Positions 1-64,000 of a stretch of 64,000 nt of DNA are shown piece after piece. Positions within the stretch are counted from its first letter, which is position 1, and the number at the start of each line of letters is the position of its first letter. A program made the translations under genes and the position numbers. The notes under the pieces are model-generated. The model was not told the origin of the DNA. It saw nothing but the letters and a program-made list of their open reading frames with translations, and ran no database searches. Origin of the DNA: a virus; the IMG/VR virus record IMGVR_UViG_3300046804_006785, one strand, 5' to 3'.

Positions 1-371
1 GTGATGGAAGTTCCTTTTGTAAAAGATGCCCTTTCATCACTGGAATAAGTAACTATTTTTAAGAGTCGTTGGTATTCTAAACCGTATTTGCTCAAAGCGT
101 AACTATTGTCGGATAACTGTTGTAATTCTACCCTGTAAGAATCATCTTCTACTTCTAAAATTCTTAATGTTCCTGCCGTGTAGTCGCTGTTTTCACTAGG
201 TTTAGTAATGGAGATTTTATGAGCTATTAGTAACTCGGTTGCTGTGTTTTTTAAAGTTCCCCAATTATAAATATTTATTTCTGACAGAACGTCAGTCATA
301 AATAAATCAAACTTAGTTTCCTCACCTGCAAATTCTGGATATTTAACAATAAAATCAGCAAAGTAAATCAT
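1..371 (-). CDS. Putative head-tail adaptor (DUF4054-like), runs off the window edge; not in ORF track
   Basis: Own translation from ATG at 371: MIYFADFIVKYPEFAGEE...SKYGLEYQRLL, no stop before base 1; F..YPEF and YG.EY motifs resemble DUF4054 adaptors. Confidence 0.65.
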   Translation of the reverse strand, partial: MIYFADFIVKYPEFAGEETKFDLFMTDVLSEINIYNWGTLKNTATELLIAHKISITKPSENSDYTAGTLRILEVEDDSYRVELQQLSDNSYALSKYGLEYQRLLKIVTYSSDERASFTKGTSI

Positions 372-795
372 GATAGAGTCCTATGTTTCCCAAACTATTG
401 GTTATGTGAATAAGCCGCATTTTGCGACTAATTTAATCTTAACTTTTAAAGTGGGTGGCGGACAATTTATTGAGGATGCTGTGGGTAATTTAGTTGAAAG
501 TTCTACTAATGTTGTAGTGACAGCAACGGTAAGCAATGACTCTCAACCTAGCGTTATTCCTGAAGTGGCAGAAATAGGACAGCAAGTTATGCGACTTAAA
601 GGCAGATTAACTTCAGAGTTACCTCCAGAAATCAGTTACGAGTCTATAGCAACGGGAGTTTTAACTGATGCTCAAGGAATGGAAACCATAGGGATATGGC
701 GATTCAGACCTGTTGCTCAGAACCGGATCACTAATTATTTAATAGCTAGAAATAAATATATTGAAGGTACTTTAACAATAGCTAGTAAGGTGTAA
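370..795 (+). CDS. Putative head-closure/neck protein
   Basis: 141-aa ORF at head of the tail operon; positional inference. Confidence 0.5.
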   Translation: MIESYVSQTIGYVNKPHFATNLILTFKVGGGQFIEDAVGNLVESSTNVVVTATVSNDSQPSVIPEVAEIGQQVMRLKGRLTSELPPEISYESIATGVLTDAQGMETIGIWRFRPVAQNRITNYLIARNKYIEGTLTIASKV

Positions 796-799
796 AGAA

Positions 800-1195
800 A
801 TGGTAGAAGTTAACTGGAATCAAATTAATATTCCTAAAAAACTTAAGGCAATTCATTCTTGGAATACACCTTATGCTGCTATGGTTCATGAGGGTACAAC
901 TTCTGTTAATGGTAATGTAAAACCTGCCCGACCTTGGGTAGATGTAGCTATCAAAGAATATGATTTTTTAGAAAATTATGCTGATGGTTTTTCCCAATCT
1001 GAAAGCTTCAAAGAGGCATTTTTAAAAATGTCCGAAGGATTTGGAGAAAACTGTCAATTAAATATTAGCGATACTAGGTGGCAATGGCCGCGCACTACTG
1101 TTAGAAAAAGTGGTGCTGTTGTTGATTCTCCTCGAGATATCGTTGATACGGGTGCGTTGAAAAATTCTTATCAGGTGCAGTATGAAAGTAGCTGA
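800..1195 (+). CDS. Putative tail completion/neck protein (HK97 gp10-like)
   Basis: YAAMVHEGT, PARPW and DTGALKNS motifs typical of this family. Confidence 0.6.
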   Translation: MVEVNWNQINIPKKLKAIHSWNTPYAAMVHEGTTSVNGNVKPARPWVDVAIKEYDFLENYADGFSQSESFKEAFLKMSEGFGENCQLNISDTRWQWPRTTVRKSGAVVDSPRDIVDTGALKNSYQVQYESS

Positions 1196-1550
1196 TTTAA
1201 GAAGAATTTTAACCACTTTGTTAGCTACGGAGCTAGGTGTTTACTCAAATGGAACTCCCTCTGTTTGGGTTTATGGTAGTTCTTCTCAACCGCCTTCATC
1301 TAGTAACGGGCTTGAATGTTTGATTAAAGAAACTCCCGATACTGTAGCTATGGCTACTAGTGCCGGGTATAAGTACAAACCACAATTATGGGAAGTGACT
1401 TTAAGGAATTGGGCTAAAAACTCTAATTTACCTCTAGCAGTTTCCAAAATTGAAAAACGTTTTAATGTGACTCGCTATACCCATCTTCCGGCAGCGTCTG
1501 ACACTTTAGAACAAAGCAGAATCCTCATTTTTGACCCTATTGTAATTTAA
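1182..1550 (+). CDS. Putative tail terminator
   Basis: 122 aa, position upstream of tail tube gene. Confidence 0.45.
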   Translation: MKVADLRRILTTLLATELGVYSNGTPSVWVYGSSSQPPSSSNGLECLIKETPDTVAMATSAGYKYKPQLWEVTLRNWAKNSNLPLAVSKIEKRFNVTRYTHLPAASDTLEQSRILIFDPIVI

Positions 1551-1554
1551 TGTT

Positions 1555-2166
1555 ATGCCCATCACTTTAGATTTTAGTCGTCCAAAATCTGTTACTACAA
1601 ACTCAACTAACGCGGTTATCAATGCGGGTACTGCGGTAGAAGTTGATACAGGTTCAGAAGAGTCTTACTTTTTGCCTTTCACCCATGCGTCTATTACTCC
1701 TAGCGCGTTTAATGTAGCTGGTTGTAACTTAGTAGCAAGTAACACCACTATTACCACTACTACTGCTGATGGCTTTGCGTCTGTGCGAGTGGGTGATGTT
1801 GTCACTGTTAATGCTGGTGGCGGTACTATTTCTGCTAACACTGTAACTGCTGTTAATAGCACAACTTCTATTACTTTAAGCGTTGCGCCTTCTGCTAGTA
1901 GTTCATCTGCTAATAGCACTACCCTAACAATTACACCTCCCGCTATTACACCTACTACTTGGGGTATTCGCTTAACTTATGTCAGGTCTGGCTCTGTGGT
2001 TTCTATTCGTCCTACTTTGTTTCTTTATGACGGTAGTTTGAATGGTGCGGCAGGTACGGCGGCTAATGCTACCGCTGTTATTAACTTGGTTGATGCTCAG
2101 GGTAACTCGCCTAGCGTTGATCTGGATGCTTTTTATAGCAATATTCGCGTAGCTAGAACTGCTTAA
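1555..2166 (+). CDS. Virion structural protein, Thr/Ser-rich beta-type
   Basis: 203 aa T/S/A/V-rich ORF within tail operon. Confidence 0.5.
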   Translation: MPITLDFSRPKSVTTNSTNAVINAGTAVEVDTGSEESYFLPFTHASITPSAFNVAGCNLVASNTTITTTTADGFASVRVGDVVTVNAGGGTISANTVTAVNSTTSITLSVAPSASSSSANSTTLTITPPAITPTTWGIRLTYVRSGSVVSIRPTLFLYDGSLNGAAGTAANATAVINLVDAQGNSPSVDLDAFYSNIRVARTA

Positions 2167-2207
2167 TCTCTTTAATTTTGTTTAATCTCAAATAGGATTT
2201 TTAAATT

Positions 2208-2966
2208 ATGGCTATTGCTAATCGTCCCGTACAAACTGTCATTCTTCAAAACTATACTTTAGATTTGAAGTTGCTACCAGAGAATACTCGTAGTGTCACT
2301 ACAGCAACTATTACCGCCCCATCTGGTGCTGCTGAAAGTGCTACTACTCTTAATGTAGTCACTACCGCAGGTGTTAACTACACAATTGCGGCTGGTACAT
2401 CTTTAAATTTTGCTGCTCCTTCTAACCCTCTTAGCAGACAACAGGTATTAGTGTTAGCTAACGCGACTTTGAACGGTACAAGTACCGTAACTCTTAGCAT
2501 TGCTCCTTTATTAGACCCCATTGTTGCTAACTCTACATCTCGCTTAGTGCAAGATATGTTCCCACTATTGGGAATTACTAGCTTTGGGTTACAGCCTTCT
2601 CCTACTGTTGTGGATACTACACACTCTCAATCCGGTTCAGGTACTAGTTCTGCTATTATCCGTTCTAAGCGGGAAATATCTGTAGAAGGTATTGAATATG
2701 TAGGTGATATTGCTTTAGAACAATTCATCAAACGTACACACTTCGATCCTGTGTACATGAACCGTGAATTGTACGCTATTGCTACCTATCCTAACGGATC
2801 TAGATTTGAAGGGGCTGCTAAGTCTACCGCTTTAAACTTGACAGGTACACCAATGGAAGTAATGAAGTATACCTTTACTTTAGAGTTCCAAGACGATTGG
2901 ATTTGGACTCCTGCCTACTACGCTAGTGGCGGTTTATCTAATGGTTTCCCCAACTATAACCTCTAA
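2208..2966 (+). CDS. Major tail tube protein
   Basis: C-terminal half has siphovirus tube pattern (VVDTT...REISVEG...YPNGSRFEGAA...KYTFTLEFQ); upstream of chaperone and tape measure. Confidence 0.7.
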   Translation: MAIANRPVQTVILQNYTLDLKLLPENTRSVTTATITAPSGAAESATTLNVVTTAGVNYTIAAGTSLNFAAPSNPLSRQQVLVLANATLNGTSTVTLSIAPLLDPIVANSTSRLVQDMFPLLGITSFGLQPSPTVVDTTHSQSGSGTSSAIIRSKREISVEGIEYVGDIALEQFIKRTHFDPVYMNRELYAIATYPNGSRFEGAAKSTALNLTGTPMEVMKYTFTLEFQDDWIWTPAYYASGGLSNGFPNYNL

Positions 2967-3208
2967 TGAAAGTTTTGAAAGATAGTACAGGTTTACTGGC
3001 TGTCTTAATTAACTGCCGCATTACGCAAGATAGGTTGTTATGTGGTGCGGCAGTTTTTAGGGGTGGTTTATCTGGAGAAATTATTGTTTCTAATGACAAA
3101 TCTACCTACAAAATTAAAATCCCTGATTCAGTTCAGACGGTGGCAACCTATCAAGTTTTTGCAGACTCAGATGATAATTTGGAGATTGAATATGCGTCCA
3201 GTAATTAA
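2966..3208 (+). CDS. Hypothetical protein
   Basis: 80-aa ORF coupled to tube gene (TAATG overlap). Confidence 0.55.
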   Translation: MKVLKDSTGLLAVLINCRITQDRLLCGAAVFRGGLSGEIIVSNDKSTYKIKIPDSVQTVATYQVFADSDDNLEIEYASSN

Positions 3209-4025
3209 TAAAAAGCCAAGATACGAAATTGTTCCAGTTGGTGATGATCTATCAGGAATTATCTATTTAGAAAAGCGTGGATCTTTGACTGTTGGCGAAG
3301 CTAGTGCTGTGGATATGATTGATGCTAAACGTCAAAAAGCAGCAATTATTGCTTCTAAATTAGTTAAAAAAATCTCCGTTGATCGTGGTGTAACCATTGC
3401 TGAGGCTCAAGAATTATTATCCCCTACTCGCAACGCTGATAGTGGTGTTGAGGTTGATAATTCTGCTGTAATCTATGATTACATTGAGGATTTTACTGAG
3501 TTAAATTCTTTAAGTGCCATTGATAGTGCTTCTGTTTCTATTGCTATAGCTACTTTATTAATTCAAAAACGGGTAGCTTTTCCTGTGGAATTATTAGCAC
3601 CTGTAGCATTTAATTCTACTCAGATTAAAATTGCGCCTGTTAACTTTTATCTGAAGGATAAACAGGTAATTAAATTTGGTGATTGCTTAGTAGTTGTTAA
3701 CGGTAATCATGAACCTGCTAATGAGCAAGATTATCTGAATATTAATGTTCTACCTGTGTCTGAAAATCTGGAAGCTGTAACTGGTTTCTTGTACAACAAA
3801 GCTGAGAAAAAATATCAGGTTGGTACTGAAGATTGGACAGAAGAAGATACCAAGGGCTGCAGTAATGAATTTGTTTCAGCTATCTACAAGTTCTATGAAA
3901 ATGAACGCAGTCGTTGGCAAGTAGAAGCACCTGTAACTAATGCGGCTGTCCAGGGGGAGCAACAGCAACCAGTCCAATTGACTGGAGTAGCATCTACTGG
4001 CGAATCCAGTCCTATAGGATATTAG
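3192..4025 (+). CDS. Tail assembly chaperone (gpG-like)
   Basis: More likely start is ATG 3192 (MRPVINKK, GGAG upstream); lies between tube and tape measure genes; followed by an ATG-less -1 frame. Confidence 0.7.
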   Translation: MRPVINKKPRYEIVPVGDDLSGIIYLEKRGSLTVGEASAVDMIDAKRQKAAIIASKLVKKISVDRGVTIAEAQELLSPTRNADSGVEVDNSAVIYDYIEDFTELNSLSAIDSASVSIAIATLLIQKRVAFPVELLAPVAFNSTQIKIAPVNFYLKDKQVIKFGDCLVVVNGNHEPANEQDYLNINVLPVSENLEAVTGFLYNKAEKKYQVGTEDWTEEDTKGCSNEFVSAIYKFYENERSRWQVEAPVTNAAVQGEQQQPVQLTGVASTGESSPIGY

Positions 4026-4351
4026 ACCCTAGATTTGCTGATTGGGATACCTTTCTCGATCAGCCTATTCATATAGTTTTTGAGTGCATTGAGGCACTTG
4101 AAAAGAACAGGAAAGAGCAGTCAAACATTGAGGCAAGGGTTCACGCTATCGGATGGTCTGGACTGTTTAACGGGTTCAAAAAAGAAACAGATCCGAGTAT
4201 TGATTTTGTGGACTTGTTGCCCTTTGCAGACGAAATTAAAGAGAATAATCGGAAAGTCAGTGAACGGACAGAAGCGATTATTTCTGAATTAATTAAAACT
4301 AATGGTTTGTCTGCTCCTGTTCTGTCCGCGTTGAGTCTGCTATTACCTTGA
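3953..4351 (+). CDS. -1 frameshift extension of tail assembly chaperone (gpGT-like)
   Basis: -1 frame open from 3941 to TGA 4349-4351 with no ATG (IDWSSIYWRIQ...SALSLLLP); candidate slippery G GGG GAG at 3953-3959. Confidence 0.7.
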   Translation, partial: GGATATSPIDWSSIYWRIQSYRILDPRFADWDTFLDQPIHIVFECIEALEKNRKEQSNIEARVHAIGWSGLFNGFKKETDPSIDFVDLLPFADEIKENNRKVSERTEAIISELIKTNGLSAPVLSALSLLLP

Positions 4352-4413
4352 TTGTAAATTACGAATTTTAATTACGAATTTACAATCTTTTTTTATAAGA
4401 GGAGATTTTTATT

Positions 4414-7400
4414 ATGAATTTAGGTGAGTTAATTGTTGAATTGTGTGCTGATACTGCACAATTAGAAAAATCTCTAGAACAGGCTAAAAAGAAAGCCTAT
4501 GAAGCGGCTGCAAGTATTGAAAAAAGTTTTGATAAAATTAATTTAGAAATTAATGTTGACGATGATAGTTTAGCTGACTTAAATAAACATCTAAATCTTA
4601 AAGTACAACACCTTAAAGAAGTTAATAAATATTTTAATAATAATCCGATTGTTGTTAATGTTGACGACGATCAACTTGTTGATCTTAATAAACACTTACA
4701 TACTAAAGTACAGCACCTTAAAGAAGTTAATAAATACTTTAATAGTAATCCTATAACTGTTAATACTGATGTTACTAAATTAGATGAGTTAGAACAAAGA
4801 TTGGGTAATTTATCTAGTAAAACTATTACCATAACCGTTGAATCTGATTTAAGTAAGCAATTAGAAAAAAGTTTAACTGATGCTGTTCAAAGTGCTGTAA
4901 GAGATGCTGTAAGTGAACAGTCAGCTACATCTCAACAACAGTCACAAAGAGAAAGCGCGCCATCTAATAGACCTCAACGAGTTGATGTAGTTGCTAGTCC
5001 TATGCGGTCTATTGTTGATGGACTTTTTGAAGGCGTTGGGAAGAAACTTACTAAGGGACTTGATCGCAGTATTGAAGATGCTGTTGGTGTAAATATGGAC
5101 ACCATGACCAGAATATCCGGTAATATGTTATTGCGCTATTTTGGTGTAGGTAAAAAAGCACAATCAGATCCTAAGAATGAACAAAAACGCGTTGAAACTA
5201 TTGTTAAAGACGGTGTATCTGCTTTTATAAGAAGTCATGATGGTAAAACTGGAAAGGGAGGTACAGGAAGGGGTAGAACTGCTAGACCATCAGGAGATGA
5301 TGATCTTGGTGTAGATTTTGACAGCGTTAGCAGAATTGCTAGTAATAGCACATTAAGATATTTTGGTGTTGGTAAAAAAGCACAATCAGATCCAAAAAAT
5401 CAACAAGCTAAGTTAAAGGCAATTATTGAGGATGCGATTAGAGAATATTCAGGACGGGATATAGGACAGGATAATTCTGGAGTTATTTCCAGAACATTTT
5501 CGGAAATAAATACGGCATTTTCTGACAGTATTAATATTAGTGTTGAGAGTATTGCTCAAAGGGCTAAATTAGCGACTATTAGGCAAGTTAGAAAATCCGC
5601 CAGTTCAGTTACTCAAAACTCATCATCAGGTGTTCAAAATGCTGTAAGTGGTTTTTTTGATGCAGCTGAAAGTGGTGAAAGCGGAGCAATTACTAAATAT
5701 ATTGGACAAGGTTTAGCATCACAATCTAAAAAGACAGTAGAAGCTGTTTTTTCTAAAATATTTCCTAATGTGTCTTCTAGTATTAAAGGTTTATTAGGAA
5801 CGGGATTACCAAATCAAACGTCTGCACCTGTTGTTAAATCTTCCTCAGATACACTTAGAGAAGCAGCTACAGACTTAAAAAACGCTGCTAAAGCTTTAAG
5901 TGAAGCTACCATAAATTTAGGATCTGCAACTAATACAGTCAAATCTTTACCAAGTAATAAGGCTACGGATTCATCTGTAATTAACACTACTTTAAATGAT
6001 TCATTGCCTTTACCTAAGCAGCTACCAGCTAAGGAAAATAAAGTACCATTACCACTTCCAGCTAAAAAACGGGAATTAGAGCCAATTCCTGTTAATATTC
6101 CTGAGCAAATTAAGCCACTTTTCCAAACAATTCAATCTGAAATAGTTAAAAATATTGATATATCCCAAGGCTATAAAGATGCTACGGCAGCCGAAAATAA
6201 ATTAATACCTTTACCTCCTGTTTCTTCTGATAAAACAGCTAATACAAAAAAATATGCTCAGACTTCCTTAGATGAGATTGATAAAGCATTAACATCTATT
6301 AAAAAATATTTTGCAGATGAATATAAGAGAATACAAGCAAAAGTTAAACAAGCTACCACAGTAGGTACGCATGAAGAAATTAAATCAGCAAGAGCTGAAG
6401 TTACTACTTTTGTGAAAAAGTCTAGAGAAGCAGTCGCTACTGTTGATAGGTTCGTAAAAACAGGTGAGGACGCTGGCTTTAGCAAAGATATTAATAGTGA
6501 ATTGAGTGCAATTCATAGTAAAGGTAAAGCACCTATAGCTAGAAATGCTAGTAGTGCAGAAAAACTCGAAGGCAAGTTAAATCTTGCAGATAAAAAATTA
6601 TTTGATCAGCAATTAAAGGGTTATACAGAGTTAGCAACTGTATATGGAGTAGAGATCCCTAGAGGTTTGCAAAACGGGATTAAACATGGTGCTGGCGGGG
6701 TATCTGATGCCGCCCGTGTTATGCTCGATGACTTTATTAAAGTAGTCCAAACCAAAATGCAGATCCAGTCACCATCTTGGTTGATGTTTGAGATGGGTCT
6801 AATGATAACTTCGGGTTTGTTTTTAGGAATGCAAAAAGGTAATAGCAAGGTTGCTCAAGGTGCAAGACAGATAGTATCAACTGTAACTGATATTGTAGGT
6901 GCAGTAAAAACCTTTGCTGACCCAGCTCTTGGTGCAGCTAGTGTAATACCTGGACTTACATCAATTAGCACGTATGGAAGTGCTGGTCTAAGTGCTACGG
7001 ATACGGGATTGAAAATACTAGGTAAGGTTGGAGAACGTCATGCAGCAAACCCTAGTGAAACTTTATTTCAGTCTGTAGGTGGGTCTGCTAAAGATTTTGT
7101 AAATAGCATTGTTGCTGATAAAACTTTGACTACACCTAGAGCGGCTTTTGATCACACTATAAATATTGCTAAAGCTGGCGCGTTAGGTCTTGGTGCTAAT
7201 CCGATGACTGTCAGTGCCGTTGATGCTGCTCAAGCTGGTATGACCGCGTTATTAAGAAATAGTGCTATTACTAAAGCTGTTACTCAAGCTCATGGACAAA
7301 CTAAGGCGAAGTTACAAGCTGATACTTCCCTTGATTATATGTCTACGTTTAAGAGTGTTTTAAATGACAATTTGAAAGACCTTAAACTCAGTAAGAGTGA

Positions 7401-10400
7401 AATAGTAAGAGCCATTAGCAGTGTCATGAAGGTTGTACCTACAGGTTTAGGTACTGGTGCAAATTCTAATTTTGCAACTGCTGGTTATGGTGTTGATGCT
7501 GTTGTTGATACTTTGTCTGTACCTTTAGATTTATATAGAAAATCTAAATCTAAATCTAAATCTAAAGTTGGTCAGGGTTTACCAGTGAAAGATGCTATAG
7601 CTTCTAGTGTTGCAGATTATGGCGCACCTCAAGGAATAGCTAATGTTGTGGGGTCACTCGGTGCAAAACTTCACTCACCCTTAAATAATTTCATTAAGAT
7701 CGGTAAACAGACTAACGAAGGTTTGAGCCAAGGTATATTAAGCACGGTTGCCTTATCTTCTAAAGCTATAAATACTACTGGTGACGCTATTCAAAATCAG
7801 ATTAAACAAAACATGGGTATTAGTTCACCTTCAAAGGTGATGATTGCCTTGGGTGTAATGATTGCGTCAGGTCTGGCTATTGGTATTAAACAGGGTGCTG
7901 TTGACGTATCAGGTGCTAGTAAGTTTTTGACTAATGAAGTTGATAAGATTGAATACACAATTGATAAAACATTAGCGTTAGCTTATTTAAGCTTGCCTCA
8001 GAAATTTAGAAATAAAATTGATTCTTTAGCTTTTAATTACCAATTACATAAACCAGATGTAGCTAAAGAAGTAGCTAATAAATCAAGTGCTGTAGGTGAA
8101 TCTTTTAAAGGAATAGGCGAATCAGATCAATCTAACAATCCTTTAGTCGGTTTATTGTCAGCAATTAAAAAAGATTTTGGTAATAACACTGTTTTAGGTA
8201 ATTTATTTAATAGTGTCAAATCTGCATTTAGCAAAGGCGGAAGTTTAAAAGACATTGGTATTAATTTAATAACCTCTTTTGGGCAAGGATTCTTGTCTGC
8301 AAATGGTGGCGTTTTAGGGATAGTTACTAAGTTTGCTACAGGTATATTATCTACAATTAAAAGAATATTTGGGATTGCATCCCCATCAAAAGTTATGCTA
8401 GAAATGGGTCTAGATTTTGGTGAGGGTTTTGAAGATGGTGCTGTAGCTGCTTTAGTCTTAGCTAACAAGAGAATTGCTGATTTAATGGTTAAAACAGTTA
8501 ATGAAAGTAAGACAGCCACAGAATCTCAAAAAGCTCTTGTAGCTAACTATGCGGCTAATATAGACGCATATCATCAAACAATTTCTAAAGGTTACAGAGA
8601 AGGTAAGTATAACAAATCAAAGGATCTTAATGTTGCTCAAGATTTAGCAGACGGTGTAAGAGAAGGTAAATCAATGGCGGTCGACCTTGGCTTGCCTAAT
8701 GTTAAAACAAACATATCAAGTATATTACAACAGTCTAAGCGAGCTGTTAATTCTCTACCTGAAGACTATGAAGCACAGAATGTCAAAAATAATCTTGCAA
8801 CAACTGGAGGAAAAAACTCAGATGTGCTTGCGAGACAGAAAAAATTGTATGCAAACATACGTAGACTCAGATTACAAGCTCCCTCTCAGTCCTCTTCTAT
8901 AGGAACAGATGCTAGTGAATTAGCTAGACTACAACAGGAATTAACTCAGGCACGAAAAGACTCACTAAATAGCGATGCTTCAGTTAGATTAAAAGAGTCA
9001 AAGCGTTTATTTGATATGTATAGCTTACAGTTTAATAATCTGAACGAAGCTAAACAAAAAGCAGAAAGTGAATTATTATTACCTTCTAAGGGCTTAGCTC
9101 GTTTATTTAATACAGGTAAAAGAAAACAAAAACAACAGGAAATTGCAGACTATACACAAGGAATAGAATTAGTACAAGCAAAATTAAAAGAAGCTTCTGA
9201 AAACTACCAGAAAGAACGGCAGTTAAACGAACAAAACAGAGAAAATCTTAAAAGAGCATCAGAAGCTTTTTACGCGCAATACAATAAAGTTCCATTAATA
9301 CCAACAACGTCAGAACCCTTTGCTCCTATAACTGGAGCATCAAAAACCGTACGGAGATTAGTAAGAAAGAGTAAACAACACCAAATACCAGATCCTCAGA
9401 ACAGTCCAGTACAGGAGACATTAACTAATTTAGCTAGTACAGTTCAGCAAACTCAGCAAACAAGACCTCACTTATCAACTAGAACACAAGCTACACAGCC
9501 CTACCCACCCATACGTATTAACTTAAATGCGTTAATGGCTGGTAATATGTCTCGGTTATTTGATCGTTATTCACAAATTCCAGATCCTTGGTCTACTGCT
9601 CCTGGAAGCGGTGTAATCAATTTCCCAGCACCACAAATACCTCAGCCAAATACAACTTCACAATTAGGTCAGTTTATTGTATACCACGCTAGATCATGGC
9701 CACAGTCTACCACTATAAACCAACCATTTAATCCTTCTCCTAGACCTGTACCTCCTGTACCTCCTGTACCTCCAGTACCTCCTAGACCTGTACCTCCTGT
9801 ACCTCCAGTACCTCCTAGACCTGTACCTCCATCACCTCCATCACCTCCATCACCGCCCACACCGCCCATACCTCCAGTACCGCCCACACCCCCTATACCT
9901 CCAGTACCACCCACACCGCCCATACCTCCAGTACCGCCCACACCCCCTATACCTCCAGTACCACCAACAATGATGAGTCAGTATTTGAGTCTGGGTAAAG
10001 ACTTAATTACTAATCTATTTACTGCTGTTGGTGATAGTGTTCGTCAAAGCACACTTTCTGGTTATGCTTCATTAGGTCAGGTGATGCGTAATGCTGTAAA
10101 CGCTGCCTTATTCTCCCTTGCTGATACTTTGAAACAACCGCTCTATCAAGGTTTGTTGTCTCAAAGTCGCTCTATAATGCCTTGGTTTATGAAGTTCATA
10201 CCCAAGACATTACAACTTGTACCAATGCTGAAACCATTGATACCTGTACTGGGCGGCTTAACTTTAGGGTTGGGTAATGCAATTATCAAAAATTTACTTA
10301 ATAATGATGTCTTAAAACCAGGTGGGTTCTTAACAAAATTATTAAGTTCTGTTACCAGAATAGATTTATCTTCTTTATCTGGACAGAAAACACACGGGAT

Positions 10401-13400
10401 AATAGGTGGAATATCTCGAATGTTAAACCCCATTCCTAGTATGTTCCCTCTACCTCCAGTTGCAGGTGTAGGTATGGGCGGATCAATGCTAGGTATGTTT
10501 GGAATGTTTATGAATACCTTTGGTGGTATCTTAGGGTTGGATCAATCATTAAGATCAAATCCAAGAAACCAAGCTCCTACTGTTGAAAGGGTCTTACAAG
10601 AACAAACGGCAGCTAATCGCAAAAAAGCAGGATTAGGTAATGCTAAAGGTACTAAAGCTAGTCAACAATTAATTGAGAATTTAGGTAATACTGCCATAGA
10701 TAGTGTTTTAGAAAATCTCAATATTCCTATGATTCCTACTTCTGTTATACAAGGGTTAACAGGGAATAAACTAAAACAACAATCAGGAACAATTGTAGAG
10801 GTTATTAACTCTCTTGGTGTTCAAAGAAGCAGGACTGAGCAATTATTAGAAAGAACTGTTAAATCAGGTCGTACAAATGTTAGCAAAAGAACAGAGATAC
10901 TAACTAAGCAAGCATTGAAAGAGCGCGGTATAGACGCAAAAACTCGCGACTCTATGACTACAGATGAGTTAGCAAGAGCTAGACAGAATATTATTGGCAA
11001 ACCACTGGCACTGACTGATAATGAACGAAAATTAATGTTAGCTATGGGTAATGTTCAAGATTCTGGAATACCTCTTAGTCCTAAGCAAGCTCAAAGATTA
11101 GATATACTCACTGCCAAAGTTTTAAAAGAACGCGGTCAGATTAAGGATTTTCAAAAAATTAGGCAAGCTGGTGGGTTAGATACTTTCCGTCAAGATTTAG
11201 TTAATAATCCACGCACGGGCAAATTTGTTGGCAGACTTACAGAAGCTTATGCTGGTAATGATCAAGAGGCTATGAAGGGATTGCTGTTAGAAGGCTTGAG
11301 AAAAGCTGGTATGTCTTCACAGCAACTTAAAAACATAGATCCTAAACTTTTAGATACGGCTACTGCGGGTTTGATGGCATCCTTAACTGGCTTGCAAGCT
11401 AAGTTTAAGGAGAAGGGCTTTGATATGGGTAAATCCATAGCCCAAGGTTTTAAAGACTCTGTACGTAATCTTGCTAATGCTAAGGATGACCTGGAATATA
11501 ATGCTAAAAAAGCACTAGGTCAAGCTAATTTTGGCGATGCCGTTGGTGTCATCTTTAAGCGCATGAGTCGGGGTACTGTAGCTACCCAGGATCAATTTAA
11601 GGAAATGTACAACCAGATGGGATCTGGTGTGAAAAAAGTTCTGTTTAGCGATCCAAAAAAAGCTGACGCAACTTTCCCGAATGTGTTGCAATTTATGGGG
11701 TCTATTGCTGCAACTTTAGCACCTGTAACATCTTTGTTTGCTTCCTTAAGTCCCTTATTCTTACCTCTAGCTCCGATTATTGGTGGTATAGGTGCGGCTG
11801 TGAGTATGGTTTCACCTCATGTAGCTAAACTCATGGATGGTATTCAGCGAGTAGAAATATTACAAAGAAGGTTTACTTTCTTAGGCGGATCTAAAGCAGG
11901 TGGCGAAGCAGAATTTAAGTATGCCAAAGACATTGCTAATAAAATGAATGTCCCCTCTGAAACTGCGGCTAATGCTTATTCTCAGTTAGCTATAGCAGCC
12001 AAGGATAGTAAGATGGAAGGACAAGGTGTCAAAGATTTGTTTGAAGGTATTACAGCATCTCTAAGCACGTTAGGTATTGGTGGTCACGATGCAAGTTTAG
12101 TCTTCATGGCTTATACGCAAATCCTGGCTAAAGGTAAGCTGTCAATGGAAGAATTAAGACAGCAATTGGGTGAGAAATTCCCGCCAGCTATGGGTGTATT
12201 TGCTAAGGCTATGGGTGTGTCAGTACCAGAAATGAACGCTCTCATCTCGTCTGGTAGTGTTTTATCTCAAGATATCTTACCTAAAGTTGCTAAAGTACTC
12301 AAACAAGATTATGGTAATTCGGCTGCTAGTCAAGCGGGTGGGCTAGTAGTTGCATTAAATAAACTAGGTAATGTGGGTTTTGAGATAACCACAATCTTTA
12401 CTGATAAGTTAGGCGGAACTCTAGGTTTCTTTGTTAGTACTTTTGCTGATGGCTTATCTTTGTTCAGTAAGAGTCTTGGAGCGTTAATACCTTTAGGTCA
12501 ATCTTTTGCCATTGGTTTTGCTGCCACTATAGGTATCGGGTTAACAGTAATCATGACTAAGTTTAAACCCTTGGTTACTTTACTTGGATCTTTGCAAAAC
12601 CTATTGATGGCAACTTTTTCAGTTGTAGCTACTAACATGATGCCGATGATTATTGGTGTCACTGCTGATGTTGCTGATAATTGGTTAGGTGCTGAAAAAG
12701 ACATGATCGCTAACATGAAAGATGGTATCACCAATATGGTTGTTGCCACTTTTAGCACTATAGACTCGGTTATGCGATCTATGAGTGATGGCAATGTCAG
12801 CTTCTCATCTATGTTTGGCAGCTTAGTACAAGGTGCTGAACAAGCAGGTAATATGATTGACTGGCTTAAAGGTGTGTTTAGTGGGTTCTTTAAAGTCATA
12901 CCTCCAGGATTCATTGAACTACTAGCAATGGTGTTCATGTTTGAACAAGGTGCAGGGCTAATGACAATGGCTTTAGCTCCTGCTTTTAAAGGATTCTTCG
13001 GCGCATTAACTGGGATGCTTGGCGGCGCAGCTAAAGCCTTTGTAGGTGTCATGACCTCAATGAAGGTTGCTAGTGAGTTAATGATGACTTCTATGGGTGC
13101 AGCTATAACCGCTAGTGAAGCAAGAATTAAAATCTTCTCAGCTACTTTAGGATTTTTGAGAACTGCGTTAACTCATATAGGTGTCGCTTTTGCCATATTA
13201 ATGTTTTCTAAAGGTGACTTTAGCAATCCTATGGGTGATTCACTCAAGGAAGCAACTAAGGAACTCAATAATGGTTTGACTGAGATTAGAGCCAATGTTC
13301 AAAAAACGGCGGACTCCTTTGATAAAGCAACTAACAATGTTAAAAAGTTAGGCGGATCACTAGCTGACACATTACCTTCTAAAGGCGTACAGCTTGACAT

Positions 13401-16400
13401 TAGAAGCTTCTGGGGTGGTGGTGACTTTAAATGGGATGATGCAGTTAAGGCAAGAAATAAAGGTCAAGCTAATCCAGTAATGGATTTTCTTGGTGTAGGT
13501 GCTTTAGGTGCTGCTGGTGCTGGTGCTGCGTATGCTGCTGGTGTAGGTTTAGCTTCGGCTACTACTGCGGCTTCTATGGCTGCGTCTGCCGCTACGGTTT
13601 CCAATGCTGCTTTGCTTGCTTCAGGCGCATCCGGTCCACTTATGGCAATCCCTCTGATGGGTAAGCTTGCTATGGCAGTAGCCCCCGCAGTAGCGGCTTT
13701 TGCTCCTGTTGTATTAGCTGTTGCTGGTTTGGCTGCAGCTATAACATTAGCCACTAAGGCTCTCGACTTATTTGCTCCTAAACTGACAAAAAAACAAAAA
13801 GAATTTCTTAAGAAACCAGAAAACAAGGGAATAAACAGCTATTTTGATACAGAAGATCCAAATGCACGATTAACTAACGCGCAACAACAGGTTATCAAGT
13901 ATTTTGAGGATCAAGACAAAAATATCCAAAACTTAAAAGAGTTTGCGTCTAGTCAAGGGTTTACTGGTAAACCTAGTGACTTTGTAGCCGATATCAAACC
14001 GTTGACAACAGATCAGCAAAAAATATTCAACACTGACAAACAAATATCAAATCTTAACAAACAAATTGAGGATAACAACAATAGAAGATTAGCTGTATTA
14101 GCCGATGCAAAAGCTAGAGGTGCTAGTCCTCAAGAAATTAAAGATATACAAAACAGTGCTAATTTTAAAAACTTAGAAAATCAGTCTAAGGAAAAGAGAA
14201 ATGCTGTTGCCCTTGCTGCTGCTGTATTTCAAATAGGTGATAGTCCAGAAGTAAGAAAGACTTTAGGTGATATTGATGGACAAATAGCTAAAAAACAAGC
14301 GCAACTGGAAAAACTTCAAGAAGAATCTGAAAAAGTTAAAAATATTAATTTGCTTGCTTTAGGTGGTGAACCTGGAGCGTCTTTTGCTTCATCACCTGCT
14401 TATAGTAACGAGATTAGTAACGTTGAAAACGAACTTAAAGTCTTAGAGGCTCAAAAAGGTAATCAAGCAAATTTAATCAAGGCTTCTATACAACGTGCGT
14501 TTGATTTTAAAGAGATTAAAAATATTGACAAACAACTGGATGCAGCAACTAAACGAAGTGTAGAACTAAACAAGGCGTTACCGAGTGATAAGGTTCGTAA
14601 GGAACAAGGTGAGGTCAAGCAATTAATTCAACAACTTTACAAAAAACGTGAGGATCTAGTTAACAGCTTTGGATCACCGTTGCCTATGTTGGAACGGCTG
14701 CTTAAACAGCAAGAAGAATATAAGCAAAAGTTAATTTCAGGTGCGGTTGAGGATGTGCAAGGGAATTTAATTCCTGCGGCTGTCCAAAAGACTCAAGCAC
14801 AGATTAACCAGCTTAAAACTATGATAGCTGGAGTAAAGCCGTTTGATGTCCGACCTATGGAAGAGGCTTTATATACCCAAGCTACCAATGCTGTTAAGGA
14901 TGCAAATACTAGATTTGAGCGTGCTACATCGGCTAATAGGATTAAGTCTAATTTAAGTCAGGCTAAAATTTACGCATCATCGGGAACAGCGCAACAAATA
15001 GCACCTGAATTATCAAATATTCAACTAGCTGATTTAAGCAGCCAACGCACGTTATTAACTGAAAAGATTAATAGTGATCAAGCTGCCTTAGATAAGATAA
15101 GTCAAGTTATTGTGGCTGGTGGTACTAACTTAAATGAAGCACAAGCAGAATTTGATAAGTTAAGAGGCGATATTACTAAGGATAGAGAGGCTTTAGCTCA
15201 AAACGCACAAGAAATGGCTAAAGCCCAGCGTGATATGAAACAGGCTTTGATTGACCAAACTAAACAGGTAGCGGAATATTATAGAGCTTCAGTTAGGGAA
15301 GCGCAAGCGGTAAGCATAGAGTTCCAAAAAGCACAAAAAACCCTAGAAGGATCTAGGATGCAAAACAAGCTTAGAGAAGCTTTGATAGGGGCTGGCGATA
15401 ACATTTACACTCAATTTATTGAGGGACTTATTAATATCATCTCTCAAACTACTGAGATGGAAAAACGCCAGTTAGACGCTAAAAAACAGGAAATTGATTA
15501 TCAAAATAATATTGATGATATTAAGCTTCGTGCTAGTGAATTACAACGAAGTCTACCAGGAAAGATAGTTCCCTTTGATGAAAATAAAATTAAAGAGTTT
15601 GACGATCAACTTAGAACAGTTCAGGGTAGTGTTGTTGGTATTAACTCTGATGTGCAAGAGGTTGTGAAGTCTTTAGGACAAGACGCTGTAACAGCTACTA
15701 ATGGACTTAATGATGCCTTTAAGGGACTTGGTGATACTGTGACGGGCGTGGGAACTAAGTTAGACTTAACTTTAGGTAAGTTAAATCAAGCCACTAATGA
15801 AAATACTTCCTCTGATTGGGCAGGTAATATATTAAACACTGTAGGTCGTGTGTTTGGTGGTATAACATCGGCTGTATCATCGGCTATAACACAACCTACA
15901 ACACAGGATGCCGCAGCTACGACACCAGCAACACCAGCAACACCAGCAACAACGGTTACACCTACAGTAGCAAATCAATTTACATCACCTATTAAAAATA
16001 CGACTATCCAAGATTTGATTAACTATAAACCCACCTTTGGACAAAGTGTCATGGGTAATAGACCCAAAGGTCGGATTCATAATAAAGTAGATTTTGACAG
16101 TCGTGTTAAGGGTGGTGCTGGTGCAGAAGTTATTGCTAGTCTTGCAGGTGTAGCTAAATTGCAAAAATGGGGCGGACAAGATGCTGCTGTGTTTGTTAAT
16201 AGTATATTACCATCGGGTACACAGATAACTATAGAGTATGGACACTTAGCTCTTAATAGTATTAAAAATACTCTTGGTGACTTAAGCAAACCTGTACAGG
16301 TACAAGCTGGGCAAAAACTGGGTAATGTATTAGGGCATCATCTAGACTTTGGGGTTAAGGCAAATGGACGCTATATTAACCCTCAAGTGTTCCTTGCTAA

Positions 16401-19400
16401 TTTAGCTAAGGGTGATTATGGTGCGATCGCTTCCCAACCTCCGGCAACTGCTAAAACTAAAGCTAATACTGTTACTCCTGCCAGTCAGTCTAAGGGCGAA
16501 TCTGTAATCAGAATGCAGAGATTAGGACAAAAAGATGAATTTGGATTAGAAAAAATCCAGTTAGCTGTCATCAAACAGGGAAAATTAATTGATAGATTTA
16601 TTGTTAATTCTGGTAAGGCTGATACTCAGATATTTGGTGGTGCAGGTGAAACAAAAGCAGGGTCTAAACAACCTGTAGAGTTTGGTAGTTATAGACTTGG
16701 TAAAACTACTCCTAGCGGTAATAAGGCTAAAATGGGGAATGAGTTTATAAGACTTGAACCTGATTTTAAAACAGAACGAACCGCTATTGGTTTCCACATT
16801 GATAAGGACAGACTTGTTGATCCTGGCTCTAGTGGTTGTATTGTATTTGCTAACGAAGCAGAATTTAATAAATTTAAGCAAGCATTAAAGAGTACGGGTA
16901 TTAAGAGTTTTGTCTTTGATCAATCCGTTGGTGCGGTAGAAATAGCCAAGAATGTCGCATCACAGGTTAAGCCGTTACCAAAATCAGGAAACCGCGCTTT
17001 TGATGCAAGTAATATTGTCTCTAAAAACAAATTGCAATCCTTAGTAGTCCAAGAATTAAGTACAGGCAGACTCTTAGGAAGTATAAATAGTAATGTATCC
17101 CCGGTATCATCTGCATCAACTGTTAAATTAATTGTTGCTGATTTAATGACTGATGCAATTAATCAAGGTACTGCAACATTGCAAGAGACTTTAACAATTA
17201 AACCCGGTGAAGTTGCTCAATGGAGTGCTATTAACAAATCAGGACAGAAACGTAGAATTTCTGAATTACTTACTCAGATGATTGTGAAGTCTGATAATAC
17301 GGCTGCAAATGTTTTAATCAATCGTCTTGGCGGGTTAGATAAGCTAAACCAACTAGCTGCTGCTAAAGGTTACACAAATACAAAATTTAATAAATATTTC
17401 TTGTTACCAGGAGAAGACACTAAAAAAGGAAATGTATCAACCGCAGGAGATGTAACTAGTGCTGCTAGAGAATTATTAGTAACAAATAGCCCGTCTGATA
17501 AATTAGCTGCTGATGCCTTGAAAAAAACAAGGAATTTTAAATATCAAGGTGAAGTAGGCGGAAAAATTGGTAATAATTCTAAGATCATTGGTAATGTTGG
17601 CGTTGTCAGTATTAACGGAAAACTATACCTTGTTACTGCTTTTGCTAATACTAATGGTAATGACTTAACTAACCGTAAATTCATTACTAACGCTACTAAT
17701 GACGTTGTTAAGCAAATTCAAGGTATGCAGTCTTCAGAATTGCAAACCATCCCAACACAAGCCAAACCACGTAGAAAGAGATTACCCGTTCCCATATTAC
17801 CGCCTGTACCTGGTACTATAGGTATTAAAAACTCTTCAGGAATATCTCAAGGTGGTAATGACTTAAGCTCTGAAGAATATGCAAAACTAACCCCACTTGG
17901 TAAGCAACTTTATGAACTGCGTAAGAATAAGTATATTTTAGCTTTAGCTAATGCTGTGGCTAATGCTGAGGGTTCTGATTTTAGAAAAAATACTAGGAAC
18001 TTTGGCTATGGTCTAACGATTGGTGGTGAGAATGTTACTGATTTCTCTAAACATCCCTATGTGGGAACTGGTAGGAAACCAACTTGGATTAAAGCCATTA
18101 ATGATGCCAGTACAGCAGCCGGACGCTATCAGATGATGAATTTTAACGCATCTATTCAAGCGGCTAAAAAACAGTTTGGTAAAAATGCCATGCCGGATAT
18201 GTTTAAGTTGACCGACTATCAAGGTCAGGATCAACCAAGCTTTAGCCCTGGTATGCAAGATTTATATTTTACTTATTCCTTAAAATCTAGAGGTGTTTTA
18301 GATCAAGTTTTAGCAGGTAAAGTAGATACATCTGTATTAAATAAACTTGCTCAACATTATGCAAGTATCCAGTCTGGTAAGGATAAAAGCGCATATTTCG
18401 GACAAGGAGCACCACAAGGGCAGCATAGTAATTTCTTAAAGACTTATCGAGAAAATCTTAATAGGTTGAATGAACTAGTTAATACTGGCGGGACTCTTAC
18501 TCCTGACAAAATGCAATCAAGTGTTACATATGCAACAAATCTTAAATTCCATACAGCCGATGGACAAAATGCAGCTAACCTGATGAATACTGAGGCTCAG
18601 GAATTAACAGACAGAGCACAGCAATTGTTAGGGTTATATCGTTTACTTAGACAAAGTACTGAATCTATGTTTCAAATTCAAAGCAGTATGAAAGATACTG
18701 ATTTAGATATTTGGAAAACTATAAGAGAGGGTTTGTCTCCCAACATGAGTAATGTTGAACGATTCTTGATTGGCTATCAAGAGCTTATTCGTTCATTAGA
18801 GAAAAAGAGAGAAGCGTTAGAAAAAACAGTTCGTGATACTCAAGGTGTAATTGACAATGAAAAATTACTAAAAGCTGCTTTTGTTGCATCTTTAGAGAAA
18901 TTTCCAGACAGTCCTGAACAGGCACTTAACGCAATTAATACAAATAACGAGGTTTTTAAAACTACTGTACGTCAGAATATACAAGCTAAAAAAGCATTAG
19001 CTGAATTGAATCAAAATACTCCTAAAATACTTGAAGCAAGAGTAGATCAATTTAATAAAGAAGAAATATCTAGACGAACAGGAGTTACATTACAAACTGA
19101 AAAACTCCGAATTAGTTTACTCCAAAAACAAGTTGAACAGCGTAAACTATTACAGCAATTAAACCCACTTGATCCAAGGTCTGCTAGAACTGCTGATTTA
19201 GAAGCAAACCTAGCTTTATTAAATACCGAGAACGAATATAAAGAAAAGCTTAATGCTATTACAAATGAAGAAAATAGTCGGTCTATTTCTTCTGAAGAAG
19301 CTAAGAAAAGAAGGGACTACGTTAAGGAAGAATTTGAACTCAATAAACAAAATATTGAGTTAAAACAAAAAAATGATCGTATTGCTGAAAATGCAAATAT

Positions 19401-20613
19401 TCCTTCTAGATTGTTAGAAAGAGCGCAGTTTATCCAGGATTCATTTAAGGGTGTACAAGAGTCTAGAAGTTCTCTACTTAAAGCCTATGGTCTTGATTTT
19501 AGTGCTGAGAAGATAGATAAGCAATTGGCTATTAATAATCAACAGATGGAATTTGCTAAAGCTACGCTTCAGTTAGATGATTTTATTAGAAAGAACGCTG
19601 AAGCTACGGAAGCTAATAAGTTAACCAATGAACAGATTAATACTTTACAGGAAAATCTCAAGCTGACTAACGAGGCAAAACTAGACGCTATTAAACTACA
19701 ATTCTCTGAGTTAGGAACTGTGGTTAAAGGTGTCACAAGTAGCTTTAGAGGTGGTTTTAAGGAGTTTCTATTAAGTACAAAAGGATTTGGTGAGTCCGTA
19801 AGTGATCTATTTAACTCTATTATGAAAGGTTTCCTTGATCCTCTAGCTGATATGGCATCTAAACGCATGACTGATGCTCTATTTGGCTGGACTGAGGGAT
19901 TGTTTGGAAATAAAAAGAAAGATGAAAAACCAACTGATGGTATAAATGCTGTTAAAGGTTTAGCTGATTTGAGTGTTGGTGCTAATGGACTCAACCTGGC
20001 AGGTATGACATTAAACCAAGCTGGGCAAATGTTGATGCAAGCTGCTTTAACATTAAGTAGTCAAACTGTGGCAAACACAGCAATGGACGCGGGTGGTGAT
20101 ATTTTTAGCAGTCTTCTTGGTGGCACTTTTGATATTCTCTCTGGTTCTGTGTTTAATGCCAATTCTATGGGATTTAATCCTACGCCTGGATTATTTGATG
20201 CTATTCCCACAGATTTTGGTGTTGCAACTTTACCAATGTTTGCTGATGGCGGGATAGTTGGGGTAATGAATAAGGAGCGTTCTATTACCGGACGCAAGCC
20301 TCACTTAATAGTTGCTTCTGAAGGTGAACGGGTTCTTAACCACAGAGAAACTGCTATTTGGAATAAGTTGCAAAGCGGTGTGGCTGGGTTTGCTAATGGT
20401 GGTGTTGTAGGTGCAGGTGGTAACGGTAGTATGGCATCTAAGATTGGCAATACGACAACTATAAATGTTCCTGTAAGTGTTGAGGTTGGCAGTGATTCTG
20501 AAGTTGATACCTACAGACTGTCACAGGCTGTACAAGCGATGGTATCAGATGGTATTCGTCGGGAAATGAGAGTAGGCGGTTCTATTAATCGTGGTAATCC
20601 TTACAACAGATAA
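4414..20613 (+). CDS. Giant tape measure protein (5399 aa) with M23 peptidase-, Tlde1/YkuD-like, class A beta-lactamase-fold and lysozyme-like domains
   Basis: N-terminal MNLGELIVEL, repeated I.SPS..M motifs, tape-measure core (KGKLSMEELRQQLGE), C-terminal FADGG/EGERVL motifs; enzymatic motifs at about 16.0-18.5 kb. Confidence 0.9.
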   Translation: MNLGELIVELCADTAQLEKSLEQAKKKAYEAAASIEKSFDKINLEINVDDDSLADLNKHLNLKVQHLKEVNKYFNNNPIVVNVDDDQLVDLNKHLHTKVQHLKEVNKYFNSNPITVNTDVTKLDELEQRLGNLSSKTITITVESDLSKQLEKSLTDAVQSAVRDAVSEQSATSQQQSQRESAPSNRPQRVDVVASPMRSIVDGLFEGVGKKLTKGLDRSIEDAVGVNMDTMTRISGNMLLRYFGVGKKAQSDPKNEQKRVETIVKDGVSAFIRSHDGKTGKGGTGRGRTARPSGDDDLGVDFDSVSRIASNSTLRYFGVGKKAQSDPKNQQAKLKAIIEDAIREYSGRDIGQDNSGVISRTFSEINTAFSDSINISVESIAQRAKLATIRQVRKSASSVTQNSSSGVQNAVSGFFDAAESGESGAITKYIGQGLASQSKKTVEAVFSKIFPNVSSSIKGLLGTGLPNQTSAPVVKSSSDTLREAATDLKNAAKALSEATINLGSATNTVKSLPSNKATDSSVINTTLNDSLPLPKQLPAKENKVPLPLPAKKRELEPIPVNIPEQIKPLFQTIQSEIVKNIDISQGYKDATAAENKLIPLPPVSSDKTANTKKYAQTSLDEIDKALTSIKKYFADEYKRIQAKVKQATTVGTHEEIKSARAEVTTFVKKSREAVATVDRFVKTGEDAGFSKDINSELSAIHSKGKAPIARNASSAEKLEGKLNLADKKLFDQQLKGYTELATVYGVEIPRGLQNGIKHGAGGVSDAARVMLDDFIKVVQTKMQIQSPSWLMFEMGLMITSGLFLGMQKGNSKVAQGARQIVSTVTDIVGAVKTFADPALGAASVIPGLTSISTYGSAGLSATDTGLKILGKVGERHAANPSETLFQSVGGSAKDFVNSIVADKTLTTPRAAFDHTINIAKAGALGLGANPMTVSAVDAAQAGMTALLRNSAITKAVTQAHGQTKAKLQADTSLDYMSTFKSVLNDNLKDLKLSKSEIVRAISSVMKVVPTGLGTGANSNFATAGYGVDAVVDTLSVPLDLYRKSKSKSKSKVGQGLPVKDAIASSVADYGAPQGIANVVGSLGAKLHSPLNNFIKIGKQTNEGLSQGILSTVALSSKAINTTGDAIQNQIKQNMGISSPSKVMIALGVMIASGLAIGIKQGAVDVSGASKFLTNEVDKIEYTIDKTLALAYLSLPQKFRNKIDSLAFNYQLHKPDVAKEVANKSSAVGESFKGIGESDQSNNPLVGLLSAIKKDFGNNTVLGNLFNSVKSAFSKGGSLKDIGINLITSFGQGFLSANGGVLGIVTKFATGILSTIKRIFGIASPSKVMLEMGLDFGEGFEDGAVAALVLANKRIADLMVKTVNESKTATESQKALVANYAANIDAYHQTISKGYREGKYNKSKDLNVAQDLADGVREGKSMAVDLGLPNVKTNISSILQQSKRAVNSLPEDYEAQNVKNNLATTGGKNSDVLARQKKLYANIRRLRLQAPSQSSSIGTDASELARLQQELTQARKDSLNSDASVRLKESKRLFDMYSLQFNNLNEAKQKAESELLLPSKGLARLFNTGKRKQKQQEIADYTQGIELVQAKLKEASENYQKERQLNEQNRENLKRASEAFYAQYNKVPLIPTTSEPFAPITGASKTVRRLVRKSKQHQIPDPQNSPVQETLTNLASTVQQTQQTRPHLSTRTQATQPYPPIRINLNALMAGNMSRLFDRYSQIPDPWSTAPGSGVINFPAPQIPQPNTTSQLGQFIVYHARSWPQSTTINQPFNPSPRPVPPVPPVPPVPPRPVPPVPPVPPRPVPPSPPSPPSPPTPPIPPVPPTPPIPPVPPTPPIPPVPPTPPIPPVPPTMMSQYLSLGKDLITNLFTAVGDSVRQSTLSGYASLGQVMRNAVNAALFSLADTLKQPLYQGLLSQSRSIMPWFMKFIPKTLQLVPMLKPLIPVLGGLTLGLGNAIIKNLLNNDVLKPGGFLTKLLSSVTRIDLSSLSGQKTHGIIGGISRMLNPIPSMFPLPPVAGVGMGGSMLGMFGMFMNTFGGILGLDQSLRSNPRNQAPTVERVLQEQTAANRKKAGLGNAKGTKASQQLIENLGNTAIDSVLENLNIPMIPTSVIQGLTGNKLKQQSGTIVEVINSLGVQRSRTEQLLERTVKSGRTNVSKRTEILTKQALKERGIDAKTRDSMTTDELARARQNIIGKPLALTDNERKLMLAMGNVQDSGIPLSPKQAQRLDILTAKVLKERGQIKDFQKIRQAGGLDTFRQDLVNNPRTGKFVGRLTEAYAGNDQEAMKGLLLEGLRKAGMSSQQLKNIDPKLLDTATAGLMASLTGLQAKFKEKGFDMGKSIAQGFKDSVRNLANAKDDLEYNAKKALGQANFGDAVGVIFKRMSRGTVATQDQFKEMYNQMGSGVKKVLFSDPKKADATFPNVLQFMGSIAATLAPVTSLFASLSPLFLPLAPIIGGIGAAVSMVSPHVAKLMDGIQRVEILQRRFTFLGGSKAGGEAEFKYAKDIANKMNVPSETAANAYSQLAIAAKDSKMEGQGVKDLFEGITASLSTLGIGGHDASLVFMAYTQILAKGKLSMEELRQQLGEKFPPAMGVFAKAMGVSVPEMNALISSGSVLSQDILPKVAKVLKQDYGNSAASQAGGLVVALNKLGNVGFEITTIFTDKLGGTLGFFVSTFADGLSLFSKSLGALIPLGQSFAIGFAATIGIGLTVIMTKFKPLVTLLGSLQNLLMATFSVVATNMMPMIIGVTADVADNWLGAEKDMIANMKDGITNMVVATFSTIDSVMRSMSDGNVSFSSMFGSLVQGAEQAGNMIDWLKGVFSGFFKVIPPGFIELLAMVFMFEQGAGLMTMALAPAFKGFFGALTGMLGGAAKAFVGVMTSMKVASELMMTSMGAAITASEARIKIFSATLGFLRTALTHIGVAFAILMFSKGDFSNPMGDSLKEATKELNNGLTEIRANVQKTADSFDKATNNVKKLGGSLADTLPSKGVQLDIRSFWGGGDFKWDDAVKARNKGQANPVMDFLGVGALGAAGAGAAYAAGVGLASATTAASMAASAATVSNAALLASGASGPLMAIPLMGKLAMAVAPAVAAFAPVVLAVAGLAAAITLATKALDLFAPKLTKKQKEFLKKPENKGINSYFDTEDPNARLTNAQQQVIKYFEDQDKNIQNLKEFASSQGFTGKPSDFVADIKPLTTDQQKIFNTDKQISNLNKQIEDNNNRRLAVLADAKARGASPQEIKDIQNSANFKNLENQSKEKRNAVALAAAVFQIGDSPEVRKTLGDIDGQIAKKQAQLEKLQEESEKVKNINLLALGGEPGASFASSPAYSNEISNVENELKVLEAQKGNQANLIKASIQRAFDFKEIKNIDKQLDAATKRSVELNKALPSDKVRKEQGEVKQLIQQLYKKREDLVNSFGSPLPMLERLLKQQEEYKQKLISGAVEDVQGNLIPAAVQKTQAQINQLKTMIAGVKPFDVRPMEEALYTQATNAVKDANTRFERATSANRIKSNLSQAKIYASSGTAQQIAPELSNIQLADLSSQRTLLTEKINSDQAALDKISQVIVAGGTNLNEAQAEFDKLRGDITKDREALAQNAQEMAKAQRDMKQALIDQTKQVAEYYRASVREAQAVSIEFQKAQKTLEGSRMQNKLREALIGAGDNIYTQFIEGLINIISQTTEMEKRQLDAKKQEIDYQNNIDDIKLRASELQRSLPGKIVPFDENKIKEFDDQLRTVQGSVVGINSDVQEVVKSLGQDAVTATNGLNDAFKGLGDTVTGVGTKLDLTLGKLNQATNENTSSDWAGNILNTVGRVFGGITSAVSSAITQPTTQDAAATTPATPATPATTVTPTVANQFTSPIKNTTIQDLINYKPTFGQSVMGNRPKGRIHNKVDFDSRVKGGAGAEVIASLAGVAKLQKWGGQDAAVFVNSILPSGTQITIEYGHLALNSIKNTLGDLSKPVQVQAGQKLGNVLGHHLDFGVKANGRYINPQVFLANLAKGDYGAIASQPPATAKTKANTVTPASQSKGESVIRMQRLGQKDEFGLEKIQLAVIKQGKLIDRFIVNSGKADTQIFGGAGETKAGSKQPVEFGSYRLGKTTPSGNKAKMGNEFIRLEPDFKTERTAIGFHIDKDRLVDPGSSGCIVFANEAEFNKFKQALKSTGIKSFVFDQSVGAVEIAKNVASQVKPLPKSGNRAFDASNIVSKNKLQSLVVQELSTGRLLGSINSNVSPVSSASTVKLIVADLMTDAINQGTATLQETLTIKPGEVAQWSAINKSGQKRRISELLTQMIVKSDNTAANVLINRLGGLDKLNQLAAAKGYTNTKFNKYFLLPGEDTKKGNVSTAGDVTSAARELLVTNSPSDKLAADALKKTRNFKYQGEVGGKIGNNSKIIGNVGVVSINGKLYLVTAFANTNGNDLTNRKFITNATNDVVKQIQGMQSSELQTIPTQAKPRRKRLPVPILPPVPGTIGIKNSSGISQGGNDLSSEEYAKLTPLGKQLYELRKNKYILALANAVANAEGSDFRKNTRNFGYGLTIGGENVTDFSKHPYVGTGRKPTWIKAINDASTAAGRYQMMNFNASIQAAKKQFGKNAMPDMFKLTDYQGQDQPSFSPGMQDLYFTYSLKSRGVLDQVLAGKVDTSVLNKLAQHYASIQSGKDKSAYFGQGAPQGQHSNFLKTYRENLNRLNELVNTGGTLTPDKMQSSVTYATNLKFHTADGQNAANLMNTEAQELTDRAQQLLGLYRLLRQSTESMFQIQSSMKDTDLDIWKTIREGLSPNMSNVERFLIGYQELIRSLEKKREALEKTVRDTQGVIDNEKLLKAAFVASLEKFPDSPEQALNAINTNNEVFKTTVRQNIQAKKALAELNQNTPKILEARVDQFNKEEISRRTGVTLQTEKLRISLLQKQVEQRKLLQQLNPLDPRSARTADLEANLALLNTENEYKEKLNAITNEENSRSISSEEAKKRRDYVKEEFELNKQNIELKQKNDRIAENANIPSRLLERAQFIQDSFKGVQESRSSLLKAYGLDFSAEKIDKQLAINNQQMEFAKATLQLDDFIRKNAEATEANKLTNEQINTLQENLKLTNEAKLDAIKLQFSELGTVVKGVTSSFRGGFKEFLLSTKGFGESVSDLFNSIMKGFLDPLADMASKRMTDALFGWTEGLFGNKKKDEKPTDGINAVKGLADLSVGANGLNLAGMTLNQAGQMLMQAALTLSSQTVANTAMDAGGDIFSSLLGGTFDILSGSVFNANSMGFNPTPGLFDAIPTDFGVATLPMFADGGIVGVMNKERSITGRKPHLIVASEGERVLNHRETAIWNKLQSGVAGFANGGVVGAGGNGSMASKIGNTTTINVPVSVEVGSDSEVDTYRLSQAVQAMVSDGIRREMRVGGSINRGNPYNR
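9733..9966 (+). repeat. Pro-rich coding tandem repeats (PVP/PRPVP/PTPPIPPV) inside tape measure gene
   Basis: Repeated CCTGTACCT and 27-nt CCCACACC-CC-ATACCTCCAGTACC-type units. Confidence 0.9.
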
Positions 20614-20637
20614 TATATCTAAATCAACATAAAAAAT

Positions 20638-20671
20638 TGCAGTCAACTAATCATAGCTGACTGCTTTTTTT
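20638..20671 (+). terminator. Intrinsic (probably bidirectional) terminator after tape measure gene
   Basis: GCAGTCAACTA/TAGCTGACTGC stem followed by T run and preceded by A run, between convergent genes. Confidence 0.75.
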
Positions 20672-20709
20672 GAGATTAAAAAGATGGTTCTCATATTCTA
20701 CTACAAATA

Positions 20710-20880
20710 TTAATCATCATCGGGTTCAGCTAATATTAAATTAGCTAATTCTGGTATAGGCGGATTATCTATGAACTCTTTAAGGATGTTTTCTACTACA
20801 TCTGTATTTAAAGTTAATTCTGTCATCAGATCGCCTATGGGTGGTAATGTTTCAGGTTTGGGAGTGAATTTAGTGGTCAT
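20710..20880 (-). CDS. Small acidic hypothetical protein (56 aa), not in ORF track
   Basis: Own translation MTTKFTPKPETLPPIGDLMTEL...LAEPDDD*; overlaps end of upstream ORF. Confidence 0.5.
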   Translation of the reverse strand: MTTKFTPKPETLPPIGDLMTELTLNTDVVENILKEFIDNPPIPELANLILAEPDDD

Positions 20881-21052
20881 TTTTTTCCTTATCTGCTACT
20901 GCTAATCCGGCACTACCTGATGCTAAAGCTAAGGAAATATTGAACGCGCCACTGCTTTTTGCATCGGATAAATTAGGAGCATACACTACTGCTAAGGCTA
21001 GTATAGTACTAAGCGCGGCAAATATTCCCGGTAATACTGTGGTGTTTTTCAT
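20870..21052 (-). CDS. Small membrane protein, holin-like
   Basis: ATGA-coupled to portal stop; MKNTTVLPGIFAALSTILALAVVY..., two hydrophobic segments and charged C-terminus. Confidence 0.45.
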   Translation of the reverse strand: MKNTTVLPGIFAALSTILALAVVYAPNLSDAKSSGAFNISLALASGSAGLAVADKEKNDH

Positions 21053-22959
21053 AGTTTTGGCATCATTAGTGAGTTTGAGTAGTATTTTACGCATTTACAA
21101 TTAGACTTACATTGACAGTTTTCTCCAGGGTTAGGCAGTGTACCAATTTGCGCCCATCCCATCCCAGTATAACGAATACAATCATCACAGCTATGGTTTG
21201 CTGCTATTACTCTACGTTCCCATAAATAACCATTGCGCTTGTGTCCTTCTAGTCTGCCACGTTCTTTAAAGTGATTAGTTTTGTTATAGTACATTTTTAT
21301 ACGCGCTTCTATCTGTGCTTCAGATAGATTGCCTCTTAAAATATCTCGTGAAAATCTACGCAGATATTGATATTCAAGATTTAATTGACCATTAATTAAT
21401 GAGTAGTCCTGCCAGTCCATCTGTTTTGCTCCACCTATACCTAATGCATATTGATAGATAGCTAAACTTCTTAGTAGTTCTGCTGTTTGCCGTTCCCATC
21501 TAGCAACGTTAATTTTTCCAGAAAATAAGGCGTTATTCACAACTTCGCCTAGTTCTAAATGATCTTTAATCGCTTGTTCTGTTAACTGCTCTATCTGACT
21601 TTCCTTAACAAACCGACCTTTCTTAGAACCGTTGGCATAGTGATAACGTTGGCTTTTTTTGTTCCAAGTAAAGTTAGTAGATTCTTGGTTCTTGGACTTA
21701 GTTAATAAGTCAGGTTGATACTTTTTTTGGCTGGTTTCCACCTCCTCTATAGGTGCTTCTTCTAAGGCTGTGATATTTGCTAATGCTCTCATTTTATTGA
21801 GTACATCTAAATCATATTTGCTGAAAGTTCCAGTAGTTACACAATTATTAATAATGTTTAATAATGCGATTGTATCTGTATTATCTTCTGTGACAAGAGG
21901 AAAAGTACCATAGTCGTCTAACTCGCCAAAGTTAAACTCTAACATTGGGCGGATCGCTTGTTCAATTAATGCTTCCCCTACTATCTGCATTTGGGATCTA
22001 GTCACTAATCTAAGAATAGTTTGATGTCCTTCGTTTAGGTTACTATCGCCACTGCTGACCGTGCCTGTTCCTGTAACTGTGCGAGGGACTAGCCAAGCTA
22101 ACATGATCATTGATTCTAAGTAGCCTAAGATATTGGTGAAGAAACTACCGTCCGTTTCATGAGAAATTGCCTCAATCTCATCAGCTAAATCAATTACTGC
22201 ATAGGAATTATTTTTGATATCTTCTAAGTTCCTAGACATGACATAACCCTGATTAAATAATCTTGGCTCACCTGTGTTTGGATCTATATAAGGCTGTCCA
22301 GTTTCAGGGTTAATCATGCTGACAGAATTATTACCAGTATCGGTTTTTCCTACTAACAATTTAGTGGCTTGTCTTTCTGATGCTACAGCCATACAAGCGT
22401 TTATTACTTTTGTTAGTTCCCAGTAAGGATATGCCCGACGGCAAATAGCTACACCGTGAGGATCACTACCTAAAGCGAGATAAGGCTGGTTTACCAAATG
22501 AATCCCATTCTCGTAGGGAATATAGATATTGCTAAATCTTAGATAATTTACCCTACTTATTTGTCCGTTGAATCCTTCAAACCAATAATATCTAGGATCT
22601 ACTGTTCTGATAATGTCTAAGTATGCCTTTCTTTTTTTAATCTTGTAACTCACTTCTGAAAATGACTTACCAAAGGGGATAAATGTCAGCATTTGTGAAA
22701 CGACATTTAACCAACTACCTTCCATTGCGTTGATTGAGTTTCTGACAAAAGTTTGAATATCATGGTCAGGATGTTGATATTTATCTAGCATAGAAACACC
22801 CAGCAATATTCGCAGGTCATTAGCCGCGCTGGCTACTGGTGAATCTTTTAACATCTCTACATAAGTATTAGCTATGTTTCTATCAGACTGTTGTACCATC
22901 CCGATCCAAGTTGATACTAATGCTTGGACTTTAGGGGAAAGAATATTAGTGTTTAACAT
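21049..22959 (-). CDS. Portal protein (DUF935/Mu gp29-like) with C-terminal head-morphogenesis-like Cys-rich domain
   Basis: FGKSFSEV, DPHG.AI.R..Y..W, EQAIRPMLEFNFG motifs; C-terminal HSCDDC...CQCKSNCKC. Confidence 0.75.
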   Translation of the reverse strand: MLNTNILSPKVQALVSTWIGMVQQSDRNIANTYVEMLKDSPVASAANDLRILLGVSMLDKYQHPDHDIQTFVRNSINAMEGSWLNVVSQMLTFIPFGKSFSEVSYKIKKRKAYLDIIRTVDPRYYWFEGFNGQISRVNYLRFSNIYIPYENGIHLVNQPYLALGSDPHGVAICRRAYPYWELTKVINACMAVASERQATKLLVGKTDTGNNSVSMINPETGQPYIDPNTGEPRLFNQGYVMSRNLEDIKNNSYAVIDLADEIEAISHETDGSFFTNILGYLESMIMLAWLVPRTVTGTGTVSSGDSNLNEGHQTILRLVTRSQMQIVGEALIEQAIRPMLEFNFGELDDYGTFPLVTEDNTDTIALLNIINNCVTTGTFSKYDLDVLNKMRALANITALEEAPIEEVETSQKKYQPDLLTKSKNQESTNFTWNKKSQRYHYANGSKKGRFVKESQIEQLTEQAIKDHLELGEVVNNALFSGKINVARWERQTAELLRSLAIYQYALGIGGAKQMDWQDYSLINGQLNLEYQYLRRFSRDILRGNLSEAQIEARIKMYYNKTNHFKERGRLEGHKRNGYLWERRVIAANHSCDDCIRYTGMGWAQIGTLPNPGENCQCKSNCKCVKYYSNSLMMPKL

Positions 22960-23038
22960 ATTTTATTGATTTAACTTTTGTTTTATTGTAGCATTTATCT
23001 ATGTGTGCTATATTTATTAATAGCTAAAAAATGATTCT

Positions 23039-23797
23039 ATGCTAATACCAGACTTACTAAAATTACAAATTAAAACGGCTGCATTAGGGGCAGATAGGGA
23101 AATCTGTGGCATTGTTATTGATGGTAATGCCATTGTTTTAAATAATATACATACTGACCCGGCAAATCATTTTACAATAGCTGCTACTGACCTAGCTGAG
23201 TTTAACTACTCTGATATCACAGCTATTTGGCATACACACCACAAAGATAGTCAGTCGGGGTATTTTACCTATACGGATATTGCATTGGCTCATCAAAGCC
23301 AAAAACCTATTATTCTCTATCATTCAGGTTTTGATGTTTGGGATTATTATGAGGCTAATAACCCAGATCCATTTCCATTAGAGAAAAAAAACTACACACC
23401 ACAACAATTAGAATTTTATTTAAATACTAGATTCCATTGGGGACGGTCGGATTGCTTTGCTATTGTCCGGCGTTATTTGCTGGGAGTTGTGGGTGTGGAT
23501 ATTGGGGAATTTACTAGGACTAATTTAGATAATTTTCCACCTGAAGATTATGACTGTCCTTGGAATATGGATAAATTTAATTTGTTGCCATTAGGAACAC
23601 AACCTCAATTACATGATGTGTTTGGTGTAGCATTGAAAGGTGGTAGAAAGCCAAACCATACAATGGTTATGGTTAAGCCTGAAGAGAATGTCATTTTTCA
23701 CTCTCCGTCAGATGCTACGGTGTCTAGGATTGAACAATATGCCGATTATTGGCGCAGACGAACTCTTTTACATGGGAGATTGAAAGAATTATGCTAA
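23039..23797 (+). CDS. Tail tip assembly protein K-like (JAB/MPN + NlpC/P60)
   Basis: EICG...WHTH...D JAB motif; WGRSDCFAIVR and NH NlpC/P60 motifs. Confidence 0.85.
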   Translation: MLIPDLLKLQIKTAALGADREICGIVIDGNAIVLNNIHTDPANHFTIAATDLAEFNYSDITAIWHTHHKDSQSGYFTYTDIALAHQSQKPIILYHSGFDVWDYYEANNPDPFPLEKKNYTPQQLEFYLNTRFHWGRSDCFAIVRRYLLGVVGVDIGEFTRTNLDNFPPEDYDCPWNMDKFNLLPLGTQPQLHDVFGVALKGGRKPNHTMVMVKPEENVIFHSPSDATVSRIEQYADYWRRRTLLHGRLKELC

Positions 23798-24387
23798 CAA
23801 CTATTAAATTAAATGGTGCTTTAGGTCAGGAATTTTTACCAGAATTGCAAGCGGATGTGCATACGGTTAGAGAAACAATCAACTTTCTATGTTGTTATTT
23901 TGAAAACTTCAAACATTATGTATTAGCTACTGACTGGGTTTACTCAATAGTAGTTAAAGCATCAAATTGGACAAGAGAGGTTGATGAAAATTCCCCGGAA
24001 TTACTCTTACCTATTACAGGACTAACCGTAGAAATTACACCAGCTATTCAAGGATCTGGAGAGGTTGGCAAATTTATTACTAATATTGCCATGATTGGTA
24101 TTGGGGTGGCACTTACTACTATTCCAGGAGTAGGTGCAATAGCTCAAAGTTTCGGTTGGGGCTTGATTATGTCCGGATCAACAGGACTATTACAGTCTAT
24201 TCTTTTTGGTAATCCTAGTGTTAATGAAAAACCTAGTGAAATAATAGATGACCGTCGATCTACTTTTTTCCAAAGTCCTGGGTATACAGTTAAAGAAGGG
24301 ACACCTATACCTTTAGTATTTGGGAGTGTTTTAGTTAAAAATTTTCAAATCTTATCTGTTGAAGTCACGTCTAGTCTAGATAGGTAA
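23791..24387 (+). CDS. Tail assembly protein I-like
   Basis: Start MLTTIKLNGALG at 23791; EGTPIPLVFG motif. Confidence 0.8.
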   Translation: MLTTIKLNGALGQEFLPELQADVHTVRETINFLCCYFENFKHYVLATDWVYSIVVKASNWTREVDENSPELLLPITGLTVEITPAIQGSGEVGKFITNIAMIGIGVALTTIPGVGAIAQSFGWGLIMSGSTGLLQSILFGNPSVNEKPSEIIDDRRSTFFQSPGYTVKEGTPIPLVFGSVLVKNFQILSVEVTSSLDR

Positions 24388-24390
24388 AAT

Positions 24391-26703
24391 ATGACAGAGA
24401 ATCTATCAGGTTCAGGTGGTTTATTTGGTGGTGGGGGCGGCAGACAAGCAGCAAATCAACAAATAAGACAACAAATTACTGACTCTATAACTGGAGTAAC
24501 AAACGATTATGTCAAATTAGTTTTAGGTATGTGTGAGGGACCCATTGAGGGGATAGAGAGAAATGCTAAAGACCTTTACTTTGACAAAACACCTTTACAA
24601 AATGAAGACGGTTCAGGAAATTTTGTAGGTATAGACACGGCCTACACAACAGGAACAAATTCTACGTCTGTTCTTAGTAGCTTATTAGACGGATCTTTCT
24701 CAGAAAATCCCGTAGGTGTGGAAGTAAAAAATGGTATTCCTCAAACAAGATCCATATCTAACGAGGGTCTAACGCATATTATTGTCCGACTTAGTTATCA
24801 ACTTCAATTTAATGATGCTAATGGTGATGTGCGCGAAGGCGTGATGGGTTTTGAAATATTTATAAAAGAGGGTATTAATGGTGCGTTTGTCTCTAGAGTT
24901 AGAGATAGTTTTAGAGCTAGGTATCCAGATCCCGTAGCTTTTAATTATAGAATTGCTGTTAATAGTAATGAAAGTTATTTTGAAGTTCGAGTTGTCAAAC
25001 TTTCTCCTGCTGAACCACCAAATCCCATACCACCGAGGACAAGCTACACTACAGCTATTTTAAAATGGGTAAGTTATACTGAGGTTACTAGCGATCGTAT
25101 AGCTTACATTAACACAGCTCTTATAAGCTTACAATTTGCTGCTAGGTCTTTTCAATCAACCCCGGAAATATGGGTGCGCTTGCAGGGTATGATTTGTGAG
25201 ATTCCCAGTAACGCAACAGTTAACGGAACTGATAAGGGGCTTACTTATACCGGGGGATGGGATGGAACATTCTATACCCCAAGTAGATCAATCGCTGACC
25301 CAGCTTGGATAGTTTGGAAGCTATTGACTGAACCGAGGTTTAATTTAGGTATTCCTAGTCAATATGTTGATAAGTATGCACTGTATCAATGCAGTGTTTA
25401 TAATAATCAGTTTGTATCCAATGGCGCAGGAGGGTGGGAGCGTAGATTCTTATTTAATACTGTATTAGGTTCGGGAGGTCAAGAAGTAGTTTTAGAAATG
25501 ATCCGTGCTATCTGTTCAACTATGTATGCAAAACCTTATTGGAACGGATCACAGATTAGCTTTTGGCAAGATAGACCCACAACAGTATTACCTAAAGTTT
25601 TGACTAATGCAGATGTAGAAGAGGGTAAATTTGTATACCAAACACCTGAACTTAACACAGTAACTACAGTAGCTAAAGTTTCCTATCAATCAACTGTTGA
25701 AGATTGGGAATTAGTACCGGAAATAGTAGAAGATGCTTTTGCTATTGAACGCTATGGTGTGCAAGTGGAAGAGTATGCTCTATTAGGTGAAACTCGCAGA
25801 AGTGCGGCAATTAGATCGGGACGACGAACTATTTTAGGGTCACAACCTAACAATGTAACTTTGACTTGTAGAGTCAGAACCCGCGCAATGTTTTTCTCGC
25901 CTGGTGACGTGATTCAAGTTGCTGATAATGCTAAAAATAGAATTAGAAACGGTGGTTTAGTTGCGGCGGTGACTGCTAATAGAATAACAATTGATTCACC
26001 ACTAACATTATCATCTAGCACAACTAAGAAAATATTTTTAACATTACCTAATGAAACAGTTGTTGAGATGACAATTAGTAATGGTGCAGGGACATTTACA
26101 GAAATAAATCTAACTACACCTTTGACGACTTTACCTGCTCCTGAGTCACCTTGGCAAATTACAGATACTTTAAGCCGGGTGCAACTTTATAGAATTACAG
26201 AAGTAAACCCAGTTGAGGATAATCTAAACTTATTTGATATCACTGCAAAAACCTATAGTGCTGATTATTATACTCAAATTGAATCAGGGATAAAAGTTCC
26301 GGTAATTGTTCCAGTAGCAAGACTTCCAGTTGTCGCTTCTCCTCCTAGTGATGTAGTATGTAGATTAAGGCAAATCAATTATGGAGATCGGATTAGTTTT
26401 ACTTTAGTTGCATCTTGGAAACGACCAACAAAAATAGTCAATGGTGTTACTGTAGACGAACCCTATACTGATAGATATAGAGTTGAATTTAAACGAGGTG
26501 AAACTTCAGAATGGGGATCGGCTCAAATTACTACACAACTATCAGCAAGGTGGGAAAATATAGGCAACGGCTTCTTTGTTGTGCGAGTAGCTGCTATTAC
26601 AACAAATAATAAAGTCAGTGCCTTTGTTGAAAGTGGCTCATTTGGACAAGATACGGCTGATTTTAGTAATCAGTTTTTTACAAGTTTTACAGGAGAATTT
26701 TAA
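24391..26703 (+). CDS. Central tail tip / host specificity protein J-like
   Basis: CEGPIEG, DPAWI...LTEPRF, YCD-like YQCSVY, PGDVIQVAD motifs, C-terminal FN3-like region. Confidence 0.85.
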   Translation: MTENLSGSGGLFGGGGGRQAANQQIRQQITDSITGVTNDYVKLVLGMCEGPIEGIERNAKDLYFDKTPLQNEDGSGNFVGIDTAYTTGTNSTSVLSSLLDGSFSENPVGVEVKNGIPQTRSISNEGLTHIIVRLSYQLQFNDANGDVREGVMGFEIFIKEGINGAFVSRVRDSFRARYPDPVAFNYRIAVNSNESYFEVRVVKLSPAEPPNPIPPRTSYTTAILKWVSYTEVTSDRIAYINTALISLQFAARSFQSTPEIWVRLQGMICEIPSNATVNGTDKGLTYTGGWDGTFYTPSRSIADPAWIVWKLLTEPRFNLGIPSQYVDKYALYQCSVYNNQFVSNGAGGWERRFLFNTVLGSGGQEVVLEMIRAICSTMYAKPYWNGSQISFWQDRPTTVLPKVLTNADVEEGKFVYQTPELNTVTTVAKVSYQSTVEDWELVPEIVEDAFAIERYGVQVEEYALLGETRRSAAIRSGRRTILGSQPNNVTLTCRVRTRAMFFSPGDVIQVADNAKNRIRNGGLVAAVTANRITIDSPLTLSSSTTKKIFLTLPNETVVEMTISNGAGTFTEINLTTPLTTLPAPESPWQITDTLSRVQLYRITEVNPVEDNLNLFDITAKTYSADYYTQIESGIKVPVIVPVARLPVVASPPSDVVCRLRQINYGDRISFTLVASWKRPTKIVNGVTVDEPYTDRYRVEFKRGETSEWGSAQITTQLSARWENIGNGFFVVRVAAITTNNKVSAFVESGSFGQDTADFSNQFFTSFTGEF

Positions 26704-26705
26704 TA

Positions 26706-27110
26706 ATGCCTCAACCTTATATAGATGTAACAGGAGCTACGGCTTATAGAGACGCACTAGGAGAGGGTACTTTAGCAGATCCTTATATTCCTAAGTTCAA
26801 CATAGTTCCAGCTTTTTCCGCTACATCAACACTGACTAGCGTTTCTAGTAGTGCAACTTCTGTTATTTTGTTGTCAGCTAATAGTGCTAGGCGAACAATA
26901 ATCATTCTCAACGATTCTACTGCAGATTTATATGTAACCTTAAATTCTAGCGCGGCTAGTACAGCAAATTATTCTATATTTCTAGCTGGGAAAGTAGGGA
27001 ATATTCCATCATTTGTAAGTCTAACAGGTGCGGATTATTCAGGACAGATTAATGGTATTTGGGTAGGTACACTCAACGGGGCAGCACGCATAACGGTAAT
27101 TACACAATGA
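26706..27110 (+). CDS. Tail-associated hypothetical protein
   Basis: 134 aa; N-terminus shared with 28484 ORF. Confidence 0.55.
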   Translation: MPQPYIDVTGATAYRDALGEGTLADPYIPKFNIVPAFSATSTLTSVSSSATSVILLSANSARRTIIILNDSTADLYVTLNSSAASTANYSIFLAGKVGNIPSFVSLTGADYSGQINGIWVGTLNGAARITVITQ

Positions 27111-28009
27111 GTATTATAGTAAGCAATCCTAGCAATACTGCTATAAATCAAAATTTTTTCAAAAATCCGGCTTTTAGTGTAATCCAAGGGACTGCCTCTG
27201 GTACAGTCTCTAACACTACTTCAGTACCTACTAGTTCTCTTGGATACCCAGGAGAAGCAGAATGGTGTATTGCTGCATCAGGTGGTACGCCTACCTATGC
27301 TTTTAATACGGCTAACCAAACATTGACTTTAACAGGCGCGTCTGGAACTACATCTATCCAAGTATTGCAAAGACTGGAAAGTCTAGATACTGCTAGGCTA
27401 CGCTCAAAGCAAGTGACTTTGAGTGTAGAACTTAGTAATTCTTTGCTTACATCTGTAACTTGGGAACTATTTCGCCCCACAACTACAGTGGACACACACG
27501 GTACTATTGCTACACCTACTCAGACATTGATAGCTAGTGGAACATGGACTGTAAACGCGACTCTCACAAGATATAGTGCTACTGTAACTTTACCTGCTGA
27601 GGTATCTAACGGTTTAGAAGTACGTATAAGAGTAGGATCACAAACATCCGGTACATGGGTGATTGCACGTCCTAAATTAGAAGAAGGTTTTGCTGCCACC
27701 AATTTTGTTTGTGAAGATGTAGCTGTAGAGTTAGCTAAGTGTCAGAGATACTACAGAGTAGTGTCTACCGATTTCTATATGTATACCAACAACGCCGGAC
27801 AAGCACTATATCAACCAGTACACCATATTGGTATGTTTGGTAGCACTAGAGTAAGAAGCTTTAGCAGCGTAAACGCTTATAGTGGAACAAATGTTTCTAC
27901 TATAGAAGCTGGTGCTGATGGTAATTCATCAAGAATTATTTTTAATGGCTCTGCTGCTGGCTATATTGGAGCCAGACCCTTAATAAATATCGCAGCGCAT
28001 ATTCCTTAA
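27107..28009 (+). CDS. Putative tail fibre/receptor-binding protein with carbohydrate-binding-like fold
   Basis: Start MSIIVSN at 27107 (ATGA overlap); KLEEG..AT.F...ELAKCQRYY motif common in phage fibres. Confidence 0.65.
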   Translation: MSIIVSNPSNTAINQNFFKNPAFSVIQGTASGTVSNTTSVPTSSLGYPGEAEWCIAASGGTPTYAFNTANQTLTLTGASGTTSIQVLQRLESLDTARLRSKQVTLSVELSNSLLTSVTWELFRPTTTVDTHGTIATPTQTLIASGTWTVNATLTRYSATVTLPAEVSNGLEVRIRVGSQTSGTWVIARPKLEEGFAATNFVCEDVAVELAKCQRYYRVVSTDFYMYTNNAGQALYQPVHHIGMFGSTRVRSFSSVNAYSGTNVSTIEAGADGNSSRIIFNGSAAGYIGARPLINIAAHIP

Positions 28010-28018
28010 TAAACAATT

Positions 28019-28435
28019 ATGTACAAATTAACACAAACCCCTACTACTGTATTGCGCAAAGATGGTTTCTATATTGAGCCATCAAATCATAGTGATTGGC
28101 GACTATATGAAGCTTGGTTAGCTGAAGGTAATGTCCCTGAAGCTGCGGATATTATTCCCTCGACTCCTGATTGGGATGGTCTATATCACAGTGTTTTAGC
28201 TGGAGATTTAAAACTGCTTTATTTAAGTTTAAAACAAGCGGCTAAAACAGATAATATTTTATCTGTTGATTATGTTAATTTTGTGGCAGTCTTATCAAAT
28301 ATTAGAACAGAACAAGCATTAAAAGAATGTCTTGATGAGTTAATCAAAGATGGTTATGTGTTAAGTGAAGAAAAAAAACAACTTTGGAATAATAGTGTTA
28401 CAGCCTTACATTTTAGTAATTTAGTTAGAATTTAA
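28019..28435 (+). CDS. Putative tail fibre assembly protein
   Basis: N.DW..Y.AWLAEGNVPE motif, directly downstream of fibre gene. Confidence 0.55.
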   Translation: MYKLTQTPTTVLRKDGFYIEPSNHSDWRLYEAWLAEGNVPEAADIIPSTPDWDGLYHSVLAGDLKLLYLSLKQAAKTDNILSVDYVNFVAVLSNIRTEQALKECLDELIKDGYVLSEEKKQLWNNSVTALHFSNLVRI

Positions 28436-28483
28436 TAAGATGTCACAATGATAGTTTTTTATTTATTTCTAGGAGCGTTTTAA

Positions 28484-29995
28484 ATGCCACAACCATATAT
28501 AGATGAAATGGGCGTGACCCATTATAATGATGCCACTGGTAGCGGAACTATTGCAGATCCATATATTCCAAAAGTTGCTGTCACTGGTCTAGATGTATCA
28601 AGTTTACAAGTTACTAATGATGAAAATAATCCCGTCCCTATTACTGCTAATAATTTACCCTTACCTACAGGTGCAGCAACGAGCGCAAATCAAACTACTA
28701 CTAACACAGCCTTAAGTAATATTGATGGTAAATTACCTGCACTTTCAAACGGGAAAATTCCTGTAGAAGTAGGAAGTTTGAATGTATCTGTCAGCAATGC
28801 TTCTCTGGAAATTGCTAATGATGTTGGCAATCCAGTACCTATTAGTGATGCTGGGGGTAGCATTACCGTAGATGGTACGTTTTGGCAAGCTACACAGCCT
28901 GTGAGTGCAGCTAGTTTACCTTTACCAAGTGGTGCAGCTACAGCAGCAAACCAGTCTACTGGAAATACTTCACTTGCAAGCATTGACACCAAAACGCCAG
29001 CATTGGGTCAAGCTTTAGCTAGTGGAAGTACACCAGTAGTATTACCATCGGCAATGGTGACTGATTTAAAATCAGTAAGCATTACAGGAACATTGCCAGC
29101 GTTTGCAGTTACCCCTACTGTAAATATTGACACTGCTCCTAATCTTACATTCACCAATACAAGCTTCACTGCAAATGCTGGCACTAATCTCAACACATCA
29201 GCATTAGCGTTAGAAAGTGGTGGTAATCTAGCGGGAATAAATACTAAATTACCCAGTGGATTGACTGTTACATCTACTAGATTATTAGTTGATGGTAGTG
29301 GAGTTACTCAACCTGTTAGTATCACTACTTTACCTGCTTTAGGTACAGGTACAAATAATATTGGTTCTATTACTAATATCACTGGTACTGTTTCTTTGCC
29401 TACGGGTGCAGCTACAAGTGTAAATCAAACTACTGCTAACACCTCTTTAAGTAGCATAGACGGTAAAATCCCTGCTTTAGTAAACGGTAGACTACCTGTT
29501 GATACTACATCTGCACAAGGACAAGCATGGGAATCTGAAGCTACTATTACTCGTGCTGCAAACACTACTGGGTACATAGCCAATGATGTCTATGGTACTG
29601 TTTTTCAATTAACTAATATTGGATCTAGTGGTGGTTTTATATTTTTAAACAGCCTAGGTATAGTATTTAATTTGACTGCTTTACCTAGTGGCATGGGTAG
29701 TTTTATTGTTTATTTATATTCAAGTTCACCACCATCCGCAATAACAGACAATAACCCGTTTAGTGTAGCTAGTGGAGACAGAGCAAGCATTCTCACTCTA
29801 AACGGTTTTAGCTTGACTGCTTCACTTGCTAGGGGTGGTGGTTCTGTAGTGGCTGAAAGTTTGAATATTAACCAACTATTTAAGCTGGCAACTGGTAGCA
29901 CATCATTATGGGGATATCTAGTAACAACGGGTGCTTTCAATCCTGCGGCTAACTCTGAAACTGCGATCATCACTGCACGGAGTTTTGCACCATGA
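28484..29995 (+). CDS. Repetitive fibre-like structural protein
   Basis: Three LP(T/S)GAAT..NQ.T.NT.L..ID.K.PAL repeats. Confidence 0.6.
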   Translation: MPQPYIDEMGVTHYNDATGSGTIADPYIPKVAVTGLDVSSLQVTNDENNPVPITANNLPLPTGAATSANQTTTNTALSNIDGKLPALSNGKIPVEVGSLNVSVSNASLEIANDVGNPVPISDAGGSITVDGTFWQATQPVSAASLPLPSGAATAANQSTGNTSLASIDTKTPALGQALASGSTPVVLPSAMVTDLKSVSITGTLPAFAVTPTVNIDTAPNLTFTNTSFTANAGTNLNTSALALESGGNLAGINTKLPSGLTVTSTRLLVDGSGVTQPVSITTLPALGTGTNNIGSITNITGTVSLPTGAATSVNQTTANTSLSSIDGKIPALVNGRLPVDTTSAQGQAWESEATITRAANTTGYIANDVYGTVFQLTNIGSSGGFIFLNSLGIVFNLTALPSGMGSFIVYLYSSSPPSAITDNNPFSVASGDRASILTLNGFSLTASLARGGGSVVAESLNINQLFKLATGSTSLWGYLVTTGAFNPAANSETAIITARSFAP

Positions 29996-31095
29996 GAAAT
30001 TCTACTAGATTGGTTGTTCTTAGCAGACGTACATCAGGTAATCTCAATTCATATTTCCCATTGACTCCTGCTATTCTTGCATCCCGTCAGGTCAACTATG
30101 GTACTTTGGCTGATGTAACCACTACACCTAGTGGTACTTATTCTAATGCTTTTGCTGGTGGCGTGTTATTACCAGATGGAAGAGTATTTTGTGTACCCAC
30201 TACTTCTAGTACAGCAAGAATATACAACCCGGTGACAGATACATTAACTACACCTAGTGGTACTTATCCTACTATTGTGGGTAGTAGGTCTTTTGTTGGT
30301 GGTGTATTATTACCAGATGGAAGAGTATTCTGTATACCAGACGGTACAACCACTGCAAGAATATACAATCCTATAACAGATACATTAACTACACCTAATG
30401 GTACTTATCCAGGTGGAGGTGCTTTTGTTGGTGGTGTACTATTACCAGATGGTCAAGTTTTTTGTATTCCTGCAATTTCAACTACAGCAAGAATATACAA
30501 TCCTATAACAGATACATTAACTACTCCTAGTGGTACTTATCCTGGTAATAATGCTTTTTATGGTGGTGTATTATTACCAGATGGTAGAGTATTTTGTGTA
30601 CCATACAGTTCTACTACTGCAAGAATATACAATCCTATAACAGATACATTAATTACGCCTAATGGTACTTATCCTGGTGGTTTTGCTTTTTCTGGTGGTG
30701 TGTTATTACCAGATGGAAGAGTATTTTGTGTACCCACTACTTCTAGTACAGCAAGAATATACAATCCTATAACAGATACAGTAACTACGCCTAATGGTAC
30801 TTATCCTGGTGGTTTTGCTTTTTATGGTGGTGTATTATTACCAGACGGTAGGGTATTCTGTATTCCTGCAAGTTCAACCACCGCTAGAATATACAACCCG
30901 GTGACAAATACATTAACTACACCTAGTGGTACTTATCCTGGTAGTGAGGCTTTTTGGGGTGGTGTATTGTTACCAGATGGTAGAGTATTTTGTGTACCAT
31001 ACAATAATGCAACCACTGCAAGAATATACGGCTCACCATTATCTACTAATCTCCCTATGGCGAGAACTCATTCAGCTTATGATAATAAATTTTAA
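29992..31095 (+). CDS. 7-repeat Kelch/galactose-oxidase-like beta-propeller protein
   Basis: Seven ~42-aa F.GGVLLPDGRVFC.P...ARIYNP repeats. Confidence 0.8.
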   Translation: MRNSTRLVVLSRRTSGNLNSYFPLTPAILASRQVNYGTLADVTTTPSGTYSNAFAGGVLLPDGRVFCVPTTSSTARIYNPVTDTLTTPSGTYPTIVGSRSFVGGVLLPDGRVFCIPDGTTTARIYNPITDTLTTPNGTYPGGGAFVGGVLLPDGQVFCIPAISTTARIYNPITDTLTTPSGTYPGNNAFYGGVLLPDGRVFCVPYSSTTARIYNPITDTLITPNGTYPGGFAFSGGVLLPDGRVFCVPTTSSTARIYNPITDTVTTPNGTYPGGFAFYGGVLLPDGRVFCIPASSTTARIYNPVTNTLTTPSGTYPGSEAFWGGVLLPDGRVFCVPYNNATTARIYGSPLSTNLPMARTHSAYDNKF

Positions 31096-31100
31096 AAAGT

Positions 31101-31532
31101 ATGAACAAACAAGAATGGCTGCTTACTGAAATTAAAAAGTTCTCTGAATTATCTGCTAGGGAACTTACGGCAAAATTGAATGATAAAAAGTTAGTTGATA
31201 ATCCCGAACCACAACAACAGATAGCTGTGTTGCCTTCTTTAGATGAAGTGTTGGCTGTTGTCACTCCACAGGAAGCTTTTAATATATCAGAAACTCGAAC
31301 TTATGACAGGATTTTAGAGGCGTTTAATCAGAGAAATACTTCTAATCTAATTAGCTATTTAGGTGTTCTGAAGGGTGGTAATGTCTTGTCAGAAAGTAGT
31401 TATGATAAGTTAATTAATTTACTGCAAAAGACGCAATTAGATCCAAGTTACCAATCTCAAGTATTAATGAGTGAGGCGGAATTGGCAAGGTTTGATCTTG
31501 TGTTGGTTAATGAGATTGAGGACTTAATTTAA
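31101..31532 (+). CDS. Hypothetical protein
   Basis: 143-aa ORF in tail operon. Confidence 0.6.
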   Translation: MNKQEWLLTEIKKFSELSARELTAKLNDKKLVDNPEPQQQIAVLPSLDEVLAVVTPQEAFNISETRTYDRILEAFNQRNTSNLISYLGVLKGGNVLSESSYDKLINLLQKTQLDPSYQSQVLMSEAELARFDLVLVNEIEDLI

Positions 31533-31535
31533 ATC

Positions 31536-32966
31536 ATGCCAGCACCAATTTTAGTTTTACCTCCTATTAAATGGGAATTCAGTCAGGAAAGAAAAATACA
31601 GTCCCAAACTACTAAATTAGGTGATGGGTATGGCTTAATGGCTATCGTAACTAATTCTATTCGTACTACCGTTGAATTAATAATCCCTAATCTTAGTACA
31701 GAAAATAAAAATGACATAGTTAGTCTGTTTACTAGCTATGGTGGGATTACAAAATTCAGTTGGAGACCTTTGGACACTCTTCCTTACAAAGAGTACATTT
31801 GTGATAAATGGAGTGTGATTCAACAAGGTACTTATTTGTGGCAGATAACCGCTACATTTACAGAACAAAAAACAGCAGAAGTGATTGTACCAATTGAAAT
31901 TAGCACGGCTTTCACTAGATTAAGCTTAAAATATTTCCCGTTAGATCCTATTGCAGATTACAGTACTGTAAGAGCTTTTAATTATGGTGCTGTAACTGAC
32001 ATTATAACTATCCTTAATGGTGTCTATCCAGGCAATCAGGCTTTTAATGGAGGTGTATTATTAACTGATGGTAGGGTTTTTTGTGTGCCATTTAATACTA
32101 GCCAGGCATACATACATAATCCATTAAATAATACAATAATTACTCCGAGTGGTTTCCCAGGTAGAGAGGCTTTTTTTGGTGGTGTTCTCATGTCAGATGG
32201 TAGAGTTTTTTGTGTTCCCGCTAACTCGACTACAGCGAGAATATATAACCCTACTACTAACACAGTGACCACGCCAGGTGGTATTTATCCTGGCAATAAC
32301 GCATTTTTTGGTGGTGTACTGTTACCTGATGGTAGGGTATTCTGTGTTCCTTTTAATGCTAACCAAGCTTACATATATAACCCCACATCCAATACAGTAA
32401 GTACACCTAGTGGTTTCCCCGGTAATGGTGCTTTTGCTGGTGGTGTATTATTATATGATGGTCGCGTTTTTTGTGTTCCCTGCAATTCTACTACTGCAAG
32501 AATATATGATCCTACAACAAATACAGTGACCATACCTGGTGGAACTTACCCCAGTAATAGTGCTTTTGTTGGTGGTGTACTGTTACCTGATGGTAGGGTA
32601 TTCTGTGTTCCTTTTAATGCTAACCAAGCTTACATATATAACCCCACATCCAATACAGTAAGTACACCTAGCGGTTTCCCTGGTAATGGTGCTTTTTGGG
32701 GTGGTGTTTTATTGCCGAATGGTCGAGTTTTTTGTATACCTGCTAACTCAACTACAGCAAGAATATACAATCCTACAACTGATACAGTAAGTACTGCTAA
32801 TGGTACTTATTCAGGTAATGCTGCTTTTGCTGGTGGCGTGTTATTACCAGATGGAAGAGTATTTTGTGTACCTCGCAATTCGACCAATGCAAGACTTTAT
32901 GGATCCCGTATTTTGCCAAATCTTCCTATGGGAAGAACACATTCAGCTTTTGATAACAAACTTTAA
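31536..32966 (+). CDS. Minor tail protein M-like domain fused to 7-repeat beta-propeller
   Basis: N-terminal KLGDGY...F.W.P...Y.C..W...ITATF.E (gpM-like), then seven GGVLL.DGRVFC repeats. Confidence 0.8.
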   Translation: MPAPILVLPPIKWEFSQERKIQSQTTKLGDGYGLMAIVTNSIRTTVELIIPNLSTENKNDIVSLFTSYGGITKFSWRPLDTLPYKEYICDKWSVIQQGTYLWQITATFTEQKTAEVIVPIEISTAFTRLSLKYFPLDPIADYSTVRAFNYGAVTDIITILNGVYPGNQAFNGGVLLTDGRVFCVPFNTSQAYIHNPLNNTIITPSGFPGREAFFGGVLMSDGRVFCVPANSTTARIYNPTTNTVTTPGGIYPGNNAFFGGVLLPDGRVFCVPFNANQAYIYNPTSNTVSTPSGFPGNGAFAGGVLLYDGRVFCVPCNSTTARIYDPTTNTVTIPGGTYPSNSAFVGGVLLPDGRVFCVPFNANQAYIYNPTSNTVSTPSGFPGNGAFWGGVLLPNGRVFCIPANSTTARIYNPTTDTVSTANGTYSGNAAFAGGVLLPDGRVFCVPRNSTNARLYGSRILPNLPMGRTHSAFDNKL

Positions 32967-32971
32967 AAATT

Positions 32972-33604
32972 ATGAGTTTAGTAGCTAATACCCAACAACT
33001 AGACACTGAAATATTTATAGATTTAATTAATATCAAAAATCAGGATTTTGATATAAAAATCTGTAATTATGGAACTGTAAAATTTGGCAACGTTGTCTAT
33101 CAAGGTTTTCCTTGCAAAATAAGCAGCTTTAGTAAAACAGGTGAAAGTGTAGAAGCTCGTGCATCCCTAATAGTCTCTGATATTTCTGGGTTAGTAGGTG
33201 ATGTAATTGATAATTATTTTGTCATAGGTGCGGATGTCAATGTAAAACGTACGCAACCTATGTTTTTAGACGGTAATCCCACAGCAGATGCTACCCAATT
33301 TTATGAGTTGAATTTAAAAATTAATCAATATACTGGAGAATATCAGAATCAGTTTACATTTGCTCTCACACCATATTCTTTAGAAAGAAAAAAACTACCA
33401 GCTAGGTTATATTCTAGAAGATGTCAATGGCAATTAGGTGATCAAAATTGTCAAGCACCATTTAATCTTAATTTTGATATCTTTGGTAATCCTACTACAA
33501 CGGCTAATAGAGCTTGTAGAAAAGATTTAGATGCTTGTAAACAATATCATGGGCATACTTTAAGATTTGGTGGTTTTCCTTCAGTAAACAGAATTAGAAG
33601 TTAA
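32972..33604 (+). CDS. Minor tail protein L-like
   Basis: YQGFP, LPAR...RCQW, C, C.K....C, FGGFP: Cys pattern of lambda gpL. Confidence 0.85.
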   Translation: MSLVANTQQLDTEIFIDLINIKNQDFDIKICNYGTVKFGNVVYQGFPCKISSFSKTGESVEARASLIVSDISGLVGDVIDNYFVIGADVNVKRTQPMFLDGNPTADATQFYELNLKINQYTGEYQNQFTFALTPYSLERKKLPARLYSRRCQWQLGDQNCQAPFNLNFDIFGNPTTTANRACRKDLDACKQYHGHTLRFGGFPSVNRIRS

Positions 33605-33856
33605 TAGAAAATCGTCTAACCATTTTAAGGTTTCAGGACATAATCTAAACCATTCTGACTTCCCTAGAATGGCTTTATTTTGCCATAGCATATTATGTAT
33701 CTTTTTCTCAAATATTGCTTCATTCTTAACAGAGTACGTTTTGTATAAGCGCAATTTAAAACCGTTTCCTGTTTGTAGTTGTTTAAGTCTTTTTTCTGGA
33801 TTGTGGGATATCCCAATTTTGTATAAGTCCTGATCTGAGTGTATTATGTATAACAT
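33581..33856 (-). CDS. GIY-YIG/T5orf172-family protein
   Basis: LYII...YKIGIS.NPEKRLKQLQTGN...EWF. Confidence 0.85.
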   Translation of the reverse strand: MLYIIHSDQDLYKIGISHNPEKRLKQLQTGNGFKLRLYKTYSVKNEAIFEKKIHNMLWQNKAILGKSEWFRLCPETLKWLDDFLLTSNSVY

Positions 33857-33914
33857 TTAATATTGATAACTTATGTGTAAAATTATATACATCTAAAATA
33901 GTTTTATAAAATGC

Positions 33915-33943
33915 TTGACATTAATTTTAAATGCCGTTATATT
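33915..33943 (+). promoter_or_regulatory. sigma70-type promoter
   Basis: TTGACA-17-TATATT. Confidence 0.8.
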
Positions 33944-33975
33944 ATTAGTGTGGTTAAAACATAGGTAAACCGGAC

Positions 33976-34353
33976 ATGACAACCGCAACATTAACAGCAT
34001 ACACAGTAACTTGTGTTTGTGAAATAGCAACCATAACTACAATAGCAGGTTCAGGTTGTTGGAAACAAGCAGCTAAAAAAGCTAAATCAAGCATACAAGA
34101 TATTGAGGTTAATTCTACTTTTATGGTAGAAACCGACTGGCTAAAATTAACAGAGGATGATTGCTGCAATTACGGTGATGATTGGGAAGTCACACAAAAA
34201 GCAAAAATAGTCCTATCCGTTAAAGTCAAGGCAACTGACTGGAAACAAGCAGCAACCGAAGCAATGACCGCAGCGTCAGGCGATTTAGAAATTATATCAG
34301 AGAGCGACGTTAACGTTATCTGGCAACGTGTTACAGAAGATATGGTTGATTAG
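33976..34353 (+). CDS. Hypothetical protein with internal duplication
   Basis: 125 aa, two WKQAA-containing halves, behind promoter. Confidence 0.65.
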   Translation: MTTATLTAYTVTCVCEIATITTIAGSGCWKQAAKKAKSSIQDIEVNSTFMVETDWLKLTEDDCCNYGDDWEVTQKAKIVLSVKVKATDWKQAATEAMTAASGDLEIISESDVNVIWQRVTEDMVD

Positions 34354-34442
34354 TTTAGTTTTAGGAGTTGCCTTAAATAGGTGACTCTTAAAGTTAGGCA
34401 TTATCCCGAGTTGTGTCAAGTTAAAAAAATAAAGAGAATAAG

Positions 34443-34709
34443 ATGACTTTAAGAAATACAGAAAAAACAGAATACCATATCTTAGCTGCTAATAACAAAA
34501 TTGTAGCTAAGTTCACATCCTGCAAAATAGAGGATGTTTGGAAAAAGTATAATACCCGTTGCAAACAGCTTCTTCTAAATGCTGAAGATATTCATGATAA
34601 AACATCTTTTGGTGGCCTGTCTTGGAAAGGTAGCCTGAAAAAAGACGGGACTGATACTGTATTGAGATTAGTCAAGGTAAGTAAATCCGGTTATGTATCT
34701 ACAAACTAA
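34443..34709 (+). CDS. Hypothetical protein
   Basis: 88-aa ORF. Confidence 0.55.
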   Translation: MTLRNTEKTEYHILAANNKIVAKFTSCKIEDVWKKYNTRCKQLLLNAEDIHDKTSFGGLSWKGSLKKDGTDTVLRLVKVSKSGYVSTN

Positions 34710-35109
34710 AACTATGCAAATACTCAAAGCACAGGAACAGCTTACCAATGTTTTATCTGGTAAGTCAAATGACACAACAGAGTTGAGAAGCATTATAACT
34801 CAGATAGCCATTAATGATCTTTGGTTTTCTGAGGAAAAGATTACCGACTGGATGCAAAAAATAAAAGAAAGTAGGACAACCTACAAAATACTTACTCCAG
34901 ATGGTGAGTATCAAGATCCTGAAATAATAAGATGTCAGGATAAGCAATATATGGTTTTACAGTTGTTACAAGCGTTTGGGAATTTGTCTGGGTTATGCCT
35001 TTGTAGGTATAGCGAGTTAAAACCCGGTGAGGGAAATAATGAACTTCATTTAGTCTGTATGTTACTTTGGTGGCTAGAGAGATTGGATGAGCATTTAAAC
35101 CTTGATTAA
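34693..35109 (+). CDS. Hypothetical protein
   Basis: 138-aa ORF followed by terminator. Confidence 0.6.
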   Translation: MYLQTKTMQILKAQEQLTNVLSGKSNDTTELRSIITQIAINDLWFSEEKITDWMQKIKESRTTYKILTPDGEYQDPEIIRCQDKQYMVLQLLQAFGNLSGLCLCRYSELKPGEGNNELHLVCMLLWWLERLDEHLNLD

Positions 35110-35117
35110 TACAACTA

Positions 35118-44965: not shown

Positions 44966-45049
44966 TTTTGTTTACTCAATAATTGACATATTTTAAGCAA
45001 CTTATTTATTTTATGTTATAATCTAAGTTACTTGTACTAGATCCACACA

Positions 45050-45088
45050 AACCCCATGACTAAAACACTTCAAGTCATGGGGTTTTTT
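45050..45088. terminator. Hairpin terminator
   Basis: AACCCCATGACT/AGTCATGGGGTT plus T run. Confidence 0.7.
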
Positions 45089-45089
45089 A

Positions 45090-45374
45090 TTATGCTACTT
45101 TTGCTTTACGGAGTTTTGATACTCCTGCATAAGCAGCATCTTTTATTTGTGGCATTGCTTCGGTGTTAAATTCTACTGCTTCTTGTTGAGTTTCTGCCTC
45201 AACCAAGACGTATTCACAGAAGTTTAAGGATTTACAATCTTCATCCCAGTCGAAATCGCCAACTTGGTTACTGGTCATACTTTTAGCAATCTTTATTGCT
45301 GACTGCTTAGTAGTTATACTGGGGTGAGATTCTTGATCAATGTAGGCATTGTAATAAATTTTATAGGTTGCCAT
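45090..45374 (-). CDS. Hypothetical protein
   Basis: 94-aa ORF behind promoter. Confidence 0.6.
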   Translation of the reverse strand: MATYKIYYNAYIDQESHPSITTKQSAIKIAKSMTSNQVGDFDWDEDCKSLNFCEYVLVEAETQQEAVEFNTEAMPQIKDAAYAGVSKLRKAKVA

Positions 45375-45403
45375 GTGTTATTTTACCTTTGTTTGTCTAT
45401 ATA

Positions 45404-45432
45404 AATATAACACCATTTTATTCTAATGTCAA
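45404..45432 (-). promoter_or_regulatory. sigma70-type promoter
   Basis: TTGACA-17-TATATT on minus strand. Confidence 0.75.
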
Positions 45433-45502
45433 GCAAAATAATCACACATTTTACAAGCTGCTTAGAATATGCCATACTGCTAGATAAAACAGGACTACAG
45501 CA

Positions 45503-46318
45503 ATGGCAACTAAAATCAAACCCTCATTCAAGATTGAACCTATACCTAATCATGCTGGTTTTCAAGCATTGGGAACAGTTAAAGGTAAGTTTACTTACTT
45601 AGAAGACCAAACTGGGATAAACAAGGGTAGAGGTGTTCTAAAAACTAAATACGGTGAGTTCCCTGCTTTTGTGCATAGTAAATGTAGGCAAGTAGTTAAA
45701 AATTTATACTCAAAATCTCACTATTTTTTAGTATGGTTTAGAAACAGATTGGCTACTGAAGATAATACTGCCACTGTCCAATTTACAATTGTGGGATGCG
45801 GTCTAGAAGGTGTGGATAATTGCTTTTTGGTTACAGGTGCGTTAGTTGGTGGTAAAAAAGAAGAGAAGGTTTACCAGTTTATTTTAAAGCGGAACTTTAA
45901 CAGTCCAATACCAACTAAGCATAAGGTCAATTTTGCTACTCGTAGTTTTAAGGTTAAAGTATCAGCTACGGATGACTTATGGGAACTATATAAGCATAAA
46001 TTAGCTGCTTTAGTTTGTAAGCTTGAAGATGGTCAGTTGCAAGTAGTCAGTCATCAATTAATTAGTGAAGAAGTGCCGGATAAAAGTCTGCTAAAAAGTC
46101 TTAAAAAGAAAATCAAAAAGAAGAAAAATAAGAAAGTAATCACAGTCGAACCAACGGGGGATAAGCCACTGGTTAAGAAAAAAATAACTGTTGGTATAGT
46201 AACTAGTGATCCGGTGGGAACTGCTAAAAAAGTATTACCCAGCATTAAGCCTACTGAACCCCTAACGACTGAACCACCTAAGAAAAAAGTAAAAGTATTG
46301 GAACTTCCAAGAAAATAA
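45503..46318 (+). CDS. Hypothetical basic protein
   Basis: 271 aa, Lys-rich tail. Confidence 0.65.
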   Translation: MATKIKPSFKIEPIPNHAGFQALGTVKGKFTYLEDQTGINKGRGVLKTKYGEFPAFVHSKCRQVVKNLYSKSHYFLVWFRNRLATEDNTATVQFTIVGCGLEGVDNCFLVTGALVGGKKEEKVYQFILKRNFNSPIPTKHKVNFATRSFKVKVSATDDLWELYKHKLAALVCKLEDGQLQVVSHQLISEEVPDKSLLKSLKKKIKKKKNKKVITVEPTGDKPLVKKKITVGIVTSDPVGTAKKVLPSIKPTEPLTTEPPKKKVKVLELPRK

Positions 46319-46324
46319 GTGTAA

Positions 46325-46359
46325 AAAAAGCCGCTAAATGCAACAACTTAGCGGCTTTT
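46325..46359. terminator. Bidirectional terminator
   Basis: AAAAAGCCGCTAA/TTAGCGGCTTTTT. Confidence 0.8.
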
Positions 46360-46361
46360 AA

Positions 46362-46664
46362 TTAATCTATTTTTTTGGTTGTATAGAACAGCAAAAAATC
46401 CATAATGCTATTAACATCTCCGCCGTGTACACCTTGTTGTACTCCAAGTTCTTTACTTAGTCGGTTAAGAACCGCGATTACTGTTCCGTCCGAAATGTCT
46501 AGATTTTTTGCTATGGACTTATAATTACAACCTTGATAAGTCAAATTAATAATCTCATAAGTCTGTTTGTTGTTATTCACAATGCTATTAAGAATATCAC
46601 GGATATCCTGTCTGGTTTTTCCCCTAAAGGATTCCATTGTAGCCAATTCTTCCATTGTTATCAT
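46362..46664 (-). CDS. LuxR/sigma4-like HTH protein
   Basis: G.NYKSIAKNLDISDGTV. Confidence 0.65.
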   Translation of the reverse strand: MITMEELATMESFRGKTRQDIRDILNSIVNNNKQTYEIINLTYQGCNYKSIAKNLDISDGTVIAVLNRLSKELGVQQGVHGGDVNSIMDFLLFYTTKKID

Positions 46665-46721
46665 TAATTTTACTCCTAATTTTGAACCTCAGAACTTTTA
46701 TAAGTCTGAGGTTTTTTTGAT

Positions 46722-47000
46722 TTATTTCTTGGAAACTAACTCTTTAAACGCTTTACCTGGCTTAAACTTAGGAGTTACCTTAGCAGGAATACTAATCTTT
46801 TCTTTAGTTTTTGGGTTGATACCTTCTCTTTCTTTTAGTTCCACAGAACAAAAAGATCCAAAGCCTACAAAATCTACGGACTCACCTGCGGCTACCTGTT
46901 CCTGGATAATCTCTAAAGCTGCATCAATGGCTTCTTTAGCTTGATTCTTTTTGAGTTTTGTCCTTTCAAATATAGCTGATACAAATTCTGTTTTGTTCAT
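46722..47000 (-). CDS. hup: HU histone-like DNA-binding protein
   Basis: MNKTEF, GFGSF, REGINPKT, PKFKPGKAFKE. Confidence 0.95.
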   Translation of the reverse strand: MNKTEFVSAIFERTKLKKNQAKEAIDAALEIIQEQVAAGESVDFVGFGSFCSVELKEREGINPKTKEKISIPAKVTPKFKPGKAFKELVSKK

Positions 47001-47149
47001 TGTTCTGCATAATAACGACTGTTTTCTAGCATACTACAGAAAACAATAAAATATCTCATTCAAATAAAAATAGTTTATGCTACTATTTTATATGAATGAG
47101 ATATCGGTTGGGGCGATGATGTGGATCATCGCTTTTATTTTGTTTATTT

Positions 47150-47770
47150 TTATAACCCTGCGTTAATTTCTCCCCAATTCCCAGTAGGAAGTAAGGCATT
47201 TTTGGCTTCTTGATCAAGCCAATATTGGTGTGAGTTTCTCAATCTTTTTAAGTTTTGTGTTAAAGCTTCAAACACACTGTCACTCTTAGGACAATGAGTT
47301 TTTGATCTACCAGTCATGTTGTTTGTAATAATAAAGGTACGATTAATACAATGTATCTCACACAGAAAATAATCTGTATGATATACCTCAATGAGCATGG
47401 TCTGTTGACCACCCCAAATCTCACAGATGATCGCTAAACCTTTAAACTTTGCAGTTAGTCCTAAGTCACGGATCATACCACCGATATCTGTAGTGGGGAT
47501 ACCTACTAGATATTCTGTTTTACTTAAAGTATCATATTCAATATGATCACGAACTGCTTTAGCATGATAGCAGTCCATATTATTTTTACCCGCAGCACAG
47601 TTACAGCAATCCATCAAAGAATCATACTGGTAGAGATTACCAGTTTCGCCAACTACTTCATAGTAGTGTTTGCTGACTTGGTTTAATGATTGAACTTTGC
47701 GAGGTTGTTTTTTGAGAACTGGACGTGCTAGACGTGCTATTGTGGTAGTCATAACTTTTTGCATTGCCAC
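47150..47770 (-). CDS. SWIM-type zinc-finger protein
   Basis: CNC.......CYH motif. Confidence 0.6.
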   Translation of the reverse strand: MAMQKVMTTTIARLARPVLKKQPRKVQSLNQVSKHYYEVVGETGNLYQYDSLMDCCNCAAGKNNMDCYHAKAVRDHIEYDTLSKTEYLVGIPTTDIGGMIRDLGLTAKFKGLAIICEIWGGQQTMLIEVYHTDYFLCEIHCINRTFIITNNMTGRSKTHCPKSDSVFEALTQNLKRLRNSHQYWLDQEAKNALLPTGNWGEINAGL

Positions 47771-47808
47771 CGGGAATTAAGACGTTCGGTGGCTTTCCTT
47801 ATATCACT

Positions 47809-47837
47809 AATATAACAGCCCTTAAAATTAATGTCAA
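47809..47837 (-). promoter_or_regulatory. sigma70-type promoter
   Basis: TTGACA-17-TATATT on minus strand. Confidence 0.75.
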
Positions 47838-48021
47838 GTGTTTTATGAAAAATAATTTAAAATAATTTTAGGGATAATGTAAAACTAGATAACTGCGTAA
47901 TAGATCAAGGTTTTATAAGAAAAATGCCGAAAACCCTTGAAGATGTGACTTCCTGAGTCAGTCACATCTGTGCTTTAGACAAGGGATGAATGCTAGTTGC
48001 AGGATTTATCCTGCATTGACG

Positions 48022-48426
48022 TTAATCGCGTTGCTGCTCAATATATTTCTTAACCGTTTCTGTGCAAATATTTCCAGCAGTGCTTACAAAATAGCTTGGT
48101 GTCCACAACGTAGGTATTTTTAAAAGTTCGGGAAATTCTTTCCTAAGATGATGAGAAGCCCTGCCTTTAATTTTCCTCATAATGCTAGACGGATCATCGG
48201 TTGGCTTCACGTTTAAAAACAGATGGACATGATCCGGCATAATCTCCATAGCAATAATCTTCCACCTATTCTCTACAACCAACTCGCAAATAATTTGCTG
48301 CAACCTCTCTGCAACAGCACCTACCAGGACTTTTTTCCGCCGCTTAGGAATAAAGACAAAGTGGTAATTCAGAAGCGATACCGCATTGCTTTCGTGTCTG
48401 TACTCATCTGGAGAAAACTTCGCCAT
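48022..48426 (-). CDS. tnpA: IS200/IS605 Y1 transposase
   Basis: YHFVFIPKRR, PDHVHL (HUH), KKYIEQQ catalytic Tyr. Confidence 0.95.
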   Translation of the reverse strand: MAKFSPDEYRHESNAVSLLNYHFVFIPKRRKKVLVGAVAERLQQIICELVVENRWKIIAMEIMPDHVHLFLNVKPTDDPSSIMRKIKGRASHHLRKEFPELLKIPTLWTPSYFVSTAGNICTETVKKYIEQQRD

Positions 48427-48507
48427 AATTTAAAAAGATTTGCTTGCTATCTGTATATAGCTATTGTATAATAGTTACAGGTCGTAAACAACAAATCAAT
48501 AAAACCC

Positions 48508-49713
48508 ATGATAGTTCTAGAGTATAAAGTTAAGGGAAAACAGCATCAGTACAATGCGATAGACGATGCAATTCGTACTACCCAATTCGTTCGCAATAAA
48601 GCGATTAGATATTGGATGGATGCACCACGTGAGTTAAAAATTGATAAGTTTGCTCTTAATAAATACTCTACGGAACTTCGGAAGGAATTTCCTTTTACTG
48701 CTGAATTAAACTCAATGGCTGTGCAATCAGCAGCAGAAAGAGCTTGGTTCGCTATATCCAGGTTTTACGACAACTGTAAATCTAATAAATCCGGGAAAAA
48801 GGGATTCCCCCGTTTTCAAAAAGATTGTCGTTCTGTTGAATATAAAACATCTGGATGGAAGTTACACAAAACTAAACGACGCATCACTTTTACCGATAAA
48901 AAAGGCATTGGTGAATTAAAACTTTTAGGTAAATGGGATATTCAATCCTACAACCTTAAAGATATTAAACGAGTGCGTTTAATCCGTCGTGCGGATGGAT
49001 ATTATGCACAGTTTTGTGTGGGTATTGATGTTGTAGATATTCAATCAAAAACAGGTAAAGAAATCGGGTTAGATGTTGGTATAGAATCTTTTTACACTGA
49101 TTCTAACGGGCATCATGAACCTAACCCTAAATTTTACCAGAAAGCTGAAAAATCAATCAAACATTCTCAAAGACAAATTTACAAAAAGCAGAAAGGCTCT
49201 AGTGGTAGGAAAAAAGCTAGAAAACTTTATGCTAAAAAACACTTAAAAGTAAGTAGGCAACGGAATGAACACGCTAAGAGAATAGCGCGTAACGTATGCA
49301 AGTCTAACGACTTAGTAGCCTACGAAGATTTAAGGGTTGTAAATATGGTAAAAAATCATTGTCTAGCAAAATCAATTAGTGATGCTAGTTGGTATTTGTT
49401 CAGGCAATGGATTGAATATTTTGCGGTTAAATTTGACAAAGTTGCTATAGCTGTAGCACCATATTACACTTCTCAAAAGTGTTCTAGTTGTGGCGTAATT
49501 GTCAAAAAATCTCTATCAACTCGTACCCATAAATGTAGTTGTGGATGCGAGTTGCATAGAGATACAAATGCAGCAATTAATATTTTAAATCTTGTAAAAG
49601 CTAGGGGAGGGCATCCCCAAAGTAACGCTACAGGAGTTGAAGCCTCTACTCTACTTGGTGCAAACCTGGTTGAGCAAGTTTTGACTATGAATGTAGAATC
49701 CCCGCGTCTTTAG
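48508..49713 (+). CDS. tnpB: RNA-guided endonuclease TnpB
   Basis: RuvC GLDVG / YEDL / RDTNAA intact; CSSCG...CSCG zinc finger. Confidence 0.95.
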   Translation: MIVLEYKVKGKQHQYNAIDDAIRTTQFVRNKAIRYWMDAPRELKIDKFALNKYSTELRKEFPFTAELNSMAVQSAAERAWFAISRFYDNCKSNKSGKKGFPRFQKDCRSVEYKTSGWKLHKTKRRITFTDKKGIGELKLLGKWDIQSYNLKDIKRVRLIRRADGYYAQFCVGIDVVDIQSKTGKEIGLDVGIESFYTDSNGHHEPNPKFYQKAEKSIKHSQRQIYKKQKGSSGRKKARKLYAKKHLKVSRQRNEHAKRIARNVCKSNDLVAYEDLRVVNMVKNHCLAKSISDASWYLFRQWIEYFAVKFDKVAIAVAPYYTSQKCSSCGVIVKKSLSTRTHKCSCGCELHRDTNAAINILNLVKARGGHPQSNATGVEASTLLGANLVEQVLTMNVESPRL

Positions 49714-49748
49714 ACCGGGGAGTGTCAATCCAAACTTTAGGCTTGACG
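49581..49748 (+). ncRNA. TnpB reRNA (omegaRNA) copy 1 with guide TCCAAACTTTAGGCTTGACG
   Basis: Overlaps tnpB 3' end; terminal hairpin CCCCG...CGGGG then GTCAA at 49728; 5' boundary approximate. Confidence 0.8.
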
Positions 49749-49870
49749 TGAACCCTGATTTTAGTCCCGTCACAATTAACAAAGAACTCATGCCACTTGT
49801 TCTTGTCAGTGGATGATTTGGGTAGTTCTGTGATTTTAGCTGTTACTTCTAGTTTTCCTGCGGTGATCAT
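49729..49870 (-). pseudogene. 5' fragment of a cyanobacterial plasmid/phage gene (often labelled FinO-like) cut by IS right end
   Basis: MITAGKLEVTAKITELP...VKPKVW then reads into IS end; the 3' half is not present beyond the left end. Confidence 0.65.
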
Positions 49871-49887
49871 TTTTACTCCTATTTGTA

Positions 49888-50118
49888 TTAATTTACTATT
49901 GGTTGCCTGCCAAATTGCAAACCCACAAATTTCCATCCATCTTCAGTTTTGTCCCAAATCCTGTACCACCTCTGAGAAGGGTGAACTTCTCCAACATCGG
50001 ACATATTGTGGAGTATTCGCACTCTCGACCTAATCAGCTTACTTTTCATGCACTTGCTAGTGGCGAAATAGTACATATCGCTTGCTATTTGTTCCGGCGC
50101 AACTGTTGGTTTTTGCAT
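49888..50118 (-). CDS. Hypothetical protein (IS cargo)
   Basis: 76-aa ORF. Confidence 0.5.
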   Translation of the reverse strand: MQKPTVAPEQIASDMYYFATSKCMKSKLIRSRVRILHNMSDVGEVHPSQRWYRIWDKTEDGWKFVGLQFGRQPIVN

Positions 50119-50440
50119 TTAATTTTCTTCTGCAATCACTGATTATAGAATCCATCCCCTTAACGCCCATCTCCTTTTTTCTGATAAACTTCGCTAATTC
50201 TAGTTCATCCGAGTCAATGCCCATCTGCCAAGCAATGCGCCTGACTTGTCCTATCTGATCAATAATCTTGTCTATGTCTTTCTTATTATCTTTCTTGAGC
50301 TTCCCAAGAAAAAAGCATCCGTCAAATTGTTCCATTAAATCACAGAATGCCTTGATAATTTCAGGCTTTGATCTATTGATTTCGATGACATCAATTTTGT
50401 CTTGAAAGTTTAACGATAATTGCATTGGGAACAACCTCAT
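50057..50440 (-). CDS. Hypothetical protein (IS cargo)
   Basis: 127-aa ORF, start may be MQLSLNF. Confidence 0.55.
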   Translation of the reverse strand: MRLFPMQLSLNFQDKIDVIEINRSKPEIIKAFCDLMEQFDGCFFLGKLKKDNKKDIDKIIDQIGQVRRIAWQMGIDSDELELAKFIRKKEMGVKGMDSIISDCRRKLNAKTNSCAGTNSKRYVLFRH

Positions 50441-50443
50441 TTA

Positions 50444-50635
50444 TATTTTAAATCTTGCAAAAGCTCTGGAGTTGAGCGAAGTCGAAACTAGGGGAGGGCA
50501 TCCCCAAAGTAACGCTACAGGAGTTGAAGCCTCTACTCTACTTGGTGCAAACCTGGTTGAGCAAGTTTTGACTATGAATGTAGAATCCCCGCGTCTTTAG
50601 ACCGGGGAGTGTCAAGAACCTTGATTAACTAGTCT
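50444..50635 (+). ncRNA. Stand-alone TnpB reRNA copy 2 with guide GAACCTTGATTAACTAGTCT
   Basis: 50488-50615 identical to 49601-49728 (128 nt); short upstream homology interrupted by a 22-24 nt insert. Confidence 0.8.
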
Positions 50636-50858
50636 ATCCTAACACACTTTTAAGCCATTGCCAGTAAGATAACTTTCTAGTTTGTTCTAATTCCTGTTCT
50701 GCTTGTGCTATGTCTTCAGCCGTTGGACATCTAAAAAAATCTATGTCTGCCACTGGTTCAGGATGTAAATCAACTACTTCAGCCTCATATATTATAGGCT
50801 GTGTTGATTGTTGTTTATATTGTGTGATCGCGTCTTGTTTTCCTGTTAATAGTTTCAT
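50634..50858 (-). CDS. Hypothetical protein
   Basis: 74-aa ORF, amphipathic C-terminus. Confidence 0.55.
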   Translation of the reverse strand: MKLLTGKQDAITQYKQQSTQPIIYEAEVVDLHPEPVADIDFFRCPTAEDIAQAEQELEQTRKLSYWQWLKSVLG

Positions 50859-50942
50859 AGGTCTTAGTTTGTTTAAGGTACGTTAATACTAGCTTAGTTT
50901 TCTCAAAAAATAAAGTCTTAACATTTCTTAATAATTTTCTGT

Positions 50943-50970
50943 TTGACATTATTTTATTTTGTGTTAGATT
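50943..50970 (+). promoter_or_regulatory. sigma70-type promoter with no downstream ORF
   Basis: TTGACA-16-TAGATT with extended -10 TG. Confidence 0.55.
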
Positions 50971-51009
50971 TATAAAAACTAAATATAATCAGGCTTTCAG
51001 AAAGCAACA

Positions 51010-51056
51010 GTATAAATACTCCCTTGATAGGGAGTTGGATTGAAACGGATTGAAAC
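51010..51056 (+). CRISPR. Solitary CRISPR-repeat-like unit (37 nt) plus tandem copy of its last 10 nt; not an array
   Basis: GTATAAATACTCCCTTGATAGGGAGTTGGATTGAAAC: GT start, ACTCCCT/AGGGAGT hairpin, ATTGAAAC end; followed by GGATTGAAAC. Confidence 0.55.
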
Positions 51057-51077
51057 TTAAATAAAAACTAAATAAAC

Positions 51078-51112
51078 AAAAAGACTCATCTAAACAGGTG
51101 AGTCTTTTTTTT
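51078..51112. terminator. Bidirectional terminator
   Basis: AAAAAGACTCATCT/AGGTGAGTCTTTTT. Confidence 0.8.
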
Positions 51113-51116
51113 ATAC

Positions 51117-51413
51117 TTAATTAACAACTTTCTTAAAACTAGTATCTGTTACTAAATGCTCCCTATTGTACCCACGTAATACAGCTAAATAACTTAGATG
51201 ATTTGCTTTCCTTCCTGCTTTTCTTTCTTCAGGTGTGATGCCTTCAAAAGCGTTAGGTTGTATTGGAAATTTAGCATTAGGGTTAGGATCAAAATACAGT
51301 CTGCAAAGGGGATAGCTTTTTATTTCATAATAGTTTAGTGCACAATCATAAACTACATCGCCAGGAATAAAATAATTTTCTGGTATTGGCTCAACGTGAG
51401 GTTTATATCCCAT
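51117..51413 (-). CDS. Hypothetical protein
   Basis: 98-aa ORF. Confidence 0.6.
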   Translation of the reverse strand: MGYKPHVEPIPENYFIPGDVVYDCALNYYEIKSYPLCRLYFDPNPNAKFPIQPNAFEGITPEERKAGRKANHLSYLAVLRGYNREHLVTDTSFKKVVN

Positions 51414-51554
51414 AGTCTTGTCTATTGGTAGTAGTTAAATGTTGGTACGAAGTCGAGTATTTCTTTTATTAGTTGTACTCGACTTTTGTAATAGATTAGA
51501 GGTAGCTTTAATCCATAAAAATCAGCTACCTCTATTAATTGTTCTAGTGTGAAA

Positions 51555-54500
51555 CTAGCGAATAGGACACGCACCTGTAGCACATCCTTGATCTAATTCC
51601 TGTTCTTCAAATCCTTTCTCAATCTCAGATAATTTAGTGATAATATCTGTTTGAGAAAGTACAGGTAATTGTGATTTCAAAGCTTCATAAGTTTCCTTGT
51701 CACACGGTTCTAGGGGCATCAAAGGATAAGCTGCTTTACCACCTTCAACCGGATCAAATCTAGGTAAAAAAGCAATTCCAATAATGTCATCCCAATTATC
51801 ATTCACCCAATTAGCCGCTGTTTTGTATTCATCTGGCGCAACAGTTACAGTTACTGAAATGTTATGGCCTCTATCAGCATAATTAGTTTGGGCTAATTTA
51901 TATCGTTCTAATTGTTCTGTAACTGGCTCATCAATTGCGCGGGTTTTAGCATTAGTCTTGATGGGAAATGTGAATACCCAAGTATTACAATCATCACCAA
52001 ATAAATCTTCACCTTGACCGTTTTCTGGTAGCGGTGTAAGTCCTAAATTTAGCAATACTTGGGCTAAAGGATCTGATTTACTAAATCTAACCCGACGTAA
52101 ATAATAAGGAGCATAAGCGCGATGGATGCCACTAGAAACGGTTGGTAGTAGGCTGATTGTTCCTTCTGGTTTCATTAAGCAGACTCTAGCACTTCTGTTA
52201 ATTCCTAAGTAGTCGTGGTAAGCGTCCGCTGCTTTTACTGCTACTTGTTTACACCATTGAAAGAAAAGTTTTTGTTGCCCATAATCCCAACCAAGTAGAT
52301 CAAAGGCATCCATAATACCAGTTTGAGATACTCCAAGTAAGCGATCGCGCTTTTGCATTTTGTCCCATTCTGGATGCCATTGTTTAGCTAGTGTGATCCG
52401 AGTTCCTACTCTGGTAATTAGTTCAATAACTTTTTTCCCTAATTCCCAATCATATTCCCACTTACTAGACTTTTTATCAAAGTATATGCAAGCTCTAACG
52501 TTCTTAGTCGTTAAATTGCATGATTGTTTGTCATCTAAAGCCGCTTCAGCGCATGGATTCGTGCCTTTAACGGGTGATGTTGCTAATTTCTGACTATTTC
52601 CAATAATCCAAAAACCTGGGTCACCTTGAGTTTCTAAACATTCAAATGTCTTATTAATTGCATCTACTCCAGGATGATCATATTCGCCTGTAGAGTTATT
52701 AGACATTGTTCTTAGATCCTTAACTCTTGCTTTAGCTGGATCGCTAAATAGTCCTACTTTTGCAGTCTTAAAGGATTCATCAGAGCTATCGCCAAGAGCC
52801 AGTTCTGCAGTGTTATGTACTAAATAACCAGTATCCGCAATAAACTCATTTACTGAATCCACACTGATATCGTAAGTGTAATCATTTCTTACTGCGTGAT
52901 TGATACTTAACACTTCTACAGGGACTCTATAAACCTCAATGCCTGTAATTTTCTCAAGTCTAGCTACAGTCATCTGTTTACATTTAGCATCCCACTGACT
53001 GCCAAACTTAACTTTGTCAGAAGTGACCATACTGGACGGGAAACCAAAATCATTTTGTGATCTTGCAGATTTTCTATTGTCTCTAAACTTAAGTGAAAAT
53101 GATGCTACTTGTCTTTCAAATCTATCAATAAACATTTCACCTTTCAGGTTGAGTATGTGAAGTGCTTTCCAATTGCCTTTAGCATCTCTTTTTTTATTTA
53201 AAGTAGTTAGGATACCTAAACTTGATAAGACTACTTGCAACTGTTTCAAAAATTCAGGATAAACACTTGTGGCAACAGTAATAGGTCTGTTTTTAACTGA
53301 ACCGTCGGCATCAAATACGCCTGCCGTGTATGCTGCTCTATAGGAATCAAGACCCTGAAGAATTAGATCGGGGATAACTAAAGTTTGATTAGATAACTTA
53401 AACTGACTTAAAAAAGTAGCTAGTTGTTTTGACTTAATTACTAGCTTATAGCAGTTATCGTTCTCTTGGGGTTCACGTAATTTTGTATGAACACCAAACT
53501 GCTTAATAATACTGTCAATTTTTTCTACTACTTGTGGTAAATCGGGAGCTATTGCAAAGCTGATATTTCCTTCTGAAGATGTTAGTCTAACATAACCATT
53601 TCCATGTAAGAAACCTAGCAAATAAGCGATATCATCACTCATATCCGGTATGGTTATTGCTTTGCAGGTTGTACTATGTTCAGGATAAATGTAGTTAAAT
53701 TCTGGAAGTTTAGTTTCTGTACCTGGAATAGTGTTTTTAACAAATACCATCCTGTCACCAATTTGTATATCCTTAGCTTGCTTCCAGATATAGTTACCTT
53801 GAGTGTCAGAAATGATCGCTATTTTGTGTTTATCTGTACATTCAAAGATACCTGCTTGCGTTGTAATTTGGGATATTGGTTGACTACCTTGATAAACAAA
53901 GTCAGTCACTTGATGATAGCCTTTTGATGTGGCTACTATGTCACCCACTTTGACTTTCTCAATTGGTACTAAACCGTTTTGAAGGTGAACTAATGTACCT
54001 TTAGGTAAGCAGCGACGTACACCTCCTGCCATTACGTTATAACCTAAAGCATTTATGATATCTAAGCAGTCAACAGAGGCTAAAACACCTGAACATCTTT
54101 GAAGAACATATGAAATATTATTAAACATTTCTAATAATGTTCTATGTCCACTAGCACGTCCGCCAAAAGTTTTTATAGGCGTTCCCTGTGGACGTATCGG
54201 ATCATAATTAATGTAGATTTTTTCTACATTTTTATTAGTTAAGGCTTTTAAGAATATTCTCAAAGCATTACACCAATCTTCTTTACTATCCCCAATTTGT
54301 AATCTAACTATCTTGTGGTTATCATCTAGGTGTCTAACAAACTCATTATCAGATTTAATTATTTCTGAAGGTTCTACAAAATCGGTGTAGGTTGTTAAGA
54401 ACTGCGGACTACTTTCTGAATCTGTGATATTAACAAAAGTACCATCAAGTCTCTTTTGATAGTTGTAGTCTTCATGAATTACATGGACTTTTGCATTAAA

Positions 54501-54995
54501 TTCTGGTAGTTGAGAAATATATTTTTGCTCAACACTAAAACCAGTACCCGCACCAATTAACAACCAATAGAAAATCTCACTAAACGCGCTTAAACTGTCT
54601 ACAGTTTTAAATGTACAGTTCCAATTACTGGATGAATCTTTTTCCGTCTGTGGTGATCCTGCTGTCCATAGACTTCTACCCGCAGGAAAACCCTGCAAGT
54701 TAAACATCATTTCAAATAGTGCTTTAGCCTCTGTACACTTATCTTCTAATGGTGTTACAGTGTCTAAGCTTAGGCTATACTCAATATTTCTTAATATTGT
54801 CTCTTGCCAAATTTCCCGTCGTTTTAGTTCATTAATGAAGCGACTGTAAGTTCTTATGTAGATGATTGCACCTAACTCACCAAAGGGTGGTTTCCTATCT
54901 ATATATTTTTTATAGAAATCCCAGTTAATATACTGGGGATTAACTAAGTCAAAGTAAGCACGATACTGATTTAGAGAAAATTTAACTACTGGCAT
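51555..54995 (-). CDS. nrdJ: Class II (B12-dependent) ribonucleotide reductase, intein-containing
   Basis: YIRTYSR, PAGRSLW, NC, GTNPCAE, KPEGTISL, C-terminal CATGACPIR. Confidence 0.9.
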   Translation of the reverse strand: MPVVKFSLNQYRAYFDLVNPQYINWDFYKKYIDRKPPFGELGAIIYIRTYSRFINELKRREIWQETILRNIEYSLSLDTVTPLEDKCTEAKALFEMMFNLQGFPAGRSLWTAGSPQTEKDSSSNWNCTFKTVDSLSAFSEIFYWLLIGAGTGFSVEQKYISQLPEFNAKVHVIHEDYNYQKRLDGTFVNITDSESSPQFLTTYTDFVEPSEIIKSDNEFVRHLDDNHKIVRLQIGDSKEDWCNALRIFLKALTNKNVEKIYINYDPIRPQGTPIKTFGGRASGHRTLLEMFNNISYVLQRCSGVLASVDCLDIINALGYNVMAGGVRRCLPKGTLVHLQNGLVPIEKVKVGDIVATSKGYHQVTDFVYQGSQPISQITTQAGIFECTDKHKIAIISDTQGNYIWKQAKDIQIGDRMVFVKNTIPGTETKLPEFNYIYPEHSTTCKAITIPDMSDDIAYLLGFLHGNGYVRLTSSEGNISFAIAPDLPQVVEKIDSIIKQFGVHTKLREPQENDNCYKLVIKSKQLATFLSQFKLSNQTLVIPDLILQGLDSYRAAYTAGVFDADGSVKNRPITVATSVYPEFLKQLQVVLSSLGILTTLNKKRDAKGNWKALHILNLKGEMFIDRFERQVASFSLKFRDNRKSARSQNDFGFPSSMVTSDKVKFGSQWDAKCKQMTVARLEKITGIEVYRVPVEVLSINHAVRNDYTYDISVDSVNEFIADTGYLVHNTAELALGDSSDESFKTAKVGLFSDPAKARVKDLRTMSNNSTGEYDHPGVDAINKTFECLETQGDPGFWIIGNSQKLATSPVKGTNPCAEAALDDKQSCNLTTKNVRACIYFDKKSSKWEYDWELGKKVIELITRVGTRITLAKQWHPEWDKMQKRDRLLGVSQTGIMDAFDLLGWDYGQQKLFFQWCKQVAVKAADAYHDYLGINRSARVCLMKPEGTISLLPTVSSGIHRAYAPYYLRRVRFSKSDPLAQVLLNLGLTPLPENGQGEDLFGDDCNTWVFTFPIKTNAKTRAIDEPVTEQLERYKLAQTNYADRGHNISVTVTVAPDEYKTAANWVNDNWDDIIGIAFLPRFDPVEGGKAAYPLMPLEPCDKETYEALKSQLPVLSQTDIITKLSEIEKGFEEQELDQGCATGACPIR
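52812..54011 (-). mobile_element. Intein (400 aa) with LAGLIDADG homing endonuclease in nrdJ
   Basis: GGVRR|CLPKGT...YDISV...GYLVHN|TAEL; LLGFLHGNG and AGVFDADG motifs. Confidence 0.92.
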
Positions 54996-55223
54996 ACTAC
55001 GGATAGTTTAAAATATTTTACATTTACTATTAAAACACTTTTTTGTGTTTTATGCCTAGATAGCTAAACATCTAATTAATACATCTACCCTTAGAAATAT
55101 TGTAATCAGATGATCTATCTATTATTACTTATATTATAGATAGTATTACTATATATTACAAATGTAACTATAGTCATTTTATAAAAAGTAATTTTAGTCA
55201 TCTACCAAAAGTATAGTTAATAT

Positions 55224-55481
55224 GTGTTAACTTGTTTTTTATTTTGTTGCATGAGTCTAAAATATAAAGTAGAATATACATTAAAGATATTTATTTTATT
55301 ACTGGCTATGCCTTCTTCAAAACCAATCACAGAACAACAAACTGAGGTAACACTAAAAGACAAAGAAAAACTCAATGATCCATTTGAATCATTGAGTCCA
55401 GAACTTAAAAAAACGTGGCAATATGTTTTAGAGAATCATCCCTGGATTATCAGGGATGATAACTCAAAAACCAGCGTCTAA
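55224..55481 (+). CDS. Small hypothetical protein (probably starts at MPSSK)
   Basis: ORF track; converges on and overlaps next gene. Confidence 0.4.
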   Translation: MLTCFLFCCMSLKYKVEYTLKIFILLLAMPSSKPITEQQTEVTLKDKEKLNDPFESLSPELKKTWQYVLENHPWIIRDDNSKTSV

Positions 55482-56363
55482 ATTATCAGTATCCTTGGCG
55501 AGTCGTTTTACTACTTCGTCTAAGGATAAATCCAATAATAAAGCCAAGCTTTGAAAAGTAGTCATCCGCACATACGGATTCTCTTCTGTAATGACAGATA
55601 GTAATTCTTCTGCGGAGATACCGGATCTTAAGAAATAATCCTTACCACGCTCAATGAGCGTGTTCCACAATAAGCTTCTAAGGTTATTAGCTTTCTTTTC
55701 ATCGTTGGTCAATTCGCCTCTGTGACTTAAATAAATAGTCTCAGGGCTTGGTGCTTTTGGTGGTGTAAAGTCTAAATTCAGTCTAATAGGTTCGCTAATA
55801 CTTGGCTTTGTAGCTGAGTGTTTTATTCTGTAATACTCTTTTAAAACTCGCTCGCCTACTTCTTTTAACTCATCAAACGTATATGTTTGAGTAAAACAGC
55901 AAATAAACTGCAAATTGTAATCCTGGACGGTGACGGCTGATTTTGATTTAGTCCAGGGATTTCCAGTATGAACTAAATGATTTACAGCTTCCCGTGTTAT
56001 GGGCATTTCAGGATCACGGACATCCTGACAACCATATAAGTCACGCAGCATTTTCATGAACATATCATAAGACAGCCCGTGAGAATCAGGGTAAAGGTTA
56101 CGTTCCTTAATTGTTTTAGTCCATTCTTCCCTTACCTTTGCATATACTTCTTGAGGTAAACGACTTGATTGCAGTCGTTGTTTTTGTCCTGGTTTATTTG
56201 GTGTGGGATTGGGATGAAACAGGTGTTCCCTAAGAACTGGAATAACCGGGTTCTTTATTATTTTGATTAACAGTTCACCAAATTCAGTTTCTCTGTTTGA
56301 GTCTGAGGATAACATTCTATAAAGATGGTCTAAGTTAGAGTTAGGTTGTGTGATCGTAGTCAT
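55464..56363 (-). CDS. Hypothetical protein divergent from integrase (possible regulator)
   Basis: 299 aa; C-terminal HTH-like segment; positional inference. Confidence 0.55.
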   Translation of the reverse strand: MTTITQPNSNLDHLYRMLSSDSNRETEFGELLIKIIKNPVIPVLREHLFHPNPTPNKPGQKQRLQSSRLPQEVYAKVREEWTKTIKERNLYPDSHGLSYDMFMKMLRDLYGCQDVRDPEMPITREAVNHLVHTGNPWTKSKSAVTVQDYNLQFICCFTQTYTFDELKEVGERVLKEYYRIKHSATKPSISEPIRLNLDFTPPKAPSPETIYLSHRGELTNDEKKANNLRSLLWNTLIERGKDYFLRSGISAEELLSVITEENPYVRMTTFQSLALLLDLSLDEVVKRLAKDTDNLDAGF

Positions 56364-56497
56364 TGTATTTTACCTTATTTTGTGTATTTTGTGTTTTCGT
56401 TCTAACGGTTTAGTGTTTTTTTATCTTCTGCCTAATTGATTCCAGGGTAGAGTATAGCAACAATTAGGCATATAATAAAGTAACTAACTAGGCAAGG

Positions 56498-57946
56498 GTG
56501 AAAGTTATGCAGGATAAGGATTTAAAGTATAGTGTCGGGTACTGCCGTGTCTCTACTCAACGGCAACAATCAGAAGGTCACGGACTAGAAAGATATATTG
56601 AGGCTTTACGAAATTATGGGTTAACAGATGATCAAATCTACTGGGATATTGATAGCGGTGCATCAGATAGTCGCGCTAATTATCGAAAGGTTTTAACTTT
56701 AATCAAGGCAGGGAAAATTAAAAAATTAGTTATCCCCTACTTTTCAAGGTTTACGCGGTCATCACTACATTTCGAGCAGGAATTAGAGGAATTAAAAAAT
56801 ACTGGAGTTATTCTTGTTTTCCTTGATGGCGGTCAACTTGGATTAGATAAACCCGATGACCTGTTTAACCTACGACTTAAATCAGCATTAGCTGAGAGAG
56901 AACGTGATTTGATTATCCACAATTCTAGGGAAGGTGTCAAATATTTTAGAGCGCAAGAGAAAGTCTTTCAAGCTTTGTTTGGCTATAAAAAAGTAGACGA
57001 CACTTTGATTATAAACCATGATTTATATAAAGAATCTAACAGGACTTATTATCAAGTAGCTTTAGACATGGTTGATTATTTCTGTCAATCTAGGTCATTG
57101 AGTGGTACTGTTAAAAAGTTTAATACGCTGTACGGTTTTGAATTTAGTAAATCAAAATTAATACCCGATCATCCCCATAGTCATGGCGGGTTTAGGAAGT
57201 GGTTATTACACCCTATGCTCCGAGGTTTTCTAGTCTATTTTAATCAGGACAATAACAAGCGAGTGCTTATCCCTGACAAGTTTGAACGGATTTTGTCAGA
57301 TGAGAAATATATAGAAATTTGTAATATTCTTGACAAATCACATTTAACTAAGCGCAAAAGGTCTACTGTCATAAACCCGTTAATAGGTCTTATATATTGC
57401 GCTGGTTGTGGTGGTTTTATGCGTGTTCAAAGCAGTAAGTTCACCACAAAAACAGGTGAAACGACTAAGTATAGTTATTTACTTTGCAAAAACGCTTATC
57501 CTGATCCTGGTAAACTAGCAACTTGTGATAGAAAAGCTAGTTATAGCTTAGTTATAGAGGATTGTATTACTCATGTTATCAATGCACTATGTCAACGTGC
57601 TGATGAAATAGCTAATCAAGTTATACAGCATGAAGAAATAAAAGAAACAACGCCGGAAATAGATGAGATTAGGCAACAAATAAAAAAACTGATAGGACTT
57701 AATGACCCTGATTTGCAGGAAGCAATTCAGATGAAACAAACTAAATTAGAAAACCTGTTGATGTCTCTAAAACGGGAAAACACATCAACAGGTCTTGATA
57801 GTAAATATGAACTAATGCGGCATTATGCAGCTATGCCGCAGCTTTGGAGACAGGCAACGGTAGAGGAGCAACGGATTTTATTTCAGGATCTTGTAAAATG
57901 TGTTGTATGCGATCGCGGTCATGTGACTGTTGAGCTTCTAGTCTAG
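56498..57946 (+). CDS. Large serine recombinase/integrase (XisF-like)
   Basis: GYCRVST catalytic Ser, DSGAS..R, SRFTR, recombinase domain, CAGCGG zinc ribbon, coiled coil. Confidence 0.92.
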   Translation: MKVMQDKDLKYSVGYCRVSTQRQQSEGHGLERYIEALRNYGLTDDQIYWDIDSGASDSRANYRKVLTLIKAGKIKKLVIPYFSRFTRSSLHFEQELEELKNTGVILVFLDGGQLGLDKPDDLFNLRLKSALAERERDLIIHNSREGVKYFRAQEKVFQALFGYKKVDDTLIINHDLYKESNRTYYQVALDMVDYFCQSRSLSGTVKKFNTLYGFEFSKSKLIPDHPHSHGGFRKWLLHPMLRGFLVYFNQDNNKRVLIPDKFERILSDEKYIEICNILDKSHLTKRKRSTVINPLIGLIYCAGCGGFMRVQSSKFTTKTGETTKYSYLLCKNAYPDPGKLATCDRKASYSLVIEDCITHVINALCQRADEIANQVIQHEEIKETTPEIDEIRQQIKKLIGLNDPDLQEAIQMKQTKLENLLMSLKRENTSTGLDSKYELMRHYAAMPQLWRQATVEEQRILFQDLVKCVVCDRGHVTVELLV

Positions 57947-58040
57947 CTAAGAGTTCCCATAGGATTTTGACTGATTGGGGAGACATTTTATTATTTTGTG
58001 TAGAATGTTTTCCCAGTATCTTTTATTTTATGAAAGTATG

Positions 58041-58694
58041 TCAAGTAGACTCTACTAACTCAAACGGTATATTCCCCATTATTGTGTTATGTAGTACATC
58101 TATACTTATTTGTCTATCAGGATTAATGGTTGATTGACAATAAAATATATTAGCAACGCTTGTATTAAATGCTTTTAGAAACAGTAATCTATAACCGTCC
58201 CTAACACGGCTGTGAAACTCTATACTTTTAGCTTCAAACTTATTTGTTTCGCCTTGCTGATATTTCCTAGCTAGTCCAATTTTAGGATTAATGTCTAGCA
58301 GTATTGTCCAGTCAGGCTTTAATCCCTGACAAGCTAAATTATTTAGATATTCAATATCTTCTAAACTATGACCTGCACCATAACCTTGATAAGCCATTGT
58401 TGACCATGTGAATCTATCGCACAACACCCAGTAACCACTATTTGAGCAGTCTTTAATTAGATTAACATGATTAGCTCTGTCAGCTGCGTACAGTAATAGT
58501 TCTGATGTCTTATTGATATTTGAATCACTCAAAAGTATCTCTCTTAAATTAGTTCCTAACTGTGTTCCACCGGGTTCTTTAGTTTTGTAAACAGGAATAT
58601 TTTTTGATTCTAAATATTTAGCTAAAAGTTCTAACTGTGTTGATTTACCAGAACCTTCGCCACCTTCAAAAACAATAAACTTACCTTTATTCAT
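58041..58694 (-). CDS. tmk: Thymidylate kinase
   Basis: FEGGEGSGKST, EPGGT, CDRF..ST.AYQG. Confidence 0.95.
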   Translation of the reverse strand: MNKGKFIVFEGGEGSGKSTQLELLAKYLESKNIPVYKTKEPGGTQLGTNLREILLSDSNINKTSELLLYAADRANHVNLIKDCSNSGYWVLCDRFTWSTMAYQGYGAGHSLEDIEYLNNLACQGLKPDWTILLDINPKIGLARKYQQGETNKFEAKSIEFHSRVRDGYRLLFLKAFNTSVANIFYCQSTINPDRQISIDVLHNTIMGNIPFELVEST

Positions 58695-59001
58695 ACATTT
58701 GTTCCTGTGTTATAAAGTCTGCACAAAACTTTTTAATTTGCCAACTGATATCTTCTAAAGATGGCGATTGTGTCATCTGAAGAATTAGCAGGATATCAGC
58801 TAATCTATGCTTATAATCTTCAGATTGATCATCATGAGGTAAAAGCATTTTACAAGCCGATTGTCCAAACTCAAGTGAGTAAATGTCTATATTGGCTATT
58901 GTTTTTTCATGTATCCATCCATTAGCTTTTAGATAAAAACTAATTTGGTGATAAGAAATATTGAGTATATGACTGTTAATATCTGAGGTATGTCTGGTCA
59001 T
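58687..59001 (-). CDS. Hypothetical protein
   Basis: 104-aa ORF in nucleotide-metabolism operon. Confidence 0.55.
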   Translation of the reverse strand: MTRHTSDINSHILNISYHQISFYLKANGWIHEKTIANIDIYSLEFGQSACKMLLPHDDQSEDYKHRLADILLILQMTQSPSLEDISWQIKKFCADFITQEQMYE

Positions 59002-59800
59002 TTTCTTCTATGAATTTACGGTATTGTTTAAAACCTTTAAAGTTACCAAAATATTCAGATTTTGTTTGTACTGCCTGATGTTCAAATGGCGATAAATGCT
59101 TAGGGTTTGAACTTAATAATTTATCGTGTAGTGCTATATCATCCTCAATGTTTCTCTTACCTTCATGATTCAAATAAGAAACTCTAGCGCACCTACCCGC
59201 AGATAGTTTTAATGCTTGGTTAATCCCAATTAAATCATCACAGTCATCTATTAATGGTATATGCCAAGCACCAACAGCTAGTTCTTTAGGGTTGTTATTA
59301 TTGTAAGCATTATACATTTCATTAGCTAAAATCCTTATTTCAGGTTGTGCGTCTTCATGACATCTTTGTTTAAAAAAATTAGACCATTCTGTACCTGAAA
59401 CTATGACGGTGATAGTGCTAAACGGTTCTAATATTCTGTTTACAACTTGCTTATGAACTCCTAAATCAGCTAATTGTCTCGCAGAATTTATGGCGTTATT
59501 CCTTGCTACTTCCCATAATCTTTTAGCTTGCTCAATGTCTGATTCTGATATTTCCTTAAAAGCTTGCATACCTTTTTGGTTTTTACCCCAATGCAAGGGG
59601 TAAACGTCGTCATCAATTACGTTTTGAATTAGTTTATTGATCGGGATAGCACGACTACTCGAACTGTTACGAGAAAGTACCCTATGTGTCAGAATTTCGC
59701 TATGTATAAACCGATTATATTTAATAATCATGGTTGTTAAGCGATCACCTGTTATCACGTTCAACGAGTCACAAATTACTTTAGCTGTTGGCTTAAACAT
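58976..59800 (-). CDS. thyX: Flavin-dependent thymidylate synthase
   Basis: EILTHRVLSRNSSSSRAIP, HKQVVNRILEP, R....AQPEI, HLSPFEH. Confidence 0.9.
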   Translation of the reverse strand: MFKPTAKVICDSLNVITGDRLTTMIIKYNRFIHSEILTHRVLSRNSSSSRAIPINKLIQNVIDDDVYPLHWGKNQKGMQAFKEISESDIEQAKRLWEVARNNAINSARQLADLGVHKQVVNRILEPFSTITVIVSGTEWSNFFKQRCHEDAQPEIRILANEMYNAYNNNNPKELAVGAWHIPLIDDCDDLIGINQALKLSAGRCARVSYLNHEGKRNIEDDIALHDKLLSSNPKHLSPFEHQAVQTKSEYFGNFKGFKQYRKFIEENDQTYLRY

Positions 59801-60357
59801 TATATTCCTGTACTCCCAAAACCGTTTACACTGCGATCTGTATTTGCTAATTCTTCCACTATCTTTAATTCCGGAATTATCACAGTTTGAATTACTAATT
59901 GTGCTATTTTCATTCCGTGAGAAATAACAAATGGTTCAGTAGACCCAATGTTAGTTAAAATAACTTTTAATTCACCAACATAAGGATTATCACCTGTCCC
60001 CCAATGTGCAGCTATTCCCTTACTGGCTAATCCTGATTTACCTCGGATTTGAGCTTCTTGCACTAAAGTATATTTAGTTCCGTCAGACTCTAAAACAACT
60101 GTTTTAGTCTGAGGTAATTCAATAGCAATACCTGTGGGAATAGTGACCGAGAACTGTTGAATTACCCTATCCTCAATATCTACAAATCTGCCCTCGCCTG
60201 GTATGTCCTCTACTGTGATTGTTTTACCCTTGCTAATAACTGGCAATAACTTGACATCACCATCAGGTAAATAAGCGTATAAATCTAAACCACTGTCTGT
60301 AGGATAAGCACGAGTAGGAATTTTAGAGTCTGGATATAGTTTTTTGATTTTCAGCAC
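59800..60357 (-). CDS. dut: dUTPase
   Basis: DSGLDL, IPTGIAI, KSGLA, D..Y.GE, IAQLV, R...GFGSTG. Confidence 0.92.
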   Translation of the reverse strand: MLKIKKLYPDSKIPTRAYPTDSGLDLYAYLPDGDVKLLPVISKGKTITVEDIPGEGRFVDIEDRVIQQFSVTIPTGIAIELPQTKTVVLESDGTKYTLVQEAQIRGKSGLASKGIAAHWGTGDNPYVGELKVILTNIGSTEPFVISHGMKIAQLVIQTVIIPELKIVEELANTDRSVNGFGSTGI

Positions 60358-60421
60358 GGGTTTGAATTAGAAACATTTTAAAATACTATACAACATATTT
60401 TAGTATTTTACCAGATTACGC

Positions 60422-60450
60422 TTGACATTAAATTGCAACTATGTTATAAT
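60422..60450 (+). promoter_or_regulatory. Consensus sigma70 promoter
   Basis: TTGACA-17-TATAAT with extended -10 TG. Confidence 0.85.
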
Positions 60451-60477
60451 TATAATTTAATAGTAAGGTAAAGCAAA

Positions 60478-60855
60478 ATGAAAGCTAACATTAACCTTGA
60501 AGACATCTATTGGATGCCAGCCAGTAAAAGCATAGATAAAAAATCAGAAAATAAGCAGTTAATTATTTCTAAAGTTGGTTCTAAATATGTCTATGCTACA
60601 AATGTGGAAAGTGATACAGAGTATCAGTTTACTGTTGAGTCTAATGGTATACTTAAATTAGTCAATAATATGGTAAGCAATTTTGCTTACTCTGAAGAGA
60701 AGTGGGAAAAACAAAAACTTATTATTGAGTTAGATTTATTAACTCAAAAATTTAGACAGGAATTTTTGCAGGTCAATGGTTCTACAGATTTTAAAAGATA
60801 TCAAATGTTTGTGGACAAGATGAATATTCTCTCACAGCAAATATTAGAAAATTAA
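60478..60855 (+). CDS. Hypothetical protein
   Basis: 125-aa ORF behind promoter. Confidence 0.6.
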   Translation: MKANINLEDIYWMPASKSIDKKSENKQLIISKVGSKYVYATNVESDTEYQFTVESNGILKLVNNMVSNFAYSEEKWEKQKLIIELDLLTQKFRQEFLQVNGSTDFKRYQMFVDKMNILSQQILEN

Positions 60856-60865
60856 CAAAGGCAGC

Positions 60866-61114
60866 ATGAGAATAACATTTAAAAAGTGTAAATGGGCAGG
60901 TCTAGCGTCTATTGCTAATGCTGATAAGGAAAATTATAATCTATCTATAGACGGCGAAAGAGTAGGGTCTATTTGGAAGCAAAAGCAAGAATACTACTGG
61001 TCAATAAACTATCAGGGTATTTATAGGAATACCGTCACTGATGGTCTACCATTCTCCACTTTGACCGAAGTAAAAACTGATTGTAAAAACTGGATAAAGG
61101 CAACTTTCAAATAA
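60866..61114 (+). CDS. Hypothetical protein
   Basis: 82-aa ORF. Confidence 0.6.
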   Translation: MRITFKKCKWAGLASIANADKENYNLSIDGERVGSIWKQKQEYYWSINYQGIYRNTVTDGLPFSTLTEVKTDCKNWIKATFK

Positions 61115-61998
61115 TGAAACAGACAACAACACAAGCTAAACCTTTCTTAAAATGGGCTGGTGGTAAGACACAGCTATTAAATGCTCTCACAATAGACTTG
61201 CCTAAGTTCTATAAATACTGTGAACCCTTTATTGGTGGCGGTGCTTTATTGTTCCACTTACTTAATAGTGAGGACAACATTCAGGAAGTACTAATTAACG
61301 ATAATAGCCTGGATCTCATGTTGACTTATAAGGTCATTCAACAGGATATTACTCGGTTAATTAGTATTCTGACTAAAGTTCAAGATGATTACCATCAGAG
61401 GTCAGATAACGACCGCAGAAAGTATTTTGAGGCTGTACGGCAAAAGTTTAATGTGGAAGCTAAAACTTTTAATTATGGTTGTTACTCTAACAATCATGTT
61501 ATCCGTGCAGCTATTGTTATCTTTTTAAACAAGACTTGTTTTAATGGCTTATGGCGTGTAAGGAAATCCGATGGTGGCTTTAATACTTCTTTTGGTAAAT
61601 ATGATAATCCTCTTATATGTGATAGCCACAACCTTAAGTTAGTTTCAGATAAACTACAAAATGTGTTTATCAAGTCTGGAGATTATCATGAGTGTTCTAC
61701 TTTTATTGATAGCAATACTCTGGTTTATTTAGATCCGCCATATATACCAGCAAGTAATACAGCTAATTTTGTAGGCTATGGTAAAGATGGTTGGGGACTA
61801 GCTGATAATGCAATGTTAGCTGAGTTTATCAGGTTGCAAAATAGCAAGGAAGCTAAAATAATCTTGAGTAGTAGCAATACTAACTACTGGGATGATTTAC
61901 ACTTTTTGCAAAAAACAGAAGTGTCAGCAAGTCGAAATATTGCCTGTAAACTAGGCAGTCGGGAAGGTTGTAAAGAGTTGATTTTAAGGAATTATTAA
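61114..61998 (+). CDS. dam: Dam-family DNA adenine methyltransferase
   Basis: LKWAGGKTQL, EPFIGGGA, FNGLWR, YLDPPY. Confidence 0.9.
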   Translation: MKQTTTQAKPFLKWAGGKTQLLNALTIDLPKFYKYCEPFIGGGALLFHLLNSEDNIQEVLINDNSLDLMLTYKVIQQDITRLISILTKVQDDYHQRSDNDRRKYFEAVRQKFNVEAKTFNYGCYSNNHVIRAAIVIFLNKTCFNGLWRVRKSDGGFNTSFGKYDNPLICDSHNLKLVSDKLQNVFIKSGDYHECSTFIDSNTLVYLDPPYIPASNTANFVGYGKDGWGLADNAMLAEFIRLQNSKEAKIILSSSNTNYWDDLHFLQKTEVSASRNIACKLGSREGCKELILRNY

Positions 61999-62000
61999 GT

Positions 62001-62291
62001 ATGCCAAACACAGTGACTTATGATGTGCCTATAGAATTGCAATTAACTATAGACATTTTAGAAACAATTTTAAGTGCTAATAATTTTTGGTTTAATGATC
62101 ATGGTACTTGGTTTCATAATTATAAACCTGTAGGGATTAGCATAAGTTGGGATACAGAAATGCAGCACATATTTATCAATATGACAGGTGATGGTGCTAA
62201 AGCAATTCCAATTAAAGTTAGTATCAACGATATTGACTTGAGCAAAGCGATATTACGTAATTTGATATTTGCTATCCATCGCGTTTGTTAA
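62001..62291 (+). CDS. Hypothetical protein
   Basis: 96-aa ORF. Confidence 0.55.
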   Translation: MPNTVTYDVPIELQLTIDILETILSANNFWFNDHGTWFHNYKPVGISISWDTEMQHIFINMTGDGAKAIPIKVSINDIDLSKAILRNLIFAIHRVC

Positions 62292-62302
62292 ACAACAATA
62301 AA

Positions 62303-62336
62303 GAACCCATCAGCTATATGTTGATGGGTTTTTTTG
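62303..62336 (+). terminator. Intrinsic terminator
   Basis: AACCCATCAGC/GTTGATGGGTT plus T run. Confidence 0.8.
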
Positions 62337-62397
62337 TGCTTATTATATTTAAGCATGATTACAGATATAATAATATCTATTTTGCAATAACTTAATT

Positions 62398-63012
62398 ATG
62401 ACTTTTAGTATTGATATTCCCCATTTTAAATGCTTTATTCAGAAAGCCTTTCTTTATGATTGGGATTCACAACAAACAGGTTTTGTTCCTGTACGAGTAT
62501 TTGGACTGACTTCTATTCCTGGTCGCTCTGTTGGTTTCAACTTAATGACTAACCAAGGGGCGCAATTTGCTAGAGTTCCGGTTCATGCTCTAGCTTGGAA
62601 GGAAGATGGTGAGCAGTTGCCATTGGATTGGTTACAGTTGTGGGATTGTTTGAGTTATGAACCCTGTGCAATAGCTTATTCATATCTTCATGAACTACGC
62701 TGTAAAACTATTTTGAAAGACGGGAATTGGTACGGTGGCGAATATATGTTTACTATTGATTGGATCGGTGGCGACTGGGCAGAAGACCCTAGTGAACACA
62801 AATGCGGTCATGTTTTAAAATTAGATAACGGTTGTTTTACCATACAACCAAATAATAGAATTGTTTGGTTTGATCCGAGTTTTATAACTGAACCCCTAGC
62901 AGGTAATCCAGGTTACAAAATACATACTCACAAGTACAAGAGCGAATCTTCTGGTAAGTGGGCATCGGAAAATAGTGACAACTTCTTCTATGGCACTAGT
63001 CCAATTGAGTAA
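62398..63012 (+). CDS. Hypothetical phage protein
   Basis: 204 aa; LQLWDC, YMFTIDW, HKCGH, QPNNR motifs. Confidence 0.7.
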   Translation: MTFSIDIPHFKCFIQKAFLYDWDSQQTGFVPVRVFGLTSIPGRSVGFNLMTNQGAQFARVPVHALAWKEDGEQLPLDWLQLWDCLSYEPCAIAYSYLHELRCKTILKDGNWYGGEYMFTIDWIGGDWAEDPSEHKCGHVLKLDNGCFTIQPNNRIVWFDPSFITEPLAGNPGYKIHTHKYKSESSGKWASENSDNFFYGTSPIE

Positions 63013-63047
63013 AAATAAAAGCACTCATAATGAGTGCTTAAATTATC

Positions 63048-63236
63048 CTATTCTGTTTTAATAGCATCAGCTAAACCCCATTGATGCTTTAGTAATTGTT
63101 TGTATGTTACTTCTTGTACTAGCATCTGTTCATACAGTTTAACTAAGAGGTTTTGAGCATCTTCTTTAGACATTTGTGCTACTTGCTGTCTGAAGGATGC
63201 TATCTGGAATTGTTGCTCTATTTTTAGGTTATTCAT
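63048..63236 (-). CDS. nblA: Phycobilisome degradation protein NblA
   Basis: LKIEQQFQIASF..QV.QMS.E.AQ..LVKLYEQM.....YK.LLKHQWG matches NblA pattern. Confidence 0.9.
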   Translation of the reverse strand: MNNLKIEQQFQIASFRQQVAQMSKEDAQNLLVKLYEQMLVQEVTYKQLLKHQWGLADAIKTE

Positions 63237-63468
63237 AATCTTTGTTACTTTCTCTTACTTTGTCACTTGCTACCAGTTCCCAACCACATTTAAACAACTT
63301 CTGATAGGTTGCCCAGCCTTTGCTGCCACCTTGGATTTTATGATCGGGTATTTTGAGGTGAGTGAATACTGTATAGGGTCTAAAGGGCTGTGTAGGGTCA
63401 GGTTGTAGGAATAATATTTTAGTGCCGTCTCCTACTGTGGATGATAGCCACGCCATTTTACCAGGCAT
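63229..63468 (-). CDS. Hypothetical protein
   Basis: 79-aa ORF overlapping nblA start. Confidence 0.6.
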   Translation of the reverse strand: MPGKMAWLSSTVGDGTKILFLQPDPTQPFRPYTVFTHLKIPDHKIQGGSKGWATYQKLFKCGWELVASDKVRESNKDYE

Positions 63469-63523
63469 AGGTCAAATATTTTAACGTTTCAATCAGTATA
63501 TGTTTTATTTTATATTTTGGCAA

Positions 63524-63775
63524 TTAAAAAGGGTCTCTTAATGTATGACACTCACAAATACCCGTGTTTACTTCTAAAAATATAGACGCGTTGCTGTCCT
63601 CTTGAAACAGAGTACAGACAAACCCTAATTGCTGACTGACTTTTCCTTTACCAATTTCTTTATTCCAAGGATGGCAGTGCACAGGAATTAAATATTGGCA
63701 ACTAGCGCAACTTTTTCCTTCTAAAGATTTTGGATAATTACTCATGATTAATGTCTTTAAATTATTTATGATCAA
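63524..63775 (-). CDS. Small Cys-rich hypothetical protein
   Basis: CASC...C...CECH. Confidence 0.5.
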   Translation of the reverse strand: MIINNLKTLIMSNYPKSLEGKSCASCQYLIPVHCHPWNKEIGKGKVSQQLGFVCTLFQEDSNASIFLEVNTGICECHTLRDPF

Positions 63776-64000
63776 ATGTTAAGTTATCATTTCCTGTTTT
63801 AACAAATAAAAAACTCCTTACTTATTAGGGAGTTTTTTAATTTTATTTTACTTATCCCAGCTATATGGCTGTAAGTACAAAAAGAAAAACATTTTGTGGT
63901 TTATGTCATCAGTTTCTTCTTTAGTTAGCAAACTAACCCAGGCTTTAGTTGCCATACATAAACGTTCAAATCCGTAAATAAAACGTTCAAAGTTTGTCAT

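What the first reader, a model, noticed from the sequence alone, without database searches (positions are those of the whole stretch)
47901..50635. Dual-guide TnpB: one nuclease, two identical reRNA scaffolds with different guides bracketing captured cargo
Seen: the 128-nt right end (49601-49728) is repeated exactly at 50488-50615, each ending in TCAA, giving guide 1 TCCAAACTTTAGGCTTGACG and guide 2 GAACCTTGATTAACTAGTCT. Joining the left flank (ATCAAGGTTTTAT, ending 47916) to the flank of the second right end restores a perfect hairpin ATCAAGGTT-TTATG-AACCTTGAT, so the outer end is the true insertion boundary and guide 2 matches the empty phage allele next to a TTTAT/TTAT TAM. Guide 1 comes from a gene truncated at ...KPKVW whose 3' half is absent; putting TTTAT in front of guide 1 gives an in-frame W-N-K continuation, consistent with the same TAM at a different insertion site. 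TnpB RuvC D-E-D and TnpA HUH/Tyr look intact. Known: TnpB uses the right-end RNA plus flank as guide to cut element-free alleles. Inference: the element carried in ~0.7 kb of flank from another replicon, so the phage encodes a two-guide, array-like TnpB system able to home into IS-free sibling phages and to cut an intact gene in another plasmid or phage.
Basis: partly seen in the sequence, partly recalled or inferred. Interest (0 to 1): 0.8.

Follow-up and report, generated by a model that had tools for sequence, protein, structure and literature searches.

The report
Phage TnpB transposon with two guides
A jumping gene (TnpA plus the RNA-guided cutter TnpB) in a lake cyanophage ends in two identical guide-RNA scaffolds that bracket 0.7 kb of DNA from another phage. 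Each scaffold points at a site that exists, next to the right recognition motif, in related phages lacking the element, so it could cut two kinds of rival, but no cutting has been shown.

Summary
An intact IS200/IS605 element (tnpA, tnpB) starts at 47917. Its 128-nt right end (49601-49728) recurs exactly at 50488-50615.

Evidence that the outer right end is the true boundary:
- Joining 47916 to 50616 restores a 9-bp hairpin (P about 3e-4).
- An IS-free sibling phage contig (L023) has TTTAT directly before guide 2, followed by 351 nt at 100% identity.

Evidence that the 0.71-kb insert is foreign:
- L023 has other genes at this locus.
- The insert's first 155 nt are 100% identical to an intact small gene in three IMG/VR phage contigs, where TTTAT directly precedes guide 1.

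New points:
- The second right end is not a copy of the first. It carries a 24-nt cyanobacterial mini-repeat also found in a Cuspidothrix copy, so two IS variants contributed.
- The guide-RNA fold has strong covariation and lies wholly inside the repeat.
- The IS is 98% identical to a Cuspidothrix chromosomal copy, and the motif before left ends is TTAT in 8 of 9 cases.

Not resolved: whether the composite moved as one unit or arose by recombination. Use of both guides is inferred, not shown. "Array-like" overstates it: this is an IS plus a stand-alone guide RNA in cis. This scan has noted similar layouts in other phages.

The parts
47904..47916 (+). Left flank: left arm of the target hairpin (47904-47912) and the TAM TTTAT (47912-47916; core TTAT 47913-47916)
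   Evidence: Sequence. Hairpin test P about 3e-4. TTAT precedes 8 of 9 left ends in Cuspidothrix and the copies in runs X3 and X4.
47917..48021 (+). Left end (LE) of the IS, with subterminal hairpins
   Evidence: Boundary set by alignment to the 98% identical full copy L147 and to other LE copies.
48022..48426 (-). tnpA, Y1 HUH transposase, 134 aa
   Evidence: Pfam Y1_Tnp E 3e-39. HVH and C-terminal Tyr read from the translation.
48508..49713 (+). tnpB, 401 aa, RuvC D-E-D and zinc-finger motifs present
   Evidence: Pfam OrfB_IS605 2.9e-21 and Cas12f1-like_TNB 7e-20. ISDra2 TnpB 8bf8/8exa/8h1j E 4e-34.
49601..49728 (+). Right end 1, the omegaRNA scaffold copy 1, ending in TCAA
   Evidence: Exact 128-nt repeat. 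Consensus fold has 23 of 40 pairs with compensatory changes in six relatives.
49729..49748 (+). Guide 1 (flank of RE1)
   Evidence: Exact match directly after TTTAT in the intact gene of L004, L005, L006 and in a contig of run X3.
49729..50438 (-). Foreign insert. It holds a 5' 47-codon fragment of a small phage gene (49870-49729, called FinO-like in CL131), a 76-aa ORF (50118-49888) and a 127-aa ORF (50440-50057).
   Evidence: tblastn to CL131 gp055. 155 nt are 100% identical to L004-L006. 49876-50448 is 88-94% identical to L014-L022 in other contexts. The whole block lies on one contig of run X4. It is absent at this locus in L023.
50439..50487 (+). tnpB 3' remnant (about 21-27 nt) joined to the insert directly after a TTTAT, then a 24-nt cyanobacterial mini-repeat insertion (about 50464-50489, placement ambiguous by a CT)
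   Evidence: Alignments. Junction compared with nine relatives. The mini-repeat occurs in more than 120 genome loci and in the Cuspidothrix tnpB 3' remnant L046.
50488..50615 (+). Right end 2, a stand-alone omegaRNA scaffold copy 2, ending in TCAA
   Evidence: Exact repeat. It holds the entire covariation-supported fold.
50616..50635 (+). Guide 2 (flank of RE2). 50617-50625 is the right arm of the target hairpin.
   Evidence: L023 has TTTAT directly before this sequence, and 50616-50966 is 100% identical.

Best explanation
Positions 47917-50615 are a composite IS200/IS605-family element (IS605 group) in an intergenic hairpin of a freshwater cyanophage.

Structure:
- It consists of an intact autonomous IS (LE, tnpA, tnpB, RE1), recently acquired from an Aphanizomenonaceae-type host.
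- This is followed by 0.71 kb of DNA that was once the right-hand flank of such an IS in a small gene of another phage lineage.
- Last comes a stand-alone second right end (RE2) that descends from a slightly different IS variant.
- LE and RE2 are the ends in register with the phage target, TTTAT in a hairpin loop.

How it most likely works (inferred):
- TnpB loads omegaRNA from both scaffolds, which are identical and complete.
- The RE2 guide matches the element-free site of sibling phages. It serves retention after excision of the whole composite, and homing.
- The RE1 guide matches the joint left if only the inner IS excises (TTTAT at 47912-47916 plus 49729 onward). It also matches the intact allele of the captured gene in rival phages.
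- The phage has homology on only one side of that rival-phage site, so the result there would be interference rather than homing.

How the composite formed is open. TnpA may have used LE plus a distal RE2 in a donor genome (about 50%). Alternatively, two IS copies in co-infecting genomes recombined or switched template (about 35%).
For: Shown:
- Exact 128-nt repeat, with distinct sequence upstream of copy 2.
- Intact TnpA and TnpB.
- Structured scaffold with 23 of 40 covarying pairs, wholly inside the repeat.
- TAM TTAT at 8 of 9 left ends in Cuspidothrix, in this window, and in runs X3 and X4.
- A 9-bp hairpin restored only by pairing the LE flank with the RE2 flank.
- The IS-free sibling L023 has TTTAT plus guide 2, 100% identity over 351 nt, and other genes where the insert sits.
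- The intact allele has TTTAT plus guide 1 in L004-L006, 100% over 155 nt, while other shared genes of those phages are 75-90% identical.
- The insert block is contiguous in other genomes.
- The IS is 98% identical to a Cuspidothrix copy.
- The unitig graph and depths of the source run fit the assembled order.

From the literature:
- Stand-alone omegaRNAs work in trans with compatible effectors (Altae-Tran 2021, as summarised in PMC10691335).
- TnpB cuts donor joints and drives retention (PMC10055086).
- TnpB processes its own mRNA into omegaRNA (PMC10278001, listed).
- A TnpB gene drive and anti-competitor effect has been shown in plasmids (10.1101/2025.02.20.638934).
Against: - No RNA, cleavage or transposition data exist for this element.
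- RE2 has no tnpB mRNA upstream. It would need read-through across the insert, where a weak terminator-like site lies at 50094-50117, or a weak junction promoter that did not pass the scan.
- Shorter RE fragments of 34-72 nt are common in related phage contigs and in Cuspidothrix. Solo right ends therefore arise as decay products without any need for function.
- The composite was found in one sample only.
- The left side of the target in L023 differs, so the exact empty hairpin allele has not been seen.
Confidence: 0.6

Rival explanations
1. Rearrangement scar. The structure is real, but RE2 is an inert leftover of an older IS copy. Only the guide attached to the tnpB transcript (guide 1) is ever made, and the layout has no dual-guide function.
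For: - Solo and partial right ends of many lengths are frequent in related phage contigs (L007, L009, L011, L012) and in Cuspidothrix, as expected from decay.
- RE2 lacks an evident promoter.
Against: - RE2 keeps the complete covariation-supported scaffold with 0 of 128 differences from the active copy.
- RE2 sits 0.8 kb from an intact tnpB on the same strand.
- Stand-alone omegaRNAs are reported to function in trans (PMC10691335).
- A 128-nt direct repeat 0.76 kb apart should be lost quickly by recombination, yet the insert has the same depth as the flanks.
Confidence: 0.33
2. Assembly artefact. The 128-nt repeat was mis-resolved, and the insert belongs to another genome or molecule.
For: - The repeat is longer than the k-mer, so short-read graphs cannot by themselves order the pieces.
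- No second sample holds the composite.
Against: - The insert unitig begins in the last 30 nt of the repeat and ends, through the unique RE2-upstream sequence, in its first 30 nt.
- The repeat has about double depth, and IS, insert and flank have 17.0, 17.4 and 17.2x.
- The only other way through the graph is an 887-bp circle.
Confidence: 0.04
3. Native genes. 49729-50438 is ordinary phage DNA of this locus, and two independent IS insertions or remnants simply flank it.
For: The 76-aa and 127-aa genes are phage-like small genes on the same strand as their neighbours.
Against: - The closest IS-free relative, L023, has two different genes and a terminator there.
- None of nine contigs carrying the block shares any other gene with the window.
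- The gene at the insert's left edge lacks its 3' half anywhere in the window.
- The LE flank pairs with the RE2 flank, not with the RE1 flank.
Confidence: 0.03

Closest known systems
IS608 / ISDra2-type IS200/IS605 elements (TnpA Y1 transposase, TnpB and right-end omegaRNA/reRNA)
   Same: - Gene content and divergent tnpA/tnpB layout.
- No inverted terminal repeats.
- Insertion 3' of a short motif (TTAT here, TTAC in IS608, TTGAT in ISDra2; the last two are recalled from knowledge).
- A right end ending in TCAA.
- A structured scaffold overlapping the tnpB 3' end.
- A guide that equals the right flank.
   Different: - Two right ends in direct order, with 0.71 kb of foreign DNA and two intact opposite-strand ORFs between them.
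- The element lies in a phage genome.
Stand-alone omegaRNAs of OMEGA systems (Altae-Tran et al. 2021, as summarised in PMC10691335) and PATE-like elements (PMC10055086)
   Same: A complete scaffold with its own guide and no adjacent effector ORF, in the same genome as a compatible TnpB.
   Different: - It sits in cis, 0.76 kb downstream of the effector, inside the same mobile unit rather than dispersed.
- It has no left end of its own, so it is not a PATE.
- Its natural target in an IS-free sibling has been identified.
TnpB-driven gene drive and anti-competitor effect of IS605 in multicopy plasmids (Mears et al., bioRxiv 10.1101/2025.02.20.638934)
   Same: The guide is reprogrammed by insertion into a multicopy replicon, so that IS-free copies or competitors become targets.
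   Different: - The replicon here is a lytic-type cyanophage.
- There are two guides, one aimed at a gene of a different phage lineage.
- Nothing here has been tested experimentally.
Proposed origin of type V CRISPR arrays by serial duplication of omegaRNA segments (PMC10691335); TranC intermediates (PDB 9jfo, matched)
   Same: Two copies of one scaffold with different guides next to one TnpB-family nuclease.
   Different: - The copies come from two IS variants, not from a local duplication.
- The spacing is 0.76 kb, not a spacer length.
- The full 128-nt scaffold is repeated, not a short repeat.
Flank capture by IS91/ISCR-type rolling-circle elements through use of a distal end (recalled from knowledge, not checked here)
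   Same: Adjacent DNA becomes part of the mobile unit when a second, more distant end is used.
   Different: A different transposase family and mechanism. Here, use of the distal end is inferred only from the target hairpin and TAM.

Membership tests
IS200/IS605 family, IS605 group | Y1 HUH transposase TnpA | tested here: met
   Pfam Y1_Tnp E 3e-39 over 117 of 121 profile positions. HVH and a C-terminal Tyr are in the translation.
IS200/IS605 family, IS605 group | TnpB with a RuvC-like D-E-D site and zinc finger | tested here: met
   Pfam OrfB_IS605 and Cas12f1-like_TNB. phmmer to ISDra2 TnpB structures gives E 4e-34, and the three acidic motifs are conserved in the printed alignment.
IS200/IS605 family, IS605 group | Insertion 3' of a fixed short motif next to LE, without target duplication or inverted terminal repeats | tested here: met
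   - TTAT precedes 8 of 9 LE copies in Cuspidothrix, this copy, and the copies in runs X3 and X4.
- The intact alleles read TTTAT then the right flank.
- No terminal inverted repeat was found.
IS200/IS605 family, IS605 group | Structured right-end RNA (omegaRNA) overlapping the tnpB 3' end | tested here: met
   RNAalifold on six relatives gives 40 pairs, 23 with compensatory changes. No Rfam family matches.
IS200/IS605 family, IS605 group | RNA-guided, TAM-dependent DNA cleavage by TnpB, and excision or integration by TnpA | not testable with these tools
   Needs interference and excision assays.
Stand-alone omegaRNA (OMEGA systems) | Complete scaffold plus guide without an adjacent effector gene, with a compatible effector in the same genome | tested here: met
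   - RE2 keeps all 128 nt of the scaffold.
- By tblastn, RE2 matches tnpB residues 354-401, which includes the 128-nt scaffold; only about 21-27 nt of tnpB sequence survive upstream of it.
- An intact tnpB lies 0.8 kb upstream.
Stand-alone omegaRNA (OMEGA systems) | The RNA is expressed and used by the effector | not testable with these tools
   The RNA runs found hold only host IS relatives, not this phage.
CRISPR-like array | Short direct repeats separated by spacer-length unique sequences | tested here: not met
   There are two 128-nt copies 887 nt apart, with two ORFs between them.
Composite transposon moved as one unit | The outer ends are in register with a single target site | tested here: inconclusive
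   - For: the hairpin is restored across LE flank and RE2 flank (P about 3e-4), and TTTAT precedes guide 2 in L023.
- Open: the same end state follows from recombination into a resident simple IS.
- No second copy of the composite was found.

The most novel reading that the evidence does not exclude
A phage-borne TnpB uses two guide RNAs from one mobile unit, both processed from transcripts of the composite. One guide drives the element into element-free sibling phages. The other destroys a conserved small gene of a rival phage lineage during co-infection. This would be a natural two-target, transposon-encoded weapon whose second guide was acquired by capturing flank DNA, and so a living intermediate between a single fixed-guide TnpB and a multi-guide system.
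Probability: 0.3. Interest if true: 0.7.

Novelty: new variant of a known kind. Interest (0 to 1): 0.55.

Why it matters
TnpB is the ancestor of Cas12, and how a one-guide transposon nuclease came to use several guides is an open question.

Here a single mobile unit carries two complete scaffolds. For both guides the natural, TAM-flanked targets were found in element-free relatives. That makes the functional questions directly testable with defined sequences: are both RNAs made, does each cut, and does the unit home or exclude rivals.

It also documents 0.7 kb of foreign DNA, with two intact ORFs, lying between the ends of an IS200/IS605 element. That family is described as rarely carrying cargo (PMC10691335). 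Finally, it adds a concrete case to the idea that TnpB elements act as gene drives and competition tools in multicopy replicons such as phages.

Tried and rejected
- Exact empty-site 23-mer and guide 2 in IMG/VR: no hits. Guide 2 in JGI metagenomes gave the single contig L023.
- Insert/RE2 junction 22-mer and the RE2-specific 32-mer in IMG/VR: none. No donor or second composite was found.
- The search for related loci with the 127-aa ORF in IMG/VR: none.
- The gene-length pattern of L017/L018 looked syntenic with the window (98, 75, 115, 73, 214 aa). blastn and tblastx showed that only the two insert genes are shared, so this was a coincidence.
- Rfam: no family for the right end.
- Pfam and PHROGs: no family for the 76-aa, 127-aa, 74-aa, 206-aa and 98-aa ORFs. 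The 'FinO-like' name of CL131 gp055 is not backed by Pfam for it or for the 101-aa L004 homologue.
- Expression: RNA contigs of run X15 cover only IS parts, with other flanks, so they come from host copies. Nothing can be said about this phage's RNAs.
- Insert DNA in the Cuspidothrix genome: none. In 201 genomes of its family there were only weak 70-78% matches to the first 155 nt.
- The window's own assembly is not held. The rest of the phage genome could not be searched for an intact copy of the truncated gene. The unbranched insert unitig in the source run argues against an identical intact allele there.
- I first read the identity pattern (0 of 128 differences against 2 of 27) as gene conversion. 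If the junction lies after TTTAT, the tnpB-derived part differs from RE1 by one base only, so no conversion is needed.
- The idea that RE2 is a TnpA-mobilised mini-element cut at a pseudo-TAM: the L012 solo end does not follow a TTAT, so I dropped it as a general rule.
Full report
**What is there.**
- Positions 47917-49728 are a complete IS200/IS605-family element.
- It has a left end, tnpA on the minus strand (48022-48426; Pfam Y1_Tnp, E 3e-39) and tnpB on the plus strand (48508-49713).
- tnpB matches Pfam OrfB_IS605 and Cas12f1-like_TNB, and the ISDra2 TnpB structures 8bf8, 8exa and 8h1j at E 4e-34.
- The last 128 nt (49601-49728) recur without a mismatch at 50488-50615. Both copies end in TCAA and are followed by different sequence.
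- An RNAalifold consensus over six relatives with 56-98% similar elements gives 40 pairs, 23 of them with compensatory changes. All lie inside the 128-nt repeat. Both copies therefore hold the complete guide-RNA scaffold. Rfam has no family for it.

**The second copy is not a duplicate of the first.**
- Upstream of the repeat, copy 2 keeps a further 21-27 nt of tnpB 3' sequence.
- It also carries a 24-nt in-frame insertion (about 50464-50489) that copy 1 lacks.
- A 20-mer of that insertion occurs in more than 120 places in cyanobacterial genomes, usually as one arm of a small hairpin.
- In Cuspidothrix issatschenkoi CHARLIE-1 it sits at the same position in a tnpB 3' remnant that is 92.5% identical to the window's tnpB (L046).
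- The same genome holds one full copy of the IS at 98% identity over all 1812 nt, plus dozens of left-end-only and right-end-only fragments.
- The phage's IS is therefore a recent acquisition from a host of this kind, and RE2 descends from a sister variant.

**Which ends belong to the phage target.**
- Eight of nine left ends in Cuspidothrix follow TTAT. So do the window's copy (TTTAT, 47912-47916) and the copies in two unrelated metagenome runs.
- Joining 47916 to 50616 restores a perfect 9-bp stem with TTAT in the loop. Random joins of window sequence reach 9 bp at a rate of 3e-4, and the join to the RE1 flank gives 4 bp.
- The one metagenome contig with guide 2, L023, is a close IS-free relative. 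It matches 42385-47870 at 92.8% and 50616-50966 at 100%, and TTTAT lies directly before guide 2.
- Between these two stretches L023 has two other small genes and a terminator, not the insert.
- LE and RE2 are thus in register with the phage. The 0.71 kb between RE1 and RE2 is not native at this locus.
- One caveat: left of TTTAT, L023 differs from the window, so the exact empty hairpin allele has not been seen.

**Where the insert comes from.**
- Its left edge is the first 47 codons of a small minus-strand gene. This fragment is 77% identical to residues 1-47 of CL131 gp055, which is annotated FinO-like. Pfam does not support that name.
- Three IMG/VR contigs (L004-L006) carry the intact 101-aa gene.
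- The 155 nt shared with the window are 100% identical, whereas other genes shared with these phages are 75-90% identical.
- A contig in run X3 shows the same intact allele.
- The rest of the insert (a 76-aa and a 127-aa ORF) occurs at 88-94% identity in nine other contigs in three unrelated contexts. In L021, L022 and a contig of run X4 it is contiguous with the start of the small gene.
- None of these contigs shares anything else with the window.
- The insert is absent from Cuspidothrix. In 201 related genomes only weak matches to its first 155 nt were found.
- The insert is therefore the former right flank of an IS that sat at a TTTAT inside that small gene in another phage-like genome.

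**The inner junction.**
- All nine relatives read CATTTAT, then TATTT and an upstream gene. The window reads CATTTAT, then the tnpB 3' sequence.
- The junction thus lies directly after a TAM-like TTTAT, within a 5-of-6 microhomology to the tnpB sequence.
- One route: an IS variant inserted at that TTTAT in the donor, lost its left part by a microhomology deletion, and left a solo RE2. A second IS then entered the small gene 0.7 kb away, and TnpA moved LE through RE2 as one unit into this phage.
- The other route: a simple IS resident in this phage recombined, or served as a repair template, with an IS copy in the other phage. One crossover lay inside the IS and one at the microhomology.
- I could not tell these apart. 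No donor and no second composite were found.

**Assembly.**
- In the probable source run the unitigs are IS (17x), repeat (39.5x), insert (17.4x) and right flank (17.2x). The insert unitig begins and ends inside the repeat and includes the unique RE2-upstream sequence.
- The assembled order is the only linear path through this graph. This is consistent with the assembly but is not independent proof.
- The insert unitig is unbranched at 49729. This argues that no identical intact copy of the small gene is present in that sample, so there is no self-targeting.

**How it most likely works (inferred).**
- By analogy with ISDra2 and the Geobacillus elements, TnpB bound to a right-end RNA cuts DNA that has the TAM followed by the flank sequence (PMC10055086).
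- Within the element itself each guide is preceded by the scaffold, not by a TAM. The phage is therefore protected from its own guides.
- Guide 2 matches the site left by excision of the whole composite, and also the site in siblings such as L023. There, homology on both sides would allow copying of the element.
- Guide 1 matches the joint left if only the inner IS excises. It also matches the intact small gene of L004-type phages. The window phage has homology on only one side of that site, so the expected outcome is damage to the rival rather than homing.
- RE1 can be cut out of the tnpB mRNA by TnpB itself (PMC10278001, listed).
- RE2 needs read-through across the insert or a weak promoter at the junction. 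The scans found neither a convincing promoter nor a strong terminator.
- The RNA runs found hold only host copies of the IS.

**Comparison with what is known.**
- Stand-alone guide RNAs that work in trans, and elements consisting only of transposon ends, are described (PMC10691335, PMC10055086).
- A TnpB gene drive with an anti-competitor effect has been shown for plasmids (10.1101/2025.02.20.638934).
- IS200/IS605 elements are said to carry cargo only rarely (PMC10691335).
- Notes from this scan report solo or spare scaffolds in several other phages. One soil phage has a leftover right end 74 nt behind a complete element (e1-5851064). I did not re-test those notes.
- New here is the combination: a stand-alone scaffold in cis within the same mobile unit, 0.7 kb of captured foreign DNA between the ends, and identified natural TAM-flanked targets for both guides.
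- It is not an array.
- I rate it a new variant of a known kind with moderate interest. It would rise if both guides prove active.

Noticed in passing
window 50464-50489; L024-L143: The 24-nt insertion in RE2 is a copy of a small repeat present in more than 120 loci of Nostocales and other cyanobacteria, mostly as one arm of a hairpin. It resembles the very small dispersed repeats described for Nostoc; that comparison is recalled from memory and was not checked.
   Followed up: partly
G002 (Cuspidothrix issatschenkoi CHARLIE-1), L147-L158: One full copy of this IS at 98% identity, plus dozens of left-end-only and right-end-only fragments. This points to the likely host group and to frequent decay or mini-elements.
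   Followed up: partly
window 47809-47837 (minus strand); also near 33871-33944; L023 5406-5453 and 5928-5975: A near-consensus promoter box (TTGACA, 17 nt, TATATT) ahead of the 206-aa gene. It is repeated elsewhere in the window and twice in the sibling contig, where it heads different small genes.
   Followed up: no
window 51555-54995 (minus strand): A class II ribonucleotide reductase interrupted by an intein with a LAGLIDADG homing endonuclease (Pfam RNR_Alpha, RNR-II_ins_dom, Intein_splicing, LAGLIDADG_3). This is another selfish element 1 kb from the IS.
   Followed up: partly
L012 3173-3334 and L013 (IMG/VR contigs): The same 23-nt right flank follows two different right-end bodies. L012 has a 166-nt solo end of the window's type, and L013 has a full element with a 56% identical TnpB. 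One target site was therefore used by two related elements, or the ends were exchanged.
   Followed up: partly
L004 8345-9121 (also L005, L006): The phage contigs that carry the intact target gene encode their own distant TnpB-like protein (30% identity) about 4 kb away.
   Followed up: no
window 50616-50966 versus 42385-47870 against L023: The 351 nt directly right of the element are 100% identical to the sibling contig, while the left side is 92.8% identical. This may be mosaicism, or co-conversion of the flank during spread of the element.
   Followed up: no
window 46722-47000 (minus strand): A phage-encoded HU-type DNA-binding protein (Pfam Bac_DNA_binding, E 8e-31).
   Followed up: no
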